Under the pieces are notes generated by a model that saw only the letters and a list, made by a program, of their open reading frames with translations, was not told where the DNA came from and did not search any database. A DNA stretch of 64,000 nucleotides from a virus (lineage: Duplodnaviria; Heunggongvirae; Uroviricota; Caudoviricetes), in the IMG/VR virus record IMGVR_UViG_3300031418_000001. One strand, written 5' to 3'. Shown one piece after another: positions 1 to 64,000 of the stretch. The stretch's first letter is position 1; each line of letters begins with the position of its first letter. The translations under genes and the position numbers were made by a program.

Positions 1-316
1 GTTCCATCAATCTAAAACAGAATAAAGAATCAGGTGAAAGTACTCGCTCAGTACAATTCATCTACATTCGTACCTTTTGGGATGAACCCAAGAAACAGTA
101 CACGTACATGATTGAAACCGCAGAAGATGGATGTTCATCAAGTTTCCAAGGTGTACGCAGTAACGTATACGATGCATTCAAGTTCGCGGAAACGTTGAAA
201 TCAGATACAGTACATGTGACAAAGTACGATACTGTTAGTGGTGAAGAACTTTGTCACTACGGTTTTCGCTGGAATCAGAAACCGGACTTTGAACGTTGCA
301 AAAAAGATCTCAATGA

Positions 317-649
317 ATGAAAAAGAAAAATGTAAAGAAGATACTTGAAGTACTTAATGATTTGAAATCGGGTACAATATCAAAGCCGAATCATGGTATC
401 TGTATTAATCTCATGTTTACATTGGATTGTACTGATTGTATCTCTGAATTTACTAATCAAGCATTCACGCAAATTTACGGAAATGAAGACTCATATCCAA
501 TTGAAGGTAATTCATTGGGTTATATTCAGAATAAGGATAAGTGGAATCCTGATACTGAGTATGGTAAAAAGCGTTTAGAATTGCTTGATAAACTCATTGA
601 GTTCGCGGAAGGTAAATTATGCAAAACAAACTATTTGTATTCACTATAA
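317..649 (+). CDS. hypothetical protein, paralogue of 1328..1657 and 61392..61811
   Basis: Shares GICxNL, YP(I/V)EG and KWNPDTx(Y/F)GKKRLEL with 1328..1657. Confidence 0.8.
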   Translation: MKKKNVKKILEVLNDLKSGTISKPNHGICINLMFTLDCTDCISEFTNQAFTQIYGNEDSYPIEGNSLGYIQNKDKWNPDTEYGKKRLELLDKLIEFAEGKLCKTNYLYSL

Positions 650-808
650 AACGTACTTATGCAGATAAGGTACGTGAAAGTAAGTATCAAATACCTGCAA
701 AAAATCGTGATGAAGCACTGATCAAATTAGGTCAGAATTTCAACAACGCAAAAGATGAATATGAACTGGAATTGTTAGAGGGTTAATCCAACATTTTCAG
801 TACTTAAT

Positions 809-831
809 TAGAGGCTTCGGCCTCTTTTTTT
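809..831 (+). terminator. intrinsic terminator
   Basis: AGAGGC TTCG GCCTCT followed by a T run. Confidence 0.85.
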
Positions 832-905
832 TGGTCTAAATTTTGGTTGCATTAGGCTGGTGGTTCAGATATAATTTTATAAAATTTACTAATTAAGAAA
901 TCGAA

Positions 906-1331
906 ATGACCCGCATTAATCTTGTACCAGTTCAGGAACTTGCAGATCAACACCTCATGGCTGAGTACCGTGAATTACCTCGCATTTTTGGTGCAGTACG
1001 TAAACATGTACAGGGTGAGAAGAAAGTAAAAGATTTCAACATATCTAATACATACCTATTGGGTACTGGACACGTGACCTTTTTCTACGACAAACTAAAA
1101 TTCCTTGCTGATCGTCATTACGATTTAGTACTTGAATGCTTAAGACGTGGTATCAATATCTCTAACACCGGAATAAATGACATTTCAGATATTCCTGATG
1201 AATGGTGCAGTACTTATATACCAACAGATAAAGATATTGAACTATCACGTTCTCGTATTTTAGAGAAGATTCAGGCTAAGCCTGAGTTCTATCGCTGGAC
1301 TTCAACTAATAAACCACTATGGGTACAATGA
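906..1331 (+). CDS. denV: endonuclease V (pyrimidine-dimer DNA glycosylase/AP lyase)
   Basis: MTRINL...[15 protein letters not shown] and [13 protein letters not shown] match T4 DenV. Confidence 0.95.
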
Positions 1332-1657
1332 TGAAAGAAGAACGCATTCTGGAAGCTCTCAAGCTGCTTAAACGTGGTGTAGTACCACGGCGGGAGTACG
1401 GTATCTGTATGAACCTGGATATTCTTCTGCATGATATTGATGGCTCTGATTACATCATGACGTACTTTGATGAATGGTTCGGTAACAAAGCTGCCTATCC
1501 AGTAGAAGGTAAGCAACGTACCGACAAATCCGACCTGAACAAAGTAGGTTATGAGAATAACCCCGAAAAGTGGAATCCAGACACTAAATTCGGTAAGAAA
1601 CGTCTTGAACTGGTACAGCGTCTTATTGATACTATTGAGGAAAAAATAAATGCCTGA
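1328..1657 (+). CDS. hypothetical protein, paralogue of 317..649
   Basis: [26 protein letters not shown]. Confidence 0.8.
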
Positions 1658-2027
1658 ATATAAAGTACGTGTAAATTTTCAGGGATATGTTCGAGGTCAC
1701 TCTATTGTAACCGTACAAGCAGATTCTGAAGAAGAAGCACTCAATAAAGTACATTACATTGATGAAAGTACTATAAATCTTGCACGTAATGATACTGAGA
1801 TTACTGATAAAGAGATTGAATAATGAGAAGAGATGAAGAACGTGACAGCCGCAGTGATTTACTTGAATGCAAAGAACGTATCAAGCGAATCCTGCGTGAA
1901 TATAACTGTGAAATCAGCAGTACTTATGATTACAGTACCTTATATATCCGAGACAGAGACAATGATGAACGGGTAGGTTTAGACGAAAACGACGACTTTT
2001 AAGTACTTATAATTATAGTACATTTTT

Positions 2028-2056
2028 CTGAAACAATCTGAAAGATGTGCTATACT
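2028..2056 (+). promoter_or_regulatory. TGAAAC/TATACT-class promoter
   Basis: CTGAAAC...TGTGCTATACT; one of 8 similar copies. Confidence 0.7.
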
Positions 2057-2059
2057 TAT

Positions 2060-2590
2060 AGTGTACAACTCTGATTGGCTTCACTGCAAGTGAAGATAAA
2101 ATAGAACCTGATCCTATCGAAAACGTAGATGGCAGATGAGCAGACCAACAGTGCGATGAGCAAATTAGACCCGTGGTGATTTTTACAGAACACGGCAATG
2201 TGGCTCAATAAAGAACCGGATAATACCCCGTAGGTTCCTCGATAGACATATAAGGCTTTGAACCTTACCAAATGGTATAAGGGAATCTAAGGTACTTTAC
2301 TTAGTCAAGCACTCACTCTGTTTACAATATAGTTGTATCCAGAATTTGAGTGGTACTTTAGATGCTTATCAATATAGTTCATGTTGTGTTGATAAGTAGT
2401 GTAGTGATGAACTACGACCGTTGCATATGAACAGAGATAGGAAGAAACAGGGCAACCCGCTTCCGTGCTTAGTGTAATTCTCTACATGAAATGTATGACG
2501 CACCAACGTCAGGTACAATATTCGTCCCTCCAGTGGGGGATGGAAATGTATTCAGAAACCACGTCAAGTATGATTGGTTAAACTACTTAA
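2060..2590 (+). ncRNA. candidate large structured ncRNA (~530 nt)
   Basis: ORF-free, GC-richer than flanks, directly after a promoter, many hairpins. Confidence 0.55.
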
Positions 2591-2628
2591 TAATAATTAT
2601 AATAGATCTGAATTGATATGAGTACTGA

Positions 2629-3051
2629 ATGAACGTAGTGAATTCAATACGAATGAAATTCTTGACTTACGTAGTAAGGCAACTAAAAATGAGTTATAAT
2701 AAATTAGAAACCCAAGAATTAATAAAAAAATATATTTCCTTAAAATATAATATTGATATTCCTTCTTTTAATGCAGTTCTTACTATAGGTGAGAGTAAGA
2801 ATGTTTACTTTCTTGAATTAATATATCATGGTATCTGGTATTCAATAAGTAACAAACATCCGTTAATGATTCAAGAAAGTAAACAAAAGGGTTCAAGACT
2901 TCTTTATGTAGATGATATTGGGTTAACTAAAGAAGAATATTTTAATTATTCCATAATGTATAATTTCCTTGAAATTATACGTCTTGAAAATGTGAAAGAA
3001 CTAACTGAATTCATTTATAATGAACTTCTACCTTTAGTACTGGATAAGTAA
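2629..3051 (+). CDS. FN-motif paralogue family protein
   Basis: C-terminal TKEEYFNYSIMY. Confidence 0.75.
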   Translation: MNVVNSIRMKFLTYVVRQLKMSYNKLETQELIKKYISLKYNIDIPSFNAVLTIGESKNVYFLELIYHGIWYSISNKHPLMIQESKQKGSRLLYVDDIGLTKEEYFNYSIMYNFLEIIRLENVKELTEFIYNELLPLVLDK

Positions 3052-3052
3052 T

Positions 3053-3394
3053 ATGAAAAAAGATTATGGAAAATTCAAAAAGTATCTAAAAGACGAATTT
3101 AATTATGTACCTGATGGTATCTATTTCGACTTATTTGATATAGAACCAAGCTCATATTATTTTGAATTTGCATCCAGTACTAATATTCTAATTATCGAAG
3201 AAGATAAGGTTGAATTAACTGAATATGATAATCCACTAAATGTCATACATTTCAGCAGTAATGGTACAAGTACCGATGAGTACTTTAATCTTTATTTGAT
3301 TGATGAATTGGCAATTTTATCTAAAGTTGAAAATGTACAAAAATTAAGAAACCACATGAAAGAACAATTGTTGGCGGATTTGATAAAATGGTAG
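3053..3394 (+). CDS. FN-motif paralogue family protein
   Basis: STDEYFNLYLID. Confidence 0.75.
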   Translation: MKKDYGKFKKYLKDEFNYVPDGIYFDLFDIEPSSYYFEFASSTNILIIEEDKVELTEYDNPLNVIHFSSNGTSTDEYFNLYLIDELAILSKVENVQKLRNHMKEQLLADLIKW

Positions 3395-3825
3395 ATTTAG
3401 TAGATGAACGTTCAGAAGAATTAAAGAGACACTGGCTTGATGTTGAAAAGTACATTGAAAACGAACTTGGTTTTAAAATTAAAAATTTTATATGCGGTGT
3501 TAATGATGGTGGTTCTATGGTTCAATTTGAAATCAAAGAACAGAGATTTTTAATTGATCAAAAGAAAATCATAGAAAGTACCTTTGACTCAGGATACGCA
3601 CATCATCTTGTAACTCGCAGGATGGAAAGTGGTTTTAGTAATGATGAATTCTTTAATATGTCATTACAAGATGAAGTAAGTGAAGTACTGAAAGAAGAAA
3701 ATATCTCTAAAATACGAAAGTATATTAAAGATGCTTTGCAAAATTATGTATCGTACCTGATTGAACTTGAAGGTCATATAAAGTTTAAAAATAAAGATGG
3801 AGAAGAAACAAATGAAAAGTCTTAA
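3388..3825 (+). CDS. FN-motif paralogue family protein
   Basis: SNDEFFNMSLQD. Confidence 0.75.
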   Translation: MVDLVDERSEELKRHWLDVEKYIENELGFKIKNFICGVNDGGSMVQFEIKEQRFLIDQKKIIESTFDSGYAHHLVTRRMESGFSNDEFFNMSLQDEVSEVLKEENISKIRKYIKDALQNYVSYLIELEGHIKFKNKDGEETNEKS

Positions 3826-4078
3826 AGAAATGTTTAAAGCACTACCTGGAAACGTCCTTACTGAACTGAAAGCAGAGAAAGATAAGCTAAGTCTGAACTC
3901 TGTAACTAAACGTGTAGTACTGGCGGTACTGTTCCTGATTGTTACCTCTGTTCTCGGTGCAATTATTACTGGAGTATTCAGTACTGGTATCATTTCCTCT
4001 GTTCTGATGATTCTGGTAGTAACCGTTCTGCTGACAGTCTATCAAGTACTTGATCGTGCAATTGATAAAAGTGCTTAA
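3812..4078 (+). CDS. membrane protein (2 TM)
   Basis: Two hydrophobic segments; start set at ATG 3812. Confidence 0.7.
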   Translation: MKSLKEMFKALPGNVLTELKAEKDKLSLNSVTKRVVLAVLFLIVTSVLGAIITGVFSTGIISSVLMILVVTVLLTVYQVLDRAIDKSA

Positions 4079-4085
4079 TTGATTA

Positions 4086-4110
4086 AAGGGGAGCTTAGGC
4101 TCCCTTTTTT
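4086..4110 (+). terminator. intrinsic terminator
   Basis: GGGGAGC TTAG GCTCCCT followed by a T run. Confidence 0.85.
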
Positions 4111-4112
4111 AT

Positions 4113-4505
4113 TTGAGGTACTTTATGCCAACATTTAAATCCCTTTATGAAGTAAAATTAGAAGACTTAACCTTAGATAAGTTCATTGAAGATGGATTAT
4201 CTTATTATAAAGAATATAGCGATTTCAGGTTATACATACATAATAATGTTATGGAATTCTATCATCTTTCATCAACAAGAAAAAACTTTATAATTACTAC
4301 ATTCACCAATGGGTTAATAAAAGATAGTTCAGTGAATAGTTTTTGGCATATGCCATTAGATCCTATTCAAAATAAAGATGACCTTTTTAATATATCAGTA
4401 CAAAAAGATACTTATGATTTAGATTTAGATATTATCAGATACATTGAAAGTATTATTAAAGAAGTTCGTAAGAACTTTTATGATGAATTAAACAACCTGA
4501 GATAA
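4113..4505 (+). CDS. FN-motif paralogue family protein
   Basis: NKDDLFNISVQK; start may be ATG 4125. Confidence 0.75.
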   Translation: MRYFMPTFKSLYEVKLEDLTLDKFIEDGLSYYKEYSDFRLYIHNNVMEFYHLSSTRKNFIITTFTNGLIKDSSVNSFWHMPLDPIQNKDDLFNISVQKDTYDLDLDIIRYIESIIKEVRKNFYDELNNLR

Positions 4506-4508
4506 AAA

Positions 4509-4910
4509 ATGAATGGATCACCTGAAATAATCAGACGTTTTCTTGATAGTACTATCATAGAATTAAATGTGGACTTAATTAGCAGGGAAAAATTCTCAAG
4601 AAATTCTTACCATCTTAATTACCGTAGTGGGAAAAATTCAATAATGGCATTTGTTAACTCATTTGTAATAGCAAATGATGTTTTCATTAAAGAATGCAAA
4701 ATAGATCCAATACATGAAATATTTGAAATACATTTTAATAGAACACGTGAAATGAAGGTTGAACTCCTACATATCCATGACAAAACTGATTTCTTTAATT
4801 ATATTGTACAGAATGAAGCCCCTGGTATGACCTATGATGATGTGCTAAAAATAAAGCTAATTATTGAAAAGATGAATGCAGAAGTTTACCGTAAGTGGAA
4901 TAGATTATGA
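4509..4910 (+). CDS. FN-motif paralogue family protein
   Basis: DKTDFFNYIVQN. Confidence 0.75.
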   Translation: MNGSPEIIRRFLDSTIIELNVDLISREKFSRNSYHLNYRSGKNSIMAFVNSFVIANDVFIKECKIDPIHEIFEIHFNRTREMKVELLHIHDKTDFFNYIVQNEAPGMTYDDVLKIKLIIEKMNAEVYRKWNRL

Positions 4911-5263
4911 TGAATCTACAACGTTTAAAAACAGAACTGGATGTTTCTCATATAAAAAAAGTAGGATTCCGGCCATTATCTAATTTCTATCTTTATGAAA
5001 ATCCAAAAATTCTTATAGAAATTAAAGATGGGAAAGTTATTTTTTATCTTGGTGATGGTCATTTAATATCTGAGGGTAATTTACTTGTTATCAGTTCAAT
5101 GAGTTCAGCTATAAGTACTTTAATTGATATTAAGGGAATTGATAAAGACCAATTGTTTAATGAATCACTTATTCAAGAGCTTTATGGTTTAGATATGGAT
5201 TGTATTAATATTATCAATGAAGTACTGAATATTGTTAAAGAGGTAAAGTTAAAAAATGATTGA
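4907..5263 (+). CDS. FN-motif paralogue family protein
   Basis: DKDQLFNESLIQ. Confidence 0.75.
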   Translation: MMNLQRLKTELDVSHIKKVGFRPLSNFYLYENPKILIEIKDGKVIFYLGDGHLISEGNLLVISSMSSAISTLIDIKGIDKDQLFNESLIQELYGLDMDCINIINEVLNIVKEVKLKND

Positions 5264-5633
5264 CTATAACCAGATTATGCAAGACCTGCCAGTACAGAAC
5301 TTTATTAAAAGTAACTTTAAACGTGATCCTGATTATATGGGATACAGCTATAAAATACAAAATGTAAGATGTATTGTTTCTGAATCATTTATATCCTTTC
5401 CTACTATTGAAGGGAAATTTTATCTTACAATAGGTAATTATCCAGAAGCTGCATTTCATGCTGAAAAACTTGAAGATGATTGGGGTTTTGAATTAAATGA
5501 TATTCATTCTAATGCTGACCTTTTCAATATCCACGTAGAAAAGAACATGTTCGGCATGGACTATAAATTTTGTGAGTACTTAAAGGCATTGCGAGTGCAA
5601 GTCATTAAAGAATTTTTTCCCTGGAAAATGTGA
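5256..5633 (+). CDS. FN-motif paralogue family protein
   Basis: SNADLFNIHVEK. Confidence 0.75.
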   Translation: MIDYNQIMQDLPVQNFIKSNFKRDPDYMGYSYKIQNVRCIVSESFISFPTIEGKFYLTIGNYPEAAFHAEKLEDDWGFELNDIHSNADLFNIHVEKNMFGMDYKFCEYLKALRVQVIKEFFPWKM

Positions 5634-5641
5634 AAAAATTC

Positions 5642-5671
5642 GTGAAACAAAAAAGATTTATGTCCTATACT
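5642..5671 (+). promoter_or_regulatory. TGAAAC/TATACT-class promoter for tRNA-Ser
   Basis: GTGAAACAAAAAAGATTTATGTCCTATACT, identical to 6438..6467. Confidence 0.75.
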
Positions 5672-5681
5672 AATAGTATCA

Positions 5682-5771
5682 GGAGAGTTGGCAGAGTGGT
5701 CTATCGCAAACGCCTACTAAGCGTTCGGGGAGTCAAATCCTCCGTGGGTTCGAATCCCACACTCTCCGCCA
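5682..5771 (+). tRNA. tRNA-Ser with ACU anticodon
   Basis: GGAGAGT/ACTCTCC acceptor, AACGC-CT ACT AA-GCGTT anticodon arm, long variable arm, G73, CCA. Confidence 0.9.
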
Positions 5772-5777
5772 TTTTAT

Positions 5778-5845
5778 GCCCGTCATGGTGGTTCAGAGCC
5801 TCTAAAACTCAAGCAATAAGAGTTCGATTCTCTTACGGTGCACCA
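5778..5845 (+). tRNA. degenerate tRNA-like element, CUA-type loop
   Basis: Good T arm AAGAG-TTCGATT-CTCTT and ACCA end; D arm truncated; loop CTCTAAA. Confidence 0.5.
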
Positions 5846-5893
5846 AATTAATTATGGAGTTAGCTAATGAAATAGACCCGTCCAACTTTAAAA

Positions 5894-6220
5894 ATGTTTC
5901 AATGGGGTAACGATAAATTTTCCCATTTAGGTTATAAGATATTCACTATAGCCTTTTGTAAGAGATTTGATTTATATCTCTTCCACTACAAAGAAGGTTC
6001 CTTCATTCCGAAGCATAAAGACCCTTCGTTCGGTATGAAACATTACCGATTAAATGTAGTACTCAAGAAACCCGATAAAGGTGGAGAGTTTGTTTGTAAG
6101 AATAAGCTATCCCTGTTTAATGGTAGAGTAGTACTGTTCAGAGCAGATACGGAATACCATAAAATAACTAAAATAGAAAAAGGCTCCAGATGGTTGCTTA
6201 GCTTAGGGATAAGATTATGA
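5894..6220 (+). CDS. 2OG-Fe(II) oxygenase family protein
   Basis: HKD...GGEF...H...R pattern. Confidence 0.75.
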   Translation: MFQWGNDKFSHLGYKIFTIAFCKRFDLYLFHYKEGSFIPKHKDPSFGMKHYRLNVVLKKPDKGGEFVCKNKLSLFNGRVVLFRADTEYHKITKIEKGSRWLLSLGIRL

Positions 6221-6441
6221 CTAAAAGATACAGACCGGATATTCATACTGAGTACTCTTGGTACGGTGAATTTGCAGACCACTTTCCTTGTATGAAACAA
6301 GACAAAGACGGTGCGTATGTAACTTTCGAATCTCATAATGTTACAGCTAAGCAGTTACATAACGTAATCGAAAAGAATAAGAAGCTAAAAGCCGAAATTG
6401 AATCTTTGAAAAACGAATTAAATAAGTTGAAAAATTCGTGA
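6217..6441 (+). CDS. hypothetical protein
   Basis: ORF in co-oriented run, C-terminal coiled coil. Confidence 0.65.
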   Translation: MTKRYRPDIHTEYSWYGEFADHFPCMKQDKDGAYVTFESHNVTAKQLHNVIEKNKKLKAEIESLKNELNKLKNS

Positions 6442-6467
6442 AACAAAAAAGATTTATGTCCTATACT
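6438..6467 (+). promoter_or_regulatory. TGAAAC/TATACT-class promoter
   Basis: Exact copy of 5642..5671. Confidence 0.75.
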
Positions 6468-6562
6468 TATAGTGTTGATTATATTTTTATTGTAGTTTTG
6501 TTTTTCATTTTTATTTTCCTCTGATGTTTTATTTTAAGGGTTATGCAAAGTAACCCTTATTT

Positions 6563-6636
6563 GCTTCCTTAGCAAAATTGGCTAATGCACCCGACTTGTA
6601 ATCGGGAGATTCTCGGTTCGAGTCCGAGAGGGAGCA
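6563..6636 (+). tRNA. tRNA-Thr(UGU)
   Basis: Cloverleaf, CCCGA-CT TGT AA-TCGGG. Confidence 0.93.
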
Positions 6637-6657
6637 CAAATTTATATTGGTACTATA

Positions 6658-7083
6658 ATGACAAGAAAAGTTAGTTCTTCAATAAAGTTAACGTATAAAG
6701 TACTTTTAAATAATAAAAAGAACTTCATAACGAAGGATCTAAAGCATTGGAATGATTATAGCTTCGGTAATTACATTACTTTGGCTACTTATAAAGATTA
6801 TGAGATTGAAAAGAGAAATTCAGATCATTATAAAATACGCTTAAGTCCGTACTTTGGACTTTCATTCAAAAATGATACGAATGAATGTCAGATACAGACA
6901 AGAAAATTTGGAGAACCAAAGTCACATTACACCTACATTGATTTGAATATCACTACACGTGATGAATTCTTTAATCATATGATGTGCAATGATATTGGTA
7001 CTCTAACGTTTGAAGATTTAGAAGTACTAAAACAAATTAAAAATTTAACTCTTAAAATTATAAAAGGAAATCTTAATGGCTAA
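6658..7083 (+). CDS. FN-motif paralogue family protein
   Basis: TRDEFFNHMMCN. Confidence 0.75.
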   Translation: MTRKVSSSIKLTYKVLLNNKKNFITKDLKHWNDYSFGNYITLATYKDYEIEKRNSDHYKIRLSPYFGLSFKNDTNECQIQTRKFGEPKSHYTYIDLNITTRDEFFNHMMCNDIGTLTFEDLEVLKQIKNLTLKIIKGNLNG

Positions 7084-7705
7084 AATGACACTTACCCAAG
7101 CATTAGTTGAACTGAAAAAACTTGATTCACAGATCAAACGTAGTACTTCGCAGCAGTTCATCGGGTACGTTACCGGTTCAGGTATTTGGGAAAAAACAAG
7201 TGATCGTCGTCATGCTGATAAAGCACAGGCAGAGAAAGCATATCAAGCTGCACTTGACCAAGTACAGTCACTGATTACTCGCCGTACAACTATCAAGAGT
7301 GCTGTTGTTCAGGCTAACGCTACCACTAAAGTAAAAGTTGGTGATGTAGAAATGACTATTGCGGAAGCAATTGAGCGTAAGAACAGCATCAGTATTCAGC
7401 AATCCCTTTTGGGTACACTGATTAAGCAACATGCAGAGGTTGTTAACACAGTAACCCGTCTGGATCACCAGACCAATACTGAAATCAGTCAGCTTCGTGA
7501 AACACTGTCAAGTACTGGTAAGCTGGATGATACCAAACTGAAGCAGGGTTCAGAAGACATTATGACCAAGCAAAAGGCATCACTTGTTGATCCTAACAAG
7601 CTGTCTGACCTGATTGACAAACTGACTGCTGAAATTGAAGATTTCCTGTCAAACGTTGATGTTGCACTGTCTGTAGCTAACGCTACAACCGAAATCGACG
7701 TGTAG
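7076..7705 (+). CDS. coiled-coil protein, putative partner of the downstream ncRNA
   Basis: Internal repeat MTLTQAL/MTIAEAI, C-terminal FLSNVDVALSVANATTEIDV; predicted all-helical. Confidence 0.8.
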   Translation: MAKMTLTQALVELKKLDSQIKRSTSQQFIGYVTGSGIWEKTSDRRHADKAQAEKAYQAALDQVQSLITRRTTIKSAVVQANATTKVKVGDVEMTIAEAIERKNSISIQQSLLGTLIKQHAEVVNTVTRLDHQTNTEISQLRETLSSTGKLDDTKLKQGSEDIMTKQKASLVDPNKLSDLIDKLTAEIEDFLSNVDVALSVANATTEIDV

Positions 7706-7726
7706 TAATTTTCTGGCACGAGAGTG

Positions 7727-8075
7727 CCAGATTAGTTAAGTACTTTGGCGTATCTACTGACGAGCCAAACAATCACAGTTCTGTATTACCAGCGGAACTG
7801 AAACTACTGGTGAACTATAATGGTTTATTATACTATACATATAAATGATTCCTTTTGGTGGTTGGGGCCAACCTAATCAACCACCGTAACGATCAACGAT
7901 GTAAAGTTTAACTTTTATAAGTTTAAAGATTTATAAGTTTAAAGTTATAAAGTTCCAAAGTTTAACGTACTTAGAGATTCTTCAAATCCTTGGTATTCGG
8001 GAACGGTAACGTGTGATTCTGACCTGGGCTTGCGACAAGGCTGGTAACATAGGTCAAAGTACTTTATTAATCTGG
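7727..8075 (+). ncRNA. candidate ~350-nt ncRNA with internal tandem 7-8 nt repeats
   Basis: ~27-bp closing stem (7727-7753 with 8049-8075); repeat tract at 7887-7968. Confidence 0.7.
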
Positions 8076-8087
8076 TACAAAAAATAC

Positions 8088-8111
8088 AAAGCACCTAAAT
8101 GGTGCTTTTTC
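8088..8111 (+). terminator. intrinsic terminator
   Basis: AAAGCACC TAAAT GGTGCTTTTT. Confidence 0.8.
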
Positions 8112-8130
8112 TATTTCAAAGGTACACTAA

Positions 8131-8415
8131 ATGCAAACTCAAGATTACAAAAATCGGCCTACTATCAAACTACTTACTATGATCTATAAAGTACGTTCTG
8201 AGATTGAAGTACACCGTAAAGCGATTCGTGCGAGCATTAAAGATAAGAAACCCGTTGTTCATCGTCTATCACATATGGTTGTATTAAGTATGTGTCAGGT
8301 GCATCTTGGGCTGATGGAACAACTTTCCGTAAATCTGGCAGCAGTCGATCCAGAACGCGATGAAAAAATTGAAGAACTGTGTCATTTATTTTGGGATCTA
8401 TATGGAACTAAATAA
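8131..8415 (+). CDS. hypothetical protein
   Basis: ORF in co-oriented run. Confidence 0.65.
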   Translation: MQTQDYKNRPTIKLLTMIYKVRSEIEVHRKAIRASIKDKKPVVHRLSHMVVLSMCQVHLGLMEQLSVNLAAVDPERDEKIEELCHLFWDLYGTK

Positions 8416-8914
8416 CTATCTTGATTTTGTAGTAGAACTTAATGAGCACTTAAAGAAGAATAATGGTGATATTCAAACATTTGGTTCTCATGAGTTTAAT
8501 GATAATGAAATTGAATTTCATCGTGAGAAAAACCCTGACGGTACATCTTTTAATTTCGTCAGTACTGGTGAGAATAAAACATACTTCGGAGCAGTTGAAG
8601 TTGAATACTTTAATAGTACTCCAGTTATTTTCCTTCGCTTACCTACTTATTGTGTATTCTATGACGGTAATTATGGTTACGTTAATAAAATGCGTGAAAT
8701 GGCGAAATCACCGATTTATGAATTTAGCACAGTAAAGACACATGTAAAATACTGCAATGATTTAGATGATAGTACTTCATTTCAATACAAACTTGTTGAA
8801 GATAACATCGACAATATTCTTACATTGGTGAAACTTCTTCGTGAAATGGTTGAAACCGACAAGTACGATTCGATTGTGAAAGCACCGTTGAGAGTACAAA
8901 ATAATGTTCAATAA
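8402..8914 (+). CDS. probable FN-motif family protein (divergent)
   Basis: DDSTSFQYKLVE; start set at ATG 8402. Confidence 0.6.
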   Translation: MELNNYLDFVVELNEHLKKNNGDIQTFGSHEFNDNEIEFHREKNPDGTSFNFVSTGENKTYFGAVEVEYFNSTPVIFLRLPTYCVFYDGNYGYVNKMREMAKSPIYEFSTVKTHVKYCNDLDDSTSFQYKLVEDNIDNILTLVKLLREMVETDKYDSIVKAPLRVQNNVQ

Positions 8915-9140
8915 AATTCAGGATGCTAAAATTCTTGTTCGTAATAAAGGTAATTACCGTGAGCTTGACCTTTATGAATTCAAGAATGAAGTATATGCGA
9001 AATTCGGTTCAGGGTACATGAAGATTATGTACGGTAATCTTACTTCTAATGCGAGTTACCGATGGATTGAATTTAGCGGCATCGAAGCTAACTATAAAAA
9101 TTCGGTACTAATCCATGAACAAGTACAAAATACAGAATGA
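8904..9140 (+). CDS. hypothetical protein
   Basis: ORF in co-oriented run. Confidence 0.65.
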   Translation: MFNKIQDAKILVRNKGNYRELDLYEFKNEVYAKFGSGYMKIMYGNLTSNASYRWIEFSGIEANYKNSVLIHEQVQNTE

Positions 9141-9615
9141 ATTAAGAGCAATTGCTAACTTAACTGAGGAAGACATTAACAAAGAACTTGAACCATTTGG
9201 TTTAAAGTTCAGAGTAGTGATTACTCAGCATGTAGCAGACAGAATCATTGACCGGTCAGAAAATGTAGTACGTGATATTCGCAACATTAATTTTGTGATG
9301 CAGCAATTACGTAAGAATTATATTTGCAATCTTATGTACTATGCAGAAGAAACGCATCGTCTGTTGGTATATTTTAATTACAGAAAAATTGCACATGAAT
9401 GCTTTGCATTAGGTACTACCTTACATGTACAGGATTCAGTAATAAAGTTCACAGTACGTACTTTTATGCCTGATTTTAAAACAAATAACTTAAGTACTAA
9501 AGAACGTCTTCTTATTAAAGAACCAGTAAAGAAAATCTTTAATGTTAACTCTACATTACAGAGAATGATTTATTCTGATTCCTGTCCAGAAGTACTTAAG
9601 ATGTTAAGGATTTGA
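9115..9615 (+). CDS. possible RegB/RelE-fold endoribonuclease
   Basis: FRVVITQHVADRIIDR resembles T4 RegB FHLKYSQHLLDRAIQR (recalled). Confidence 0.4.
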   Translation: MNKYKIQNELRAIANLTEEDINKELEPFGLKFRVVITQHVADRIIDRSENVVRDIRNINFVMQQLRKNYICNLMYYAEETHRLLVYFNYRKIAHECFALGTTLHVQDSVIKFTVRTFMPDFKTNNLSTKERLLIKEPVKKIFNVNSTLQRMIYSDSCPEVLKMLRI

Positions 9616-9619
9616 TTAT

Positions 9620-9970
9620 ATGGAAGTACCATTAGATATTATAAATGAATTGCTGAGTGAGGCACATTCTAAGCTATCAGTACTCCCCCAGGACGACCCA
9701 GCAGCGAAATACTTCACTGTTGCTGTGAAACGCCTCATCAACGAATTGAACGCACAGTACATCTATATACGGTACAAGTTCACTGCGTCAGATGAATGGG
9801 ACTATGCGAAGTTTGAGAAGTCCTGGTTTGATGAAATGGGTGACGATGATATTGAAGAAGAGGTCACAAATTATCCAGAGAACTCCTGGATGCATGACAG
9901 TTGGCGAACATATAGCATAACTTACGAAATCTGCACAAGGGACGAGTACGAAAAAATAAAAGGGTTTTAA
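9620..9970 (+). CDS. hypothetical protein
   Basis: ORF in co-oriented run. Confidence 0.65.
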   Translation: MEVPLDIINELLSEAHSKLSVLPQDDPAAKYFTVAVKRLINELNAQYIYIRYKFTASDEWDYAKFEKSWFDEMGDDDIEEEVTNYPENSWMHDSWRTYSITYEICTRDEYEKIKGF

Positions 9971-10327
9971 CATATTGACAACTGTAAGTACTTGATATTA
10001 TTAGAATTATCCTTGCTGAATGGTTTCAGCTTCAGTTTTGTAAAGACTTAGGAGAAAAAAGCATTATTCTGTTAATAAATGGAACAATATCTTTATTATC
10101 AATAAGTTAGATGTACTGAATTATTTTAGTTTTATTTGTCGTATCGTTTGACAGACTAATCCTAAAAATGCATAATGATTCACATAGGGAGCTGATGCGT
10201 TAGATAGTCAGAACCTTAAAAGACGGGCTTGGGGGATAGGGCGGGCGACAATAAATCAGTCCAAACTACAGTGTTGAATGGCACTGACAAGCACAAATAA
10301 TAACATAGTGGCTTAGGGTTTTGGATA

Positions 10328-10654
10328 ATGACTAAAGATAACCGCACCGAACTGATGAACCTCTTGAACCAGTTGATGGAATTCAGCTTTGATTCATTCT
10401 TCATGAAGATGATTAATAAGTCTCAGCCCTTCCTGGTTAAAGGTATTGACGTTAGTGTCAAGTGTGCTCAGGAAGTAGTTGAACACCCTGAAACCCCTGA
10501 TGAAAATACCGTGAAGATCATCGGTTCTTTACAATCTTTAATTCAAACTCTTTCTAATATTCGTTACAGTATCCGTGAGCTTTATCCACAGGAAACCACC
10601 GTTACAATGCCTAACTGGAATGCCATGATCGTCAATCCACAGGTCGTTCACTAA
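10328..10654 (+). CDS. hypothetical protein
   Basis: ORF downstream of TTGACA...CATAAT promoter near 10148. Confidence 0.7.
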   Translation: MTKDNRTELMNLLNQLMEFSFDSFFMKMINKSQPFLVKGIDVSVKCAQEVVEHPETPDENTVKIIGSLQSLIQTLSNIRYSIRELYPQETTVTMPNWNAMIVNPQVVH

Positions 10655-10845
10655 TGGTGTACGAAGAAGTAGATGTATACGAAGTACAGTTGGTTGACAG
10701 AGCTACACACACCGTGCTTGAGACTTTTGATACTGGTCAGGATCATGACGCAGCTTATCGAAAGAAAGATGAGTGGGATCTGGAATACAACGATGGAACG
10801 ATGTATACAAAAATCGAGGTCTATTCGGAAGAATTAGACGAATAA
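10654..10845 (+). CDS. hypothetical acidic protein
   Basis: Translationally coupled ORF; terminator follows at 10850-10872. Confidence 0.65.
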   Translation: MVYEEVDVYEVQLVDRATHTVLETFDTGQDHDAAYRKKDEWDLEYNDGTMYTKIEVYSEELDE

Positions 10846-10884
10846 ATGAAAAGCGGCGAAAGCCGCTTTTTTAATGGAGAAAAT

Positions 10885-11151
10885 ATGACATATCTATTAG
10901 CATGGCTTGTAATCGGCTTCATTTCTTCTGTACTAACAAGTACTTATAATACTGAAGAAGTATATGAAATGCGAATGCGTAAATACCTTTCACGTAAAGG
11001 ATTGAAACGTGAAGAACTTCCAAAGGAAGTAACATACGAAACCTATAAAATGTTTTCTTTTGTATTAGGAACAATGTATGGGATCTTTAGTATTATTGGT
11101 TTTTACAGTGTTCGTAGTGATTATATGAGAACTCAGAAAAATAAAAAATGA
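10885..11151 (+). CDS. membrane protein
   Basis: GGAG RBS before ATG 10885; two hydrophobic segments. Confidence 0.65.
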   Translation: MTYLLAWLVIGFISSVLTSTYNTEEVYEMRMRKYLSRKGLKREELPKEVTYETYKMFSFVLGTMYGIFSIIGFYSVRSDYMRTQKNKK

Positions 11152-11486
11152 ATCCAATATTTGAAGTACTCAATAATGGTAAAGGTACGGACTGTATAAA
11201 ATATGAAAGATTATATCCAGATACTTTACAGTACCCAATTGTAATTATATATTATAGTTTATACCGTTTAAGGATAACACCTGAACTATTAACTCTATAT
11301 TATGCTAACATTGATGATGGCTTTTATCATACTATATTAGATACTGTTGATGGTTATGATTCTGATGAGTACTTTAATTTATCTATGGAATATGAATTAA
11401 ATGATATTTGTCTGAAAAATAATATTGACAAAATTCGAAAAATATCGGATAATCTCTCATGTGCCTTACATGTGATTAATTTATAA
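11148..11486 (+). CDS. FN-motif paralogue family protein
   Basis: DSDEYFNLSMEY. Confidence 0.75.
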   Translation: MNPIFEVLNNGKGTDCIKYERLYPDTLQYPIVIIYYSLYRLRITPELLTLYYANIDDGFYHTILDTVDGYDSDEYFNLSMEYELNDICLKNNIDKIRKISDNLSCALHVINL

Positions 11487-11495
11487 AGGACTGAT

Positions 11496-12053
11496 ATGAA
11501 AGCACTACTGCTTAATCCTGATGTTGAGTACTCAGACGGTTATGAAAACAACCGTGATAATTATATCCAGTGTGAAGTTCTTGCGTATGATCGTGACAAA
11601 TACGTTCTGTGTAAGCATCAAGATGGTACGGTCACTGAATATAAAAGTGGTTATTTAAAGCGTATTGATAACTTTGGTCAGCTTACTTATCGTCAGTTGT
11701 TCTCGCTTCCAGTACTTAACTACGATAATTATGACGATCTTTCTAAACCTACCAAACGTCAGGTACAGAAAGAACTTAAAGATAACTATAAGTTCAAGAC
11801 TGAGTTCACTTTGTATGTTACCAATGAACCTGTAAAAGACGCAACAACAGTTATTACTACCAGTACGCTTAAACAAGCAGTTCGTGTGTTTCGTAAGTAC
11901 CAGTACGCACAGCTATCATTTAGTACTGATCGCTGGAATACAGAAGGTATCGCAGAGCGTGATAAGAAAGATGGCATATTGTATTACGATATTGATCGTC
12001 GTACAAAACGTCCTACCTATTCTTCTAAAGTACTTCGTGAATTGGAAAAGTAA
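11496..12053 (+). CDS. hypothetical protein
   Basis: AAGGA RBS, 185 aa ORF. Confidence 0.7.
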   Translation: MKALLLNPDVEYSDGYENNRDNYIQCEVLAYDRDKYVLCKHQDGTVTEYKSGYLKRIDNFGQLTYRQLFSLPVLNYDNYDDLSKPTKRQVQKELKDNYKFKTEFTLYVTNEPVKDATTVITTSTLKQAVRVFRKYQYAQLSFSTDRWNTEGIAERDKKDGILYYDIDRRTKRPTYSSKVLRELEK

Positions 12054-12162
12054 TGGTATTATTTTTAATTGTGCCAGTAATGATAGTACTGGCACTCTTG
12101 ATTAAAGTTTTAGATTTTTTCAGTACTTTATTTTGGTTCATAACGAATCACGAAAATTAAAT

Positions 12163-12192
12163 TTGAAACGTTTAAGATACTTGTGCTATACT
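12163..12192 (+). promoter_or_regulatory. TGAAAC/TATACT-class promoter
   Basis: TTGAAACG...TGTGCTATACT. Confidence 0.7.
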
Positions 12193-12204
12193 TAATATAT
12201 AGGA

Positions 12205-12489
12205 ATGACGATGAAAAACAGATTTAAGTTTTACCCAAGTGCTTTAATTATTGGAGTACTTGGTGGATTGATTGTTGGAATGTTCGCATTTCAGCCTGAA
12301 CCAAAAGCATCTGTTCCGAAAGATGTTCCACTGGAACATGTTTATCATCTTCCTTGCAGAGTTGAAGCAGAAGGTTACGAACCATCCACCACAATAAATG
12401 GTATGAGAATACCAATGATTTGCGGTTGTTCAGAACTTAAAGGCACCTGTCACCAAACACGGGAAATTAAGTATGCAATGCCAGAGTAA
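12205..12489 (+). CDS. membrane-anchored Cys-containing protein
   Basis: N-terminal TM segment. Confidence 0.65.
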   Translation: MTMKNRFKFYPSALIIGVLGGLIVGMFAFQPEPKASVPKDVPLEHVYHLPCRVEAEGYEPSTTINGMRIPMICGCSELKGTCHQTREIKYAMPE

Positions 12490-12648
12490 GATGCGTAAAA
12501 TGAAAGAAACATCAGGTTCTTATCTTATCGAACTCATTACTGAATTAAGTAATGAAGTTGGTTGTGAACCGAAAGATGTTACCGTGGATATTACGGATAC
12601 GATTGATGGCACATTTGTCGAAGTCACTGCTAATAAAGGGTAATTAAG

Positions 12649-12885
12649 ATGAGCGAAATGAACTGGCGTAAGGTACTTGCAGTGCATGTTAGTGCGGCTC
12701 CTGCTGTAACTAAATCTCCAGGATTTATTGTTTATCGTGACCCGAAAGAAGTTCTTGAAGAAAGAACAATGATCATTCATGCTATTGAAGAACATGAACG
12801 TCTCATTGCAGAAAGTATTCCAGATGAAGACGAAATAGAAGAATTCGTACTTGAACTGTATTCTTTATTTCGAGTACTTCATTAA
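12649..12885 (+). CDS. hypothetical protein
   Basis: ORF in co-oriented run. Confidence 0.65.
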   Translation: MSEMNWRKVLAVHVSAAPAVTKSPGFIVYRDPKEVLEERTMIIHAIEEHERLIAESIPDEDEIEEFVLELYSLFRVLH

Positions 12886-12893
12886 TTAAATTT

Positions 12894-13204
12894 GGCCCCT
12901 TAGCTCAGTTGGTTAGAGCAGGCAACTCATCAAATGGTGACTTTTATCAGTAATGATAATTGAAAAACTGGATGAATTCAGGGAAACCTCAGCACGTAAT
13001 GGTGGTGGCAACCGTGAGCCAAGCCTGATAAGCGTATCAGGAAGGTGCAGAGACTAAATGGTGCAACACGTTCTTGTTGCGTAATACATTGTTAGCGTCC
13101 GGCACCCTAACTATTATAGAAGGGTGGTGATATAGTCCGTACCAGTATGAAAATATTGGATAAATCGAATTGCTTGGTCACAGGTTCGAGTCCTGTAGGG
13201 GCCA
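12894..13204 (+). tRNA. tRNA-Ile2(CAU) split by a group I intron (exons 12894-12930 and 13168-13204)
   Basis: Joined exons give GGCCCCTTAGCTCAGTTGGTTAGAGCAGGCAACTCAT|AATTGCTTGGTCACAGGTTCGAGTCCTGTAGGGGCCA, close to E. coli ileX. Confidence 0.92.
12931..13167 (+). mobile_element. group I self-splicing intron (237 nt, no internal ORF)
   Basis: P AATTCAGGGAAAC, Q AACCGTGAGCCAAG, R GTGCAGAGACTA, S GATATAGTCC, P9 GAAA loop, U-G at 5' splice site, terminal G. Confidence 0.93.
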
Positions 13205-13232
13205 CTAATTTTCAAGGATGGATGATATATGA

Positions 13233-13637
13233 ATGGAAGAATGGAGAGAATTATTTGTAAGTGATATTGGTTTAACTATATTAGTGTCCAATTTAGGAAC
13301 TATAAAAACCAAAGATAAAGTTATAACATGCAGAAATCAATTTAATACTTATCAAAAGTTAATACCTGGAATAACTAAAAGTCCGGCACTTAATGGATCA
13401 GCAGGTTATTATCAAGTACATCTTCATAATAATGGTAAGAAGAAGAGTAAGTATGTTCATCGGTTGGTATGGATAGCTTTTAATGGAGAGATACCAGATG
13501 GTTTTGAAATAGATCATGATGATTGTGATAAAAGTAATAATTGTCTCGATAATTTAAAACTTTTAACTCGAAAACAAAATATGGAAAAGATGTTTAAGTT
13601 GAATCCTCATATTAAATATAATTTGCATGGGAAATAA
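13233..13637 (+). CDS. free-standing HNH homing endonuclease (NUMOD4-like N-terminus)
   Basis: EEWR..VSNLG, VHRLVWIAF..EIDHDDCDKSNNCLDNL. Confidence 0.9.
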   Translation: MEEWRELFVSDIGLTILVSNLGTIKTKDKVITCRNQFNTYQKLIPGITKSPALNGSAGYYQVHLHNNGKKKSKYVHRLVWIAFNGEIPDGFEIDHDDCDKSNNCLDNLKLLTRKQNMEKMFKLNPHIKYNLHGK

Positions 13638-13809
13638 AGTGAAATACATTGTTGTTAGTGTTATCTTTTTAGTACTTTCATTTGTGATCATTAATTTTGT
13701 AGGTACTGAAAAAGTGGCACATAACTTACTTCTAAGTGTTATTGCCTTATATGTGCTGGTTGAATCTATTGATCAATTAGTATCTCGTACTCTGTTCAAA
13801 GAGAATTGA
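13627..13809 (+). CDS. small membrane protein
   Basis: Two hydrophobic segments. Confidence 0.6.
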   Translation: MGNKVKYIVVSVIFLVLSFVIINFVGTEKVAHNLLLSVIALYVLVESIDQLVSRTLFKEN

Positions 13810-14258
13810 TTATGCCATTAATAGTTCAGATAGTTCTTTTTGTTGTGTCGGCTTTAGTAGTAGTGATAATTTCTGAAATTACCTACGCCCTGATTAATAA
13901 GAAAGTACAGTCATGGATCTCAGACCGATGTTCTGAAATCAACAAAGAACTCAAAGATATAGGGTTCCGTTACCGTGAAGGTGCTGAGTACCGGTTTATT
14001 TTTCATAAGTACGATGGATTTTATATTGCAACTGATTCATTAAACGACCAAAGACGTACTAAATTAATGAGTGCGTATAAGTTGCGTAAAGTACTTTTCA
14101 AGATGTATGAAACTCCATACAATGAAGTACTTGAACCTATGTTTATTGATTATGAAAACAGAAAAAAAGAGATAGCTGAAAAGCAAAATAAAGAACGTTT
14201 TTCTGATAATAACTATAAACGTGCAGTTAAATTTAAACGCCCTGATGAGGACAAATGA
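13806..14258 (+). CDS. membrane-anchored hypothetical protein
   Basis: N-terminal TM segment. Confidence 0.65.
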   Translation: MIMPLIVQIVLFVVSALVVVIISEITYALINKKVQSWISDRCSEINKELKDIGFRYREGAEYRFIFHKYDGFYIATDSLNDQRRTKLMSAYKLRKVLFKMYETPYNEVLEPMFIDYENRKKEIAEKQNKERFSDNNYKRAVKFKRPDEDK

Positions 14259-14470
14259 TGCGTACTATTAAACCTGAAGTACTTGAGAAAATGTCATTTG
14301 AACGTCTCAAGAACCATCGTCGTGCTGTACTGGCCCATATTGGTGCTACTTTTTATGAGTACACACCTGCACGGGTTCCCAACGAAAAGCATGGCTCAGA
14401 GTACTATCAGTACTGTGTTTCTTATCGTGATACAGTAAACTATTACCACGATCAAAAGAAACCGAAATGA
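14255..14470 (+). CDS. hypothetical protein
   Basis: Coupled ORF. Confidence 0.65.
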   Translation: MMRTIKPEVLEKMSFERLKNHRRAVLAHIGATFYEYTPARVPNEKHGSEYYQYCVSYRDTVNYYHDQKKPK

Positions 14471-14739
14471 AACTGTTCTCTGGTTCAGAACTATTTGAAC
14501 TCAAAGCCACTCACGGCATTCCCTGGGATATTACACTGCAACATGTAATCTCCAAAGGTTATACCGTGAACTGGACTGAATTCATTGATTGTGCAAGAAA
14601 AAACAAGTGGTGGGATTTTCAGACTCTTGAAGCAATTAATTTTGTACTTCAGGATGTTATTGAAGATAAAAATGAAGTACAAGAAATCATTACCAGAATG
14701 AAATTGTATATTCTTAAAAACCCTCACCCTGAATTATAA
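14467..14739 (+). CDS. stand-alone AlaRS helical-subdomain-like protein
   Basis: SGSELFELKATHGIPWDIT..KGYTVNWTEF resembles the AlaRS segment GEDAFKLYDTYGFPLDLT..G.TVD..GF. Confidence 0.55.
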   Translation: MKLFSGSELFELKATHGIPWDITLQHVISKGYTVNWTEFIDCARKNKWWDFQTLEAINFVLQDVIEDKNEVQEIITRMKLYILKNPHPEL

Positions 14740-14747
14740 TCGAATAA

Positions 14748-14800
14748 GCGGTATTGGTATATTAGGTTATGCAATCGGTTCTAATCCGGTATACCGCTCA
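14748..14800 (+). ncRNA. tRNA-like RNA lacking the anticodon arm
   Basis: GCGGTAT/ATACCGC acceptor, D-like arm, ATCGG-TTCTAAT-CCGGT T arm, no anticodon arm. Confidence 0.6.
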
Positions 14801-14814
14801 ATTGAGAATTAAAT

Positions 14815-15219
14815 ATGCTTTGGATTGCTATAGCATTACTAATCTTATCCATTTTCTTATACTCTCCTGTTAAAAATTACTACAAATCCAAGACTGTATT
14901 GAAACAGGCAGAATCTATTTCTGCACGTAATAATAAGTTCATTCATAAAAACATTAAGTACATCATTGAGTACTTTACCAATGATACGGACTTGAATCTA
15001 ATTGTTAATTATAAAAATGATGTTATAGTCGGGTTTTTTATCTCCGTCAAAAACGATTGTTATCTTCATACATATCTTTCTCCAAATATTCCTACTACTT
15101 CATACGAACTTGAAATAGACGAGTTTTGTTTATTTCTGTCGGCATACACTGATGATATTAACGATAGAGAGAATCTTGTAAAAAATATCATGAGAGAACA
15201 TTTGGAAAGATTGAAATGA
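14815..15219 (+). CDS. membrane-anchored hypothetical protein
   Basis: N-terminal TM segment. Confidence 0.65.
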   Translation: MLWIAIALLILSIFLYSPVKNYYKSKTVLKQAESISARNNKFIHKNIKYIIEYFTNDTDLNLIVNYKNDVIVGFFISVKNDCYLHTYLSPNIPTTSYELEIDEFCLFLSAYTDDINDRENLVKNIMREHLERLK

Positions 15220-15797
15220 TATTTCTTTATATCGGCGGTATTACTGTTCTGGTTTTTATTATTATAGAAATCATTGATAATATACTGAAAAGCCGTGCGA
15301 GGAAAAATGAAATAGTACAGAAAGGTAGCATATTTTGCAGTTCGTACAATATACATAAGCATGTTAATAAAATAAAAAATATAAGCCTCTATGAATTCGA
15401 TGAAGTACTTTTGTACGTTAATAGTATAGCTGAAATTAAACTCCATATAAGTACTGTTAATAACGTAATGATTGATTTTATCATAGAGGTGATAGATCCT
15501 AATGCTAAATATATTGCTAAAAGGCTTGGTTATCCTCATACAACCTCATCGCTTGATAGAATTCAGTTGGCTGAGTATTATGTAAAATGTCATAATAAAT
15601 CTGAATATATTGATAAAATAAACAATTCTAAGTTCTTTATGATGCAGGCCATGTCAAGTCTTATTAATTCTGGAGCTAATAACCCAGCTATATTTCTTTT
15701 ATTTGAACTTCTTAAGATGCATCATAAAGAACTCAAAGAACAAATGGTAGATGAAAATGACTTTAGATATTGGTTCAAAAGTACGTTTGTTTATTAG
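15216..15797 (+). CDS. membrane-anchored hypothetical protein
   Basis: N-terminal TM; weakly similar to the preceding gene. Confidence 0.65.
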   Translation: MIFLYIGGITVLVFIIIEIIDNILKSRARKNEIVQKGSIFCSSYNIHKHVNKIKNISLYEFDEVLLYVNSIAEIKLHISTVNNVMIDFIIEVIDPNAKYIAKRLGYPHTTSSLDRIQLAEYYVKCHNKSEYIDKINNSKFFMMQAMSSLINSGANNPAIFLLFELLKMHHKELKEQMVDENDFRYWFKSTFVY

Positions 15798-16011
15798 CAA
15801 TGATAAGCCACAGGATGGTTTCATTACTGATATTAAGGAAGAAGAAAAATACAAAGTATACTACGGTTATCTCACAGGCAAGAATAAGAATGGTTCTTTC
15901 GAAATTGTGGAACGTGAAGATACCATTGGCGGTACATTGTACTGGCCTCCAGAACTAAATCGTGCATTTAATGCATCATTTATTGAAGAATTTCAAGTAC
16001 TTGTGGAGTAA
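15751..16011 (+). CDS. hypothetical protein
   Basis: ORF in co-oriented run. Confidence 0.6.
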   Translation: MKMTLDIGSKVRLFISNDKPQDGFITDIKEEEKYKVYYGYLTGKNKNGSFEIVEREDTIGGTLYWPPELNRAFNASFIEEFQVLVE

Positions 16012-16013
16012 CT

Positions 16014-16556
16014 ATGATCTGTGATGTTTTAACTGTAAATTTAGAAAGTCAAATAGCACGGAATTCTGGAAAGATTGCAGAATATGAACCTAAAATTGAT
16101 GTATATGTTAATGGTATAAAGTTTAAAGGATATATTGAAATCTGGTCTTTCTTTGAAAATACACACCTTAAAGATAAGGATACCTATTCAAAGCCTTACT
16201 GTGATTATCGTATAAATGATTATGCACAATACAACAGAGCATTAAAACGATTCGACGGTATCAGTAGTTCTGTGTACTTTGAAATGTGCTCATGTGGTGA
16301 TCCTGGTTGTATGGGTATCTTTAATGGTGTAAGAGTTTATAAAAAGAAAAAGTACTTTAAGTACGTAGCCAAAAAGAATGACGGTTATCCTAATGGTATA
16401 TTAAACTCAGGTAAATGGAACCTTACTTTTACCAAAGAGAATATACAACATGTAAGAAAGCAGATCGTCGATTTTTTTATTCAAAATGAAATTTTATTTC
16501 ATGAATACTATTCAGATGATATTGAACTGGCGTATGAACTAAAACGTACTCTGTGA
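16014..16556 (+). CDS. hypothetical protein (CxCxxxxC motif)
   Basis: CSCGDPGC. Confidence 0.7.
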   Translation: MICDVLTVNLESQIARNSGKIAEYEPKIDVYVNGIKFKGYIEIWSFFENTHLKDKDTYSKPYCDYRINDYAQYNRALKRFDGISSSVYFEMCSCGDPGCMGIFNGVRVYKKKKYFKYVAKKNDGYPNGILNSGKWNLTFTKENIQHVRKQIVDFFIQNEILFHEYYSDDIELAYELKRTL

Positions 16557-16622
16557 TGATAAAAGATTTGCAAGCCCCTGATTCGTTGTGCTATAATGCA
16601 TGAAACGGTCGGGGGCTTTTTT

Positions 16623-17003
16623 ATGAAAACGAAAAAGTATTACCATATCACGGATTTTATGAATATCTCTTCAATTTTAAGTACTGGTATTCATCCTAAC
16701 TATAAAGAGGTTGAATCCCCATTCATGATGGGTAGTACTAAAGTTGATAAGCATCTTGACTATACATTACGTACTGATGTACAGGATGTTGTTTTCATCT
16801 GTGAAGATCCAATCTTCTCACTTGAAAAGATGGGTTCTTATATTCCATTGTGGCGATTGATGGTCATTGAACTTGAACTACCTGAAGAGGTTGTACTTAA
16901 GCCTGTATTTGCGTATGAGTTTGAGTTAGTACATTCGGGTACTATTAAACCTGAATATATCGTCGGTCACAGATTGTATCTTGATTATGAAGGTTCTAAT
17001 TAA
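16623..17003 (+). CDS. ADP-ribosyltransferase/Tpt1-like fold protein
   Basis: YYHIT...SILSTGIHP...VVFIC...IKPEYI pattern; own promoter near 16568 and GGGGG RBS. Confidence 0.5.
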   Translation: MKTKKYYHITDFMNISSILSTGIHPNYKEVESPFMMGSTKVDKHLDYTLRTDVQDVVFICEDPIFSLEKMGSYIPLWRLMVIELELPEEVVLKPVFAYEFELVHSGTIKPEYIVGHRLYLDYEGSN

Positions 17004-17308
17004 TGTATAAAATTACAGTACTTGACTCTAATGATATTGATCCCTTTATAGAATCAAAGGTACAACCACACTATCCAGGTAAGCATATTGCACTAATTGC
17101 ACATCCTATAATTAAACTTACAGGAGAATCAAAGATTGCCTGTATGGTACAGGATTTAGATTTTCTGGATCTTCCGGTTGATATTAATACTCTTAAAGTA
17201 CAAGAATCAGAAAGTCAGGTACTTATAGAGATTGAACATCTTGTCCAGTTCATGATTGATTCGGGTACTATCCCTGAAGATGATTATTTCGTATACTATA
17301 AGTGGTGA
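17003..17308 (+). CDS. hypothetical protein
   Basis: Coupled ORF. Confidence 0.65.
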   Translation: MYKITVLDSNDIDPFIESKVQPHYPGKHIALIAHPIIKLTGESKIACMVQDLDFLDLPVDINTLKVQESESQVLIEIEHLVQFMIDSGTIPEDDYFVYYKW

Positions 17309-17313
17309 CTTGA

Positions 17314-17547
17314 ATGGCTGAAGAAAGAACTGATTATCCGGTTAATGATGAAAATAATATCTACCTTGAAAGTTTTCTTGGTCATTCATTAACTACAATC
17401 ATCAATACAATCCATGAACATTGGGGAACTGATGTTAATATTGATGATGTTATTATCCGTGGGGAGTACCGACATGTTCGTTGCCTCGGATATGATTTGT
17501 ATGATTCTGGTGATTACGAAACTTATATTCATATTTCAAGAGAATAA
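17314..17547 (+). CDS. hypothetical protein
   Basis: ORF in co-oriented run. Confidence 0.65.
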   Translation: MAEERTDYPVNDENNIYLESFLGHSLTTIINTIHEHWGTDVNIDDVIIRGEYRHVRCLGYDLYDSGDYETYIHISRE

Positions 17548-17549
17548 AA

Positions 17550-18152
17550 ATGGATCTACAAAAGTGGTTAAACGAAGCACTGGAGAAGATGGAAAATATG
17601 TCTCCAGAAGAAATACAACATTCAATCTACGGATACACACAAGAAGAATTCGAAAAGTACGAGAAAGAAGATTTTGTAAGTGATGTTCTTAAAGTAAAAC
17701 AGTACTTCGAAACTAATGACCATTACAGTTTTGAACATGCAGCATACCATCCTGAAGACAAGATTGATTTCATTGATGAGAAAATGTTTATTCGTGTGTT
17801 CAATAATAAAGGTAATAAAATTGGTATTGATGACATGCATGAAAGTACAACAGTTTACGAGGGTATCCGTAAAAATACATTTCATGGTCAGGGGTCGTGT
17901 ACCAATCTGAGTAAGTACACACCAAAAGATGGTGACATTCATCATAAAGTGCTGGACTATGATACCAATCATGTCAAGTACGTTGCTGGTGAAGGAACTG
18001 ACGCCGAGTTATCAGTAAGTACTGATGACTTAAGTACTCATGTTTCTATTCGTCACCATAACGGTTTATTCAGTATGAGCAAGGAGGAATTCAAAACATT
18101 CCGTGACATTCTGAATATGGTTAAACTTGATGTTGATAAGGATGGATGGTAA
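17550..18152 (+). CDS. hypothetical protein
   Basis: 200 aa ORF. Confidence 0.7.
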   Translation: MDLQKWLNEALEKMENMSPEEIQHSIYGYTQEEFEKYEKEDFVSDVLKVKQYFETNDHYSFEHAAYHPEDKIDFIDEKMFIRVFNNKGNKIGIDDMHESTTVYEGIRKNTFHGQGSCTNLSKYTPKDGDIHHKVLDYDTNHVKYVAGEGTDAELSVSTDDLSTHVSIRHHNGLFSMSKEEFKTFRDILNMVKLDVDKDGW

Positions 18153-18376
18153 TGAGTACAGAAAATATTAAAAGAATGATTGAAAAGTTTGAAAGTACTG
18201 AACGTTTAAGTGATATTGAAGTTGTAAATCTTCTTAATCACTATAAGGCACTTGATGAGGTAGTAAGAGGCGATCCAAACCTTAAGGCTATTTCATTTTA
18301 TAGTACTACCAGACTGAATAAACTGAATGATATGTACCAATCACGTGTAGAATTTAATAATCGTTCTGGAAAATAA
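18146..18376 (+). CDS. hypothetical protein
   Basis: ORF in co-oriented run. Confidence 0.65.
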   Translation: MVMSTENIKRMIEKFESTERLSDIEVVNLLNHYKALDEVVRGDPNLKAISFYSTTRLNKLNDMYQSRVEFNNRSGK

Positions 18377-18377
18377 A

Positions 18378-19412
18378 ATGAGCAAAGAAAAACTAAAGGC
18401 TGATATTACTAAGTTCTTTGATTCTCTTGACACTGAAGCTAAGTACCGAATTAAAGCCTTTAAGGATAATTCTAAAGAAGTTATTTGGGCTTTAATTAAG
18501 TCTACTTATAACGATCATAAAGCATTTTTCCTTATGTGCACTTCCAACGAAATTACAGATGATGAAGTACTTAACTTCGAAGTAATGGATAAGAAGTGCA
18601 GAACGATGTTCACCTGGGAATATAAGGATGAACTCGCAGAAGGTCTTGAATCTGATGTATATCGCTTTGATTTTTCTGAGTTCGACCTTGTTATTCCAGA
18701 AGATCCAATTTCTTTAACGAAAGAACGAAGACTTAAGCTGGTAGAACTGCCTAAGTTTAAAAATTCTTTCAAAGAAGCCAGATGGACTAATTTGTTTACT
18801 GCATTTGGAGATAATACATATCGTTATCATCGCATTTGTGATGATATTGAATATGAAGTACAGGAAAATATTAAATCCATTATGGGTGTATATTCCTATG
18901 ATGTGTATGATGTTGACCATCATTCAGATGAATCTTTCTGTATGCAGTACATAGAGTGGAATGAAGAACCACTTTGTGTAGTTACTAAGTACGCAGATAA
19001 AAGTGATTACAATATTAAGTTCTATAGTAAAGAGATTGAGCAACGCTTTATAAATGAACTTATGAAGCACCGTAAATGGGATGACGACGAACAGTATATT
19101 ATTAGTGATACTGATGAAGAATGTGATAATTATTATGGTTCAAGTATTATTCATAATAATCGACTGTACTACACTATCAATTCGCCATCTTATTGCTATG
19201 GTTATGTGAAAATTGAAAATCCTCATCGTTGCGTTATGACTTCTTTTGATGATATTCAGATGATCCCTGTTAGCATTGAAGGTTATAGAAAATTAGAACC
19301 TGATAGCTATTCATCTGACGTTATGGTTATGATTAAACAGGATGGTGTTGATTTAGAAGTTAAACCTGATGAAATATTTTTCTTAGGTGGTGAGTATGCA
19401 CCAGTACTATAA
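18378..19412 (+). CDS. hypothetical protein
   Basis: 344 aa acidic ORF, no motif recognised. Confidence 0.75.
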   Translation: MSKEKLKADITKFFDSLDTEAKYRIKAFKDNSKEVIWALIKSTYNDHKAFFLMCTSNEITDDEVLNFEVMDKKCRTMFTWEYKDELAEGLESDVYRFDFSEFDLVIPEDPISLTKERRLKLVELPKFKNSFKEARWTNLFTAFGDNTYRYHRICDDIEYEVQENIKSIMGVYSYDVYDVDHHSDESFCMQYIEWNEEPLCVVTKYADKSDYNIKFYSKEIEQRFINELMKHRKWDDDEQYIISDTDEECDNYYGSSIIHNNRLYYTINSPSYCYGYVKIENPHRCVMTSFDDIQMIPVSIEGYRKLEPDSYSSDVMVMIKQDGVDLEVKPDEIFFLGGEYAPVL

Positions 19413-19638
19413 AAGTAACTCCGGTTTAGGTTACAATCAATATGCGTACTTATTTAAACTAAATGAAGATAAGTACCTTACATGTAATAGCCCTCATGGT
19501 TCATTCTATGAAATTGGAGCTATTATTACTGATTTAGAGTATATGAATTTTGAGAAAGTACAGAAAGAAGAATTCTTACGTAACTCTCATATTCATAGTG
19601 ATTTAATTGAATATTTAACAGGCGGTAACAATGATTAA
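19387..19638 (+). CDS. hypothetical protein
   Basis: ORF in co-oriented run. Confidence 0.6.
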   Translation: MVSMHQYYKSNSGLGYNQYAYLFKLNEDKYLTCNSPHGSFYEIGAIITDLEYMNFEKVQKEEFLRNSHIHSDLIEYLTGGNND

Positions 19639-19894
19639 AGTACATTCGGTTCAGCACCAGTTCAGCCACTTCATCTTTATTAATGAAATTGAAAATGAAG
19701 TACTGCGAACCAACATTCAGGAAAGTATGAACAAACTTATGGAAGATGGGTCTTATATTCAGTTCCAGGGTTCATTTGGCTTTGTACTCGATTTGCAGGA
19801 TGACAAAACGTATGAATGGTCAGAACAGTTTAAAAATTTGCTGCCATTAAGCCTTACTGCCCGCGAGAAAACAATTGCTATCCTGATGGATTAA
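19631..19894 (+). CDS. hypothetical protein
   Basis: ORF in co-oriented run. Confidence 0.65.
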   Translation: MIKVHSVQHQFSHFIFINEIENEVLRTNIQESMNKLMEDGSYIQFQGSFGFVLDLQDDKTYEWSEQFKNLLPLSLTAREKTIAILMD

Positions 19895-19953
19895 TCTTGA
19901 TCTTATTGCCTGGTTCATGTACAATTCTCCTACAAAATCATGGAGTCAAAATC

Positions 19954-20139
19954 ATGAAACAGGCAATGTTTATTTGTCTTGCATTAGCAGTTATTTTAAC
20001 ATTTTTAACACCAGTGACCGAATTTTACTCAAGTACATTAAATACTTTCTTCTACTGGAGTAGTATTATTCTGTACATAATATCTGTAGTCTTAATTGTG
20101 ATTGAGGAAAAGAAACATGGCTGGCCGTATCAAGATTAG
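19954..20139 (+). CDS. small membrane protein
   Basis: GGAG RBS, two TM segments. Confidence 0.6.
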   Translation: MKQAMFICLALAVILTFLTPVTEFYSSTLNTFFYWSSIILYIISVVLIVIEEKKHGWPYQD

Positions 20140-20368
20140 TTACTCAGAAGAAACTGAACTTAAGTTAGATATGTTCCGTGAGCTTCGACGGTTACTTAAT
20201 GAAAATACGTCTGTACTTGTGATTACTGAGGTTAAAAAAGAACTTGAAGAAGTATTTGACAAATATGTTAAGTACTTCATGATTTTCATGAATCGTGGAT
20301 TGTTAGAATACAAGTGCCATTCTGAATTAACCGAAGAAGATTTTGAAAAGGTTATGTACGAACTATGA
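20117..20368 (+). CDS. hypothetical protein
   Basis: GAGG RBS before ATG 20117. Confidence 0.65.
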   Translation: MAGRIKISYSEETELKLDMFRELRRLLNENTSVLVITEVKKELEEVFDKYVKYFMIFMNRGLLEYKCHSELTEEDFEKVMYEL

Positions 20369-20820
20369 CAAAGAACTATGAGCAATTATTCTTTGACTTC
20401 GTAAGCAAGCTACACGACAATCTTCAGTACAGTATCGTCACCCATTATGAAAATGGGTGGGTTGGATATAAATTTGTTAATGGTATCGACATTGATACTG
20501 AACATTTTTATTACGATGGGTACTATGGTATTGATTTTAAGTTTGATGGATTCCGTATGTTCCTTATGGACGACTGTTTCTATTTTGTGGATCTTGAAGA
20601 AGAAGATAAAGATGTAAACACTATACCTGCTATTGATACCTGTTATGATGGCGGTACTGATATTGTGGATAAACACAGCTATTTCCAGTACTCAATCACT
20701 CATGATCTTAAAGGCATTCGCTGGCAGACTTTCCCTATGATTAAGAAGATAAGAGATACCTTCTTTGAAGGTGTTGGTACTCGTATCTATCTTGAAGATG
20801 GATTCCAGTTCATTGTATGA
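20365..20820 (+). CDS. FN-motif paralogue family protein
   Basis: DKHSYFQYSITH. Confidence 0.7.
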   Translation: MTKNYEQLFFDFVSKLHDNLQYSIVTHYENGWVGYKFVNGIDIDTEHFYYDGYYGIDFKFDGFRMFLMDDCFYFVDLEEEDKDVNTIPAIDTCYDGGTDIVDKHSYFQYSITHDLKGIRWQTFPMIKKIRDTFFEGVGTRIYLEDGFQFIV

Positions 20821-21194
20821 ATCTAAGTGCAGAAGAATTAACTAATATCGAGAATAATATAATTAATTGTATAAAATGCATATATCTTGTTATGGGAACA
20901 TCTAACAATATGCACTACATCGACGGCCTAAACTATATTGGTCGTCTTGATGATAATTCCGTTGATGTATGGGTACAAACAAATTCATATCAGGATGACG
21001 TATTTTCTTTGTATTTTGATTCTTTTGGATACTATCATACACAGTACTGCATAGATATTACTGATTCTGGTTTTGATTTAGAAAATGATTTCTTCCAGAT
21101 CAGTACTGTATATCCATTTAAATTGAGTACTTACCAAGAGATAAGAAAACTCAGAATGGATATGATTGAAAAAGAAATTCTGTACAAAAGTTAA
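20817..21194 (+). CDS. FN-motif paralogue family protein
   Basis: LENDFFQISTVY. Confidence 0.7.
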   Translation: MNLSAEELTNIENNIINCIKCIYLVMGTSNNMHYIDGLNYIGRLDDNSVDVWVQTNSYQDDVFSLYFDSFGYYHTQYCIDITDSGFDLENDFFQISTVYPFKLSTYQEIRKLRMDMIEKEILYKS

Positions 21195-21218
21195 GTACTT
21201 AATTTTAATGAAAAAATC

Positions 21219-21248
21219 CTGAAACGGATTTCTTTTATGTGCTATACT
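21219..21248 (+). promoter_or_regulatory. TGAAAC/TATACT-class promoter
   Basis: CTGAAACG...TGTGCTATACT. Confidence 0.7.
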
Positions 21249-21429
21249 AATAGTATAGAAAGTGAAGGAGAGTAAAGAATGCATCCGAATCCAATATATA
21301 GAAGTAATTCATTTGCTTATTATTTTAAACCAAAGCAGTATATTAAGAGTGATGAAATTAAGGAAGTATTAATCCCTAATAACGTTATTCATGTTGACTT
21401 TGTAAGTAAGAAGAAACGTTAAGTACTAT

Positions 21430-21507
21430 CTCCCGTTAGCTCAGTTGGATCAGAGCAACGATCTTCTAAATCGTAGGTCACTGGTTCGAGTCCAGTACGG
21501 GAGGCCA
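21430..21507 (+). tRNA. tRNA-Arg(UCU)
   Basis: Cloverleaf, ACGAT-CT TCT AA-ATCGT, CCA. Confidence 0.95.
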
Positions 21508-21512
21508 AATAT

Positions 21513-21597
21513 GCGGGTATGGTGAAATTGGTAAACACCGGAGACTTAAAATCTCCCGCTTAATTGCTTGTCGGTTCAAGTCCGACTACCCGCACCA
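21513..21597 (+). tRNA. tRNA-Leu(UAA)
   Basis: Cloverleaf with variable arm, GGAGA-CT TAA AA-TCTCC, CCA. Confidence 0.95.
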
Positions 21598-21620
21598 AAT
21601 AGTAAGTTCATGGAAGAACA

Positions 21621-22064
21621 ATGAAAATAGAATTACACGAACCATTTTGTAGCAAATGGAAATTCGGGTACTTGAGAGAAAGTCCTGATAAAAGGAAAAG
21701 AATTGATTTATTCAATTCCAATGAAGATAGAACCACTATATCTTATTCAAGATACTTAATGTCAGTTCATGTTGGTAGGTTTCTTAATGATGATGAAGAA
21801 GTAGATCATATTGATGAAGATTGTACAAATGATGATATTAATAACCTTCAGATTTTATCTACCGAAGAACATCGTAAGAAGAATTCAAAAAGTAATAGTA
21901 CTGGAAGAACAGTTACTGAACTTAAATGTGAATACTGTGGTAAAGATTTTATACGTGAAAATAGAAGTATAAGAAAAACAAACTATATTTCATGTTCACG
22001 AAGATGTAGTGCACTTATTAACAATGCAACTAAGAATTTAAAATTTTCTAAACAAGCACCTTAA
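21621..22064 (+). CDS. free-standing HNH endonuclease with C-terminal Zn ribbon
   Basis: EVDHIDEDCTNDDINNLQIL..EH; CEYCGKDF..CSRRC. Confidence 0.88.
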   Translation: MKIELHEPFCSKWKFGYLRESPDKRKRIDLFNSNEDRTTISYSRYLMSVHVGRFLNDDEEVDHIDEDCTNDDINNLQILSTEEHRKKNSKSNSTGRTVTELKCEYCGKDFIRENRSIRKTNYISCSRRCSALINNATKNLKFSKQAP

Positions 22065-22090
22065 TGGTGCTTTTTTTATAAGGAATCAAA

Positions 22091-22507
22091 ATGAGGTATG
22101 TATTATTTGCGATTGCAATAATCTTATTCTTCGTGAGTAAAGATTATATACAGAATGATTACATAATGCCTAAAGAACATCCTACCGTTCTTGAGAAATT
22201 AGGTCTTGATACTTACAAAGACAAGTACATACCATATGGTGTATTCATGCTTGTAGATGGAAGAGAAGTTAAATTACCAGTAACTACTGAGTTCTATGAA
22301 ACAATTACAGTAGGAACTAAGGTTACTGTTCCTGTTAGACAAATGACTATTAAGTCTACTATCAGAGAAGATGTACTATTCATTTTCATGCCTGTAATCA
22401 CATTTACTGTCGTAATCATTGCTAATATGGCACTGTTTATATTGAGCCTTGAACGTTTTTTTAAAGACATTAAACAGTACCGAGAATGTCGGAGAAAACG
22501 AAAATGA
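22091..22507 (+). CDS. membrane protein
   Basis: N- and C-terminal TM segments. Confidence 0.7.
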   Translation: MRYVLFAIAIILFFVSKDYIQNDYIMPKEHPTVLEKLGLDTYKDKYIPYGVFMLVDGREVKLPVTTEFYETITVGTKVTVPVRQMTIKSTIREDVLFIFMPVITFTVVIIANMALFILSLERFFKDIKQYRECRRKRK

Positions 22508-22767
22508 ATATTGCACTAATGGTTGACTATCAAGCTGTCATTAAAGAAGCAGCTATACATTTAGGTACTAAACCTGAGAACTTAAAAATGTATTCCTGGT
22601 ATCTGATGTTTTCAAGTACTGCTGGCCCACGTACTGGTGTTATTGCGGGTCAGGCATTTACTGAATTTCAAGTACTTGGATTTGAAGACAAGCACACTCA
22701 TACATTTATTAAGTACTGCGATGGTGTATGGAAAGATTGGACTGGTCGTATTGGGGTACATTGGTAA
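22486..22767 (+). CDS. hypothetical protein
   Basis: ORF in co-oriented run. Confidence 0.65.
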   Translation: MSEKTKMNIALMVDYQAVIKEAAIHLGTKPENLKMYSWYLMFSSTAGPRTGVIAGQAFTEFQVLGFEDKHTHTFIKYCDGVWKDWTGRIGVHW

Positions 22768-23147
22768 TGACTTTTGAAGAACTTAAAGTACGTATTAAAG
22801 ACAATAGTAATGTTGTTCTACGTGCTAATAAATCATTCGTAAAGAAGTACTATAACATTCGACAGGATCTTAATTGCGACAGCATTATACTTATTGCTGA
22901 ACTTGAATTATCTGGTAGTTATCATCGTAATCATGTTAAGATTGAAGAAGAAGTTATTGCTGGCGGCTGCAAATTTCTACGTGAGCACAATAAGAACATG
23001 TCAAGTGATGAAGCAATCCTGATTGCACATGCTGGTGGTAACAGTGATGATGGTCATGGTCTTGCAGTACTGTTCATTCATAATGATGAAGACTGTTCTG
23101 GTATTGAAGTACTTAACGTTTGTGAGTATGAGGACTGTGGATTATGA
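22767..23147 (+). CDS. hypothetical protein
   Basis: Coupled start at 22767. Confidence 0.65.
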   Translation: MTFEELKVRIKDNSNVVLRANKSFVKKYYNIRQDLNCDSIILIAELELSGSYHRNHVKIEEEVIAGGCKFLREHNKNMSSDEAILIAHAGGNSDDGHGLAVLFIHNDEDCSGIEVLNVCEYEDCGL

Positions 23148-23371
23148 ATATCAACAACCAGCTTACAAATAATCACGGAAAATTCCTATCAGAACTCTCT
23201 GCTTTGCTTGCAAAACACGACGCAAGCATTACAATAGAGACTGATTGGAGTGAATATTCCGGTATGACTATCAACTGTTCAGGGTCGAAACTTGACGTTG
23301 GTTGTACCAAAGAATTATCTCCAACTAAAATTCGTTCAGCCTTACGTAATTACGAAAACCGTGGAGAATAA
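23144..23371 (+). CDS. hypothetical protein
   Basis: Coupled ORF. Confidence 0.6.
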   Translation: MNINNQLTNNHGKFLSELSALLAKHDASITIETDWSEYSGMTINCSGSKLDVGCTKELSPTKIRSALRNYENRGE

Positions 23372-23373
23372 AA

Positions 23374-23592
23374 ATGTACACTCTCATCTTTATGGCATTA
23401 CTTAATACAAATGTAAGTATCGTTGCCCCTGGGCTGGATCATCAAACATGTACTGATACATTACGTGATTTGGTGGGTTCAGTACGTGGAGTTGGGAGTG
23501 TTCGTTTTTCTCGATGTGTACCACAAGCAGATATTACCCTTAAAAATCAATACGGTCTTGATGATCTGATGAAACAGGATCAAGGTAAATGA
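23374..23592 (+). CDS. hypothetical protein
   Basis: GGAG RBS. Confidence 0.6.
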   Translation: MYTLIFMALLNTNVSIVAPGLDHQTCTDTLRDLVGSVRGVGSVRFSRCVPQADITLKNQYGLDDLMKQDQGK

Positions 23593-23764
23593 AGGACTTC
23601 ATTTGGTTTTTAATAGTAGGATCTTATGTACTTCTGATATATGTAGCAATAGCCCAAATATCTTGGGCTTTATTTGATTTCATTGATACGGATGAAATTC
23701 ATATATTGATGACAATTGTGGGTGTAGTATTCTTCCATAAGAAATTACAATTCAGGGGTGAGCT

Positions 23765-24142
23765 TTGACTTATTTTAGTCCATTAATGAAGAATGTTAAA
23801 AATATATCAGAAATACTGGATACATTTGAGTTTGATCCTCCTGCATTTTTCAAAAGTACCGAAGTTGAAGAATATATCAGGATTCATTTTAACCAAAAAG
23901 ATGAACCCGTATTCAACATCCGTTCTCAATACAGTACTGGTTATATATACATTCATGAAAAGTTTATTAAAATGAATGATTATGATGAACAGGGTAATTT
24001 ATCACCGATTAAATTTAGTACTGAAGCTGAAACAGAAATAGATATGTTCCAGCTACAATTAATGCAGAACTATCGTGATATAACTTTTGAAGATATTCAG
24101 AATTGCAATAAGATATATGAGTACTTCAGTAGCAAAGTATAA
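23765..24142 (+). CDS. FN-motif paralogue family protein
   Basis: TEIDMFQLQLMQ. Confidence 0.7.
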   Translation: MTYFSPLMKNVKNISEILDTFEFDPPAFFKSTEVEEYIRIHFNQKDEPVFNIRSQYSTGYIYIHEKFIKMNDYDEQGNLSPIKFSTEAETEIDMFQLQLMQNYRDITFEDIQNCNKIYEYFSSKV

Positions 24143-24150
24143 GGAATATA

Positions 24151-24504
24151 ATGAAAGGAGTCATCGGATTATTATATTGTACTGAACTTAATGAGTTCAT
24201 TGATACAAGTACAAATGATAAAACATTCAGTACTGATGAAATTACAGTTAAAATATATAAGAACAAGAATGGTGATCAATGTATTGATTATACTATCATG
24301 ATCATATACACCATTACTGTCAATTTAAATAAAAATAGTACCAAAATTAAGGGTTCTTATAATAACTGTTATATGGAATTGCCATATGATTGTGAAGATA
24401 GAAATGAATTCTTCCAGTTAAATTGTTATTATGATTTCCATGATTTTAAGTTTGAAGATTTAATTAAAATACAGGAATGGACAAAGTACTTCCTGACTTT
24501 ATAA
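24151..24504 (+). CDS. FN-motif paralogue family protein
   Basis: PYDCEDRNEFFQLNCYYDFH; close paralogue of 24987..25337. Confidence 0.75.
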   Translation: MKGVIGLLYCTELNEFIDTSTNDKTFSTDEITVKIYKNKNGDQCIDYTIMIIYTITVNLNKNSTKIKGSYNNCYMELPYDCEDRNEFFQLNCYYDFHDFKFEDLIKIQEWTKYFLTL

Positions 24505-24511
24505 GTACAAT

Positions 24512-24733
24512 GGGGCATGTTCCAAGAGGGTCGATTGGGCGAATAAACTATGAACGTCGCTGGCGTAAAAGCCGTCTGTTAACTGAATCACTGAATGTCT
24601 CAGAAGCACCTATAGCGGCCTGACAACAGGCGGGGAGAAACAAGCAAGGGAAGCGTAGTCTAAGGTGAGGAAGGCGTATAGCGAGAGTTATACGTAGCAG
24701 AAAGTACGGGTTCGAATCCCGTATGCTCCACAA
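24512..24733 (+). ncRNA. ssrA: compact tmRNA; tag frame 24585-24623 (A)ESLNVSEAPIAA*
   Basis: GGGGCAT/ATGCTCC-A acceptor with G3.U70, T arm, pk1-like hairpin, TTAACT upstream of the resume codon, tag ending IAA-stop. Confidence 0.85.
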
Positions 24734-24744
24734 AAGGAATAACA

Positions 24745-24990
24745 ATGAAATACGAAACTGATATTAAAGTTACACGCATTAATAAAAGATACCATGCAAG
24801 GTTATTTGTTAATGGTAATCTTTATGATGAAATGGCATGTGAATACCGTACTGATATAGGGTTTATTTGTCGTCAGATGTTACGTAATGCTGATAAAATG
24901 GGTATATTTAATGCACATACTGAATCAGCACGTAAACGTATTACTACTTCTAACACTCATGGTAAAATCTGGTACAGGAATAAGTTATGA
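24745..24990 (+). CDS. hypothetical protein
   Basis: AAGGA RBS. Confidence 0.65.
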   Translation: MKYETDIKVTRINKRYHARLFVNGNLYDEMACEYRTDIGFICRQMLRNADKMGIFNAHTESARKRITTSNTHGKIWYRNKL

Positions 24991-25337
24991 AAGAGATATT
25001 TGAAGATCTTCAAAACTTAAGGTACAGTGAACTGATTGATAAAAAATTCAGAATTGATGAAATAACATGTTCTGTTCGTTATACTCAACGTGGTATTGTT
25101 TTATTATTTGGTAATAAAGGTTATACAATAATATGTAATATTGATAATCATATCAGAATTATCTATGCTAATAATGATAAAACTAATGATTGGAGTATTC
25201 CATACAAATGTGAAGATAAAAATGAATTCTTCCAGTTAAGTACCAAATATGATTACCATAATATGAGTTATGAAGATTTATATAACTTCCAAATCTTGTG
25301 CGGTGATATGATTAAAAGGAATTTAAATGAAGGATAA
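24987..25337 (+). CDS. FN-motif paralogue family protein
   Basis: PYKCEDKNEFFQLSTKYDYH. Confidence 0.75.
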   Translation: MKEIFEDLQNLRYSELIDKKFRIDEITCSVRYTQRGIVLLFGNKGYTIICNIDNHIRIIYANNDKTNDWSIPYKCEDKNEFFQLSTKYDYHNMSYEDLYNFQILCGDMIKRNLNEG

Positions 25338-25527
25338 AAAATATAAAATTGTATATGGTGGTGCTCAGGATCATCAAATGCGTATGGTATATACAGTCTA
25401 CCAGAAAAGTAAATTTTTATTCTGGAAGTACTGGAAGATATGTAAAACCTATACCAATAGACTTACTTATGCTGAATTCGAAACAAAAGAAGAAGCAGAA
25501 AATTTTATAAAAATGAATCTTAATTAA
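25327..25527 (+). CDS. hypothetical protein
   Basis: ORF in co-oriented run. Confidence 0.6.
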   Translation: MKDKKYKIVYGGAQDHQMRMVYTVYQKSKFLFWKYWKICKTYTNRLTYAEFETKEEAENFIKMNLN

Positions 25528-25551
25528 GTACATGATTTTTTTAAAATTTTC

Positions 25552-25581
25552 GTGAAACAAAAACAATTTATATCCTATACT
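25552..25581 (+). promoter_or_regulatory. TGAAAC/TATACT-class promoter
   Basis: GTGAAACAAAAAC...CCTATACT. Confidence 0.7.
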
Positions 25582-25601
25582 ATAAGGGTAAGGTAAAGAA
25601 A

Positions 25602-25808
25602 ATGAGCCTGATACATAAATTCGATTATTATACTGGTGAACCTATTACTGGTCAGCATATTAAAACTATTCTTTCATTTGGGCTTGAAATTCTTAGCATT
25701 GAAGCTGATAATTCTGGTGCAATTTATGTTTTAATTGCCGGTACATTCGACCAGCATCAGTGTATTAACAAAGACAGTGAGTTAGCAAAACTTTTTCGAT
25801 TAGCTTGA
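25602..25808 (+). CDS. hypothetical protein
   Basis: ORF after promoter. Confidence 0.65.
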   Translation: MSLIHKFDYYTGEPITGQHIKTILSFGLEILSIEADNSGAIYVLIAGTFDQHQCINKDSELAKLFRLA

Positions 25809-25815
25809 AAAAAAG

Positions 25816-25845
25816 CTGAAACAAATCAAAAAGATGTGCTATACT
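25816..25845 (+). promoter_or_regulatory. TGAAAC/TATACT-class promoter
   Basis: CTGAAACAAATC...TGTGCTATACT. Confidence 0.7.
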
Positions 25846-25860
25846 AAAAGAGTAAGACAC

Positions 25861-25980
25861 GGAATCACGCAGCAAATTAAAAAACAAATCTTATCTGAAA
25901 AAAGAATCTTGCAGTTCAAGTCTGCACTACGCAAAGTCTTACATTAGCGTAGCCACGGTGGAGATATGTTTTGATTCCAG
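25861..25980 (+). ncRNA. CAGCAA-family RNA 1 (carries a permuted tRNA-like module)
   Basis: GGAATCA/TGATTCC stem, CAGCAA, T arm TGCAG-TTCAAGT-CTGCA, then CTACGC/GCGTAG stem. Confidence 0.7.
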
Positions 25981-25987
25981 TTAATAC

Positions 25988-26060
25988 GTTCCCATCGTCT
26001 AACGGCTTAGGACGGCTCCCTTTCACGGAGCAAATCGGAGTTCGATTCTCCGTGGGAACG
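25988..26060 (+). tRNA. tRNA-Glu(UUC)
   Basis: GCTCC-CT TTC AC-GGAGC cloverleaf. Confidence 0.93.
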
Positions 26061-26100
26061 CAACATAGTTCCTCCTTTTCTATGTGTGTTGTGGTTGTTA

Positions 26101-26153
26101 TGGATTCTGACAGCAATTTAAACTCTTATGCTAAAGAAAAAAACGGAATCCAG
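26101..26153 (+). ncRNA. CAGCAA-family RNA 2
   Basis: TGGATTCTG/CGGAATCCA stem, CAGCAA, small internal hairpin. Confidence 0.7.
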
Positions 26154-26157
26154 TTTT

Positions 26158-26233
26158 GCACAGATGGCTGAAAGGTTGAGGCAACGGATTGCAAATCCGT
26201 ACTATGCAGGTTCGAATCCTGTTCTGTGCTCCA
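26158..26233 (+). tRNA. tRNA-Cys(GCA)
   Basis: ACGGA-TT GCA AA-TCCGT, U73, CCA. Confidence 0.93.
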
Positions 26234-26277
26234 ACATTGTTAAGTACTTTCATAGTAGAGTACTTAATAATGAATTT

Positions 26278-26334
26278 AGGAATCTAACAGCAACTTTAAA
26301 ATCTTATGCTTAAAGAAAAAAGAATAGATTCCTG
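26278..26334 (+). ncRNA. CAGCAA-family RNA 3
   Basis: AGGAATCTA/TAGATTCCT stem, CAGCAA, TCTT-ATGCTTA-AAGA hairpin. Confidence 0.7.
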
Positions 26335-26348
26335 TTAAAAAAGAATTA

Positions 26349-26403
26349 TGGATACTTACAGCAACCTAAAAACTTTTATTGGAAAAAGAAAAACGGTATC
26401 CAG
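26349..26403 (+). ncRNA. CAGCAA-family RNA 4
   Basis: TGGATACT/GGTATCCA stem, CAGCAA, TTTT-ATTGGAA-AAAG hairpin. Confidence 0.7.
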
Positions 26404-26411
26404 TTAAATTT

Positions 26412-26495
26412 GTGGGGCTGGCAGAGCGGTCGATTGCGGGGGACTGTAAATCCCTTCCGAAAGGCACGGTGGTTCGAATCCATCGCCCCACACCA
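26412..26495 (+). tRNA. tRNA-Tyr(GUA)
   Basis: GGGGA-CT GTA AA-TCCCT, variable arm, CCA. Confidence 0.93.
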
Positions 26496-26519
26496 AATTA
26501 GTAAGAGATATAATGGATT

Positions 26520-27041
26520 ATGTCAAAAGTTAGTAAAATTAATAGTATATCAACAACTGAATTTAAAACAATTGTTGAATCTTGTTTCTCTATAAGAGAA
26601 ATTGTCGAGAAAATGGGATTTTCAAGACAGAGTGGAAGTATGGCAATTAAAGTTAAAGAGAGAATTGCCAAAGAACAAATAGACACTTCACATTTTTTAG
26701 GTAGATTGTCTGTAAAAGGAAAACATATCCGTATTGAAATGGAAGATATATTAGTAAAGGACTCAACTTATACTAATATATACATGCTTAAAAAAAGACT
26801 CGTAAATGATAAACTTCTTAAGTATGAGTGTCAACTGTGTAAAAATGATGGTACATGGAATGGTCAAAAATTAACTTTACAACTCGATCATATAAATGGA
26901 GATCATAAAGATCATAGATTGGTCAATCTAAGGTTTTTATGCCCAAACTGTCATTCACAAACTGAAACTTTCTCAGGTAGAAATGTTAAAAAATACCCTG
27001 AAGTTATCACACTGGTAGGTAGGCCACCCATTATCCAGTGA
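26520..27041 (+). CDS. free-standing HNH endonuclease
   Basis: CQLC...LQLDHINGDHKDHRLVNLRFLCPNCHSQT. Confidence 0.92.
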   Translation: MSKVSKINSISTTEFKTIVESCFSIREIVEKMGFSRQSGSMAIKVKERIAKEQIDTSHFLGRLSVKGKHIRIEMEDILVKDSTYTNIYMLKKRLVNDKLLKYECQLCKNDGTWNGQKLTLQLDHINGDHKDHRLVNLRFLCPNCHSQTETFSGRNVKKYPEVITLVGRPPIIQ

Positions 27042-27160
27042 TGCGGAACGATTAATTAGTATAACGATAACTATAGAGGTATAGTGCACACCGGTTCAGG
27101 TACTATATTGATATAGAGACAATAGTACTATGAAGGTGGTTCGAATCCACACTTCGGGGC
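26996..27160 (+). ncRNA. ~165-nt tRNA-like RNA A (paralogue of 29905..30073)
   Basis: CCCTGAAGT/ACTTCGGGG closing stem, GTATAGTGC/GTACTATAT hairpin, CTATGA, GTGG-TTCGAAT-CCAC. Confidence 0.6.
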
Positions 27161-27259
27161 GAAAGGTTTTTTGCTTTTCAATATATATCTTATCCTTAAT
27201 CAATAGTATTCACATCCGGGTATGAAAATATCGAGTACTATTTCTTAAGATAATATTAT

Positions 27260-27342
27260 GGGGATGTGGTGGAATGGCAGACACGGCAGTTTTAGGCACT
27301 GTTTCCTTTGGAGTGAGAGTTCGAGTCTCTCCATCCCCACCA
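27260..27342 (+). tRNA. tRNA-Leu(UAG)
   Basis: GCAGT-TT TAG GC-ACTGT, variable arm, CCA. Confidence 0.92.
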
Positions 27343-27350
27343 ATTAATAC

Positions 27351-27421
27351 AGGGGCTTAGCCAAGCGGTTAGGCGGCTGTCTCCAAAACAGTTGAGGCGT
27401 GTTCGACTCATGCAGCCCCTG
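27351..27421 (+). tRNA. tRNA-Trp(CCA)
   Basis: GCTGT-CT CCA AA-ACAGT. Confidence 0.92.
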
Positions 27422-27440
27422 CAAATATAAGTACAATATT

Positions 27441-27803
27441 ATGAATGAACTTGAAACTATTATATTTGAAGTACATGATCATATAATCAACAATAAGCAT
27501 CTTGATGAAGATATTTTATTTAGATTATATAAAAATAATATAATAATTAAGTACTTTACCTTTACTCTTTGTCTTAAAAAACAACATTTTATATTTCAAC
27601 TTGACCCTACTGGTCTGGTTCGTTATTTCGAACATTATGTAATCGAGAAAGATTTACATTTTGAATTGAACATAATGGGGTTAGGTCTTTGTAACTTAGA
27701 ATGTGTACAGAAGATGATCGAATTACGAGAATGGCATGGGTTAACTACTAATATTGAGGCTAATTTTTTGATTGATTACCATGAAATTTCATCAACTAAT
27801 TAA
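27441..27803 (+). CDS. probable FN-motif family protein (divergent)
   Basis: EKDLHFELNIMG; start set at ATG 27441. Confidence 0.6.
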   Translation: MNELETIIFEVHDHIINNKHLDEDILFRLYKNNIIIKYFTFTLCLKKQHFIFQLDPTGLVRYFEHYVIEKDLHFELNIMGLGLCNLECVQKMIELREWHGLTTNIEANFLIDYHEISSTN

Positions 27804-28035
27804 GTACATTGAACAGGATAGAGATTTATATCAGTACGTAAGAGAACATGTACAAAATAAACCGAGAGTGTACGGTACTGAAATGTACAATACTTTGTGT
27901 TCTATACTTGAACACTTTGTGAATGATGAACTAAGGTTCGATTACATATCTGATGTACTTGATGCTTTAACTGGTCAGTGTCATGTGAATTGTATTATTG
28001 GTACTGGTGATTATCACCTCGATAAAGGTAATTAA
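27781..28035 (+). CDS. hypothetical protein
   Basis: ORF in co-oriented run. Confidence 0.65.
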   Translation: MKFHQLIKYIEQDRDLYQYVREHVQNKPRVYGTEMYNTLCSILEHFVNDELRFDYISDVLDALTGQCHVNCIIGTGDYHLDKGN

Positions 28036-28036
28036 A

Positions 28037-28858
28037 ATGATTACTTGGTTAATCCAAGATACTGCGAGAATGTATTCAGCAGTTGAAAATGAAATTACAC
28101 CACTCAATAAGTTGGGTTTTCAATTCAGAACCTTTGGTGTAATTCCATTTACAAATACTATTACTGGTCTTGATGATTTAGATCCTAACGGAAAATATAT
28201 CGTTCGTGGTGGAACCAAGATTGTAGACTTGTTAAGTACTGGCGTATCTGATAATCTTTCTCCTGAGCTTATGGAAGCACTTGCTAAAGGTGTATCATAT
28301 AACAGGATGAACTTTGACCAAGCTTATTATTCTGAATTGGATTTACCATTACTGAATGCTAAACCAGAAATTCTGGATTTAAACGATGATAAGAATCTTC
28401 ATGCATCATTCAGTACTGATAAGTTTGTTAAACCAAGTTCAGATCTTAAAGCCTTTACTGGTGGAGTAATGGAAGCTGGTGAAGTACTTAAGTACTTCAT
28501 TGAAAGACATTATCACCGTTCCGGTTATGCAGAAGAAACTGCACTGGTTCATGACGTTGAAGAAATTAATTCAGAGTACCGATTCATTTGCTTAAATGGT
28601 AAAGTGCTACAGGGTTCACAGTATCGTGGTAAACATGATCTTAAACTGGATGCTAATATTCCTTCTGAAATGATGAATGCAGCAGTTCAGTACGCTACGT
28701 TATACAAGCCAAGTGATTTATACACGATGGACTTAGCTGATACTCCTAACGGTATTAAAATTGTAGAGTACAATTGCTGGAATGGTTCAGGTTTGTATGC
28801 AATGAATGTAGAAGAACTTTTCACTAAGGTTCAGGAATATTATGAAAGTAAAAGCTAA
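28037..28858 (+). CDS. ATP-grasp domain protein (DUF4343/R2K-like)
   Basis: FVKPSSDLKAFTG, EYRFICLNG, YTMDLA..IVEYNCWNGSGLY. Confidence 0.8.
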   Translation: MITWLIQDTARMYSAVENEITPLNKLGFQFRTFGVIPFTNTITGLDDLDPNGKYIVRGGTKIVDLLSTGVSDNLSPELMEALAKGVSYNRMNFDQAYYSELDLPLLNAKPEILDLNDDKNLHASFSTDKFVKPSSDLKAFTGGVMEAGEVLKYFIERHYHRSGYAEETALVHDVEEINSEYRFICLNGKVLQGSQYRGKHDLKLDANIPSEMMNAAVQYATLYKPSDLYTMDLADTPNGIKIVEYNCWNGSGLYAMNVEELFTKVQEYYESKS

Positions 28859-29048
28859 AAGTAATTTCTATAATGTATTTGGTGCTGACAGCTTTATTCA
28901 ACACTGGCCTGAAATTTTAACTACTGGTATTGAAATTAAGAAAGATTCTTCTTTTTATTATGTAATAGTGGATGGGAAGATTGCTCATGATTCAGCATTC
29001 TTTTCTGAAGAAGAATTCGAACAATGTCTTGAAATTATAAGTCAATAA
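28842..29048 (+). CDS. hypothetical protein
   Basis: ORF in co-oriented run. Confidence 0.6.
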   Translation: MKVKAKSNFYNVFGADSFIQHWPEILTTGIEIKKDSSFYYVIVDGKIAHDSAFFSEEEFEQCLEIISQ

Positions 29049-29245
29049 TTAATCTTGGTACTTTAATTTTTCCCCCACAAAAAGACGTACTGGAAGTGAC
29101 TCTTACAGATACCTCATGTTCTTGCAAGTGGGTATGTTGTTGCAAGCGGGTTTGATGCTTTGACGAAAAGAATGCATTCATTGACTGGCAGTGGTAAACC
29201 AGAGGGTACGGCCTTTACCCTAACGTAGTCGGATAGGCATACTAC

Positions 29246-29318
29246 TGTCATGTAGCACAATCGGTGGTGCGTTCGCCTGTTAAGCGAGTGGTTGCAGGTT
29301 CGAGTCCTGTCATGACAG
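29246..29318 (+). tRNA. tRNA-Asn(GUU)
   Basis: TTCGC-CT GTT AA-GCGAG. Confidence 0.92.
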
Positions 29319-29488
29319 CAAAAATAAGTACTTAGATCCGTATTAAGTACTAAAGAAATACTTTTGTATCAAGCTGTTATGAGTCGTGTAGCTTGTAAAA
29401 TTATATAAGACGATCCGCGATGCACCTTGTATGGGTCAATCCGTAATGGTTAAATACATACAGTACTGAGAGCGGCAGTACACAATAA

Positions 29489-29571
29489 GCGGCATTAGCT
29501 CAGTTGGTAGAGCACCTGATTTCCAATCAGGAGGCGTATAGTTCACACGGGTTCGAATCCTGTATGCCGCT
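29489..29571 (+). tRNA. tRNA-Gly(UCC) with a 15-nt variable region
   Basis: CCTGA-TT TCC AA-TCAGG, U73. Confidence 0.88.
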
Positions 29572-29580
29572 CAAATACTA

Positions 29581-29674
29581 TATCGGTGCAGGTTTGCATT
29601 AGGGTTCGACTCCCACTAATCCAGCGGGCTGGACACTCGGCAGAGTGTATAAGGTTCGACTCCTTAGCCGATAC
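29581..29674 (+). ncRNA. tRNA-like RNA with two T-loops
   Basis: TATCGGT/GCCGATA closing stem; two GGTTCGACTCC hairpins. Confidence 0.55.
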
Positions 29675-29701
29675 AAATTAACTTTACATAGAGAATATAA
29701 A

Positions 29702-29896
29702 ATGGTAAATTCTAAATCAACTGATAAATTAAATATCATTTGTAGTACTGCAAAAGAGATCCTTACCAGTAATCCAGAAATGCATGATAAGCTGAAATCA
29801 GTTTCCATTGTGTGGAAAGAAATTGATGGGATGGCAGTACCTGATGTTAAAATTGAATTCTATGAAAAAGGTTTAAATTTAAACAAGAGCGTTTAA
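29702..29896 (+). CDS. hypothetical protein
   Basis: Start set at ATG 29702. Confidence 0.6.
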   Translation: MVNSKSTDKLNIICSTAKEILTSNPEMHDKLKSVSIVWKEIDGMAVPDVKIEFYEKGLNLNKSV

Positions 29897-29904
29897 ATAA
29901 AAGT

Positions 29905-30073
29905 TTTGAGTACTTGTGTTCGCTTAGTCGCAGAGAATTACACTGATTCACGGTAATAGCAGTCGGCACGGCAACCATAAGCCCTGGCAATATAGTACTT
30001 AATAGTGTTGTACTATATCAAGAGCAGTCTATGATGTGGGTTCGAATCCCAACCAGTGACACAAGTGCCCAAA
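29905..30073 (+). ncRNA. ~165-nt tRNA-like RNA B (paralogue of 26996..27160)
   Basis: Long closing stem, ATATAGTAC/GTACTATAT hairpin, CTATGA, TGGG-TTCGAAT-CCCA. Confidence 0.6.
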
Positions 30074-30156
30074 TATTAGTACTCTTAGGTGAAGACGCAG
30101 TAGGAAGTTAAAGCCCGTCATAATCTGATAGAAGTAATCTAAGAGTACTAATATTT
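30071..30156. repeat. 18-bp perfect inverted repeat around ~50 nt
   Basis: AAATATTAGTACTCTTAG ... CTAAGAGTACTAATATTT. Confidence 0.8.
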
Positions 30157-30166
30157 AAAAACTTAT

Positions 30167-30240
30167 GGGGTAGTAAGCTAATGGTAAACTGGCCGCTTGT
30201 TTAGCGGTATTTCCCTGTTCGATTCAGGGCTATCCCGCCA
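30167..30240 (+). tRNA. atypical tRNA with GUU anticodon (second Asn, U37)
   Basis: GCCGC-TT GTT TA-GCGGT, G73, CCA. Confidence 0.8.
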
Positions 30241-30256
30241 ATATTAAAGGTTCAAT

Positions 30257-30475
30257 ATGAGTACTAAAGTTACATTACATGTATCTAATGAAGATATGGA
30301 TTATGCACATTCAGTTTGGGATGCAGCAGAAGTCGCACTTCAGGCAGTAAATGAAGTATTGAAAGAAAAAGGTATTGATATTGAATTCAATGTGGAAAAT
30401 CATGGTTGTATTCAAGATGTTCCTGCTGAATTCTATGGCGAAAATGGTGAATGGATAGAGGTAAAAGAACTATGA
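30257..30475 (+). CDS. hypothetical protein
   Basis: ORF between tRNAs. Confidence 0.65.
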   Translation: MSTKVTLHVSNEDMDYAHSVWDAAEVALQAVNEVLKEKGIDIEFNVENHGCIQDVPAEFYGENGEWIEVKEL

Positions 30476-30631
30476 ATAAACCAGATTTTAGTATTCATGA
30501 TATGCTTGGTGAGATTAAACCATTTTCAAGAGAAGACCTGGAAATCTTACGTACTCATGAAGAAATGCATCGTCTGATGCAATTGGCAAAACGTTTCCCT
30601 GTGGAAATGAAGAAAAAGAATTAAGTACTAT

Positions 30632-30704
30632 GGGATAATAGCTCAGTTGGTAGAGCATCTGATTGAAGATCAGAGTGTCGGGGGTTCGACTCCCTCTTAT
30701 CCCA
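30632..30704 (+). tRNA. tRNA-Phe(GAA)
   Basis: TCTGA-TT GAA GA-TCAGA. Confidence 0.92.
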
Positions 30705-30892
30705 CAAACAGAACGAATGTATCCAGCACTGATAAAACTTATAGTGTGGTGTAGTGAACCCGTGTATGCAGTGTAGCTTTAATATAATTAAGCAGTTACG
30801 TTTCCATTGCTTAGAGATCACACCTCTAAGTACTCACTATGGATAAAAAAAGCAGTACTAATATCTTTGGATAGGGTGTTAGTACTAACTTT

Positions 30893-30965
30893 GGGTTGTT
30901 AGCTCAGTTGGTAGAGCAAGATACTTTTAATATCGAGGTCACAGGTTCAAGCCCTGTACAGCCCA
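30893..30965 (+). tRNA. tRNA-Lys(UUU)
   Basis: GATA-CT TTT AA-TATC. Confidence 0.92.
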
Positions 30966-30993
30966 CAAACTATAATAAATTGAGTACCAAATA

Positions 30994-31482
30994 ATGAATT
31001 CATCAGAAATTAAACAATTCAAAGTTGCTTTGAAAATGTTTTATGATAATCCTGAACGATTGAATAAACTTTATACTTTAAACCAGTTGAAGTTGTGTAA
31101 ATCTGGCACATTTGTTCTTTCACATATTTTATCAGATTCAGTTGATAAAATTGATAAAGAGATAATGAGCGATAGTGTCATTTTGGCTTTAGAAATCCAC
31201 GAACATGAAATGTATTTAAGAACAGTTATTACTGGTGATTTCTATAATGAATTACGTCAGAGATACCTTAGAGTACTGAATGTCAGAGCCATGAATAATG
31301 AAAATAATCCAACATCATCAAGTCATTTAGTATGGATGTTATTACAATTAGGTTCTGGTGAAATGTCTGAAACCAAGAAACATCGTTGGTTAGGATATAT
31401 TCAGGGTTGTATGGTAATGAAGAATTTTATTACTGTACAAGAAGAAAGAGATTTGACACGTGGTGTTTTCAACGGAAAATAA
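30994..31482 (+). CDS. hypothetical phage protein
   Basis: C-terminal HLVWML..KKHRWLGYIQG motif. Confidence 0.7.
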   Translation: MNSSEIKQFKVALKMFYDNPERLNKLYTLNQLKLCKSGTFVLSHILSDSVDKIDKEIMSDSVILALEIHEHEMYLRTVITGDFYNELRQRYLRVLNVRAMNNENNPTSSSHLVWMLLQLGSGEMSETKKHRWLGYIQGCMVMKNFITVQEERDLTRGVFNGK

Positions 31483-31483
31483 A

Positions 31484-31891
31484 ATGAATACTTTAATTGA
31501 TAGTTGGATGAAGAATGTGAAAACTTATCCACCTGCTGAGATTTTCTTTGAGAAGTACGGTAAAGACGCAAAAGCTGAAGAACGTATTAAAACAGTGTGT
31601 GAAGAAGTATATCGCTTCTGCTTCCCTGAAAGTACAAAGAATCCATTAGGTGATCTTGGTGCGTCCTATCGTGAATTAGAAGTAGCGTATAAAATTGGTT
31701 TTGAAGGTATGAAACCGGAGTATATTACAAAGGTTAAAGATGCTTTCTTGGAAGATGCTAAGTATGCAGTTAAAGCACTTGACGAATTATTCAAGAAAGA
31801 CCAGATTCTTCAACAATATTATTCTTCCTGGAAAATTAAGTACCAAGATATTAGTACTGAAGTTTATAATATGACTAAAAATTATATTTAA
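31484..31891 (+). CDS. hypothetical protein
   Basis: Start set at ATG 31484. Confidence 0.7.
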   Translation: MNTLIDSWMKNVKTYPPAEIFFEKYGKDAKAEERIKTVCEEVYRFCFPESTKNPLGDLGASYRELEVAYKIGFEGMKPEYITKVKDAFLEDAKYAVKALDELFKKDQILQQYYSSWKIKYQDISTEVYNMTKNYI

Positions 31892-31896
31892 AAAAT

Positions 31897-31926
31897 GTGA
31901 AACAAATACAAATTATGTCCTATACT
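31897..31926 (+). promoter_or_regulatory. TGAAAC/TATACT-class promoter
   Basis: GTGAAACAAATAC...TGTCCTATACT. Confidence 0.7.
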
Positions 31927-31949
31927 TATAGTATAAGATAAAGAAATAC

Positions 31950-32024
31950 GGTTCCATCGTTTAGCGGCTATGATACTCCCCTGTCACGGGAGAGACGCGG
32001 GTTCGATTCCCGCTGGAACCGCCA
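31950..32024 (+). tRNA. tRNA-Asp(GUC)
   Basis: CTCCC-CT GTC AC-GGGAG, CCA. Confidence 0.95.
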
Positions 32025-32028
32025 ATTT

Positions 32029-32120
32029 GGTGAGGTGGCAGAGCTTGGCTTATTGCACTGGTCTTGAAAACCAGCGGAGGTTAACCCCTTCCGAGAGTTC
32101 GAATCTCTCCCTCACCGCCA
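32029..32120 (+). tRNA. tRNA-Ser(UGA)
   Basis: CTGGT-CT TGA AA-ACCAG, long variable arm, CCA. Confidence 0.95.
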
Positions 32121-32125
32121 TATTA

Positions 32126-32191
32126 TGGATTCCCGCAGCAAACCATTATGAAATAGACTTTTAATCTAAACCTTCAAAAAATGGAATCCAG
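32126..32191 (+). ncRNA. CAGCAA-family RNA 5 (Lys-UUU anticodon-loop mimic)
   Basis: TGGATTCC/GGAATCCA, CAGCAA, TAGA-CTTTTAA-TCTA. Confidence 0.75.
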
Positions 32192-32222
32192 CTAAATTAC
32201 GTGAGTTATCACAACTGAATTA

Positions 32223-32289
32223 AAGAATCCCGCAGCAAACCCCAAATGAAAAAGACTTTTAATCTTATACTTCAATAAATGGATTCTTG
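32223..32289 (+). ncRNA. CAGCAA-family RNA 6 (Lys-UUU anticodon-loop mimic)
   Basis: AAGAATCC/GGATTCTT, CAGCAA, AAGA-CTTTTAA-TCTT. Confidence 0.75.
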
Positions 32290-32589
32290 TTAATTTTAAG
32301 GTACTAAAAAATGGACGATTCTTACTGGTTACTGCTGTTAATTATTGTAGTAATTATTCTGTTATAAGGTATTAATATGAGTATCTTATTAGCTATTTCT
32401 ATATTAATCCTTGCTTGTATTGCAATAGGATTCTATATTGATTGATGAAAATGTCCGAGGATTTATAGAATGATTAGTGTATTAGTAATTTTTGGTAGTA
32501 TTGTAGTAATGACATTCAGTGCAGGTATTGCAGCAGTTGTTGGGTACTGGATGGTGAAGAAACTTGCCGACTTACTTGGTAAGTAATAT

Positions 32590-32661
32590 TGGGAATTATT
32601 TCAGTGGTAGAAAGCACAACTGATAATTGTGAGGTCGCTGGTTCGAATCCAGCATTCCCAA
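32590..32661 (+). tRNA. tRNA-Ile(GAU)
   Basis: CACAA-CT GAT AA-TTGTG. Confidence 0.92.
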
Positions 32662-32694
32662 CTAATTTTAACAATAACTAAGAATCCAAACAAT

Positions 32695-33360
32695 ATGTCA
32701 AAAGATAAAGAAGTTAAGTACTCAACTGTGAAATATAACTCTTTAACCATTTTTAATAACCCGAGCTTTGCTACACATACAATTGCTGGTGCTATTAATG
32801 ATACATCCTTTAAAGACTTTCGTGATTTTTTGAATAAAGTATTCGAACATAATCAGAAAATTGATGAAGATGATCGTGAGTTCAAAGAGAAAGAAGCGTT
32901 TAATAAGATCCATGATCCAGAAGCTAAACCAACTTTCCGTAGTACTAAAACCAAAATCGAACGTATCAACCTTATCGTTGATAGTCGTGGTGGTTCATGT
33001 TCTTCAATGACTAACATTGTTGCTCTCATGAATGCATCACCTATTCCGATTGATACTTACTGTTTCGGTGCTGCAATGAGTGCAGGCTTCATGATCTTTA
33101 TCCACGGTAAACGTCGCTATATCGACGGTACAGTAGACCTTATGACGCATAGTTTAAGTACTATGGTATGGGACGATGCACCGAGCATTAAGCGTTATAC
33201 TGACCATATTGTTCGTTTGAATGATATCTATCAGCAGATGATCGCAGATAAAACTGGTCTGACCCTGGAATGGATTAAACAAAACGAAGAACGAGATATT
33301 CACTTTATTGCTGAAGAAGCACTTAAGTCTAAAATCGCTGATGTTTTGGTAGTTAATTAA
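32695..33360 (+). CDS. ClpP-like serine protease
   Basis: INLIVDSRGG, GAAMSAG (Ser), LMTHS (His), RDIHFIAEEAL..IAD; start ATG 32695 after the tRNA. Confidence 0.88.
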   Translation: MSKDKEVKYSTVKYNSLTIFNNPSFATHTIAGAINDTSFKDFRDFLNKVFEHNQKIDEDDREFKEKEAFNKIHDPEAKPTFRSTKTKIERINLIVDSRGGSCSSMTNIVALMNASPIPIDTYCFGAAMSAGFMIFIHGKRRYIDGTVDLMTHSLSTMVWDDAPSIKRYTDHIVRLNDIYQQMIADKTGLTLEWIKQNEERDIHFIAEEALKSKIADVLVVN

Positions 33361-33370
33361 TAAAAGAATT

Positions 33371-33500
33371 TGGAATTAAACAGCAAAAACTTTATAATGG
33401 GAACAATTGGTCGAAGGTTCGAATCCTTCTCTCCCGACCATTTCTGACGGGAGATAGCTCAGTGGTAGAGCACTTGTATATAAAACAAAATTAATTCCAG
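33371..33500 (+). ncRNA. CAGCAA-family RNA 7 with a circularly permuted tRNA module (YrlA-like architecture)
   Basis: TGGAATTAA/TTAATTCCA, CAGCAA; T arm, then TCTCCCG-loop-CGGGAGA acceptor stem, then GCTC-AGTGGTA-GAGC D arm. Confidence 0.8.
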
Positions 33501-33518
33501 TTAAATTCAGGTACAAAA

Positions 33519-33902
33519 ATGAATACTATTGAAGCAATTAACATTGTTCATGATAATCTCACTAATGGTATGTTATATCCTTATTACTTCAGATATGATC
33601 AACCACCTGTAGTAGCATTTAAGTACTGCCATCCTACTGAACTTGATAAGTACGTTTATGTACTTCCTCCTATGTGTACTTCTCGTATCGTATGGACTTC
33701 ATTCAGTAAAGATGACGGCGTTATTATTGAACGCAAAAATAACAGACATGTCTGGTATAATAATGGTGATACAATCACTATTCCTAAGATTGATGCAAGC
33801 AATGATAAGTGGTTTAACTTTTCAGTACGTTTCAATCTTACTAAAGAACTGTACCAGAAGTACCTTGATATTTTGAAACATGCTGAGAAACTTACACCAT
33901 GA
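33519..33902 (+). CDS. FN-motif paralogue family protein
   Basis: SNDKWFNFSVRF. Confidence 0.75.
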   Translation: MNTIEAINIVHDNLTNGMLYPYYFRYDQPPVVAFKYCHPTELDKYVYVLPPMCTSRIVWTSFSKDDGVIIERKNNRHVWYNNGDTITIPKIDASNDKWFNFSVRFNLTKELYQKYLDILKHAEKLTP

Positions 33903-34312
33903 ATAATTTCAAACTTACTTATGGTGAAGTACTTCAACTTTTGGTTGATAACCTTGATAGTACACAATTCTTATCTCATTTAGATGATGAGGATGATTGT
34001 GACGATGAAGGTGAAGCGTATTGGCTATGCTACCATTATAAAGATTATGAAATTAATTTTTATTTGGAAGATTTTACGTACTACAGTACATCAGATGGTA
34101 AAAATCCTTATTCATGTTTCAGACCATGTTTCAGTACTCGAAAGGGCAAACACAGTTATCTTAATATCGGTATACCTTGTGCTACTGACATTCCTAAAAC
34201 AAAAGAGGAATGGTTTAACTTCGGTCTTATATATCAAGAGACAAAAGCTGATTTCGAAAACTATCTTAAATTAGTGGAACATCTTAATAATGAGAAGAAT
34301 AAGCTACGGTGA
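33899..34312 (+). CDS. FN-motif paralogue family protein
   Basis: IPKTKEEWFNFGLIY. Confidence 0.8.
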   Translation: MNNFKLTYGEVLQLLVDNLDSTQFLSHLDDEDDCDDEGEAYWLCYHYKDYEINFYLEDFTYYSTSDGKNPYSCFRPCFSTRKGKHSYLNIGIPCATDIPKTKEEWFNFGLIYQETKADFENYLKLVEHLNNEKNKLR

Positions 34313-34637
34313 ACTACTTCGAATTATAGTACAGAATCTTGATAATCATTATTATCAGTTCGATAAGTTCACTATTGAGTACGAACAGTACAAGATAAGT
34401 TATGACCTTCGTGATTCAGTGTTGTATTACCGTTATCAAAATACGGTAGTTGATAGTTTTTGCTACTTCTTTGAATATGCAGAAGGTGAATTTTATTACA
34501 TCAGAGATAATAGTCAAACCATTCCAGTACCACAAACTAAAGAAGACTGGTTTATGTTTGCTATAGAGAATGAGCAAACTAAAGAGGATTTTGATAACTT
34601 AATTAAGATTCATGAATATGCCAAAAACATCAAATAA
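34290..34637 (+). CDS. FN-motif paralogue family protein
   Basis: VPQTKEDWFMFAIE. Confidence 0.8.
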   Translation: MRRISYGELLRIIVQNLDNHYYQFDKFTIEYEQYKISYDLRDSVLYYRYQNTVVDSFCYFFEYAEGEFYYIRDNSQTIPVPQTKEDWFMFAIENEQTKEDFDNLIKIHEYAKNIK

Positions 34638-35058
34638 TTGTCTAAGCTATGAACAAATTCTTGAGTACGTAAGTAATAATCTTGACCTTATTAAACCGTT
34701 CGTTCTTGATGATGTTGTTGAACTTTGTAGTAAAGTAGATGAACACTTCATGAAAATTAGAATTGATGTAACATATTCAAAGTTTCATGTTCTGTATTTT
34801 ATTGATGAATGTTATAATATTACTAATAATATAGAAGTTTTTAAAAAGTTCATTAAGAAACATGATAATTATTACTACTCTGAACTTCCAGCTAAAAGAA
34901 CTCCATATGAAGTTATTGATTCTGAAATTCTGTTGGATATTCCTCAGACAAAAGATGAATGGTTTAATCTTCTTATGACTGATGATTTGTCACAAGAATA
35001 CTTTCTTAAATTCAAAGAGATAATTGTGCACTGTGAAAAGTTACTCGGATTTGCTTAA
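34612..35058 (+). CDS. FN-motif paralogue family protein
   Basis: IPQTKDEWFNLLMT. Confidence 0.8.
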   Translation: MNMPKTSNNCLSYEQILEYVSNNLDLIKPFVLDDVVELCSKVDEHFMKIRIDVTYSKFHVLYFIDECYNITNNIEVFKKFIKKHDNYYYSELPAKRTPYEVIDSEILLDIPQTKDEWFNLLMTDDLSQEYFLKFKEIIVHCEKLLGFA

Positions 35059-35368
35059 AGATATTAAGAAAGATATAAAAAGAAAAACTCATTATCGTGT
35101 TTTTTTGGGTTCTCATGATATTATCGTTTTTACTGTTGCTCTTAATTCATTTAATGGAAACAGGGTTACTAAAGTACCTAAATTAGCAGGTACATTGCGG
35201 TTTGAATCCGATAATAAAGTCTATTACCACTTAGATGATTCGGGTGATAATATTAGAGAACTTCCAGAAGAAAAAGATGAGTTGTTTAACTTCATGGTTT
35301 TCACTGGATTAACTCAAGAAGACATTGATATATTTTGCGAAATTGTAGATTTATATTATGAAAATTAA
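35024..35368 (+). CDS. FN-motif paralogue family protein
   Basis: LPEEKDELFNFMVF. Confidence 0.75.
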   Translation: MCTVKSYSDLLKDIKKDIKRKTHYRVFLGSHDIIVFTVALNSFNGNRVTKVPKLAGTLRFESDNKVYYHLDDSGDNIRELPEEKDELFNFMVFTGLTQEDIDIFCEIVDLYYEN

Positions 35369-35684
35369 TGAAGTACTTGATAGAATAAAAGTGCAGTTAG
35401 ATACAAATCAACCAATACGACGAACATCAGGTAGACATTACATGTTGTTCGAATATGATGTTGTATTTGATGGTTCATCATTTATTCAATCAACATTGGA
35501 AGATTCATTGTGTCATGATAGTTATAAAAATTTGTTGGTATATTTTCCTGACATGAAAAGATACAACAATATAGTAGTACCAGAAAATGATAAAACAGAA
35601 ATGTTTAATTTTCTGATAAGCAACAACTTGAGTACTGATAACATTGAAACGATGCATAGAGTACTTAAGATTTATTACACATAG
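35358..35684 (+). CDS. FN-motif paralogue family protein
   Basis: VPENDKTEMFNFLIS. Confidence 0.75.
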   Translation: MKINEVLDRIKVQLDTNQPIRRTSGRHYMLFEYDVVFDGSSFIQSTLEDSLCHDSYKNLLVYFPDMKRYNNIVVPENDKTEMFNFLISNNLSTDNIETMHRVLKIYYT

Positions 35685-35694
35685 TATTAATATT

Positions 35695-35766
35695 CTCCGG
35701 TTGGGTCATGGGTTGATCGCTTGTTTTGGGAACAAGAATAAGGAAGTTCGAGTCTTTCACTGGAGA
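35695..35766 (+). tRNA. tRNA-Pro(UGG)
   Basis: CTTGT-TT TGG GA-ACAAG. Confidence 0.85.
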
Positions 35767-35785
35767 CAAATAATAAGGACATATT

Positions 35786-36028
35786 ATGAACACATTAAAA
35801 GAAATGGTTCAAGGCGGTAAAGTAGTTAAATTTCAGTACTATCAGGAACACGAGTTATGGTACAGTACTGAATGTGGATTTATGTTTCCTGTGCCATTAG
35901 ATGATACGGGAAATGCTGTGTTTAAGAATGAAGACAAGGCATCTTTCTTTATGCGTTGGATTCGCAAGCATATTGATTACATTAAAAAAGCACAACAAAA
36001 TGAAAACAGTACTGGAACAGAAAGCTGA
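35786..36028 (+). CDS. hypothetical phage protein
   Basis: AAGGA RBS; FPVPLDDTGNAVF..DKA..FMRWIRK. Confidence 0.7.
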   Translation: MNTLKEMVQGGKVVKFQYYQEHELWYSTECGFMFPVPLDDTGNAVFKNEDKASFFMRWIRKHIDYIKKAQQNENSTGTES

Positions 36029-36443
36029 AACACTTTTAACGCTCCTTGAGAATGCAAATCTGAATAATATTAAGGGATTGACTGAAGTTACAATGTCAAT
36101 CCCTGATGATTTAGTACCACATGGTGCAAACATCAAAGAATGGAATTCCAGAAACAGAATTGGTCTTTCTGATTCAATCAATCAATTACAGCCTGGTTAT
36201 TGTCATTTCTTCTTTTTTGTTGATAAAATATCAATCTACTTTTCTAAAGATATAATTTATATCATAGTGGATAATGGCAATGATGAGAAAGATGCTGTTT
36301 ATCGCAATGAATTCTCTGAGTTCATTGATAATTACTTTCAATTGAGTACTAAAGATGACTTGATTTTTAGTAAAGAATTATATGAAAGAGTGTTTAAGTA
36401 CTCAAAAGAATTCAATTGGGTATATAAAGATGAAAGAGAATAA
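36000..36443 (+). CDS. FN-motif paralogue family protein
   Basis: IDNYFQLSTKDD; start set at ATG 36000. Confidence 0.7.
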   Translation: MKTVLEQKAETLLTLLENANLNNIKGLTEVTMSIPDDLVPHGANIKEWNSRNRIGLSDSINQLQPGYCHFFFFVDKISIYFSKDIIYIIVDNGNDEKDAVYRNEFSEFIDNYFQLSTKDDLIFSKELYERVFKYSKEFNWVYKDERE

Positions 36444-36729
36444 TATCCTCCTTGTTTGCTGGGAACAAGATCAAGGTGGGTTCATTGTATTTGATATGTT
36501 ATTCATGGATGAATATGAAGCACAAAAGTATGAACCTCGTCACCAGATGACAACCTCTTTTAAATGTCTTACTCCTGAACAACAATTTAATGAATTTATT
36601 GATTCGCTTGACACATATGAATTCCATCATTTGATGTATGAATTAGTTTGTTATTGTGAATATAATGAAGATACTACAATATTCCATGATGAATTTCATC
36701 CTGTAATGGTAGGACTTGAGTGTAATTAA
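36430..36729 (+). CDS. hypothetical protein
   Basis: ORF in co-oriented run. Confidence 0.6.
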   Translation: MKENNILLVCWEQDQGGFIVFDMLFMDEYEAQKYEPRHQMTTSFKCLTPEQQFNEFIDSLDTYEFHHLMYELVCYCEYNEDTTIFHDEFHPVMVGLECN

Positions 36730-36732
36730 TCA

Positions 36733-37053
36733 ATGAATGTATTTTATATTTGTTATGAATACCGATACGAGCAGATTAAAAAGAAATATATTAGAAGTAA
36801 ATTTATTGTTTCATGGGGTGTTTATGGCGGTAAGATTCGTCATCTTTTGGATCACTATGAATTCAGTGAATTAGCACTATTTGATTGCTTAGTACCGAAA
36901 GATGAACTTGAACAGTACTTTTCTGATTTAAAGAAATATCCGTACAAATACGATAAAATCATGAAGTTTCTTATCGAGATTGAAAGCACTGATTTAGTAG
37001 ATAATAATCCAGATGTTTATTTAAATATGTTTGGATTAAGAAGTAAAATATAA
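36733..37053 (+). CDS. hypothetical protein
   Basis: ORF in co-oriented run. Confidence 0.65.
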   Translation: MNVFYICYEYRYEQIKKKYIRSKFIVSWGVYGGKIRHLLDHYEFSELALFDCLVPKDELEQYFSDLKKYPYKYDKIMKFLIEIESTDLVDNNPDVYLNMFGLRSKI

Positions 37054-37057
37054 CAAT

Positions 37058-37132
37058 TGGGGATTAGTTCAGTTGGTAGAACATCGGATTTTGATTCCGA
37101 CGGCGTGGGTTCGAATCCCGCATCCCCTGCCA
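37058..37132 (+). tRNA. tRNA-Gln(UUG)
   Basis: TCGGA-TT TTG AT-TCCGA, CCA. Confidence 0.92.
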
Positions 37133-37189
37133 AATTATAGAGTCCAGTACATCAACGTGTACTGGACTTTTTTCATATCAGGATTTTAT

Positions 37190-37561
37190 ATGTCAGAACA
37201 AGAAGAACTGAAAGTAATACTGGAGAAAATAAAGTACTACGTCGAGGATGTAGAAACAAGTATGACGCAGCGTGGATATGGTTCAATGCATGGTGGATTT
37301 TGGTATAACAGAGATAAAAATGATAACGTGTCTGTACTGGCTGTCAGTACATTCTATCCTGATATTACATTACCATTAATTATCCATCGTACACACGTAA
37401 CATTTAATGATAACTGTTTCCAGTACGACACTGTAACTGACAAAGATTCATATTTCGCTCAAAGTACAATTGATGATATTCGATTATTTGAAATTGAAGA
37501 CTTTGAATTACTCAGAAAAATTTATACGAAGATGACCGGATATGTCCACCGAGAGAATTAA
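37190..37561 (+). CDS. FN-motif paralogue family protein
   Basis: DKDSYFAQSTID; start ATG 37190. Confidence 0.7.
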   Translation: MSEQEELKVILEKIKYYVEDVETSMTQRGYGSMHGGFWYNRDKNDNVSVLAVSTFYPDITLPLIIHRTHVTFNDNCFQYDTVTDKDSYFAQSTIDDIRLFEIEDFELLRKIYTKMTGYVHREN

Positions 37562-37919
37562 ACAAGATGTTAAGTACGTAAAGAATATTCTGAAGTTCTC
37601 TAAAAAATATGTACAAACTGTAATTGAACCTAATAAGATTCATCGAGGGGATTATACTAAGATTAGTATTGGTCATCGTATTACTATACAGAAAACTGAT
37701 AATTCTGATTTTTATTATTTCTTCTTCCTGGGTAATCAAATCTTCAATTTATATGATGATGAGATATTAATATCAGGTGCAATAAAATTTAACTACAAAG
37801 AATATCAAGAGAAAGATGTATATTTTAATGCCATGATAAATGATTCACTTCATGGATTTAGTAAGCAAGACTTCTCTGATATGGAGTACTTATATAAGAG
37901 GCTTAGAACTTTGTTATGA
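37542..37919 (+). CDS. FN-motif paralogue family protein
   Basis: EKDVYFNAMIND. Confidence 0.75.
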   Translation: MSTERIKQDVKYVKNILKFSKKYVQTVIEPNKIHRGDYTKISIGHRITIQKTDNSDFYYFFFLGNQIFNLYDDEILISGAIKFNYKEYQEKDVYFNAMINDSLHGFSKQDFSDMEYLYKRLRTLL

Positions 37920-38332
37920 TATATTTAAAAGACATTTTAAATGAAGCTAAAACGGGTGGATACTTTTATTCTAACTATACATTAAGTAAACTTTTTATAG
38001 TAAAAAAATATCATGAAGATCATATTTACCGTTTGTATCGTGGCAATTTAAATTGTTTATATCTTAGTATTCATGATCCAGGTGATCGTACAGATATGAA
38101 TATTACTTTAAGATTCATCGGTGATCACACGTACATAAATTTTGGTGGAGAAGAAGAATTTATATTGATCCCAAATGAAAATGCGGGTTCAGATGAGTGG
38201 TTCAACTTTAATATACAAAATAGTTCATTGAGGAAAAGTGATTTTTATCCTGAACTCACTGGTTTATTAGATTTCTTAACTGAAGAATATAACCGAGTTT
38301 TTATGAAGATGCTGGAAGATAAAGGATTGTAG
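37916..38332 (+). CDS. FN-motif paralogue family protein
   Basis: GSDEWFNFNIQN. Confidence 0.75.
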   Translation: MIYLKDILNEAKTGGYFYSNYTLSKLFIVKKYHEDHIYRLYRGNLNCLYLSIHDPGDRTDMNITLRFIGDHTYINFGGEEEFILIPNENAGSDEWFNFNIQNSSLRKSDFYPELTGLLDFLTEEYNRVFMKMLEDKGL

Positions 38333-38686
38333 ATGTTACTCACCGGAAAATGCCCTAAATGCGGCTGTACGGGCATTCATGCCTGTATGGGTGCACCAGT
38401 TGCACCAATGACTGCACATCAGCTACAGAAGCTGGAAAACGTAATTAAACACATAGCTCAATCAGAAAAAGAAAGGAAAAATACAATGACATTAACTAAA
38501 GAACAAATCAAAAACCTCGCTATTTTTGCTGGTTTTCATGTACAGGATATTAGTGGTTCAGAAGCAAGTACTGAATATGTAGTACGTGACGGTACTATTA
38601 CTGGTGAAAATGGTGCACCTGATTATAACGGTCTTATTGCATATGATCGTGAATATCCAGAAGATGGAGCTATTTCTCTTGACTGA
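38333..38686 (+). CDS. hypothetical protein (N-terminal CxxCxC)
   Basis: CPKCGCTGIHAC; possible internal start at MTLTKE. Confidence 0.6.
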   Translation: MLLTGKCPKCGCTGIHACMGAPVAPMTAHQLQKLENVIKHIAQSEKERKNTMTLTKEQIKNLAIFAGFHVQDISGSEASTEYVVRDGTITGENGAPDYNGLIAYDREYPEDGAISLD

Positions 38687-39101
38687 ATATTTACATCCTG
38701 GAAAAATTAACGAGATTCATGATAAGATTAAACACCTTCTTATGAACTTTAATAAATTATCCAAGTCCATGAATAGAAGTCATTATGAACTTCCTGGCGT
38801 GAACTATTTTATTGAAAGTGGAATTTACCGAAACAGATTCTTTTTTGTTATAATGACAATGGATCATGAGTATCTATTTTCAATCGGTAATATGATGGAT
38901 AGTTTTGTTGGAATGGAATTTTATTGTGGTAATGATGAACCTTACTTAGTAATTCCATTTCCAGAAGAGTTAAGTACTGATGCATATTTCAATTTAAGTA
39001 CTTTACATGATCTTAAGAATGTATCTTTGGAATTCATGATTGATTCAAAAGAACTCTATAATAAACTGGAGATTTGTATTGGACACAAAACTATCATTTA
39101 G
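38664..39101 (+). CDS. FN-motif paralogue family protein
   Basis: STDAYFNLSTLH. Confidence 0.75.
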   Translation: MELFLLTEYLHPGKINEIHDKIKHLLMNFNKLSKSMNRSHYELPGVNYFIESGIYRNRFFFVIMTMDHEYLFSIGNMMDSFVGMEFYCGNDEPYLVIPFPEELSTDAYFNLSTLHDLKNVSLEFMIDSKELYNKLEICIGHKTII

Positions 39102-39549
39102 AAGTGCTATTAATAAGGGTCAGGCTACAGCGGCCCTTTCTGCATTAGGTCATATGAATATTGTTAGTTCAATTAATAATAATTGGGATTTAGCTTCAAA
39201 AATTAATCCAGAACATCTTGATTATATTAAACTCAATAGACAATGCCAATGTTTCAGTACTCACATCCTTAGTATACCTTTAGATACATATGAAATATTT
39301 GTAGTAATTGATCAACAAACTGATTATTTTGAAGTATTTTATCCTAATCATTCATTGTGTATGGTAAGTGCAGATAATTTTACATCCCTTGATGATGGTT
39401 CATCATTCGGTTTATTACTTCCAACTTATTTGAAAATTGAATGTAATGGTGATTATTTTAATTACACAGTAAATTCAAAACTGATACCAGTTCCGTATGA
39501 ATTTTTTGAAGTACTTCATGTATTACATGATAAGATAAAATTATTATGA
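39040..39549 (+). CDS. FN-motif paralogue family protein
   Basis: NGDYFNYTVNS; start uncertain. Confidence 0.65.
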   Translation: MIQKNSIINWRFVLDTKLSFRSAINKGQATAALSALGHMNIVSSINNNWDLASKINPEHLDYIKLNRQCQCFSTHILSIPLDTYEIFVVIDQQTDYFEVFYPNHSLCMVSADNFTSLDDGSSFGLLLPTYLKIECNGDYFNYTVNSKLIPVPYEFFEVLHVLHDKIKLL

Positions 39550-39944
39550 TAGCAGATTCAATTAAAGAATTTTTCTTCGAAATGGTTAAAGATGGGATCA
39601 GCCTTATCGCTGGATCAGATACACATCATTCAGAAGACCAATCGTGTACAAGAATATTTTCTATACAAACACTGTACGGGAATACTATGTTTATAAGAAC
39701 ATATGTTCCTAAAAAAAGTATAATCAGTAATACAAATTCGATTGATATTGATGGAATCAGTCTCATGTTTAGATTACTGGAACGTGGTATAGTAATTTAC
39801 ACAGATGATTCAGAATATACATTTGGATACAATTGTACACAACAAGAAATCGACAGTACTAACTTTGAACTAAAATTAGATACTGAATGTATTAAATTAA
39901 TACACGGCTTTAAGACCTATATTGACAAGTACTTTATTAAATAA
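39546..39944 (+). CDS. hypothetical protein (possible divergent FN-family member)
   Basis: Similar size and C-terminal helix. Confidence 0.6.
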   Translation: MIADSIKEFFFEMVKDGISLIAGSDTHHSEDQSCTRIFSIQTLYGNTMFIRTYVPKKSIISNTNSIDIDGISLMFRLLERGIVIYTDDSEYTFGYNCTQQEIDSTNFELKLDTECIKLIHGFKTYIDKYFIK

Positions 39945-39974
39945 TCTTAGGATTATTTTCATAAGGTACTGGTA

Positions 39975-40331
39975 ATGTATTATAATAACTTAAAAGTAGA
40001 AAAGATTAGTGCTACAGAATGGAAACTTCTGGAGGACTTAGTATATATGGATGTTAAGCATGGTGCCATCGGTGTTCCAGTTGACTATGTGACTGATTTT
40101 GCAAGTGTTCCGAGATTACCAATAGTATTTGACTTTCTTGGTGATATAGGTCATGCTGCTGCCACAATTCATGATTATCTCTATGACAATGGTAAGCTGA
40201 CCAAAAAAGAATGCGATGATGTTTTTCATCGTGCATTACTTGATGATGGTATTGGTGCAATAAGATCATATATCATGTACAGTGGTGTAAAACTATTTGG
40301 ATTCAGGGCATTTAAAAGAGCACGTTCTTAA
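39975..40331 (+). CDS. DUF1353 family protein
   Basis: VPVDYVTDFASVPR..AATIHDYLY..ECDDVF. Confidence 0.85.
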   Translation: MYYNNLKVEKISATEWKLLEDLVYMDVKHGAIGVPVDYVTDFASVPRLPIVFDFLGDIGHAAATIHDYLYDNGKLTKKECDDVFHRALLDDGIGAIRSYIMYSGVKLFGFRAFKRARS

Positions 40332-40377
40332 TAATTAAAGTACCACTTGTTGGTACTTTTCTTTTGGGTAAAATTCA

Positions 40378-40809
40378 ATGATTAAATTCTCTCAAACTGT
40401 TAATAAAAGTACTTATCGTCGCCGTATGGCAAATTTCAATAATTTAATGAAAATCCTTAAAGATAAGGAAAGTACTTTTTTTCCTGAGATTATTAAACAG
40501 CTTAATGAAGATGAAGTACTTGGTGCATCATGGCCTCATGGTTACATGAATGATCTTTATGTTGAGTACGAACATTCAGTAGACTATATCAGTATCCAGG
40601 GTAAAACTTGCGGTATTAGAATCACACCGGAACTTATTTCTATTAATGTTCAAGGTATGAGCTTTATGGGTATCAGTACTGATGCTTCTAAAGATGAATA
40701 TTTCAATCAGTCAGTAAGTGAAGATATGTATAATTTAAATTTCAACAATATCTTGTACTTACAGGATTTGAAAGAAAAGATTAATAACTATAAGAATTAT
40801 GGAAAATAA
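40378..40809 (+). CDS. FN-motif paralogue family protein
   Basis: SKDEYFNQSVSE. Confidence 0.75.
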   Translation: MIKFSQTVNKSTYRRRMANFNNLMKILKDKESTFFPEIIKQLNEDEVLGASWPHGYMNDLYVEYEHSVDYISIQGKTCGIRITPELISINVQGMSFMGISTDASKDEYFNQSVSEDMYNLNFNNILYLQDLKEKINNYKNYGK

Positions 40810-41296
40810 CATGGAACACAAAAAACCTTTTAAGCAATTGAAAAATGCTCTGATGATTATTGCATCTAATCATTCATCCATTATGAATGAAATATCCAAA
40901 AGTAAAAACTACAAAAAAATTGAGAATCCATTTATAAGTACTGCTGGTGCTCCTTGGCATACACTTAAGGCTCCGCGTAATGATATTGAATTTGATATTA
41001 CTATTGGTAATGATTATCTTCCACAATTACATCTACAAAAGCAGTCTAATAAGTTTATCATTATGTATAATGGTGCAACATATTACATTGATTCCTACAA
41101 TATTTCAGCACATGAAGATGTTGGGTATCCTATACTTCAGGTAGACATTAGTGGTATTGATTCTAAAACTGATATGTTTAGTCTTAGTACGGTACGTGAT
41201 TTCTTTGATTTGGACTATAATGATATTGAGGCATTGAATTACTATATGTCATCTGCTAACAGTGCTTATAATAAGTTGAAACATAATCATGTTTGA
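40799..41296 (+). CDS. FN-motif paralogue family protein
   Basis: SKTDMFSLSTVR. Confidence 0.7.
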   Translation: MENNMEHKKPFKQLKNALMIIASNHSSIMNEISKSKNYKKIENPFISTAGAPWHTLKAPRNDIEFDITIGNDYLPQLHLQKQSNKFIIMYNGATYYIDSYNISAHEDVGYPILQVDISGIDSKTDMFSLSTVRDFFDLDYNDIEALNYYMSSANSAYNKLKHNHV

Positions 41297-41504
41297 TTAT
41301 ATCACAACAGTACTTTCTGACGATGGTATAAGTACATTTGAAATTGTAGGTACTTCCGATAAAGTACTTTGTCTTAATTCTCTACTTGAGATCCTTCTTA
41401 CTGATAATTCATTTGTTTGTGTGCAGGATAGTAACAGTGAATTGGGTTTTTATCGACATAAGTACCATAAACACTGTACATCTAAGATAGGTCATGCTTT
41501 ATAA
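41289..41504 (+). CDS. hypothetical protein
   Basis: Last ORF before a convergent hairpin. Confidence 0.55.
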   Translation: MFDYITTVLSDDGISTFEIVGTSDKVLCLNSLLEILLTDNSFVCVQDSNSELGFYRHKYHKHCTSKIGHAL

Positions 41505-41527
41505 GAAGGGCGGCAATGCCGCCTGTC

Positions 41528-42658
41528 TTATGTGCCTGATACGATGATTCTTGCCTGGATTGGATTGATAACTGAGATAGTTATATTTGATGAAGAGTCA
41601 ACACTAATGGATTCATGTGATACTTCGTACACATCAGTTCCTGTTAATTCAGAAACCTGTACTACTACATCAGATGATTTGCTATGTTCAGATTGTGGAA
41701 TACTTAAGGTAAAGTAGCCGTTCTGGTCTACCCAATCAGAAGTACTTACAGTCTTAACATATAAGTCATTTGTCAAAAGAAGAACATTAGTATCAGTTGG
41801 TGTTACCTGATTTAATGTAATATCATGTGAAGTGTTATTGTATGATACTTTTGGTGTATATACCTGACCAGTAGTGTACTGAGTCTGAATGATGAAATCG
41901 GTTTCAGCATGGGTACTACCAAGTAGTACTGCACTGAATGAGTCATCTGACTGTTTGACGAATGATGCTTGCGGTATTAAGAAAGATAATACATTGTCAT
42001 CATCACCAATTACGTTAACTGTACCATTAGTACTCTGATAAAAATCAGATTTAACGGTAACGACAAAAGTACCAGATGATAATGCAGGTACTGGTATACT
42101 GAATGTGCCATCAGAGTTAACATCAGATGTATACTCAACACCATCAATCACAACCGTCACAGTCATTCCATCAGTGTTTAAACCTGCTGAACTGTATGGA
42201 AGAATAGTACCATTGATTACGGTATCACCTGCGTTTATACGTTCAAATACAATTGAACCTAATGGCGGTTTTGGTAGTGAACATGTAGGTGGTACAAGAT
42301 TATATAAATGTCTTCCGTCTGCTAATATTACTTTATTGTCATAGAACTTAATAGCGAATCCATGATCGCCTTGCTCATTCATTGAACGAACGTAGAACTG
42401 ACCAGGTTTAAGTAGTGATGGTAAGTCATCATCTGACATATCATAGTCAAGTAGTGAACCTTGTTTGTTCAAACCTGTAATACGAAGAGACGGATAGATA
42501 GTACCATCTATGTCTCTTATATCATAGTCATATGAGTTGCGTTGCTTTTGTATTCTGGCATCTTTAATAACCGTGCCATCTTTTAGTACTGCACCCTGAA
42601 TAAGAAATCCACATATACCATAGGGATACCTTCCAGCGGCTGCTACTGTTTTTGCCAT
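41528..42658 (-). CDS. putative virion protein with an Ig-like (Big) domain
   Basis: TVTVVIDGVEYTSDVNSDGTFSIPVPAL Ig-like strand pattern; GGAGG RBS; GGGGTAAATA motif upstream. Confidence 0.65.
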   Translation of the reverse strand: MAKTVAAAGRYPYGICGFLIQGAVLKDGTVIKDARIQKQRNSYDYDIRDIDGTIYPSLRITGLNKQGSLLDYDMSDDDLPSLLKPGQFYVRSMNEQGDHGFAIKFYDNKVILADGRHLYNLVPPTCSLPKPPLGSIVFERINAGDTVINGTILPYSSAGLNTDGMTVTVVIDGVEYTSDVNSDGTFSIPVPALSSGTFVVTVKSDFYQSTNGTVNVIGDDDNVLSFLIPQASFVKQSDDSFSAVLLGSTHAETDFIIQTQYTTGQVYTPKVSYNNTSHDITLNQVTPTDTNVLLLTNDLYVKTVSTSDWVDQNGYFTLSIPQSEHSKSSDVVVQVSELTGTDVYEVSHESISVDSSSNITISVINPIQARIIVSGT

Positions 42659-42693
42659 TATAACCTCCGGTTCTGAATAGAACTTAATAATTA

Positions 42694-42703
42694 TATTTAC
42701 CCC
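42694..42703 (-). promoter_or_regulatory. putative late promoter GGGGTAAATA
   Basis: Same 10-mer at 55663 and 58714, each ~30-40 nt upstream of a minus-strand start. Confidence 0.65.
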
Positions 42704-42719
42704 ATAAAAGAGATATTTT

Positions 42720-43112
42720 ATGTTCTATTTGTGGTTATTTCTAAGCATGATAGTACTTACAGTACTAAAAGATATCCTACAGCAATATGTCTGGTTCAAA
42801 GAACGTTATCCAGATTATTCATACATAAAGAATGTTCTTTGGCATAGACGATTTGATATAAAAATAGAAGAAGATACTGAGTTATTCATAAGAACTTTAT
42901 TAAGTACTTATAGTATGTCTTGTGAAAACTCTAAGTACTATATTGGTGATGATAATATTACTTTTAATTTAGAACTTAATAACCGCTCATTGATATTGCA
43001 GCACGTGCAGTTTAATGCTAATGTCATCAACACGACCTTTATCACATTTGAGACAATGAAAGTGATTAAAGACGAGCAAAAGAAATTGACACGGGCATCG
43101 AAGTACTGTTAG
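42720..43112 (+). CDS. membrane-anchored hypothetical protein
   Basis: N-terminal TM segment. Confidence 0.65.
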   Translation: MFYLWLFLSMIVLTVLKDILQQYVWFKERYPDYSYIKNVLWHRRFDIKIEEDTELFIRTLLSTYSMSCENSKYYIGDDNITFNLELNNRSLILQHVQFNANVINTTFITFETMKVIKDEQKKLTRASKYC

Positions 43113-43228
43113 GATAAGACATAAAGAAAATTTTGGGTGCTGATGAAAGCATTTACGAATCGTAAAAATTTCGGAGCATTGACCAACAATCAAGCTGAAG
43201 TTGAACAGATCGAAAGAGCGGGGATAAT

Positions 43229-43753
43229 ATGACTGTACTTGTAACAATGATGAAAAAATCAATGGTTGGTAAACCTGGATATATTTCTGAGTATCCTGAA
43301 AACGTGTACGTATTTGATAAGTGTCTGAAAGTACGTGCATCTGAACTGGATATTGCGAACGTTAAAAAATGGGTATGCTTTCTTGAAGGTACACCAATTG
43401 TTCTGGTATTCGATGTTTTATTAACCCGCTTAAGTACTGGATACTTACAGGCTTTCATCTATAACAGCAAATGCGAAATTAAAACTACTGATGCTGTTGG
43501 TGAATATAACACCAAAAATGGTACATGGTATGTTTCAGAAATCTATGGCGATAAACTTGTTACTTCTAAAGAACTGCTGGGTATTTGTCAGCGTAAGTAC
43601 CTGAATAATCCTACATTTGATCCGGTTGGACAGGTACAGATTGCTCCGGTCAGTACTACCAAAAAGTCAGAGACTAAGGGTAAGTACAAAGAAGATCTGA
43701 AGAATATGAGTCCAGAACGTTTAGCTGAACTTAAACGTCAAATCTTTGGCTAA
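43229..43753 (+). CDS. hypothetical protein
   Basis: GGGGA RBS. Confidence 0.75.
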   Translation: MTVLVTMMKKSMVGKPGYISEYPENVYVFDKCLKVRASELDIANVKKWVCFLEGTPIVLVFDVLLTRLSTGYLQAFIYNSKCEIKTTDAVGEYNTKNGTWYVSEIYGDKLVTSKELLGICQRKYLNNPTFDPVGQVQIAPVSTTKKSETKGKYKEDLKNMSPERLAELKRQIFG

Positions 43754-43955
43754 CTATATGCATAAAGTATTAGCTAATCAGTACTGGAAACACTACAACG
43801 GTAATGAATATGAAGTACTAATGCTCACTAATGAGTTAAGTACTAATGAACAGTATCCGGTTACAGTAGTGTATAAAAATATACATACTGGAAGTACCTG
43901 GTCTAAACCACTATCAGACTGGCACAGAAGTATGACGTTAACTAAACCCGCTTAA
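43746..43955 (+). CDS. DUF1653-like small protein
   Basis: YWKHYNGNEYEV..VVYK..WSKPLSDW. Confidence 0.7.
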   Translation: MANYMHKVLANQYWKHYNGNEYEVLMLTNELSTNEQYPVTVVYKNIHTGSTWSKPLSDWHRSMTLTKPA

Positions 43956-43967
43956 GGCGGGTTTTTT
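43944..43967 (+). terminator. intrinsic terminator
   Basis: AAACCCGC TTAAG GCGGGTTTTTT. Confidence 0.85.
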
Positions 43968-43982
43968 CGTATAGGATATTTA

Positions 43983-44369
43983 ATGCCGATTTTAACCGGA
44001 ACGGAAAAGAGGGTTGATGAATTTACTGAGTACTTACTGGATAACAGTACTCTTACACTATCAGTAACTAACTACTTTAATAATGTTAGAGTTCTATCTA
44101 AAAATAATGAACCTTACATCGTTATTAAGTATTTCAGTGATGACTCAAGACAAATTCATTTACATTCAAAAGGATTTAAAATAATATCTACAACTCAAAT
44201 AGAACTACATGATGGAAGAGATTATGTAGTATATTCTATTGAACAAATACAGGAAGAATATGACAACGACAAGTTGTTTGGTATTATGACTGTGTATTCG
44301 TGTTGGTACTTACGTGAATTTATAGAAGACTTTGAATTACAAAAAGTACTTGATTTTATGAAATTCTAA
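43983..44369 (+). CDS. probable FN-motif family protein (divergent)
   Basis: DNDKLFGIMTVY. Confidence 0.6.
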   Translation: MPILTGTEKRVDEFTEYLLDNSTLTLSVTNYFNNVRVLSKNNEPYIVIKYFSDDSRQIHLHSKGFKIISTTQIELHDGRDYVVYSIEQIQEEYDNDKLFGIMTVYSCWYLREFIEDFELQKVLDFMKF

Positions 44370-44921
44370 TTTGAAAAAGTTTGGTATTTGAGTTCACGGA
44401 TTTATTTTGTTTTTATCTCACTAAAGCATTTGACAGGAGTAGGGGCTTTTAGTATTATTTCATCACACCGAGACGAAACGGAAACAACAGTGCTTCCGGT
44501 TCACAGTAAAGCGATAATGCCTGAACTCAATAAAGAGGATTGAACGCAGATGTAACAGGTTAACAAATAAAACCGATCTTATATTGCTGATGAATCTTAG
44601 AAAATATTAGAGTTACGGAAAGATTGTGGGAGATCTGGAAGCCTCGTTAAACATTTGAATACTAAATCCCAATAACCGAGGGGTACTTACGTAAATGTGA
44701 TAGCTTAATATAAAATTGAGATCATAGATACTTAGGAATTTAGAGGGCTGGTACGGGTATGTACCAGCTTCTCACGGAAATATATATTAAGAGTTATTTT
44801 TAAGTACTTTTACTATATCTTTTCTTTCTTGCAGTTATCTGATTCATTAAGAAAAGTTTGCATTAGCCTGAACGCTGTGATAAATTATTCTTAAGATAAA
44901 AACTGGCAGGGGGATGGAAGA

Positions 44922-45143
44922 ATGAGTGTTCTAATTTCGTACATCACTGCGTTGTTGAGAAAGCATGACATTCATAATTTGAATAGCATAGCGACTTCGG
45001 TATACTGTGGTGATTATACTGTACAAGAAGCTGTACAGATATTCCGGTTAAACCTTAAAGATGTGGATTACCTGGCTGATGCAGTCAATAAGTACTATCA
45101 GCATGAAACCTACATCCAAGAACGTGTAAGAGGTAACGCATAA
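44922..45143 (+). CDS. hypothetical protein
   Basis: Sigma70-like promoter and GGGGG RBS upstream. Confidence 0.65.
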   Translation: MSVLISYITALLRKHDIHNLNSIATSVYCGDYTVQEAVQIFRLNLKDVDYLADAVNKYYQHETYIQERVRGNA

Positions 45144-45453
45144 TGAAACAGTACCTGGTTGAATATATTCGTACTGGCGTATCCAGACCTGACCAGAAAC
45201 AGGTTGGTGCATATAACGAAACTGATGCTATTCGTCGTGTTCGTGAAGAATATGGTTTCAACAATGTAACTATCAAAAGTTGTCGTGAAGCACGTTAATT
45301 ACATTGTAGTACCCGAATAAACAAAAAAGCCGGAATAAAGAATCTGGCTTTTTTATTGCCTGCAAAACAAGATTAATACCATTCACGTACTTTCATATAA
45401 GTATCAAAATGTTGTATTAGTATGTTCCCCTTATTATAAAGAGATAGTACAGA

Positions 45454-46416
45454 ATGGCTAAAGAGTTGAACTTAGATAACCACATTGAAGATGAAGTACT
45501 GAATGAGATTTTCACTAACGAAAATAATACATTTGAGAACTTAGCCGCTTTAGACTACGAAAGTGTTGAAGAAGTTGAACGTGAAATCATTACCGCAAAA
45601 CCAATCAAAGGTAAATCCGACAAAACGAATGAAGAACTTGTGATCCTTATTCGTGCTGGTGTTGATGTACAAAAGAACCGTGAACGCCTCGTAGTACAGA
45701 ATGCTGGTATTGTATACAAAGAAGCGAAAGCATGTACCTGTCGTATTCCATTCGATGATAAAGTACAGTACGGCTTTGAAGGTCTGATTAACAGCATTGA
45801 AGGTTTTGATCCTACCTTGAACTACAAGTTCAATACTTATGCAGGCCGTATTATTCGCCAGCATATGTATCGTTATGGAAACCGTGAAGCCCGTGGTATT
45901 GAAATTCCTGAGTACTTAAGTAAAGAAAACATTGTTATTCAAAAGTACTTAACTGATTTCGTAAATGATAACTCTCGTGAGCCTTCAGAACAGGAAATTA
46001 GTACTGGTACTGGTATTGCTCTAAGCCGTGTTAAACGTGCATTGCGTCATAACAGTAATTCATATTCATTAGATACACCAACTACATCTGATAATGAACT
46101 GACATTGCAGGATGTAATTACATCTGATGATCCTAATTACAACCTGAATGAATATGCGAAAAGTACCCCATTGCATGAAGTACTTGATATTGTATTCCCT
46201 GAAATTAAACCACTTGAAGCAGAAATTATATCTCTGGTTCATGGTTTAAATGGTAATAAGGTTCATACCTTTGATGAAATTATTGATTTAGGTATTGTTG
46301 ATGATAACGGTTCCTTCATTAGTTCTAAGCCGACTCTTTCCCGCCGCTACAAAGCCGCTATTGAAAGCGTTAAGCGTGTGATCTCACGTAAGAAGATTTA
46401 TCTTAGCGATTTTTAA
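45454..46416 (+). CDS. RNA polymerase sigma70-family factor
   Basis: RERLVVQNAGIV, DKVQYGFEGLINSIEGFDPTLNYKFNTYA (region 2), REPSEQEI and SLDTP (region 3), HTFDEI (region 4). Confidence 0.9.
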   Translation: MAKELNLDNHIEDEVLNEIFTNENNTFENLAALDYESVEEVEREIITAKPIKGKSDKTNEELVILIRAGVDVQKNRERLVVQNAGIVYKEAKACTCRIPFDDKVQYGFEGLINSIEGFDPTLNYKFNTYAGRIIRQHMYRYGNREARGIEIPEYLSKENIVIQKYLTDFVNDNSREPSEQEISTGTGIALSRVKRALRHNSNSYSLDTPTTSDNELTLQDVITSDDPNYNLNEYAKSTPLHEVLDIVFPEIKPLEAEIISLVHGLNGNKVHTFDEIIDLGIVDDNGSFISSKPTLSRRYKAAIESVKRVISRKKIYLSDF

Positions 46417-46613
46417 TAAAAGTATTATTAAAAGATAAAAAATATATCAAGTACCTGATGCTAATGTAATGTTGGTATCAGGTATCTTTATTGAGAATCA
46501 ATCTCAATCGTTTATAAGCAAATGTGATATAGATTAGATTTTGTGATTTAGTACTTGTGTATCAGGGCCAGTACATCTATAATGGGTTCATGTTGGTTGA
46601 CAGGGGGATTTAT

Positions 46614-46784
46614 ATGAACGAAGACCCACCCAATAATAGGAATTTTCCTGATCATGAAAATTATGAAGATGCCTATTTAGCTGCTATCCTCAAAACCGAT
46701 TTACTTGAGGCATGTGGTAAAATTGATTATAATGAAATTTTCGCTATTAGAGACAAAAGGTTGAATAAGAATGGAAACAGCTAA
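46614..46784 (+). CDS. hypothetical protein
   Basis: GGGGG RBS before ATG 46614. Confidence 0.55.
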   Translation: MNEDPPNNRNFPDHENYEDAYLAAILKTDLLEACGKIDYNEIFAIRDKRLNKNGNS

Positions 46785-47028
46785 AAGCATTGAAATCAAA
46801 AAGAGTCTCGTGCTGGAAAAAGAAGCAATCATTGAGTCTCAGCGTTTAGAGATTAAAGAATTGTTCAACAAGAAAACCGACATGATCCAGAACAACAACG
46901 GTATTGTAAACAAAGAAGTCGATGAAGTTACGCACAATATCAATCGTTTGTTTGATTCAAAAGCTAAGTTTGAAGCTGAAGTAAAAGTACTGAAGAATGA
47001 TATTCTCAATCTGGTACTATATGCATGA
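46771..47028 (+). CDS. coiled-coil hypothetical protein
   Basis: Heptad-like pattern. Confidence 0.65.
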   Translation: METAKSIEIKKSLVLEKEAIIESQRLEIKELFNKKTDMIQNNNGIVNKEVDEVTHNINRLFDSKAKFEAEVKVLKNDILNLVLYA

Positions 47029-47507
47029 AGTGGATTAAAGCCCTGATTTCAGGGCATAAAGAAACCGGAATTAGATTGGATGATTATCTTCATGACTTGA
47101 AATTTGAAGTACACGAAGATAAAAAATATAGTAATATGTTCGATGTTCAGTACCGTATTGAGTTTTCTGAAGATAAGAAAGGACGTATTATAAGTGCAAG
47201 AAATTTACCATATATAGTTATTGTCAAGTACAATAATGAAGTACTTCAATCATTTGAACTATATCAATCATCGTTCTCAGTAGATTATAAGTTACAGATG
47301 AAAGTCGATTATCATGAACAAATATTCATGATGAAAATGAAGTATACTGATGATGAAATTAGTACTTTCAGATTTGAAGACATGAGAAGTCCAGATTTTA
47401 TCTTCAATTATGATATTGAAAATGGTGCTGGTGAACAAATTAAAGCGTACATTGAAGAAATAGATTTCTTGTTTACAGAATACGGTTCCCGCAAATATTT
47501 GAGCTAA
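47025..47507 (+). CDS. probable FN-motif family protein
   Basis: SPDFIFNYDIEN. Confidence 0.6.
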   Translation: MKWIKALISGHKETGIRLDDYLHDLKFEVHEDKKYSNMFDVQYRIEFSEDKKGRIISARNLPYIVIVKYNNEVLQSFELYQSSFSVDYKLQMKVDYHEQIFMMKMKYTDDEISTFRFEDMRSPDFIFNYDIENGAGEQIKAYIEEIDFLFTEYGSRKYLS

Positions 47508-47565
47508 ACCCTTGCTTTAATCCTGTTTTTATGTGATAATCCTTTCATAGACTGAACAGGGGGAA

Positions 47566-48351
47566 TTGACCATGACAACAAAAACTGACGCTGAAATTAT
47601 GGCAACCATCAACAAGAGCTTTAGCTCAATGATGGACACTGTTGAATGTATCATTGACCCCTTCAATCCGATTCGTGCCATGATTGTCAGTGGTGCTGCT
47701 GGTGTTGGTAAATCATTTAACCTCATCAAACGTCTTGAGCAAGCCGCAGAGAACCTGGAATGTACTTACCACAAGATCAGCGGTAAAATTACTCCATTGG
47801 GTTTGTATCAAGTACTTCATGAATCACGTAACTTAGGATCAGTACTGTTACTTGATGACGCAGATGTTTTCAGTGAAGAAGGTACTTTAGACCTGCTGAA
47901 AGCTGCTCTTGATAGTTCCAAGACTCGTACTGTATCGTACATAACGAACTCACCAACTCTGGCTAAGCAAGGTATTCCAAGCCAGATTGAGTACTTTGGT
48001 AAGATTATATTCATCACGAATAAGAACTTCTCAAAAGTACTTAAAGGTACTTCTAAAATGAAAGACCATGTTCGTGCTTTAATTACCCGTGGTTCATTCA
48101 TTGATTTGCACCTTCATGATAACCGTAGCATTATGTTACAGATTGAAGATGTAATGAAGAAGTCTAATATTATGTCACAGTACGGCTTAAGTACTGGTCA
48201 GTGTAATGATGCGTTAGTATTCATGAAAAACAACGTAGAACGCCTCATGGAGCCATCATTACGTATGGCAGTAGAGATTGCTGGCTTTATGCTCAAGTAC
48301 CCGCAGAACTGGCGTCAGCTTGCAGAAGTTAACTGTTTGTGGCCTGAATAA
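47566..48351 (+). CDS. AAA+/P-loop ATPase
   Basis: Walker A GAAGVGKS, Walker B LLLDDAD, sensor IIFITN. Confidence 0.85.
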   Translation: MTMTTKTDAEIMATINKSFSSMMDTVECIIDPFNPIRAMIVSGAAGVGKSFNLIKRLEQAAENLECTYHKISGKITPLGLYQVLHESRNLGSVLLLDDADVFSEEGTLDLLKAALDSSKTRTVSYITNSPTLAKQGIPSQIEYFGKIIFITNKNFSKVLKGTSKMKDHVRALITRGSFIDLHLHDNRSIMLQIEDVMKKSNIMSQYGLSTGQCNDALVFMKNNVERLMEPSLRMAVEIAGFMLKYPQNWRQLAEVNCLWPE

Positions 48352-48352
48352 G

Positions 48353-48378
48353 AAAAGCCAGCGTTAAGCTGGCTTTTT
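48353..48378. terminator. bidirectional terminator
   Basis: AAAAGCCAGC GTTAA GCTGGCTTTTT between convergent genes. Confidence 0.85.
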
Positions 48379-48379
48379 G

Positions 48380-49531
48380 TTATACAGTATCTTTGGCAAG
48401 TTTAAATGTAGATGTTGTGAAGTTCACCACGTTAGCAGTTGCACCAGGCGGTAACTGATAAGCACTGATATAATCACCAGCCATCATTATTTCATTATTA
48501 CCCTTCTGGTAATAAGATATACGACTATTGTAATTGAATCCTGTAATATCTACTGGTAATGTTGGAAGTGCAGTAAACACGTACTTATAACCAGTTGAAC
48601 CTGTACCTGAACCATATCCCGAATCCCCTGAATAGTACCAGTTATTATTAATAAAGATGTGTGCCATTCCACTACCAACGCTGATCCGTGTTGGAACCCC
48701 AGGTAAATTTGTCAATAATTTCAGTACGTTGTTGGCTGATGTGTTAGATGAGCCTGTACCCAATCCTAACGCACCATTGCTGTTATTCCCACACACATAC
48801 ATTCCATTATCAGTAAGGGCGTAGAATTGCATCTGCCCCGCTGCAATCTTGTTTACCGAGGCTAAGCCTGGTATTGTCGTTAACGTGGTGACGTTCGCAT
48901 TAGATGCAGTACTGAAACCACACTGTGTATTAGCATTATTACCTGCTACTTTAACAGTACCATCCTGCATTAAGAAATAAGTACTTCCCCCATCCGTTGA
49001 CATTTTAATATCAAGTACTGAACCGAATGTACTAAGATTTCCAAATAATGATAAGGATGAAACTTTTAATGTATCTCCAGTGAATAGCCCACCGTAAGAA
49101 TTAGTACCAATCCGGTACATATCACCTGCGTCAGTTACGCCAATGAAAGCATTAGTACCTAAGCACATAAATTTATAATTATTGAATCTACTGAAAGAAG
49201 TGGTTATATTCTGCCATGTTGGTGTAGTACTACCGGATGGATTAAGTGCCTGGTTGTTACCACACCAGTACCATGAATCATCAATGGTTCTTATAAGTAC
49301 TGCTGAACCTGAATACCAGAATTGTTTAACGTCTTCTCTCAGTACTTTCCATACTGTTGTACTGGCTGTTGTTCCATCACCAAAGGTTGAACTGTTTTGT
49401 CCGTAAACATATAATCTTCCAGCAAGATCCTGAACGTATATAGTACGGAAACTTGATTGTATATCAACAATCTTATTTGTTATTACTGTTTCCTGATTAG
49501 CATATGTAATTAGTATACAAAAAGGTAACAT
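48380..49531 (-). CDS. MLPF-leader RCC1/BLIP-II-like beta-propeller protein
   Basis: Start MLPFCILITYAN; repeats such as CGNNSNGALGLG; an upstream in-frame leader exists at 49654. Confidence 0.75.
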   Translation of the reverse strand: MLPFCILITYANQETVITNKIVDIQSSFRTIYVQDLAGRLYVYGQNSSTFGDGTTASTTVWKVLREDVKQFWYSGSAVLIRTIDDSWYWCGNNQALNPSGSTTPTWQNITTSFSRFNNYKFMCLGTNAFIGVTDAGDMYRIGTNSYGGLFTGDTLKVSSLSLFGNLSTFGSVLDIKMSTDGGSTYFLMQDGTVKVAGNNANTQCGFSTASNANVTTLTTIPGLASVNKIAAGQMQFYALTDNGMYVCGNNSNGALGLGTGSSNTSANNVLKLLTNLPGVPTRISVGSGMAHIFINNNWYYSGDSGYGSGTGSTGYKYVFTALPTLPVDITGFNYNSRISYYQKGNNEIMMAGDYISAYQLPPGATANVVNFTTSTFKLAKDTV

Positions 49532-49668
49532 AATAATTCTCCATGTTGTTTGAAATGTTAAATAAAAGTTAAATTTATTTAGCAATAAAAAAAGCCAGCA
49601 TTTAGCTGGCTTAATTGAATTTGCGTATTGTACCATTCGTGGAAAAGGCAACATGTTCCCCCCCCCCC

Positions 49669-50511
49669 TTAAACTATTTTGTATAAAGTACTTGTACTTA
49701 TAGCATATGCATGGTTGTAAGAACATACAAGACCACCTTCAGCATGTCCAACTGGTAATGAAGAATTTAGTAATGTCCAACTGTTAGTACTTAATTTATA
49801 AGCATATAAACCATTTGTTGAACTACGTGCATATATGTTATCACCCATACGTGAGATCTTTTGTCTTGAACCTGAGCCTGGATAATTAGCCAGTGTACTC
49901 CATTTATTAGTTTCTATTGAGTACTTTGCAAAATTATTACCATAAAGATAATATATATAACCTGAACTATAGATCCAGCCACCTTCAGCACTATTTGTTG
50001 TATAAAATGGCAAAGATGCTGACCCAGTAGTAATCCATACATTATTAACAATATCGTACTTATAGAATACGTTATTTTTCTGGTAATATATAAAGTCATT
50101 ATTATCATAATCTACGCATATTGAATGGTCATAAGTAGCGGAGGGTAAATTAGCTAAAGTATCCCATGTTCCTGTTGTTAAATTATAACGGTCGAATCTA
50201 TTAGTATTGCTATATCCACCTGCACAATATATATATTGACCATTAGTAGTGAATGCAATGTTTCTAACCGATACTGGACGTGTTGCTATTTGAGTAAATG
50301 TATCGTCTTCTGGATTAATTTGAAAAATTTGCGATGATTGTGTTATAGCAAACAATTTCTCTTTGTATGAAGTCATACGAGTGCCATATGCACCAAAATT
50401 AGTGTTAGTACCTAAAGTACTTACCGTTCCAGTTAGTGAATTAGGATTCTTATCATCATCATTTCTAACTACTGTATTGCCGTATCGTGTTAATTGTGAA
50501 AATGGTAGCAT
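49669..50511 (-). CDS. MLPF-leader Kelch-repeat protein
   Basis: YIYCAGGY..RYNLTTGTWDTLA repeats. Confidence 0.8.
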   Translation of the reverse strand: MLPFSQLTRYGNTVVRNDDDKNPNSLTGTVSTLGTNTNFGAYGTRMTSYKEKLFAITQSSQIFQINPEDDTFTQIATRPVSVRNIAFTTNGQYIYCAGGYSNTNRFDRYNLTTGTWDTLANLPSATYDHSICVDYDNNDFIYYQKNNVFYKYDIVNNVWITTGSASLPFYTTNSAEGGWIYSSGYIYYLYGNNFAKYSIETNKWSTLANYPGSGSRQKISRMGDNIYARSSTNGLYAYKLSTNSWTLLNSSLPVGHAEGGLVCSYNHAYAISTSTLYKIV

Positions 50512-50519
50512 ATTTCTCC

Positions 50520-51677
50520 TTAAAATCCAGTTGGCATCTTTATTTGCACATATTGTGCGGTTGACGACCCACCCTGATTAACCAATGCACCTAATGCATA
50601 TAACCTATTGTTTCCTGCTGTTCCTTTGTAAAAAAGAATACTTTCTCTTAGATCAGTACAGTACATTTCAGGAATAATACCCACTTCAGCCGCAGGTAGT
50701 GAACGTACAAAAGTTTTCGCAGTAGTTTGAGAATTAGTATTAAGTATTGGTATATTATTAGTGTTACCATGAGCATAACAAGCACGAGAAGTCGCATTGG
50801 CATAATAAACATATGATCCTGCTGCACCAGCAATATCATGACCGGAGCTAAGAGAATAACCATTAGTTGCGTTATTAGCTCCACTTGCGTTAACAACTCC
50901 ACTTATACCAGAATATACTACAGCACCTGTAGTTGTTAATGCTAATATATTTGCTACTGAACCAAAATAAACTTTTTTAATGTTTAAATTTGTTAATGAT
51001 GCAGTATATGTAGAATATGAACTTGTTGTTGTTGAATTGATTTGTTTAAATGAGTTGCTACCTGACATATACAATTTGTTATTATAATCTAAAATTGCAG
51101 AACTGTCATACTGATTATACATACCATAAAAGAATACATCCATTACTGGAGTACTTGTACTGAATGGTACTAAAGTATAAGTAGTTTTGCCACCACTCAT
51201 TCCAAACATAGTATAACCATTCGACCCACTCCAGTATAACTGACCATCATTGGTAAGTAATGCACTTGAGTAATATCCAGGTTTAATGTACTTAATGTTG
51301 GTGACAGGAACTGGAATACTTGCAGTTATATTAACCCAAGAACTAATAACTCCAGTACCCATTGCAACTGAACCAAACATGTTTGAATTTTGAACCTGTC
51401 CACAAGCCCACACTGTTCCATCGTTTTTTATTACTACTGTACAACGTGAGTTATTACTGAATACACGTGCAACATTATTCATTTCATTACTTTTGTACCA
51501 CTGTGCAGTAGTACCATTTGTTGTACCATTACCAAAATTACCATAAGTATTAAATCCATAAAAGTACAGATCTCCTGCCCCTGAAACAAAAGCAAAGCTG
51601 CTGTTTCCGGCATCATATGATACAATCTCACTCTTAGGTAATATTGGGGTCTGGCTTATAATTGGGAAGGGTAACAT
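50520..51677 (-). CDS. MLPF-leader RCC1-like beta-propeller protein
   Basis: DGTVWACG, DGQLYWSGSN repeats. Confidence 0.8.
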   Translation of the reverse strand: MLPFPIISQTPILPKSEIVSYDAGNSSFAFVSGAGDLYFYGFNTYGNFGNGTTNGTTAQWYKSNEMNNVARVFSNNSRCTVVIKNDGTVWACGQVQNSNMFGSVAMGTGVISSWVNITASIPVPVTNIKYIKPGYYSSALLTNDGQLYWSGSNGYTMFGMSGGKTTYTLVPFSTSTPVMDVFFYGMYNQYDSSAILDYNNKLYMSGSNSFKQINSTTTSSYSTYTASLTNLNIKKVYFGSVANILALTTTGAVVYSGISGVVNASGANNATNGYSLSSGHDIAGAAGSYVYYANATSRACYAHGNTNNIPILNTNSQTTAKTFVRSLPAAEVGIIPEMYCTDLRESILFYKGTAGNNRLYALGALVNQGGSSTAQYVQIKMPTGF

Positions 51678-51688
51678 TTTATTTTTCC

Positions 51689-52816
51689 TTAATTGTATGG
51701 TGTTGGCATTGGAACATAAACGTAACTACTATTAACAAGTATCATTGATGAATAACCAGCCGCGTATACCTTATTATCATATACATAATAAGAAGCATTA
51801 CTTACAGAACATATATTACTTATTGAACCTAAATTCTGTGAAGTTATAGAACCAAGAGCCTTTGTAAATGTAGTTACTGTGGTATTTCCATTATTAATCC
51901 CAAACCGCCCACCGCCATTACTACCAGTACTATACATTCCATCTGAAGAAATTACAGTACTCATATAGAAATCAGAAGATACAGGTAATAAAGTACATGC
52001 GGTTAATCCTGGGTTATATGGTAATAACTGCCATGAAGTTCCAGTGCTTCCATTACCTAACTGTCCGTTACCTCCATTACCACATATTCTTAATGTACCA
52101 TCAGTCAGTATAAATGATGTATTATATTGTGAAGTACTAATATCAATACAGTTAAAAGATGTGTACTGCTGGAATGTTGTGAAAACGGTAGTCTCGTTTG
52201 AACCTAATAATACCCGATAAGTGTTAGTACCGGTACGCCATATCGTGCCATCATTCTTGATGATCCATGTTCCAGCTAAGGCACACTGAACCTTCTTAAC
52301 GTTAGTACCATTCGCAAGTGCAGTCCATACAGAAACACCCGCAGTACTCGATCCTGAACCTAAACCATTGTACTGATTACTGCCTATTCCCCATAACTTA
52401 TCAGTACCATCAATAAGGAATAACCTTCCTATATCGGGAGCAGATTCAATGGACTTAATAGTACTTAAATCAAAAGTACTGAACCTTGAAGTAATATCAA
52501 CATATGTAGTACTCGTACCCGCTCCAGTAAAAACATAACCAATGTTTCCTGAACCGTATACCTTATTGTCATTAGTAACTAATATACTGAAGTTCGGGCC
52601 AGAACAATATAAACGTACATTATCCTTTAACCGTGTCCATGCGGAAAGTAATGTAGTATCACCTGTTCCGTACTTACCCGAGCTATTAGTGCCTAACGCA
52701 TAGGTATCACCTGAATTATATTGTAGTACTATACTGTTATTTGAAGATGATAAACGCCTGATCCCTGGATTTTCAGGCTTTATTCTTAAATTGTTAATTA
52801 TTGGAAATGGTAACAT
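51689..52816 (-). CDS. MLPF-leader RCC1-like beta-propeller protein
   Basis: CGNGGNGQLGNG repeats. Confidence 0.8.
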   Translation of the reverse strand: MLPFPIINNLRIKPENPGIRRLSSSNNSIVLQYNSGDTYALGTNSSGKYGTGDTTLLSAWTRLKDNVRLYCSGPNFSILVTNDNKVYGSGNIGYVFTGAGTSTTYVDITSRFSTFDLSTIKSIESAPDIGRLFLIDGTDKLWGIGSNQYNGLGSGSSTAGVSVWTALANGTNVKKVQCALAGTWIIKNDGTIWRTGTNTYRVLLGSNETTVFTTFQQYTSFNCIDISTSQYNTSFILTDGTLRICGNGGNGQLGNGSTGTSWQLLPYNPGLTACTLLPVSSDFYMSTVISSDGMYSTGSNGGGRFGINNGNTTVTTFTKALGSITSQNLGSISNICSVSNASYYVYDNKVYAAGYSSMILVNSSYVYVPMPTPYN

Positions 52817-52825
52817 ATTATATCC

Positions 52826-53974
52826 TTATTCCGGTGTTCTTATTGGCGTTAAAACATACGTATCTGCATCTAACCATAATGCACTGACGCCACAAGCGTA
52901 TAAAAGATTATTTGATACAACGAAAGTACTTCCACTGTTACTCGCCAACTGCCCTACTCTACAGAATGACTGTACTCCTGGTGCCGGAAGAGTCATTTCA
53001 CTGAATCCTGTGTTTCTTGCAGTACTGGACGCAATGTTTGCACCCGCTGGCCCTGCTGCGTATAATTTAGTACCTGAAGTGTAAAAGTTCTGATAGTCGA
53101 AGTTAATATAACCTGTACCAAAGTTACTGAACTGATTATCAGCACCACCAGCACCTATAGTAAACTTAGTTACTGAAGAAGTACCATTAAATGGTATCTG
53201 ACCACCTGAGTTATAACCGTTATATCCACAAAACAATATTCTGGTATCAGTTAAAGTACTGTCACTTGCAGCAAATATCATGGAATTTCTGTAACCTTCA
53301 TATGCCTGTACTGGATAAGTATAACCAGAAGGTAATGCAATCTGTACCCAAGTAGTCTGTATAGCATTACTTCCAGTACCTAACTTGTAGTTATCACTAT
53401 TACCAACACCCATTAGCTTATTATCGTTAGTAATGGCAAATGAACAGTTAAGATTATAATTAATGGACTTAACGTTACTAAGTGATAGCTGGAATGAAGT
53501 TATGGTTGAAGGTAATGCACCAAAGTAGGACTGATAGTTAAATCCAATCGCAAATAACCTTGAATCATTTAACAGTACAAAAGTACCCTGAGTTCCAGCT
53601 TGAATAGATCTTATAGTACTTGCAGGCGTGGATGTTAATGCATATAATTTATCGTAAACTATCCATGAAGTAGTACTACTATTATAACCAAGAGAACGAT
53701 AATAACCTGCACATAAAAATTGATCATCAGTTGTCTGTACTATAGTATGATTTGTACCGCACCAAACATCCTTAACATCAGTCCTGACAAGTACCCACTC
53801 CTTATAACTGTTAGGAGAAGTAATCCCGAACTGATTATAGTTATTAGCACCACGCATATATAAATGCCCGTTGCTGTACAGTAATGCTAAAGTAATATCA
53901 CTGGATACCACTTTCTTTATAGTACTTTTTATAATAGTATTACCGTACTCATTCATTATTGGAAATGGTAACAT
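52826..53974 (-). CDS. MLPF-leader RCC1-like beta-propeller protein
   Basis: LYMRGANNYNQFG, VWCGTNHT. Confidence 0.8.
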   Translation of the reverse strand: MLPFPIMNEYGNTIIKSTIKKVVSSDITLALLYSNGHLYMRGANNYNQFGITSPNSYKEWVLVRTDVKDVWCGTNHTIVQTTDDQFLCAGYYRSLGYNSSTTSWIVYDKLYALTSTPASTIRSIQAGTQGTFVLLNDSRLFAIGFNYQSYFGALPSTITSFQLSLSNVKSINYNLNCSFAITNDNKLMGVGNSDNYKLGTGSNAIQTTWVQIALPSGYTYPVQAYEGYRNSMIFAASDSTLTDTRILFCGYNGYNSGGQIPFNGTSSVTKFTIGAGGADNQFSNFGTGYINFDYQNFYTSGTKLYAAGPAGANIASSTARNTGFSEMTLPAPGVQSFCRVGQLASNSGSTFVVSNNLLYACGVSALWLDADTYVLTPIRTPE

Positions 53975-53983
53975 GTGAACTCC

Positions 53984-55129
53984 TTATACTAATCCGGTTA
54001 CATTTAATAAAGATAGTGTCGGTACGTTTGACGGGTAATCAGGCATAAGACCAGGATAAGTACTGTCAAAATAACCACACGAATATAACCTGTTAGCCTT
54101 TACTGCTACCGTTCTGTATGAACCGTGTGCAATGTATGAACTTCCTTTAAGATCCGGTACTATACTCCACGTCGCCCGTGTAGTCTGTGAAGCAGAACTG
54201 TTGCCATCACCAATAGCCCACCTGTCAGCACCCGCCCCGTATACGTCTCCGTTACTCAGTACCATATGAACTGTGTTAGATACTGAACCATAAACCTGCA
54301 CCGGAAGCATTGAAGAAACTTTCTGAAGTAAATTACCGTTCCCATCAATTACACCTGTACCAAACTTACCATTCAGATTTCGCCCTACTGCATATAAACC
54401 ATCACTCTTGAGTACATATAAAGCAGTCTGTGAAACCCACATATCAAGTGCTCCAGTAGTAACAGTAACAAATGTACTCCTGTTGGATGTACTCGATGAA
54501 TCATTTAAATTATAATATTGGTTCAAACCCGCACCCCTGATAGTACCGTCTGTTCCCAACAAATAAGTATTCTCACCGCCTGGAGTAGTTAAAGCCTTCT
54601 GTACTGAACTTACACCTAAATCAAATAATCCATTGTAGTTACTCGTAGTTCCCTGACCTAACTGTGAATATAAACTGTTAAATCCTGAACCATATACCCT
54701 TCCGTTCTGTAAAGTAACAATACATGTATAATCACCTATACTCACGTACTTAATAGATGAACCTGAAGTACTTAACATGTTATTAAACATAGTACTAATA
54801 TCAAACCACGTATTAGGTATAGTACTCGTACCAACAAACGGATAACCTCGCCCTGCGTAATACCACGTATTATCATTCTTTTGTATCAATGCACTAAGAG
54901 ATGCATTTACCCATATATCCTGTACGTTTGAATTAGAAGCGTACCAGTAATCAGTCACGTTCGTTGTATCAGTCTTCCCTAACTGCTTAACTGTGTTCAT
55001 CCCACGAGCATATAAATTCCCCGTCTTAGTAAGTACATATAATGTGTTTAATCCAGCATCAGCTTTCTTTATTATATCAGTACTTCCTAATGTATTGCCG
55101 TATGTACTCATTATAGGAAATGGTAACAT
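53984..55129 (-). CDS. MLPF-leader RCC1-like beta-propeller protein
   Basis: LYARGMN..QLG, LYAVGRNLNGKFG. Confidence 0.8.
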   Translation of the reverse strand: MLPFPIMSTYGNTLGSTDIIKKADAGLNTLYVLTKTGNLYARGMNTVKQLGKTDTTNVTDYWYASNSNVQDIWVNASLSALIQKNDNTWYYAGRGYPFVGTSTIPNTWFDISTMFNNMLSTSGSSIKYVSIGDYTCIVTLQNGRVYGSGFNSLYSQLGQGTTSNYNGLFDLGVSSVQKALTTPGGENTYLLGTDGTIRGAGLNQYYNLNDSSSTSNRSTFVTVTTGALDMWVSQTALYVLKSDGLYAVGRNLNGKFGTGVIDGNGNLLQKVSSMLPVQVYGSVSNTVHMVLSNGDVYGAGADRWAIGDGNSSASQTTRATWSIVPDLKGSSYIAHGSYRTVAVKANRLYSCGYFDSTYPGLMPDYPSNVPTLSLLNVTGLV

Positions 55130-55138
55130 ATTATCCTC

Positions 55139-55636
55139 CTAAAAATTATAATAACGTACCGGAGTACTTGCAGTACTCGGATTATATCTCATTACGTGCT
55201 TAGTATCTTCATCGTAATATATAAAGTCCGTAATCAATAATCCAGTGAAAGAACCATATGAGGAAGATGTTAATCCATTTCTTGATACAGCCAAATAAGA
55301 AGGATAAGTACTTCTGACTGAACCAGTGAATGCTACTAAACGAGCCGCAGAATAACCTACAGTCCACATCGCCTGTGAAGGATACATATGTCTTACAGCT
55401 AAGTACATTCTACTGTCATGCGTAACCCGTGTATTATAAGGAGAACCCCACATAGTACCACTTGTACCACCAATAACAGTACCGTACATCTTCATAGCCG
55501 ATGGGTATGTATTAAAACCATTAACTAAATCTACCTTTGTATAGACAGTTCCGTTCATCAATTCATCCTTGAATAACTTATATTCATCACGTAGTACAGT
55601 ATTACCGTACCCGTTCATTATCGGAAATGGTAACAT
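55139..55636 (-). CDS. MLPF-leader LCCL-like domain protein
   Basis: MWGS...HDSRMYLAVRH...SRNGLTSSSYG matches the LCCL consensus pattern. Confidence 0.6.
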   Translation of the reverse strand: MLPFPIMNGYGNTVLRDEYKLFKDELMNGTVYTKVDLVNGFNTYPSAMKMYGTVIGGTSGTMWGSPYNTRVTHDSRMYLAVRHMYPSQAMWTVGYSAARLVAFTGSVRSTYPSYLAVSRNGLTSSSYGSFTGLLITDFIYYDEDTKHVMRYNPSTASTPVRYYNF

Positions 55637-55662
55637 AATTTTCCCCTTTTAATTGTATTCAG

Positions 55663-55672
55663 TATTTACCCC
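55663..55672 (-). promoter_or_regulatory. putative late promoter GGGGTAAATA
   Basis: Conserved 10-mer upstream of 55636. Confidence 0.65.
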
Positions 55673-55770
55673 AAAAACAAAAAAGCCTGTTTATCATAAA
55701 CAGGCATAATTTTATTATTCATTACATATCTTTTGTATTGGTAGACAGATATTATTGATATTAAAAACAT
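55666..55770 (-). pseudogene. orphan leader remnant (MFLISIIS...)
   Basis: GGAG RBS plus a degenerate MFPISIIS leader that runs into a terminator. Confidence 0.5.
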
Positions 55771-55780
55771 CTTACTCTCC

Positions 55781-56935
55781 TTAATATGGCATGTCTTCTG
55801 TAAGTGAAAATCTACTTTTAGTTACTAATCCAAATGTAGTTCCTACACCCTGACCAGTATGATATAACTTACCAGATATATTCATGAATGTTCCAAAAGT
55901 ACTTGCTGGAGTTATACCAAGTACTGTATCTGGATTCTGTGTAGTGTATCCACTTACATTCTTTGAATACATAGAGTCAGTTGCAGTGTAACCTGTACCC
56001 CTTGCATAGTTTGTGCCTGCACCACTTGAATATATACCTCCCGTACTCCCAATCCCTAACCCAAAGTTGAATGTGGTTATAGAAGAACCTACTATCTTTA
56101 GTGAACTGAATACATTATCTAATGCAGTTATTCTTGTATACGTCGATAAAGAACTGCTTGAATTTGTACCTAATATTCCAGTATTAGTTCCCGCTGCATA
56201 TACCATAGTATTACCTGCTGTGTTCTTTAATAATATCATACTGGCTTGTGTACCTAATGTATAATCCTGTACAGTATATCCAGTAGGATTACTAAATGCA
56301 GTGTAAGATACTAAATTACTTCCTGAACCTAAACTATAATTAGTACTGTTTCCACTTCTGTACATTATTCCAGAATTGTTAATAAATCCTGTTGCACCAT
56401 TCATTGCAAATATAGTCTTTACTCCAGTAAATGCCAGATCTAATGTAGTCCACTGAGTTTTACTTAATCCTAACTCATATGAATAAGAATAACCTAAACC
56501 GTAAAGATTGCCATTCTGTACTAATACCATAATTGAGTAACCAGCAATTTTTATATCCTGTATTGTACTAATATCAATTGAACTAAATGAAGATGTTACA
56601 TCCGTCCAGACTGTATAGTATGTGTTAGTGGTAGTACTTGCAGTAATAGCACTCTTACAACCTACGTACCATATGGTATTATCATTCTTTACTACTATAC
56701 TTCCAAAATCAGCAGTGTAAAATAAACGAACATTTGTATTGCTTAAGTACCAATTGGTAGTAACAGAAGACGTACTTCCTGTACCTAATCTGTAGAAGTT
56801 TCCATTTCCCCTTGTATATAATTCTCCGTTGTCATAAAGTATTCCTATAGTATTACCACCTGAACTTACCTGCTTTATCTTCGGCGGTGATAATACAATA
56901 TTCCCGTACTGACTAATTATTGATATTGGAAACAT
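55781..56935 (-). CDS. MFPI-leader RCC1-like beta-propeller protein
   Basis: Start MFPISIISQYGN at 56935; LYTRGNGNFYRLG. Confidence 0.8.
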   Translation of the reverse strand: MFPISIISQYGNIVLSPPKIKQVSSGGNTIGILYDNGELYTRGNGNFYRLGTGSTSSVTTNWYLSNTNVRLFYTADFGSIVVKNDNTIWYVGCKSAITASTTTNTYYTVWTDVTSSFSSIDISTIQDIKIAGYSIMVLVQNGNLYGLGYSYSYELGLSKTQWTTLDLAFTGVKTIFAMNGATGFINNSGIMYRSGNSTNYSLGSGSNLVSYTAFSNPTGYTVQDYTLGTQASMILLKNTAGNTMVYAAGTNTGILGTNSSSSLSTYTRITALDNVFSSLKIVGSSITTFNFGLGIGSTGGIYSSGAGTNYARGTGYTATDSMYSKNVSGYTTQNPDTVLGITPASTFGTFMNISGKLYHTGQGVGTTFGLVTKSRFSLTEDMPY

Positions 56936-56945
56936 ATTCCTCTCC

Positions 56946-57836
56946 TTAATTAAAAACGTACTGTTTATTCGTTCGAGAACTGCCCTCATAACCAAGTACA
57001 TAAAATATTTCATTCTTATTATTGCTCGGAAATAATGATCCAGTACTGCCAGTTATAGTACTGTTAACATATAACGTACTCCACGTATTAGTACTTGAAT
57101 CGTACTTTCCTAAGTTCATAACATTGTTAGATATACAATAAATGTTAGAGTCGTAATAATTGTATACCATCCTCCCAGCAATACTTCCATATAAAGGAAT
57201 AGTGCTCCATTGTCCAGTACTTATATTGTACTTTTGTCCTGCACTTCCTTGACAATATAAATATGAACCATCGGTGCACATATCACCTGTACTGTTGTTT
57301 GCTATTGTGCTGGCAGTCAATGCTTTCCATGTATTTGTACTGATATTATATGAATATAAATTACTTGTACCAGGTGAACCCCACAGATATAAATTGCCAT
57401 CTCCTGCACTAACTAATTTACTATAAGTACTTTGAGCCGGTTTACCAATGCTTGTAGCATTCTGTGACCATGTATTTGTAGTTATGTTATAAACGTAAAA
57501 GTTATTATTGACTGCACCTTGATTATTCGTTATTCCACCAAAAAGATATATATTACCCATGTATGCACATAACGCAGAACCATACGTACTTACTGGTGCA
57601 TTTGATAATAATTTCCATTCCCTTGTAATTAAGTTAAAACTCCAAAGATCATTATATACAGCACTATTATTGTAACCGCCACATACATAAGCAATGTTTG
57701 TAGTACTATCATATGTATAACCAAAAATATTTCTCGGACTCGGAACAGTTGTAGTAGTATATAATGAACGTATGCCAACAATGTTAATCTTTTCAATTTT
57801 ATTCCCGTACTGACTAATTATTGATATTGGAAACAT
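56946..57836 (-). CDS. MFPI-leader Kelch-repeat protein
   Basis: YVCGGY..NDLWSF, IYLFGG..YNITTNTW. Confidence 0.85.
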   Translation of the reverse strand: MFPISIISQYGNKIEKINIVGIRSLYTTTTVPSPRNIFGYTYDSTTNIAYVCGGYNNSAVYNDLWSFNLITREWKLLSNAPVSTYGSALCAYMGNIYLFGGITNNQGAVNNNFYVYNITTNTWSQNATSIGKPAQSTYSKLVSAGDGNLYLWGSPGTSNLYSYNISTNTWKALTASTIANNSTGDMCTDGSYLYCQGSAGQKYNISTGQWSTIPLYGSIAGRMVYNYYDSNIYCISNNVMNLGKYDSSTNTWSTLYVNSTITGSTGSLFPSNNKNEIFYVLGYEGSSRTNKQYVFN

Positions 57837-57850
57837 TTCTTTCCCCCTTA

Positions 57851-58684
57851 TTATAAATTTGATGTGTTAATATTTGGATATGACCTGCCATCTCCCCAAA
57901 TAATACGTACTGCACCATTAGAAGCAGTAGTAGTTCCTCCACCAGCTCCAAATGATAAAGTACTTCCCTTATCAATACTTCCAGCAGAACCACCGCCGCC
58001 ATTTATGCCGCCAGCACCGTTTGTACCTTGTCCGTAGATACCAACTCCACCTCCTATACCACCTACTGTTCCAGTACCTGAACCGCCACCGCCAGCACCA
58101 CCTGAACCCGCAGTACCATTACTCGAATTACCAACTCCACCCGATCCACCAACTCCAGAATATCCACCAGCACCACCCGATCCACCAGTGTTTTCACCAT
58201 AATAACCACCTTTACCTCCAATACCTCCATTACCTCCACCACCATTAATAGCATTCATATTAGTACCACCCTTCCCGCCAGTACCTCCACTTCCTCCATT
58301 AACCGCAGTCGCCCCTCCTGAACCACCACCCGCAATAACTAATATTTCATCAGATCTTGTAATAGATGAATTACCTCCAGTTATAGCAGTTGTTGTTGTA
58401 GTACTCACCGTTCCCGAAGCACCAACAATTATAGTTAACGTTTCTCCTGGAGTAACAGGAATGTTGTTTCTGTAACTTAAACCTCCGCCACCTCCACCAC
58501 CTCCCGATATTCTGGTAGTTGAATTTTTATAAGTGTTTCTTCCACCTCCACCTCCCACAGTAACTGCACTAATACTTGTTACACCATCCGGTACTGTAAA
58601 ATCATATGTACCCGCTGTCATAAAATCCTGCTGACCCTTCGGAGGTAATATACTTGTATTGCTTATCATAGGAAAAGGTAACAT
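57851..58684 (-). CDS. MLPF-leader glycine-rich domain protein
   Basis: FTVPDGVTSISAVTVGGGGG..VTPGETLTIIVGA..NGAVRIIWG. Confidence 0.8.
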   Translation of the reverse strand: MLPFPMISNTSILPPKGQQDFMTAGTYDFTVPDGVTSISAVTVGGGGGRNTYKNSTTRISGGGGGGGGLSYRNNIPVTPGETLTIIVGASGTVSTTTTTAITGGNSSITRSDEILVIAGGGSGGATAVNGGSGGTGGKGGTNMNAINGGGGNGGIGGKGGYYGENTGGSGGAGGYSGVGGSGGVGNSSNGTAGSGGAGGGGSGTGTVGGIGGGVGIYGQGTNGAGGINGGGGSAGSIDKGSTLSFGAGGGTTTASNGAVRIIWGDGRSYPNINTSNL

Positions 58685-58713
58685 ACATACTCCTTGTATT
58701 TTATTATATCCGA

Positions 58714-58723
58714 TATTTACCCC
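58714..58723 (-). promoter_or_regulatory. putative late promoter GGGGTAAATA
   Basis: Conserved 10-mer upstream of 58684. Confidence 0.65.
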
Positions 58724-58773
58724 AAAAAATAAAAATAGCCCGTACTGAACGAGCTATATTTACCTATGACATC

Positions 58774-59157
58774 TTATATAATGTACCTGACAAAGTTATT
58801 GCTCGGTGTACCTAATATTCCAGTACCCAATAACCCATTACTAACCCCATTTACTACATATACGTAATTCTTATTACATGTACTTCCTATGTTACGTAAT
58901 TTGTTTAAACGAATAGCCGCTTTACGTATCTTAGAAGCAGATAAGCTAATAGCATCAATTATGTACATATCACCATCGTAATTGAAACTGAATATCTTAT
59001 CGTTATAGGAACAACAACGGTTCCCATACGTATTAAAAGTACTTACCCCTGCACTCGCAGTTATAGTACTACCAAGTACTCCTATACTTAATATAGTACC
59101 CTTAAGCCTTACGGGTGTTATCTTGCTCTTGTCAAAAAAGAATACTCCAGGTAACAT
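58774..59157 (-). pseudogene. truncated or degenerate Kelch-like paralogue of 49669..50511
   Basis: MLPG start; LKGTILSIG..FNTYGNRCCSYNDKIF aligns with LTGTVSTLG..FGAYGTRMTSYKEKLF. Confidence 0.5.
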
Positions 59158-60239
59158 AATATCCCTTACTATATGATTGATTCACGTGTAATCAATCCCC
59201 CTTGTAATATATTTAAAATACTATAAGGAATGGTAAGTACTTTTAAGCGTATTTATCTTTTATTGTGGGTTGATATCCAACGGATTTCAACACACGAAAA
59301 TGCCATACGGGAAGCCATATAGTAATAAAAAAGTTTTTAAATTAATATGCAAATACAATAAAGTACTAATACATAACAGTATCAATCTTTATAGTACTTT
59401 ACATAACAGTATACATAATTACACAACATTATAGTACTTTACACAAGTCACTAAGATCGCATTCAAAGGCATTCAAAATTTAGCATTTTATGTGAAGTAC
59501 AAAATTATAGAAAGCATTATAATGTTAATGATTTTAGTGTAAGTTAAAATGTATGATGTATGCAAAGGTTGTGCCAAAAATGTCGATTACCTTTTTGGAA
59601 AAATCTGGAAAGTACTCTAACTTAAAAGTGGATCGTGAAAATTTTGGAGTACCCTTGAGTACTCAGCTAAATGTTGGAAGTTTAATGAAAATTTCCTTGA
59701 AACGGTGGAGTCAGTCTGTTATATTAGACCTATCACGAAATGGCGTGATTGATACGTGCTTACGGATATGCCAGTACTTTATTCTGTCCGATGAAGTACT
59801 TGCATTCTGATAGCAGAGTGTGTAGTATATGCACTCAGGTAATGTGTGCTGGTGGATATGCCCTATCCCCCTTTGTCATGCCACCAGCACACATACTACC
59901 CGTACCTTTATTGGTACTCAATGGGGATTTATCATTAAGAGCATTTAAAGTACTACAGAATGTACTTAGTGCTACATCCCTGTATAGTGTTTTAGTACTT
60001 TTCAGTACTTTCAAGCCATAGACAAAATATTCCCATGACAGCAAGGATGCTTCTTTTTTATAATGGTACTAAGGAATAGTACTTAATAGTTCCCCTCCCA
60101 AGATATACCCATTCTGTAGGTACTTTACTCCTGGAATTTTGATAAAATTAGGGTACTTTGATCCTGGTTTCTGGACGGATTAGGGGCGTGTGAAAACGAC
60201 CTAAAGTTACAATTAGGCTGCTAAGTACTTAACTCAAAT

Positions 60240-60312
60240 TGAGAATGATTATCGTTTACGATCTTAAATGATAATAGTTATCATTCGTATTATCAAATGA
60301 GAATGATTCTCA
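60240..60312. promoter_or_regulatory. three tandem Fur boxes at 29-bp period
   Basis: TGAGAAT-G-ATTATCG, TGATAAT-A-GTTATCA, TGAGAAT-G-ATTCTCA. Confidence 0.75.
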
Positions 60313-60453
60313 TTCGCACGGATTTTGGCTGATTTGAGGATGCACCAAACGCACCGCTGATCTTAGATAGATCGGCAGTGTGTTACAAGCTCAAATTGTT
60401 TTTTGTTACCGCTATAGTACTATGATTGTTTAGTACTTGTCAAATTTATTTTT

Positions 60454-60510
60454 AAATGAGAATGATAATCATTTACAGTTATGGCTACATTTCCCCACCC
60501 TCTGGGGTAA
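60454..60510 (-). repeat. ~58-bp repeat copy 1 (Fur box plus CCCC/GGGG)
   Basis: AAATGAGAATGATAATCATTTACAGTTATGG..CCCCACCC..GGGG. Confidence 0.8.
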
Positions 60511-60581
60511 CGGCTTATCTGCCAATGAATATATAATATCAAAGTACTGGATTGAATGCAAGGATTATTTTGAAGTACTTT

Positions 60582-60639
60582 AAATGAGAATGATAATCAT
60601 TTACAGTTATGGCTGGATTCCCCCACCCCTTGGGGTCAT
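60582..60639 (-). repeat. ~58-bp repeat copy 2
   Basis: Near-identical to copy 1. Confidence 0.8.
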
Positions 60640-60797
60640 TATTAATATACCATAAAGGAAGTACTGACGCAAGGGATTTTAAAGATAAGTACTGAAAAAG
60701 TTTTGTACTATATAAAGGAAAGAAAGTATTCAAAGTACTTGCACTATATAGGATGCAATGATATAGTACTTCTATCGAAAACATGGGGGATAACAAA

Positions 60798-61073
60798 ATG
60801 GCTTCATACAGTGCAACTATGATTACTTTGGGCGTTTATGGCGAGCCTATCGCGGCGGGCGGTTCCTTTGGTAATATCAGTATTGACGGGCGTTTAACGC
60901 TGGATTCTGCGATTGAAGTAGCACGGGAAACATTCAAGCGGGAAGCCCAATTTAAGCACGCAAATTATCAGGGATTTGCGATTGAAAAAACTGAGCGTTT
61001 TGTGAACTACCATAATCCTAAAATGGTAGACACTAACTTAAAACCGTCAGAAGTACCTTACTTACTGCCATGA
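60798..61073 (+). CDS. early hypothetical protein
   Basis: Sigma70 promoter and GGGGGA RBS. Confidence 0.7.
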   Translation: MASYSATMITLGVYGEPIAAGGSFGNISIDGRLTLDSAIEVARETFKREAQFKHANYQGFAIEKTERFVNYHNPKMVDTNLKPSEVPYLLP

Positions 61074-61351
61074 TATTAAGTATAGTATTCAAGCCGTCAG
61101 AGCGTTCCTCTGGCGGTTTTTTCGTTTATGATAGTACTCGCGTACTGTTACGGATCTCTGAGCCTGTAGAATCGCTTACAGACGTTTCCAGGGTACTTGA
61201 TGATGCGATTCTACAGTTATTCAATGCGGGGCATAGGGGATTAGTACATATACAATTCTACGAGTATTATCGTCCGTATGAGTGTATAAAAGGATACTTA
61301 GAATTTAAAAAGAATTACCCGAAGTACTTAAATGTACTTGACGTTAAGTAA
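61070..61351 (+). CDS. hypothetical protein
   Basis: Coupled ORF, overlaps hairpins. Confidence 0.45.
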   Translation: MILSIVFKPSERSSGGFFVYDSTRVLLRISEPVESLTDVSRVLDDAILQLFNAGHRGLVHIQFYEYYRPYECIKGYLEFKKNYPKYLNVLDVK

Positions 61352-61391
61352 TATAATGTAGTACTATGTACGTATTGAAACAGGGGGATAT

Positions 61392-61811
61392 ATGAATACC
61401 GAACAAATTAAAGCAGTATTAGTAGTACTTAAGAATATGCAGACTTGTATCAGTACGCAGGATACTTACCTTCCTGGCGTTGGGGATTGGGATAACAAGG
61501 ATGATGATTATCGTTCACCGTTCAATCTGAGCGTTGCGGGTAGCGTGTGCTGGCATGTATATGCACATACGCACGGCGATTTAGGGATCGGCTATGACTT
61601 CCTTAAACCTGTATTCCTGGAGTTAGGTTATAAGGATTGTGATTATCCGGTAGAAAGTACTTTAATGCCAGACGGGTCTATTGATCAGTGGTTACAATAC
61701 CGCCATAAGATTAACCCGTATAACCTGTACTTTAAAGACATTGAAGAATGTAAGATCCGTTGTAAGCTGGTGGATCAATTAGTAGAGTACTTTGAGAATA
61801 AGCTAAAATAA
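61392..61811 (+). CDS. early protein, distant paralogue of 317..649
   Basis: VLVVLKNM..SVCW..YPVE..NPY..RCKLVDQLVEYFENKL. Confidence 0.7.
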   Translation: MNTEQIKAVLVVLKNMQTCISTQDTYLPGVGDWDNKDDDYRSPFNLSVAGSVCWHVYAHTHGDLGIGYDFLKPVFLELGYKDCDYPVESTLMPDGSIDQWLQYRHKINPYNLYFKDIEECKIRCKLVDQLVEYFENKLK

Positions 61812-61817
61812 TTTATT

Positions 61818-61855
61818 AAAAGTACCTTGTAATTTGTTATAGGGTACTTTATAAT
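61818..61855 (+). promoter_or_regulatory. early sigma70 promoter inside an AAAGTACC/GGTACTTT inverted repeat
   Basis: TTGTAA-N17-TATAAT; exact 38-bp copy at 62215. Confidence 0.85.
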
Positions 61856-61878
61856 GATGTTATTCGATAGGGGGATAT

Positions 61879-62205
61879 ATGAGTACTGTACAAGTTAATC
61901 GGGTTAATAACCTGGAAAATGAGTTTATCGCTAATGCGATTAGTATTGATGTTAATGGTACTGTAAGCATTAACCACGGGTATAATTCAGGCGGTTACGC
62001 ATCGCACCAGTACTTTATCACTAAGGACGGTGGAACGCTTGCGATTCAAACTGTTATCGACGAAATTGATAACGTAGACTTTAACGATGAATTTGATCCG
62101 CAATGGTACATTGTAGGCGTTGAAGTGAATTATGAGGATCAAGATCTTTGGGATTCCCATAATGGTTGTTTGATTGAGCCAGCATACAACCAGGAAGAAG
62201 AATAA
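61879..62205 (+). CDS. early hypothetical protein
   Basis: GGGGGA RBS. Confidence 0.75.
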   Translation: MSTVQVNRVNNLENEFIANAISIDVNGTVSINHGYNSGGYASHQYFITKDGGTLAIQTVIDEIDNVDFNDEFDPQWYIVGVEVNYEDQDLWDSHNGCLIEPAYNQEEE

Positions 62206-62214
62206 TTTATTATC

Positions 62215-62252
62215 AAAAGTACCTTGTAATTTGTTATAGGGTACTTTATAAT
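62215..62252 (+). promoter_or_regulatory. early sigma70 promoter (copy)
   Basis: Identical to 61818..61855. Confidence 0.85.
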
Positions 62253-62281
62253 AAGTTATACATTGAACGGGGGATATAAAA

Positions 62282-62518
62282 ATGGGTTCACAACGTATTA
62301 GCGAAAAAGACATTGAATCACAAATTAACATCATTAACGCAATGTACAAAAATCGTGGCGTTAATGTAGTACTTAAATCTAATCCGCGTAATGGTTATGC
62401 AGGCGTGGATTATAATAAAGACGGTGCCGGTACTATGACGCTGATTTGTATGGAGTCAAACCGTAATACTTATAACCAGTTGGAAACGCTTATTAATGGC
62501 ATCCAGCTAATGGGCTAA
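62282..62518 (+). CDS. early hypothetical protein
   Basis: GGGGGA RBS. Confidence 0.75.
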   Translation: MGSQRISEKDIESQINIINAMYKNRGVNVVLKSNPRNGYAGVDYNKDGAGTMTLICMESNRNTYNQLETLINGIQLMG

Positions 62519-62616
62519 AACGGCCCAGGGAAGCATAACAGGCGATTCTGTAAAGTACTTAATCCGTTTGGTTGAGTACTTTACAGAGTGGCCTGTAGTG
62601 CGTTCTGTGAGCTTGT

Positions 62617-62674
62617 AAATGCGAATGATTATCATTTACACTTATGGATAGTTCTCCCCGCCCCTTGGGGTCAT
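62617..62674 (-). repeat. ~58-bp repeat copy 3 (Fur box plus CCCC/GGGG)
   Basis: AAATGCGAATGATTATCATTTACACTTATGG..CCCCGCCCCTTGGGGTCAT. Confidence 0.75.
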
Positions 62675-62796
62675 GTTTAGAATAGCAAAGATGGGTACTG
62701 TAGTCAAGGAAAAGAAATAATAAAAGTACTTAAAAATACCTTGCAAATGATATATTGTTTTGGTACTATTATTACATCGAAAACAAGGGGGAATAT

Positions 62797-63030
62797 ATGG
62801 ACGAACGTATTAAGATTTGTGAAGTACTTGGTGCTATTTTAAACTCATTTAACATGAGTGAAATTAACAAGCTCAAACAACAGCATGAGAATGGCTGGAA
62901 AGAATATTTAAACGGCAATCGTAATTCACAGCTTGCTGCTGATCAAGAAATGACTAAGGTTATTACTGACCTGGTTAATGGTCTTGATCCGGTACGCGTA
63001 GAGTATATTCTTAAAGCGATTAATAAGTAG
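62797..63030 (+). CDS. early hypothetical protein
   Basis: GGGGG RBS before ATG 62797. Confidence 0.75.
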   Translation: MDERIKICEVLGAILNSFNMSEINKLKQQHENGWKEYLNGNRNSQLAADQEMTKVITDLVNGLDPVRVEYILKAINK

Positions 63031-63034
63031 TATT

Positions 63035-63072
63035 AAAAGTACCTTGACTTATATATCAGGGTACTTTATAAT
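63035..63072 (+). promoter_or_regulatory. early sigma70 promoter
   Basis: TTGACT-N17-TATAAT within the same inverted repeat. Confidence 0.85.
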
Positions 63073-63101
63073 GTACTTATCGTAACAAGGGGGATATAAA
63101 A

Positions 63102-63293
63102 ATGGCTAAATGTACTATTTGTGGTAAAGAGATTGTTTTAAATCCGTCTGCGGCAGAACGTGCGGCGAAGTTTGGCGGGAAGCCGTCTGACTATACTAAA
63201 CTGTTTACTACGCACTCTGATTGTGCAGTTAAACAGCGTTCCCAGGAAAGTACTGATTTAATGCGTCGGATTGCTGCGGAGGGGAAGAAATGA
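63102..63293 (+). CDS. small Zn-binding-like early protein
   Basis: CTICG...HSDC. Confidence 0.7.
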   Translation: MAKCTICGKEIVLNPSAAERAAKFGGKPSDYTKLFTTHSDCAVKQRSQESTDLMRRIAAEGKK

Positions 63294-63544
63294 AAACGAT
63301 TGTTATGGGTACTTATACTTATACGCCTGAAGCCGTATTAAAAGCATTCGTACACATTCAGGAACGTTTCCCTGATCTTAAAAAGGTAGAGTACGACGAA
63401 GAAGGTAACTGGTTATATTCTAATGCTGATGGTACTTTTCCGGCGTTTGATGGTCGAACTGATTGGTTAGATCAATCGGTACTGGAAGCAGGATCGGACG
63501 CTGCTTATTCAGTAGGCTATCCGGTTTGTTTCACATTAGCTTAA
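63290..63544 (+). CDS. early hypothetical protein
   Basis: Coupled ORF. Confidence 0.7.
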   Translation: MKTIVMGTYTYTPEAVLKAFVHIQERFPDLKKVEYDEEGNWLYSNADGTFPAFDGRTDWLDQSVLEAGSDAAYSVGYPVCFTLA

Positions 63545-63552
63545 GTACTATT

Positions 63553-63590
63553 AAAAGTGCCTTGCAATTATATTCAGGGTACTTTATAAT
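63553..63590 (+). promoter_or_regulatory. early sigma70 promoter
   Basis: TTGCAA-N17-TATAAT within the same inverted repeat. Confidence 0.8.
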
Positions 63591-63621
63591 GTACTTATTC
63601 AATGAAGTGGGGATTAAAGAA

Positions 63622-63867
63622 ATGAAAAGAAATAATGCAAAAGAACGTTTTCAGTCATTGATTGAAGGCCCACAAGTGTCGGATGCAGTTTCATTAATTC
63701 AGATTGCTGAAACACTTAATGAAATGTGCATTAATAAAGGTACTTTACGCGATCACTTTGCAGGACAGGCAATGATGGCCTATATTGCAGAAGGTAAATC
63801 TATACGCGACATACCTCACCTGGCATATGATATGGCTGACAGTATGATTGAGGCAAGAAAAAAATGA
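63622..63867 (+). CDS. conserved phage protein (LRDxFAxxAM..AYxxADxM family)
   Basis: LRDHFAGQAM..LAYDMADSMIEAR; start ATG 63622. Confidence 0.75.
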   Translation: MKRNNAKERFQSLIEGPQVSDAVSLIQIAETLNEMCINKGTLRDHFAGQAMMAYIAEGKSIRDIPHLAYDMADSMIEARKK

Positions 63868-64000
63868 AACGCCAATTTGCTGGTAGTACTGATTTAGTAC
63901 AGTACTTTAATACTAACCGTACTGAATACAAAGATAAAGCCATTGCTTTTATGGATGATATTGTGCAGTTAAATCGTGATATGAACTATGACGATTTAGC

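What the first reader, a model, noticed from the sequence alone, without database searches (positions are those of the whole stretch)
25861..33500. Seven-member CAGCAA RNA family: a constant stem scaffold displaying interchangeable tRNA-mimic modules
Seen: copies at 25861, 26101, 26278, 26349, 32126, 32223 and 33371 share a 7-9 bp terminal stem with compensatory changes (GGAATCA/TGATTCC, GGATTC/GAATCC, GGATAC/GTATCC, GGAATT/AATTCC), an invariant CAGCAA just inside the 5' strand, a G just 3' of the stem, and A-rich linkers. The cargo varies. Two carry a perfect Lys anticodon loop (AGA-CTTTTAA-TCT). Others carry 7-nt loops centred on GCT or TGG, with less certain register. Two carry a permuted tRNA (T arm, then an acceptor stem closed by a loop, then a D arm). 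Known: bacterial YrlA Y RNAs join a Ro60-binding stem to such a permuted tRNA domain, and tRNA-Lys(UUU) is the target of PrrC and PARIS nucleases. Inference: a protein-bound RNA scaffold library acting as decoys or inhibitors of anticodon nucleases, or as adaptors for a phage Ro/TROVE protein. No such protein is visible in this window.
Basis: partly seen in the sequence, partly recalled or inferred. Interest (0 to 1): 0.88.

Follow-up and report, generated by a model that had tools for sequence, protein, structure and literature searches.

The report
Phage Y-like RNAs carrying tRNA parts
Seven small RNA genes hidden among a giant phage's tRNA genes share one conserved "handle" and carry tRNA look-alike parts; they are most likely partner RNAs of a Ro60-shaped ring protein, an RNA-protein pairing I found in no RNA catalogue or paper.

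Summary
The seven copies are real. All have a covarying 7-8 bp terminal stem, CAGCAA starting exactly 9 nt from the 5' end, an A-rich 3' linker and a WG tail. The family is not private to this phage. Related jumbo phages (XaC1, XbC2, GAP32, CBB, BF, fHe-Yen9-04, 7t3, fENko-Kae01) carry 5-12 copies each in their tRNA regions.

The same handle occurs in three topologies: free-standing with a hairpin, wrapped round a permuted tRNA-like body, and inserted into complete tRNA-Lys genes.

Among ten jumbo phages tested, the RNA family and a DUF2828/DUF7788 protein occur together (6) or are both absent (4). An AlphaFold model of that protein matches Ro60 over its full length. In six unrelated phages the handle lies within 2 kb of the DUF2828 gene, on the same strand.

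The decoy idea is untested. The "GCT/TGG anticodon" reading of copies 2-4 is not supported.

Limits: this phage's own DUF2828 gene could not be checked, because no whole genome is held. RNA ends and protein binding are not shown.

Other agents of this scan reported the same pairing on other DNA. I re-tested it here.

The parts
25816..25845 (+). Promoter-like site (GTGAAA-type -35, TG-extended TATACT -10) 15 nt upstream of copy 1. It probably starts the unit copy 1 - tRNA-Glu - copy 2 - tRNA-Cys - copies 3 and 4 - tRNA-Tyr.
   Evidence: The same long motif recurs at 25552-25581 and 31897-31926. This is a consensus match only.
25861..25981 (+). Copy 1 (long). P1 is 25861-25867 / 25972-25978 and CAGCAA is 25870-25875. 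The cargo is a degenerate tRNA-like body: a T-arm-like hairpin at 25910-25926 and a closed acceptor-like hairpin at 25927-25952. tRNA-Glu starts 8 nt after the tail.
   Evidence: (z = -2.97).
26102..26154 (+). Copy 2 (minimal handle). P1 is 26102-26108 / 26145-26151 and CAGCAA is 26111-26116, with a small P2 hairpin. tRNA-Cys starts 3 nt after the tail.
   Evidence: (68.7 bits). An RNA-library contig covers 26033-26166.
26279..26335 (+). Copy 3 (minimal handle). P1 is 26279-26285 / 26326-26332 and CAGCAA is 26288-26293. P2 is TCTT/AAGA.
   Evidence: (69.6 bits). Its orthologue in XaC1 is L001 19461-19512.
26350..26404 (+). Copy 4 (minimal handle). P1 is 26350-26356 / 26395-26401 and CAGCAA is 26359-26364. 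P2 is CTTTT/AAAAG. tRNA-Tyr starts 7 nt after the tail.
   Evidence: (68.5 bits).
31897..31926 (+). Promoter-like site of the same type, ahead of tRNA-Asp - tRNA-Ser(TGA) - copy 5 - copy 6.
   Evidence: This is a consensus match only.
32127..32192 (+). Copy 5. P1 is 32127-32133 / 32183-32189 and CAGCAA is 32136-32141. The cargo is an anticodon-arm look-alike at 32155-32167 with the loop CTTTTAA (Lys UUU type). It begins 6 nt after tRNA-Ser.
   Evidence: (69.8 bits).
32224..32290 (+). Copy 6. P1 is 32224-32230 / 32281-32287 and starts with A. CAGCAA is 32233-32238. The cargo is an anticodon-arm look-alike at 32253-32265 with the loop CTTTTAA.
   Evidence: (66.4 bits).
33372..33501 (+). Copy 7 (long). 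P1 is 33372-33379 / 33491-33498 and CAGCAA is 33381-33386. The cargo is a permuted tRNA-Pro-like body. In order it holds: nt 34-38 plus the 3' anticodon strand from 33398, the T arm at 33413-33429, the acceptor 3' strand plus ACCA at 33430-33440, a 7-nt spacer, the acceptor 5' strand from 33448, the D arm, and the 5' anticodon strand at 33473-33477.
   Evidence: YrlA scores 33 bits. ARAGORN calls the rotated sequence tRNA-Pro(TGG). The orthologue in XaC1, L001 19773-19891, has compensatory changes in the anticodon stem.

Best explanation
The seven loci are genes for small structured RNAs of an undescribed phage family.

The constant part is a 'handle'. It consists of a 7-8 bp terminal stem, ACAGCAA starting at nt 10, a short AU-rich linker, an A-rich 3' linker and a WGU tail. 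It is most likely the docking site for a Ro60-fold ring protein of the DUF2828/DUF7788 family, encoded elsewhere in the phage genome. This is inferred from co-occurrence and gene neighbourhood in other phages. Binding is not shown.

The variable part is tRNA-derived: an anticodon-arm look-alike (copies 5 and 6), a permuted tRNA-like body that cannot be charged as it stands (copies 1 and 7), or only a small hairpin (copies 2-4).

The RNAs are transcribed with the tRNAs from phage promoters. They are probably released by the enzymes that mature the neighbouring tRNAs, because several copies end 3-8 nt before a tRNA 5' end (inferred).

By analogy with Ro60-Y RNA particles, the handle would hold the RNA on the ring. 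The tRNA-like cargo would then engage tRNA-binding host or phage proteins: tRNA-cutting defence nucleases, PNPase or repair enzymes. The result would be either to bait them or to bring the ring to them, as part of the phage's protection of its translation apparatus (speculative).
For: - The family is real and conserved. The model R1, built from copies 2-6, finds 5-13 copies per genome in eight related jumbo phages, all on the tRNA strand. The stem covaries strongly.
- The cargo hairpins covary while their loops stay fixed: AGA/TCT against CAAA/TTTG around CTTTTAA. The copy 7 anticodon stem also changes with compensation, CTTGT/ACAAT against AAAGT/ACTTT.
- The handle is one module in three topologies. 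One of these is an insertion into otherwise canonical tRNA-Lys genes, in phages that also keep a normal tRNA-Lys.
- Co-occurrence is perfect in the ten genomes tested. RNA family and DUF2828 are both present in XaC1, fHe-Yen9-04, CBB, GAP32, 7t3 and fENko-Kae01. Both are absent in RaK2, K64-1, Hallingskeid and phiR1-37.
- R1 and a stem-plus-motif scan find handles within 2 kb of the DUF2828 gene, on the same strand, in six unrelated phages. These are Listeria LP-064 (36.1 bits), Mycobacterium JoeDirt, Campylobacter NCTC12673, a Felixounavirus, Sinorhizobium phiM19 and Vibrio KVP40.
- The DUF2828 model (pLDDT 88, pTM 0.86) has Ro60/Rsr/phage Ro60 as its top 13 PDB matches over about 550 columns.
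- The literature gives context. Phage Ro60 binds neighbouring Y-like RNAs and host PNPase (PMC12135203). A Felixounavirus Ro60-like gp130 counters the Ppl defence, and its authors guessed that nearby 'tRNA genes' are Y RNAs (bioRxiv 10.1101/2024.10.10.617714).
Against: - No DUF2828 gene lies in this window, and the phage's whole genome is not held. Its presence here is inferred from relatives.
- In the jumbo phages the gene lies about 200 kb from the RNAs, with no handle beside it. For this clade the link is co-occurrence only. The ten genomes amount to about seven independent lineages.
- No binding, RNA ends or abundance are shown. The only RNA-library evidence is one contig over copy 2, and DNA carry-over cannot be excluded.
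- gp130 protected T7 when expressed alone, so the protein may act without these RNAs.
- The handle does not resemble the known Ro60-binding bulged helix or the GNCGAA motif of YrlA.
Confidence: 0.6

Rival explanations
1. The RNAs are protein-independent decoys. The anticodon-arm and tRNA-like cargo soak up or jam host tRNA-cutting defence nucleases (PrrC/RloC, PARIS AriB and the like). The handle only stabilises the RNA and keeps it off the ribosome.
For: The cargo loops are exact Lys(UUU) loops in this window. They are exact Lys or Asn(GUU) loops in relatives (8 free Lys copies and 6 Asn copies), conserved while the stems covary. AriB cleaves tRNA-Lys(UUU), Thr(UGU) and Asn(GUU) (PMC12409363). 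Each relative keeps three Lys(UUU) look-alikes: a normal tRNA, a tRNA with the module inserted, and a free handle RNA. All five of these phages tested, including RaK2, encode a T4 Rnl1-type anticodon-loop ligase, so they do meet such nucleases.
Against: Three of the seven copies here, and many in relatives, carry no anticodon-like loop. Some orthologous loops drift (CTTTTAC, CCTAACC, CTTATCT). The idea does not explain the invariant CAGCAA or the strict link with DUF2828. RaK2 has the ligase but not the RNAs. No cleavage or protection data exist.
Confidence: 0.15
2. The elements are unusual tRNA precursors. The module is a new kind of intron or permuted-gene joint that is cut out. The ends are then sealed, for example by the phage Rnl1 ligase, to give working tRNAs: tRNA-Pro from copy 7, and tRNA-Lys in relatives.
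For: Copy 7 has every tRNA-Pro feature, including C1-G72, A73 and an encoded CCA. It becomes a canonical tRNA-Pro(TGG) if 33479 is joined to 33398. Removing the roughly 50-nt insert between nt 28 and 29 of the relatives' tRNA-Lys restores a perfect anticodon stem. In the permuted copies the break falls at 33|34. From my own knowledge of the field, not checked here, that is the bond PrrC cuts and Rnl1 reseals. Rnl1 is present.
Against: The XaC1 orthologue of copy 7 would get G33 and has no CCA, and its acceptor is closed by 5 nt. Other permuted subfamilies give no canonical loop at any joint, and their acceptors are capped by 4-nt loops. Most copies have no tRNA body at all. Normal tRNA-Pro and tRNA-Lys genes are present as well. 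No splicing endonuclease or RtcB was found. No joined form was seen in the runs laid, though contigs could miss it.
Confidence: 0.07
3. The elements are structured spacers of the polycistronic tRNA transcripts. The terminal stem pairs the two ends of the spacer, insulates tRNA folding and positions processing cuts. There is no function in trans.
For: Minimal copies sit 2-8 nt upstream of tRNA 5' ends here (copies 1, 2 and 4) and in relatives. A conserved AU-rich TTAAWTT tract follows the tail. This could be an RNase E-type site, judged from my own knowledge of the enzyme's preference.
Against: Copy 7 and several relatives stand alone between protein genes. The same handle lies beside DUF2828 genes in phages where no tRNA is adjacent (JoeDirt, KVP40). 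RaK2-type phages process their tRNAs without it. Conserved tRNA-like cargo is not needed for a spacer.
Confidence: 0.08

Closest known systems
Bacterial and mycobacteriophage Y RNAs of the YrlA type with Ro60/Rsr (Rfam RF02553; Chen et al. 2014, PMC4201824)
   Same: Both are small RNAs with a terminal stem that carries the protein site just inside the 5' strand. Both also have a tRNA-like domain (T arm, D arm, acceptor closed by a loop) whose ends leave from the anticodon side. Both are tied to a Ro60-fold protein made of a ring plus a vWA domain. Copy 7 and its relatives score 31-45 bits on the YrlA model.
   Different: All scores are below the 69-bit threshold. The motif is CAGCAA rather than GNCGAA, and the bulged Ro helix is missing. 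The protein is DUF2828/DUF7788, not Pfam TROVE. Most members have no tRNA-like domain. There are 7-12 copies per genome, spread through the tRNA array and far from the protein gene in this clade.
Thermus phage phiLo Ro60 with Yrl1/Yrl2 (PMC12135203; PDB 9KOP, 9L5Y)
   Same: It is a phage-encoded Ro60-fold protein with phage-encoded partner RNAs. It forms a complex with host PNPase. Its structure is among the best matches to the DUF2828 model.
   Different: That protein is a recognisable Ro60/TROVE homologue. Its two RNAs carry a CGAA bulge and lie directly upstream of the gene. No tRNA-part cargo library is involved.
Felixounavirus Bas63 gp130, a Ro60-like counter-defence protein against Ppl (bioRxiv 10.1101/2024.10.10.617714)
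   Same: It is a Ro60-like protein directly upstream of a phage tRNA array. In the congener 'ekra' that protein is DUF2828, and four handle RNAs lie among the tRNAs. The authors guessed that some of the 'tRNA genes' are Y RNAs.
   Different: The RNAs were not identified or described there, and gp130 worked without them in T7. I did not check directly that Bas63 gp130 is DUF2828; I infer it from the congener.
Class I RNAs of dictyostelid amoebae (Rfam RF01414; Kjellin et al. 2021, PMC7919456)
   Same: The design is the same: about 55-60 nt, a 6-7 bp covarying stem that joins the two ends, the motif (C)CUUACAGCAA right after the 5' strand, a variable middle, a C(U/A)GU end, and many copies. Copies 2-4 align full-length at 18-25 bits, and XaC1 copies reach 30 bits.
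   Different: All scores are below the 41.5-bit threshold. BF, CBB and GAP32 copies do not score at E<5 apart from one doubtful 24.3-bit match in BF. The 5' G is not invariant. Class I genes have a eukaryotic DUSE promoter. Their known binder is an RRM protein. Whether the likeness is common descent or chance is open.
Permuted and split tRNA genes of Cyanidioschyzon merolae and Archaea (from my own knowledge of the field)
   Same: The 3' half lies before the 5' half, and flanking sequences pair to bring the ends together near the anticodon loop.
   Different: Those are matured by a splicing endonuclease at a bulge-helix-bulge and then ligated. No such enzyme or motif is found here, and most members here cannot yield a tRNA.

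Membership tests
YrlA / Y RNA-like (RF02553) | Score at or above Rfam's gathering threshold (69 bits) | tested here: not met
   Copy 7 scores 33 bits. Relatives score 31-45 bits. Copies 1-6 give no match.
YrlA / Y RNA-like (RF02553) | tRNA-like domain with T arm, D arm and an acceptor stem closed by a loop, with the RNA ends leaving from the anticodon side | tested here: met
   This is met for copy 7 and loosely for copy 1. It is not met for copies 2-6, which have no such domain.
YrlA / Y RNA-like (RF02553) | GNCGAA(N)G motif near the 5' end and a Ro-binding helix (PMC4201824) | tested here: not met
   The handle has (A)CAGCAA at nt 10-15. The YrlA alignment deletes the Ro-helix part.
YrlA / Y RNA-like (RF02553) | Encoded within 4 kb of a TROVE-domain Ro60 gene, on the same strand | tested here: not met
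   There is no TROVE or DUF2828 gene in the window. No Pfam TROVE match was found in six relatives. In relatives the DUF2828 gene lies about 200 kb away.
Dictyostelid Class I RNA (RF01414) | Score at or above the gathering threshold (41.5 bits) | tested here: not met
   The best score in the window is 25.2 bits (copy 3) and the best overall is 30.4 bits (XaC1). In BF, CBB and GAP32 nothing scores at E<5 except one doubtful 24.3-bit match in BF that spans 159 nt.
Dictyostelid Class I RNA (RF01414) | Short stem joining the 5' and 3' ends, an 11-nt motif next to the 5' strand, a length of 42-65 nt and a CUGU end (PMC7919456) | tested here: inconclusive
   Stem, position and length fit for copies 2-6. 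The motif matches 10 of 11 positions in copy 4 and 7-9 of 11 in the others. The ends read CAGU or CUGU. The 5' G is not invariant.
Dictyostelid Class I RNA (RF01414) | DUSE promoter about 60 nt upstream; found in Dictyostelia only | tested here: not met
   This is a phage of bacteria with host-type or phage-type promoters.
CAGCAA-handle RNAs paired with DUF2828 (undescribed; defined here) | Covarying terminal stem with CAGCAA starting 9 nt from the 5' end, an A-rich 3' linker and a WG(U) tail | tested here: met
   All seven copies meet it.
CAGCAA-handle RNAs paired with DUF2828 (undescribed; defined here) | A DUF2828/DUF7788 (Ro60-fold) gene in the same genome | not testable with these tools
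The feature is met in 6 of 6 RNA-positive relatives tested and absent in 4 of 4 RNA-negative ones.
Functional (permuted) tRNA-Pro | Yields a cloverleaf with a 7-nt anticodon loop, U33 and a CCA end after joining | tested here: inconclusive
   Copy 7 does so on paper. Its XaC1 orthologue does not: it would have G33, has no CCA, and has a 5-nt cap. No joined RNA was seen.

The most novel reading that the evidence does not exclude
The stem-plus-ACAGCAA handle is the recognition element of DUF2828-type Ro-like rings wherever that protein occurs. The unexplained Class I RNAs of Dictyostelium would then be the eukaryotic members of the same RNA-protein class, that is, Y-like RNAs of a DUF2828 protein. 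Within phages, the interchangeable tRNA-derived cargo would make the particle a cargo-coded set of adaptors, each aimed at a different tRNA-specific enzyme.
Probability: 0.1. Interest if true: 0.9.

Novelty: new variant of a known kind. Interest (0 to 1): 0.72.

Why it matters
Ro60-Y RNA particles are known from animals, some bacteria and a few phages, but their RNA partners have been hard to find. This finding has several consequences.

- It points to a much larger, uncatalogued class of partner RNAs. tRNA finders miss them, and they sit in the tRNA arrays of many large phages.
- It pairs them with a very abundant protein family of unknown function. DUF2828 has thousands of homologues and occurs in 701 phage records.
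- It would give that family an RNA ligand.
- It would explain 'pseudo-tRNA' and 'tRNA with insert' annotations in jumbo phages.
- It offers a concrete, testable model for how phages protect or police tRNAs during infection, with natural cargo variants (Lys, Asn, Pro) to test against tRNA-cutting defences.
- It makes the long-open question of what Dictyostelium Class I RNAs bind directly testable.

Tried and rejected
- **Pfam TROVE:** no match in XaC1, XbC2, BF, fHe-Yen9-04, CBB or GAP32.
- **RtcB and tRNA-splicing endonuclease:** none found. The only endonuclease matches were two 13-bit chance hits.
- **T4 Rnl1-type ligase:** present in all five phages tested, including RaK2, which lacks the RNAs. 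It therefore does not discriminate.
- **Pattern for copy-7 orthologues in IMG/VR:** 89 hits, about the chance number, and none confirmed by the model.
- **Relatives sought through the ClpP-like neighbour:** IMG/VR, the metagenomes and the species genomes gave only RaK2-type contigs or nothing.
- **No whole genome for the window**.
- **Reads laid on the stretch:** three strains, about 95-99% alike, keep the elements but show too little variation to test covariation. The one RNA run is held as contigs and shows neither ends nor levels. Its high depth at 33282-33520 comes from other organisms' tRNA. No joined form of copy 7 was seen.
- **Handle beside the DUF2828 gene of the four jumbo phages:** none found.
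- **Sequence search of the PDB with the DUF2828 protein:** nothing. Only the fold search showed Ro60.
- **ESM Atlas:** returned only DUF2828 clusters of viruses and did not tell whether amoebae have the protein.
- **Pairing partner for CAGCAA:** I looked for a general UUGCUG partner and found none. Only one long subfamily has GUUGCU in a loop.
- **Known small ribozymes and type III antitoxin repeats:** considered and dropped. There is no Rfam match, and the copies are neither tandem nor identical.

Full report
**What is in the window.** The stretch lies in the tRNA region of a Rak2-like jumbo phage. The window holds 20 tRNA genes and one group I intron. The nearest sequenced relative is Xanthomonas phage XaC1, whose ClpP-like protein is 66% identical. 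Near-identical DNA occurs in phyllosphere and plant metagenomes.

A pattern for the 5' strand plus CAGCAA gives 9 hits, 7 of them the copies, against 1.9 expected. Every copy has four features:
- a 7-8 bp stem joining its two ends;
- CAGCAA starting exactly 9 nt after the first base;
- an A-rich stretch before the 3' strand;
- A/T then G after the stem.

Copies 1, 2 and 4 end 3-8 nt before a tRNA 5' end, and copy 5 starts 6 nt after tRNA-Ser. Two sites of a recurring phage promoter-like motif precede the two clusters.

**The family outside the window.** I built a covariance model (R1) from copies 2-6, using only the terminal stem as structure. It finds five copies in XaC1 at the syntenic place around the ClpP-like gene. 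It finds 8-13 copies each in XbC2, fHe-Yen9-04, BF, CBB and GAP32 and six each in 7t3 and fENko-Kae01. It finds none in RaK2, K64-1, Hallingskeid or phiR1-37.

A motif-plus-closure scan of the tRNA regions lists 68 open elements. Of these, 37 are short (median 60 nt) and 31 are long (median 122 nt). That list was selected on CAGCA[AC], so the motif's invariance within it holds by construction.

On the 48 model matches the stem is 98.8% paired, and 5 of 7 pairs change on both sides. G1-C against A1-U occurs 25:21. All controls fall far below. An exact 22-base pattern occurs in IMG/VR only on 354-378 kb phage contigs plus one 38-kb contig. In 185,579 species genomes it occurs once, on a 4-kb contig of a metagenome-assembled genome.

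**Anatomy.** The handle is constant and the cargo is not. There are three kinds of cargo.
- *Minimal members.* Copies 2-4 and many relatives directly upstream of tRNA genes hold only a small hairpin. Its stem covaries (TCTT/AAGA, CTTTT/AAAAG, TCAT/ATGA, TTCT/AGAA) and its 6-9 nt loop varies freely.
- *Anticodon-arm members.* These carry exact 7-nt loops of tRNA-Lys(UUU) or tRNA-Asn(GUU), with covarying stems. Copies 5 and 6 are framed like the Asn type of relatives but carry the Lys loop.
- *Long members.* These wrap a permuted tRNA-like body. In copy 7 and its XaC1 orthologue the anticodon stem is formed across the handle and changes with compensation. Nt 34-38 read UGGGA, as in tRNA-Pro. Positions 32-33 are replaced by the linker, so the break lies at 33|34. 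Rotated, copy 7 is called tRNA-Pro(TGG) by ARAGORN.

A third topology turned up in relatives. Complete tRNA-Lys(UUU) genes carry a roughly 50-nt insert between nt 28 and 29. The insert is the same module with its stem capped by a loop: A-rich linker, hairpin, then CAGCAA and its linker. These phages also keep a normal tRNA-Lys(UUU).

**What the catalogues say.** Rfam has no family for these RNAs at its thresholds. Two families appear below threshold. YrlA matches the permuted members, at 33 bits here and up to 45 bits in relatives. The Dictyostelium Class I RNA model matches the short members full-length, at 18-25 bits here and 30 bits in XaC1. The Class I likeness is a true likeness of design (PMC7919456). 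It is strongest in this phage and XaC1. It is all but absent in BF, CBB and GAP32, where one doubtful 24.3-bit match in BF is the only hit. I therefore treat it as a lead, not as membership.

**The protein partner.** After my own searches for TROVE, RtcB and a splicing endonuclease had come back empty, notes from other agents of this scan named DUF2828 as a Ro60-like partner. I tested that in four ways.
1. *Co-occurrence.* DUF2828 is present in XaC1, fHe-Yen9-04, CBB, GAP32, 7t3 and fENko-Kae01, which all have the RNAs. It is absent in RaK2, K64-1, Hallingskeid and phiR1-37, which all lack them (with 19, 45, 109). There are no discordant cases. Counting genera rather than genomes, that is about 4 lineages against 3.
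2. *Neighbourhood.* In these jumbo phages the gene is far from the RNAs and has no handle beside it. The protein has homologues in 701 phage records. In six unrelated ones, R1 and a stem-plus-motif scan find handles on the gene's strand within 2 kb:
   - three directly upstream in Listeria LP-064 (36.1 bits);
   - three directly downstream in Mycobacterium JoeDirt, one with a permuted tRNA-like body;
   - two upstream in Campylobacter NCTC12673;
   - four in the adjoining tRNA array of a Felixounavirus;
   - two in Sinorhizobium phiM19;
   - one overlapping the ribosome site and start codon of the gene in KVP40.
3. *Fold.* The protein is DUF2828 plus DUF7788, with weak vWA matches. An AlphaFold model from 36 homologues (pLDDT 88.4, pTM 0.86) has Ro60, Rsr and phage Ro60 as its 13 best PDB matches. 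These run over about 550 aligned columns at TM 0.46-0.59 and E around 1e-8 to 1e-5.
4. *This window.* It encodes no such protein. The rest of the genome could not be read.

**How it most likely works.** The following are shown:
- a conserved, covarying RNA family with a constant handle;
- tRNA-derived cargo;
- strict genomic association with a Ro60-fold protein.

The following are inferred:
- the handle docks on that protein;
- the RNAs are freed by tRNA processing;
- the particle acts on tRNA-binding enzymes.

The published parallels are these. Y RNAs gate Ro60 and tether it to PNPase (PMC4201824). Phage phiLo Ro60 binds two neighbouring Y-like RNAs and host PNPase (PMC12135203). The Felixounavirus Ro60-like gp130 counters the Ppl defence.

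It remains open whether the Lys, Asn and Pro cargo baits tRNA-cutting nucleases or guides the ring to repair or decay enzymes. AriB cuts exactly tRNA-Lys(UUU), Asn(GUU) and Thr(UGU).

The tRNA-precursor reading fits copy 7 alone and fails for its orthologue and for most members. The spacer reading fits the minimal members' positions. It does not fit the stand-alone copies or the link with the protein.

**Novelty.** I found no paper or Rfam family describing these RNAs. Genome papers mention only 'pseudo-tRNA genes'. One preprint guessed that some phage 'tRNA genes' may be Y RNAs. The kind of system, a Ro60-fold protein with Y-like RNAs, is known. The RNA family, its handle, its three topologies and its pairing with DUF2828 are not. 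Other agents of this scan have reported the same pairing on many other genomes. The tests above are my own.

Noticed in passing
window 26520-27041: The HNH endonuclease ORF between tRNA-Tyr and the next tRNA-like gene is missing in three related strains: contigs join 26493 (or 26410) to 26991. It is therefore a recent mobile insertion.
   Followed up: partly
window 26997-27170, 29575-29680 and 29930-30065: These are tRNA-like genes that tRNA finders miss. Two have acceptor and T arms (T loops at 27139 and 30040) separated by inserts of about 100 nt rich in AGTACT hairpins. One has two T-arm-like hairpins inside a closing stem. None contains CAGCAA.
   Followed up: no
L140:1425-1546, L139:568-689, L141:6872-6994, L137:8295-8416: In CBB, BF, GAP32 and XbC2, complete tRNA-Lys(UUU) genes carry the capped CAGCAA module as a roughly 50-nt insert between nt 28 and 29 of the anticodon stem. 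A degenerate copy lies at L140:6662-6780. The cap loop is often AGTACT.
   Followed up: partly
L170:2439-2481 (Vibrio phage KVP40): A handle overlaps the ribosome binding site and start codon of the DUF2828 gene itself. This suggests that the protein could repress its own translation.
   Followed up: no
L174:938-1489 (Listeria phage LP-064): A ROOL-like RNA (87.4 bits, threshold 99.1) lies just upstream of three handle RNAs, the DUF2828 gene and an RtcB-like ligase gene.
   Followed up: no
L160:9075-9148 and L161:9274-9346: XbC2 and GAP32 carry a tRNA with anticodon CTA, which would read amber. ARAGORN labels it 'Pyl'.
   Followed up: no
window 27998-28858: An R2K-clade ATP-grasp gene (Pfam R2K_3/R2K_2) sits inside the tRNA region, between the two clusters of handle RNAs.
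   Followed up: no
L140:5757-5877, L141:5965-6085, L138:6924-7043, L139:4862-4982, L137:7485-7603: One long subfamily keeps GTTGCT in the loop that caps its acceptor-like stem. This is complementary to AGCAAC of the handle motif, so a pseudoknot is possible in that subfamily only.
   Followed up: no
window 25552-25581, 25816-25845, 31897-31926: A recurring long promoter-like motif (GTGAAACAAA, spacer, CCTATACT) heads a small ORF and both handle-RNA/tRNA units.
   Followed up: partly
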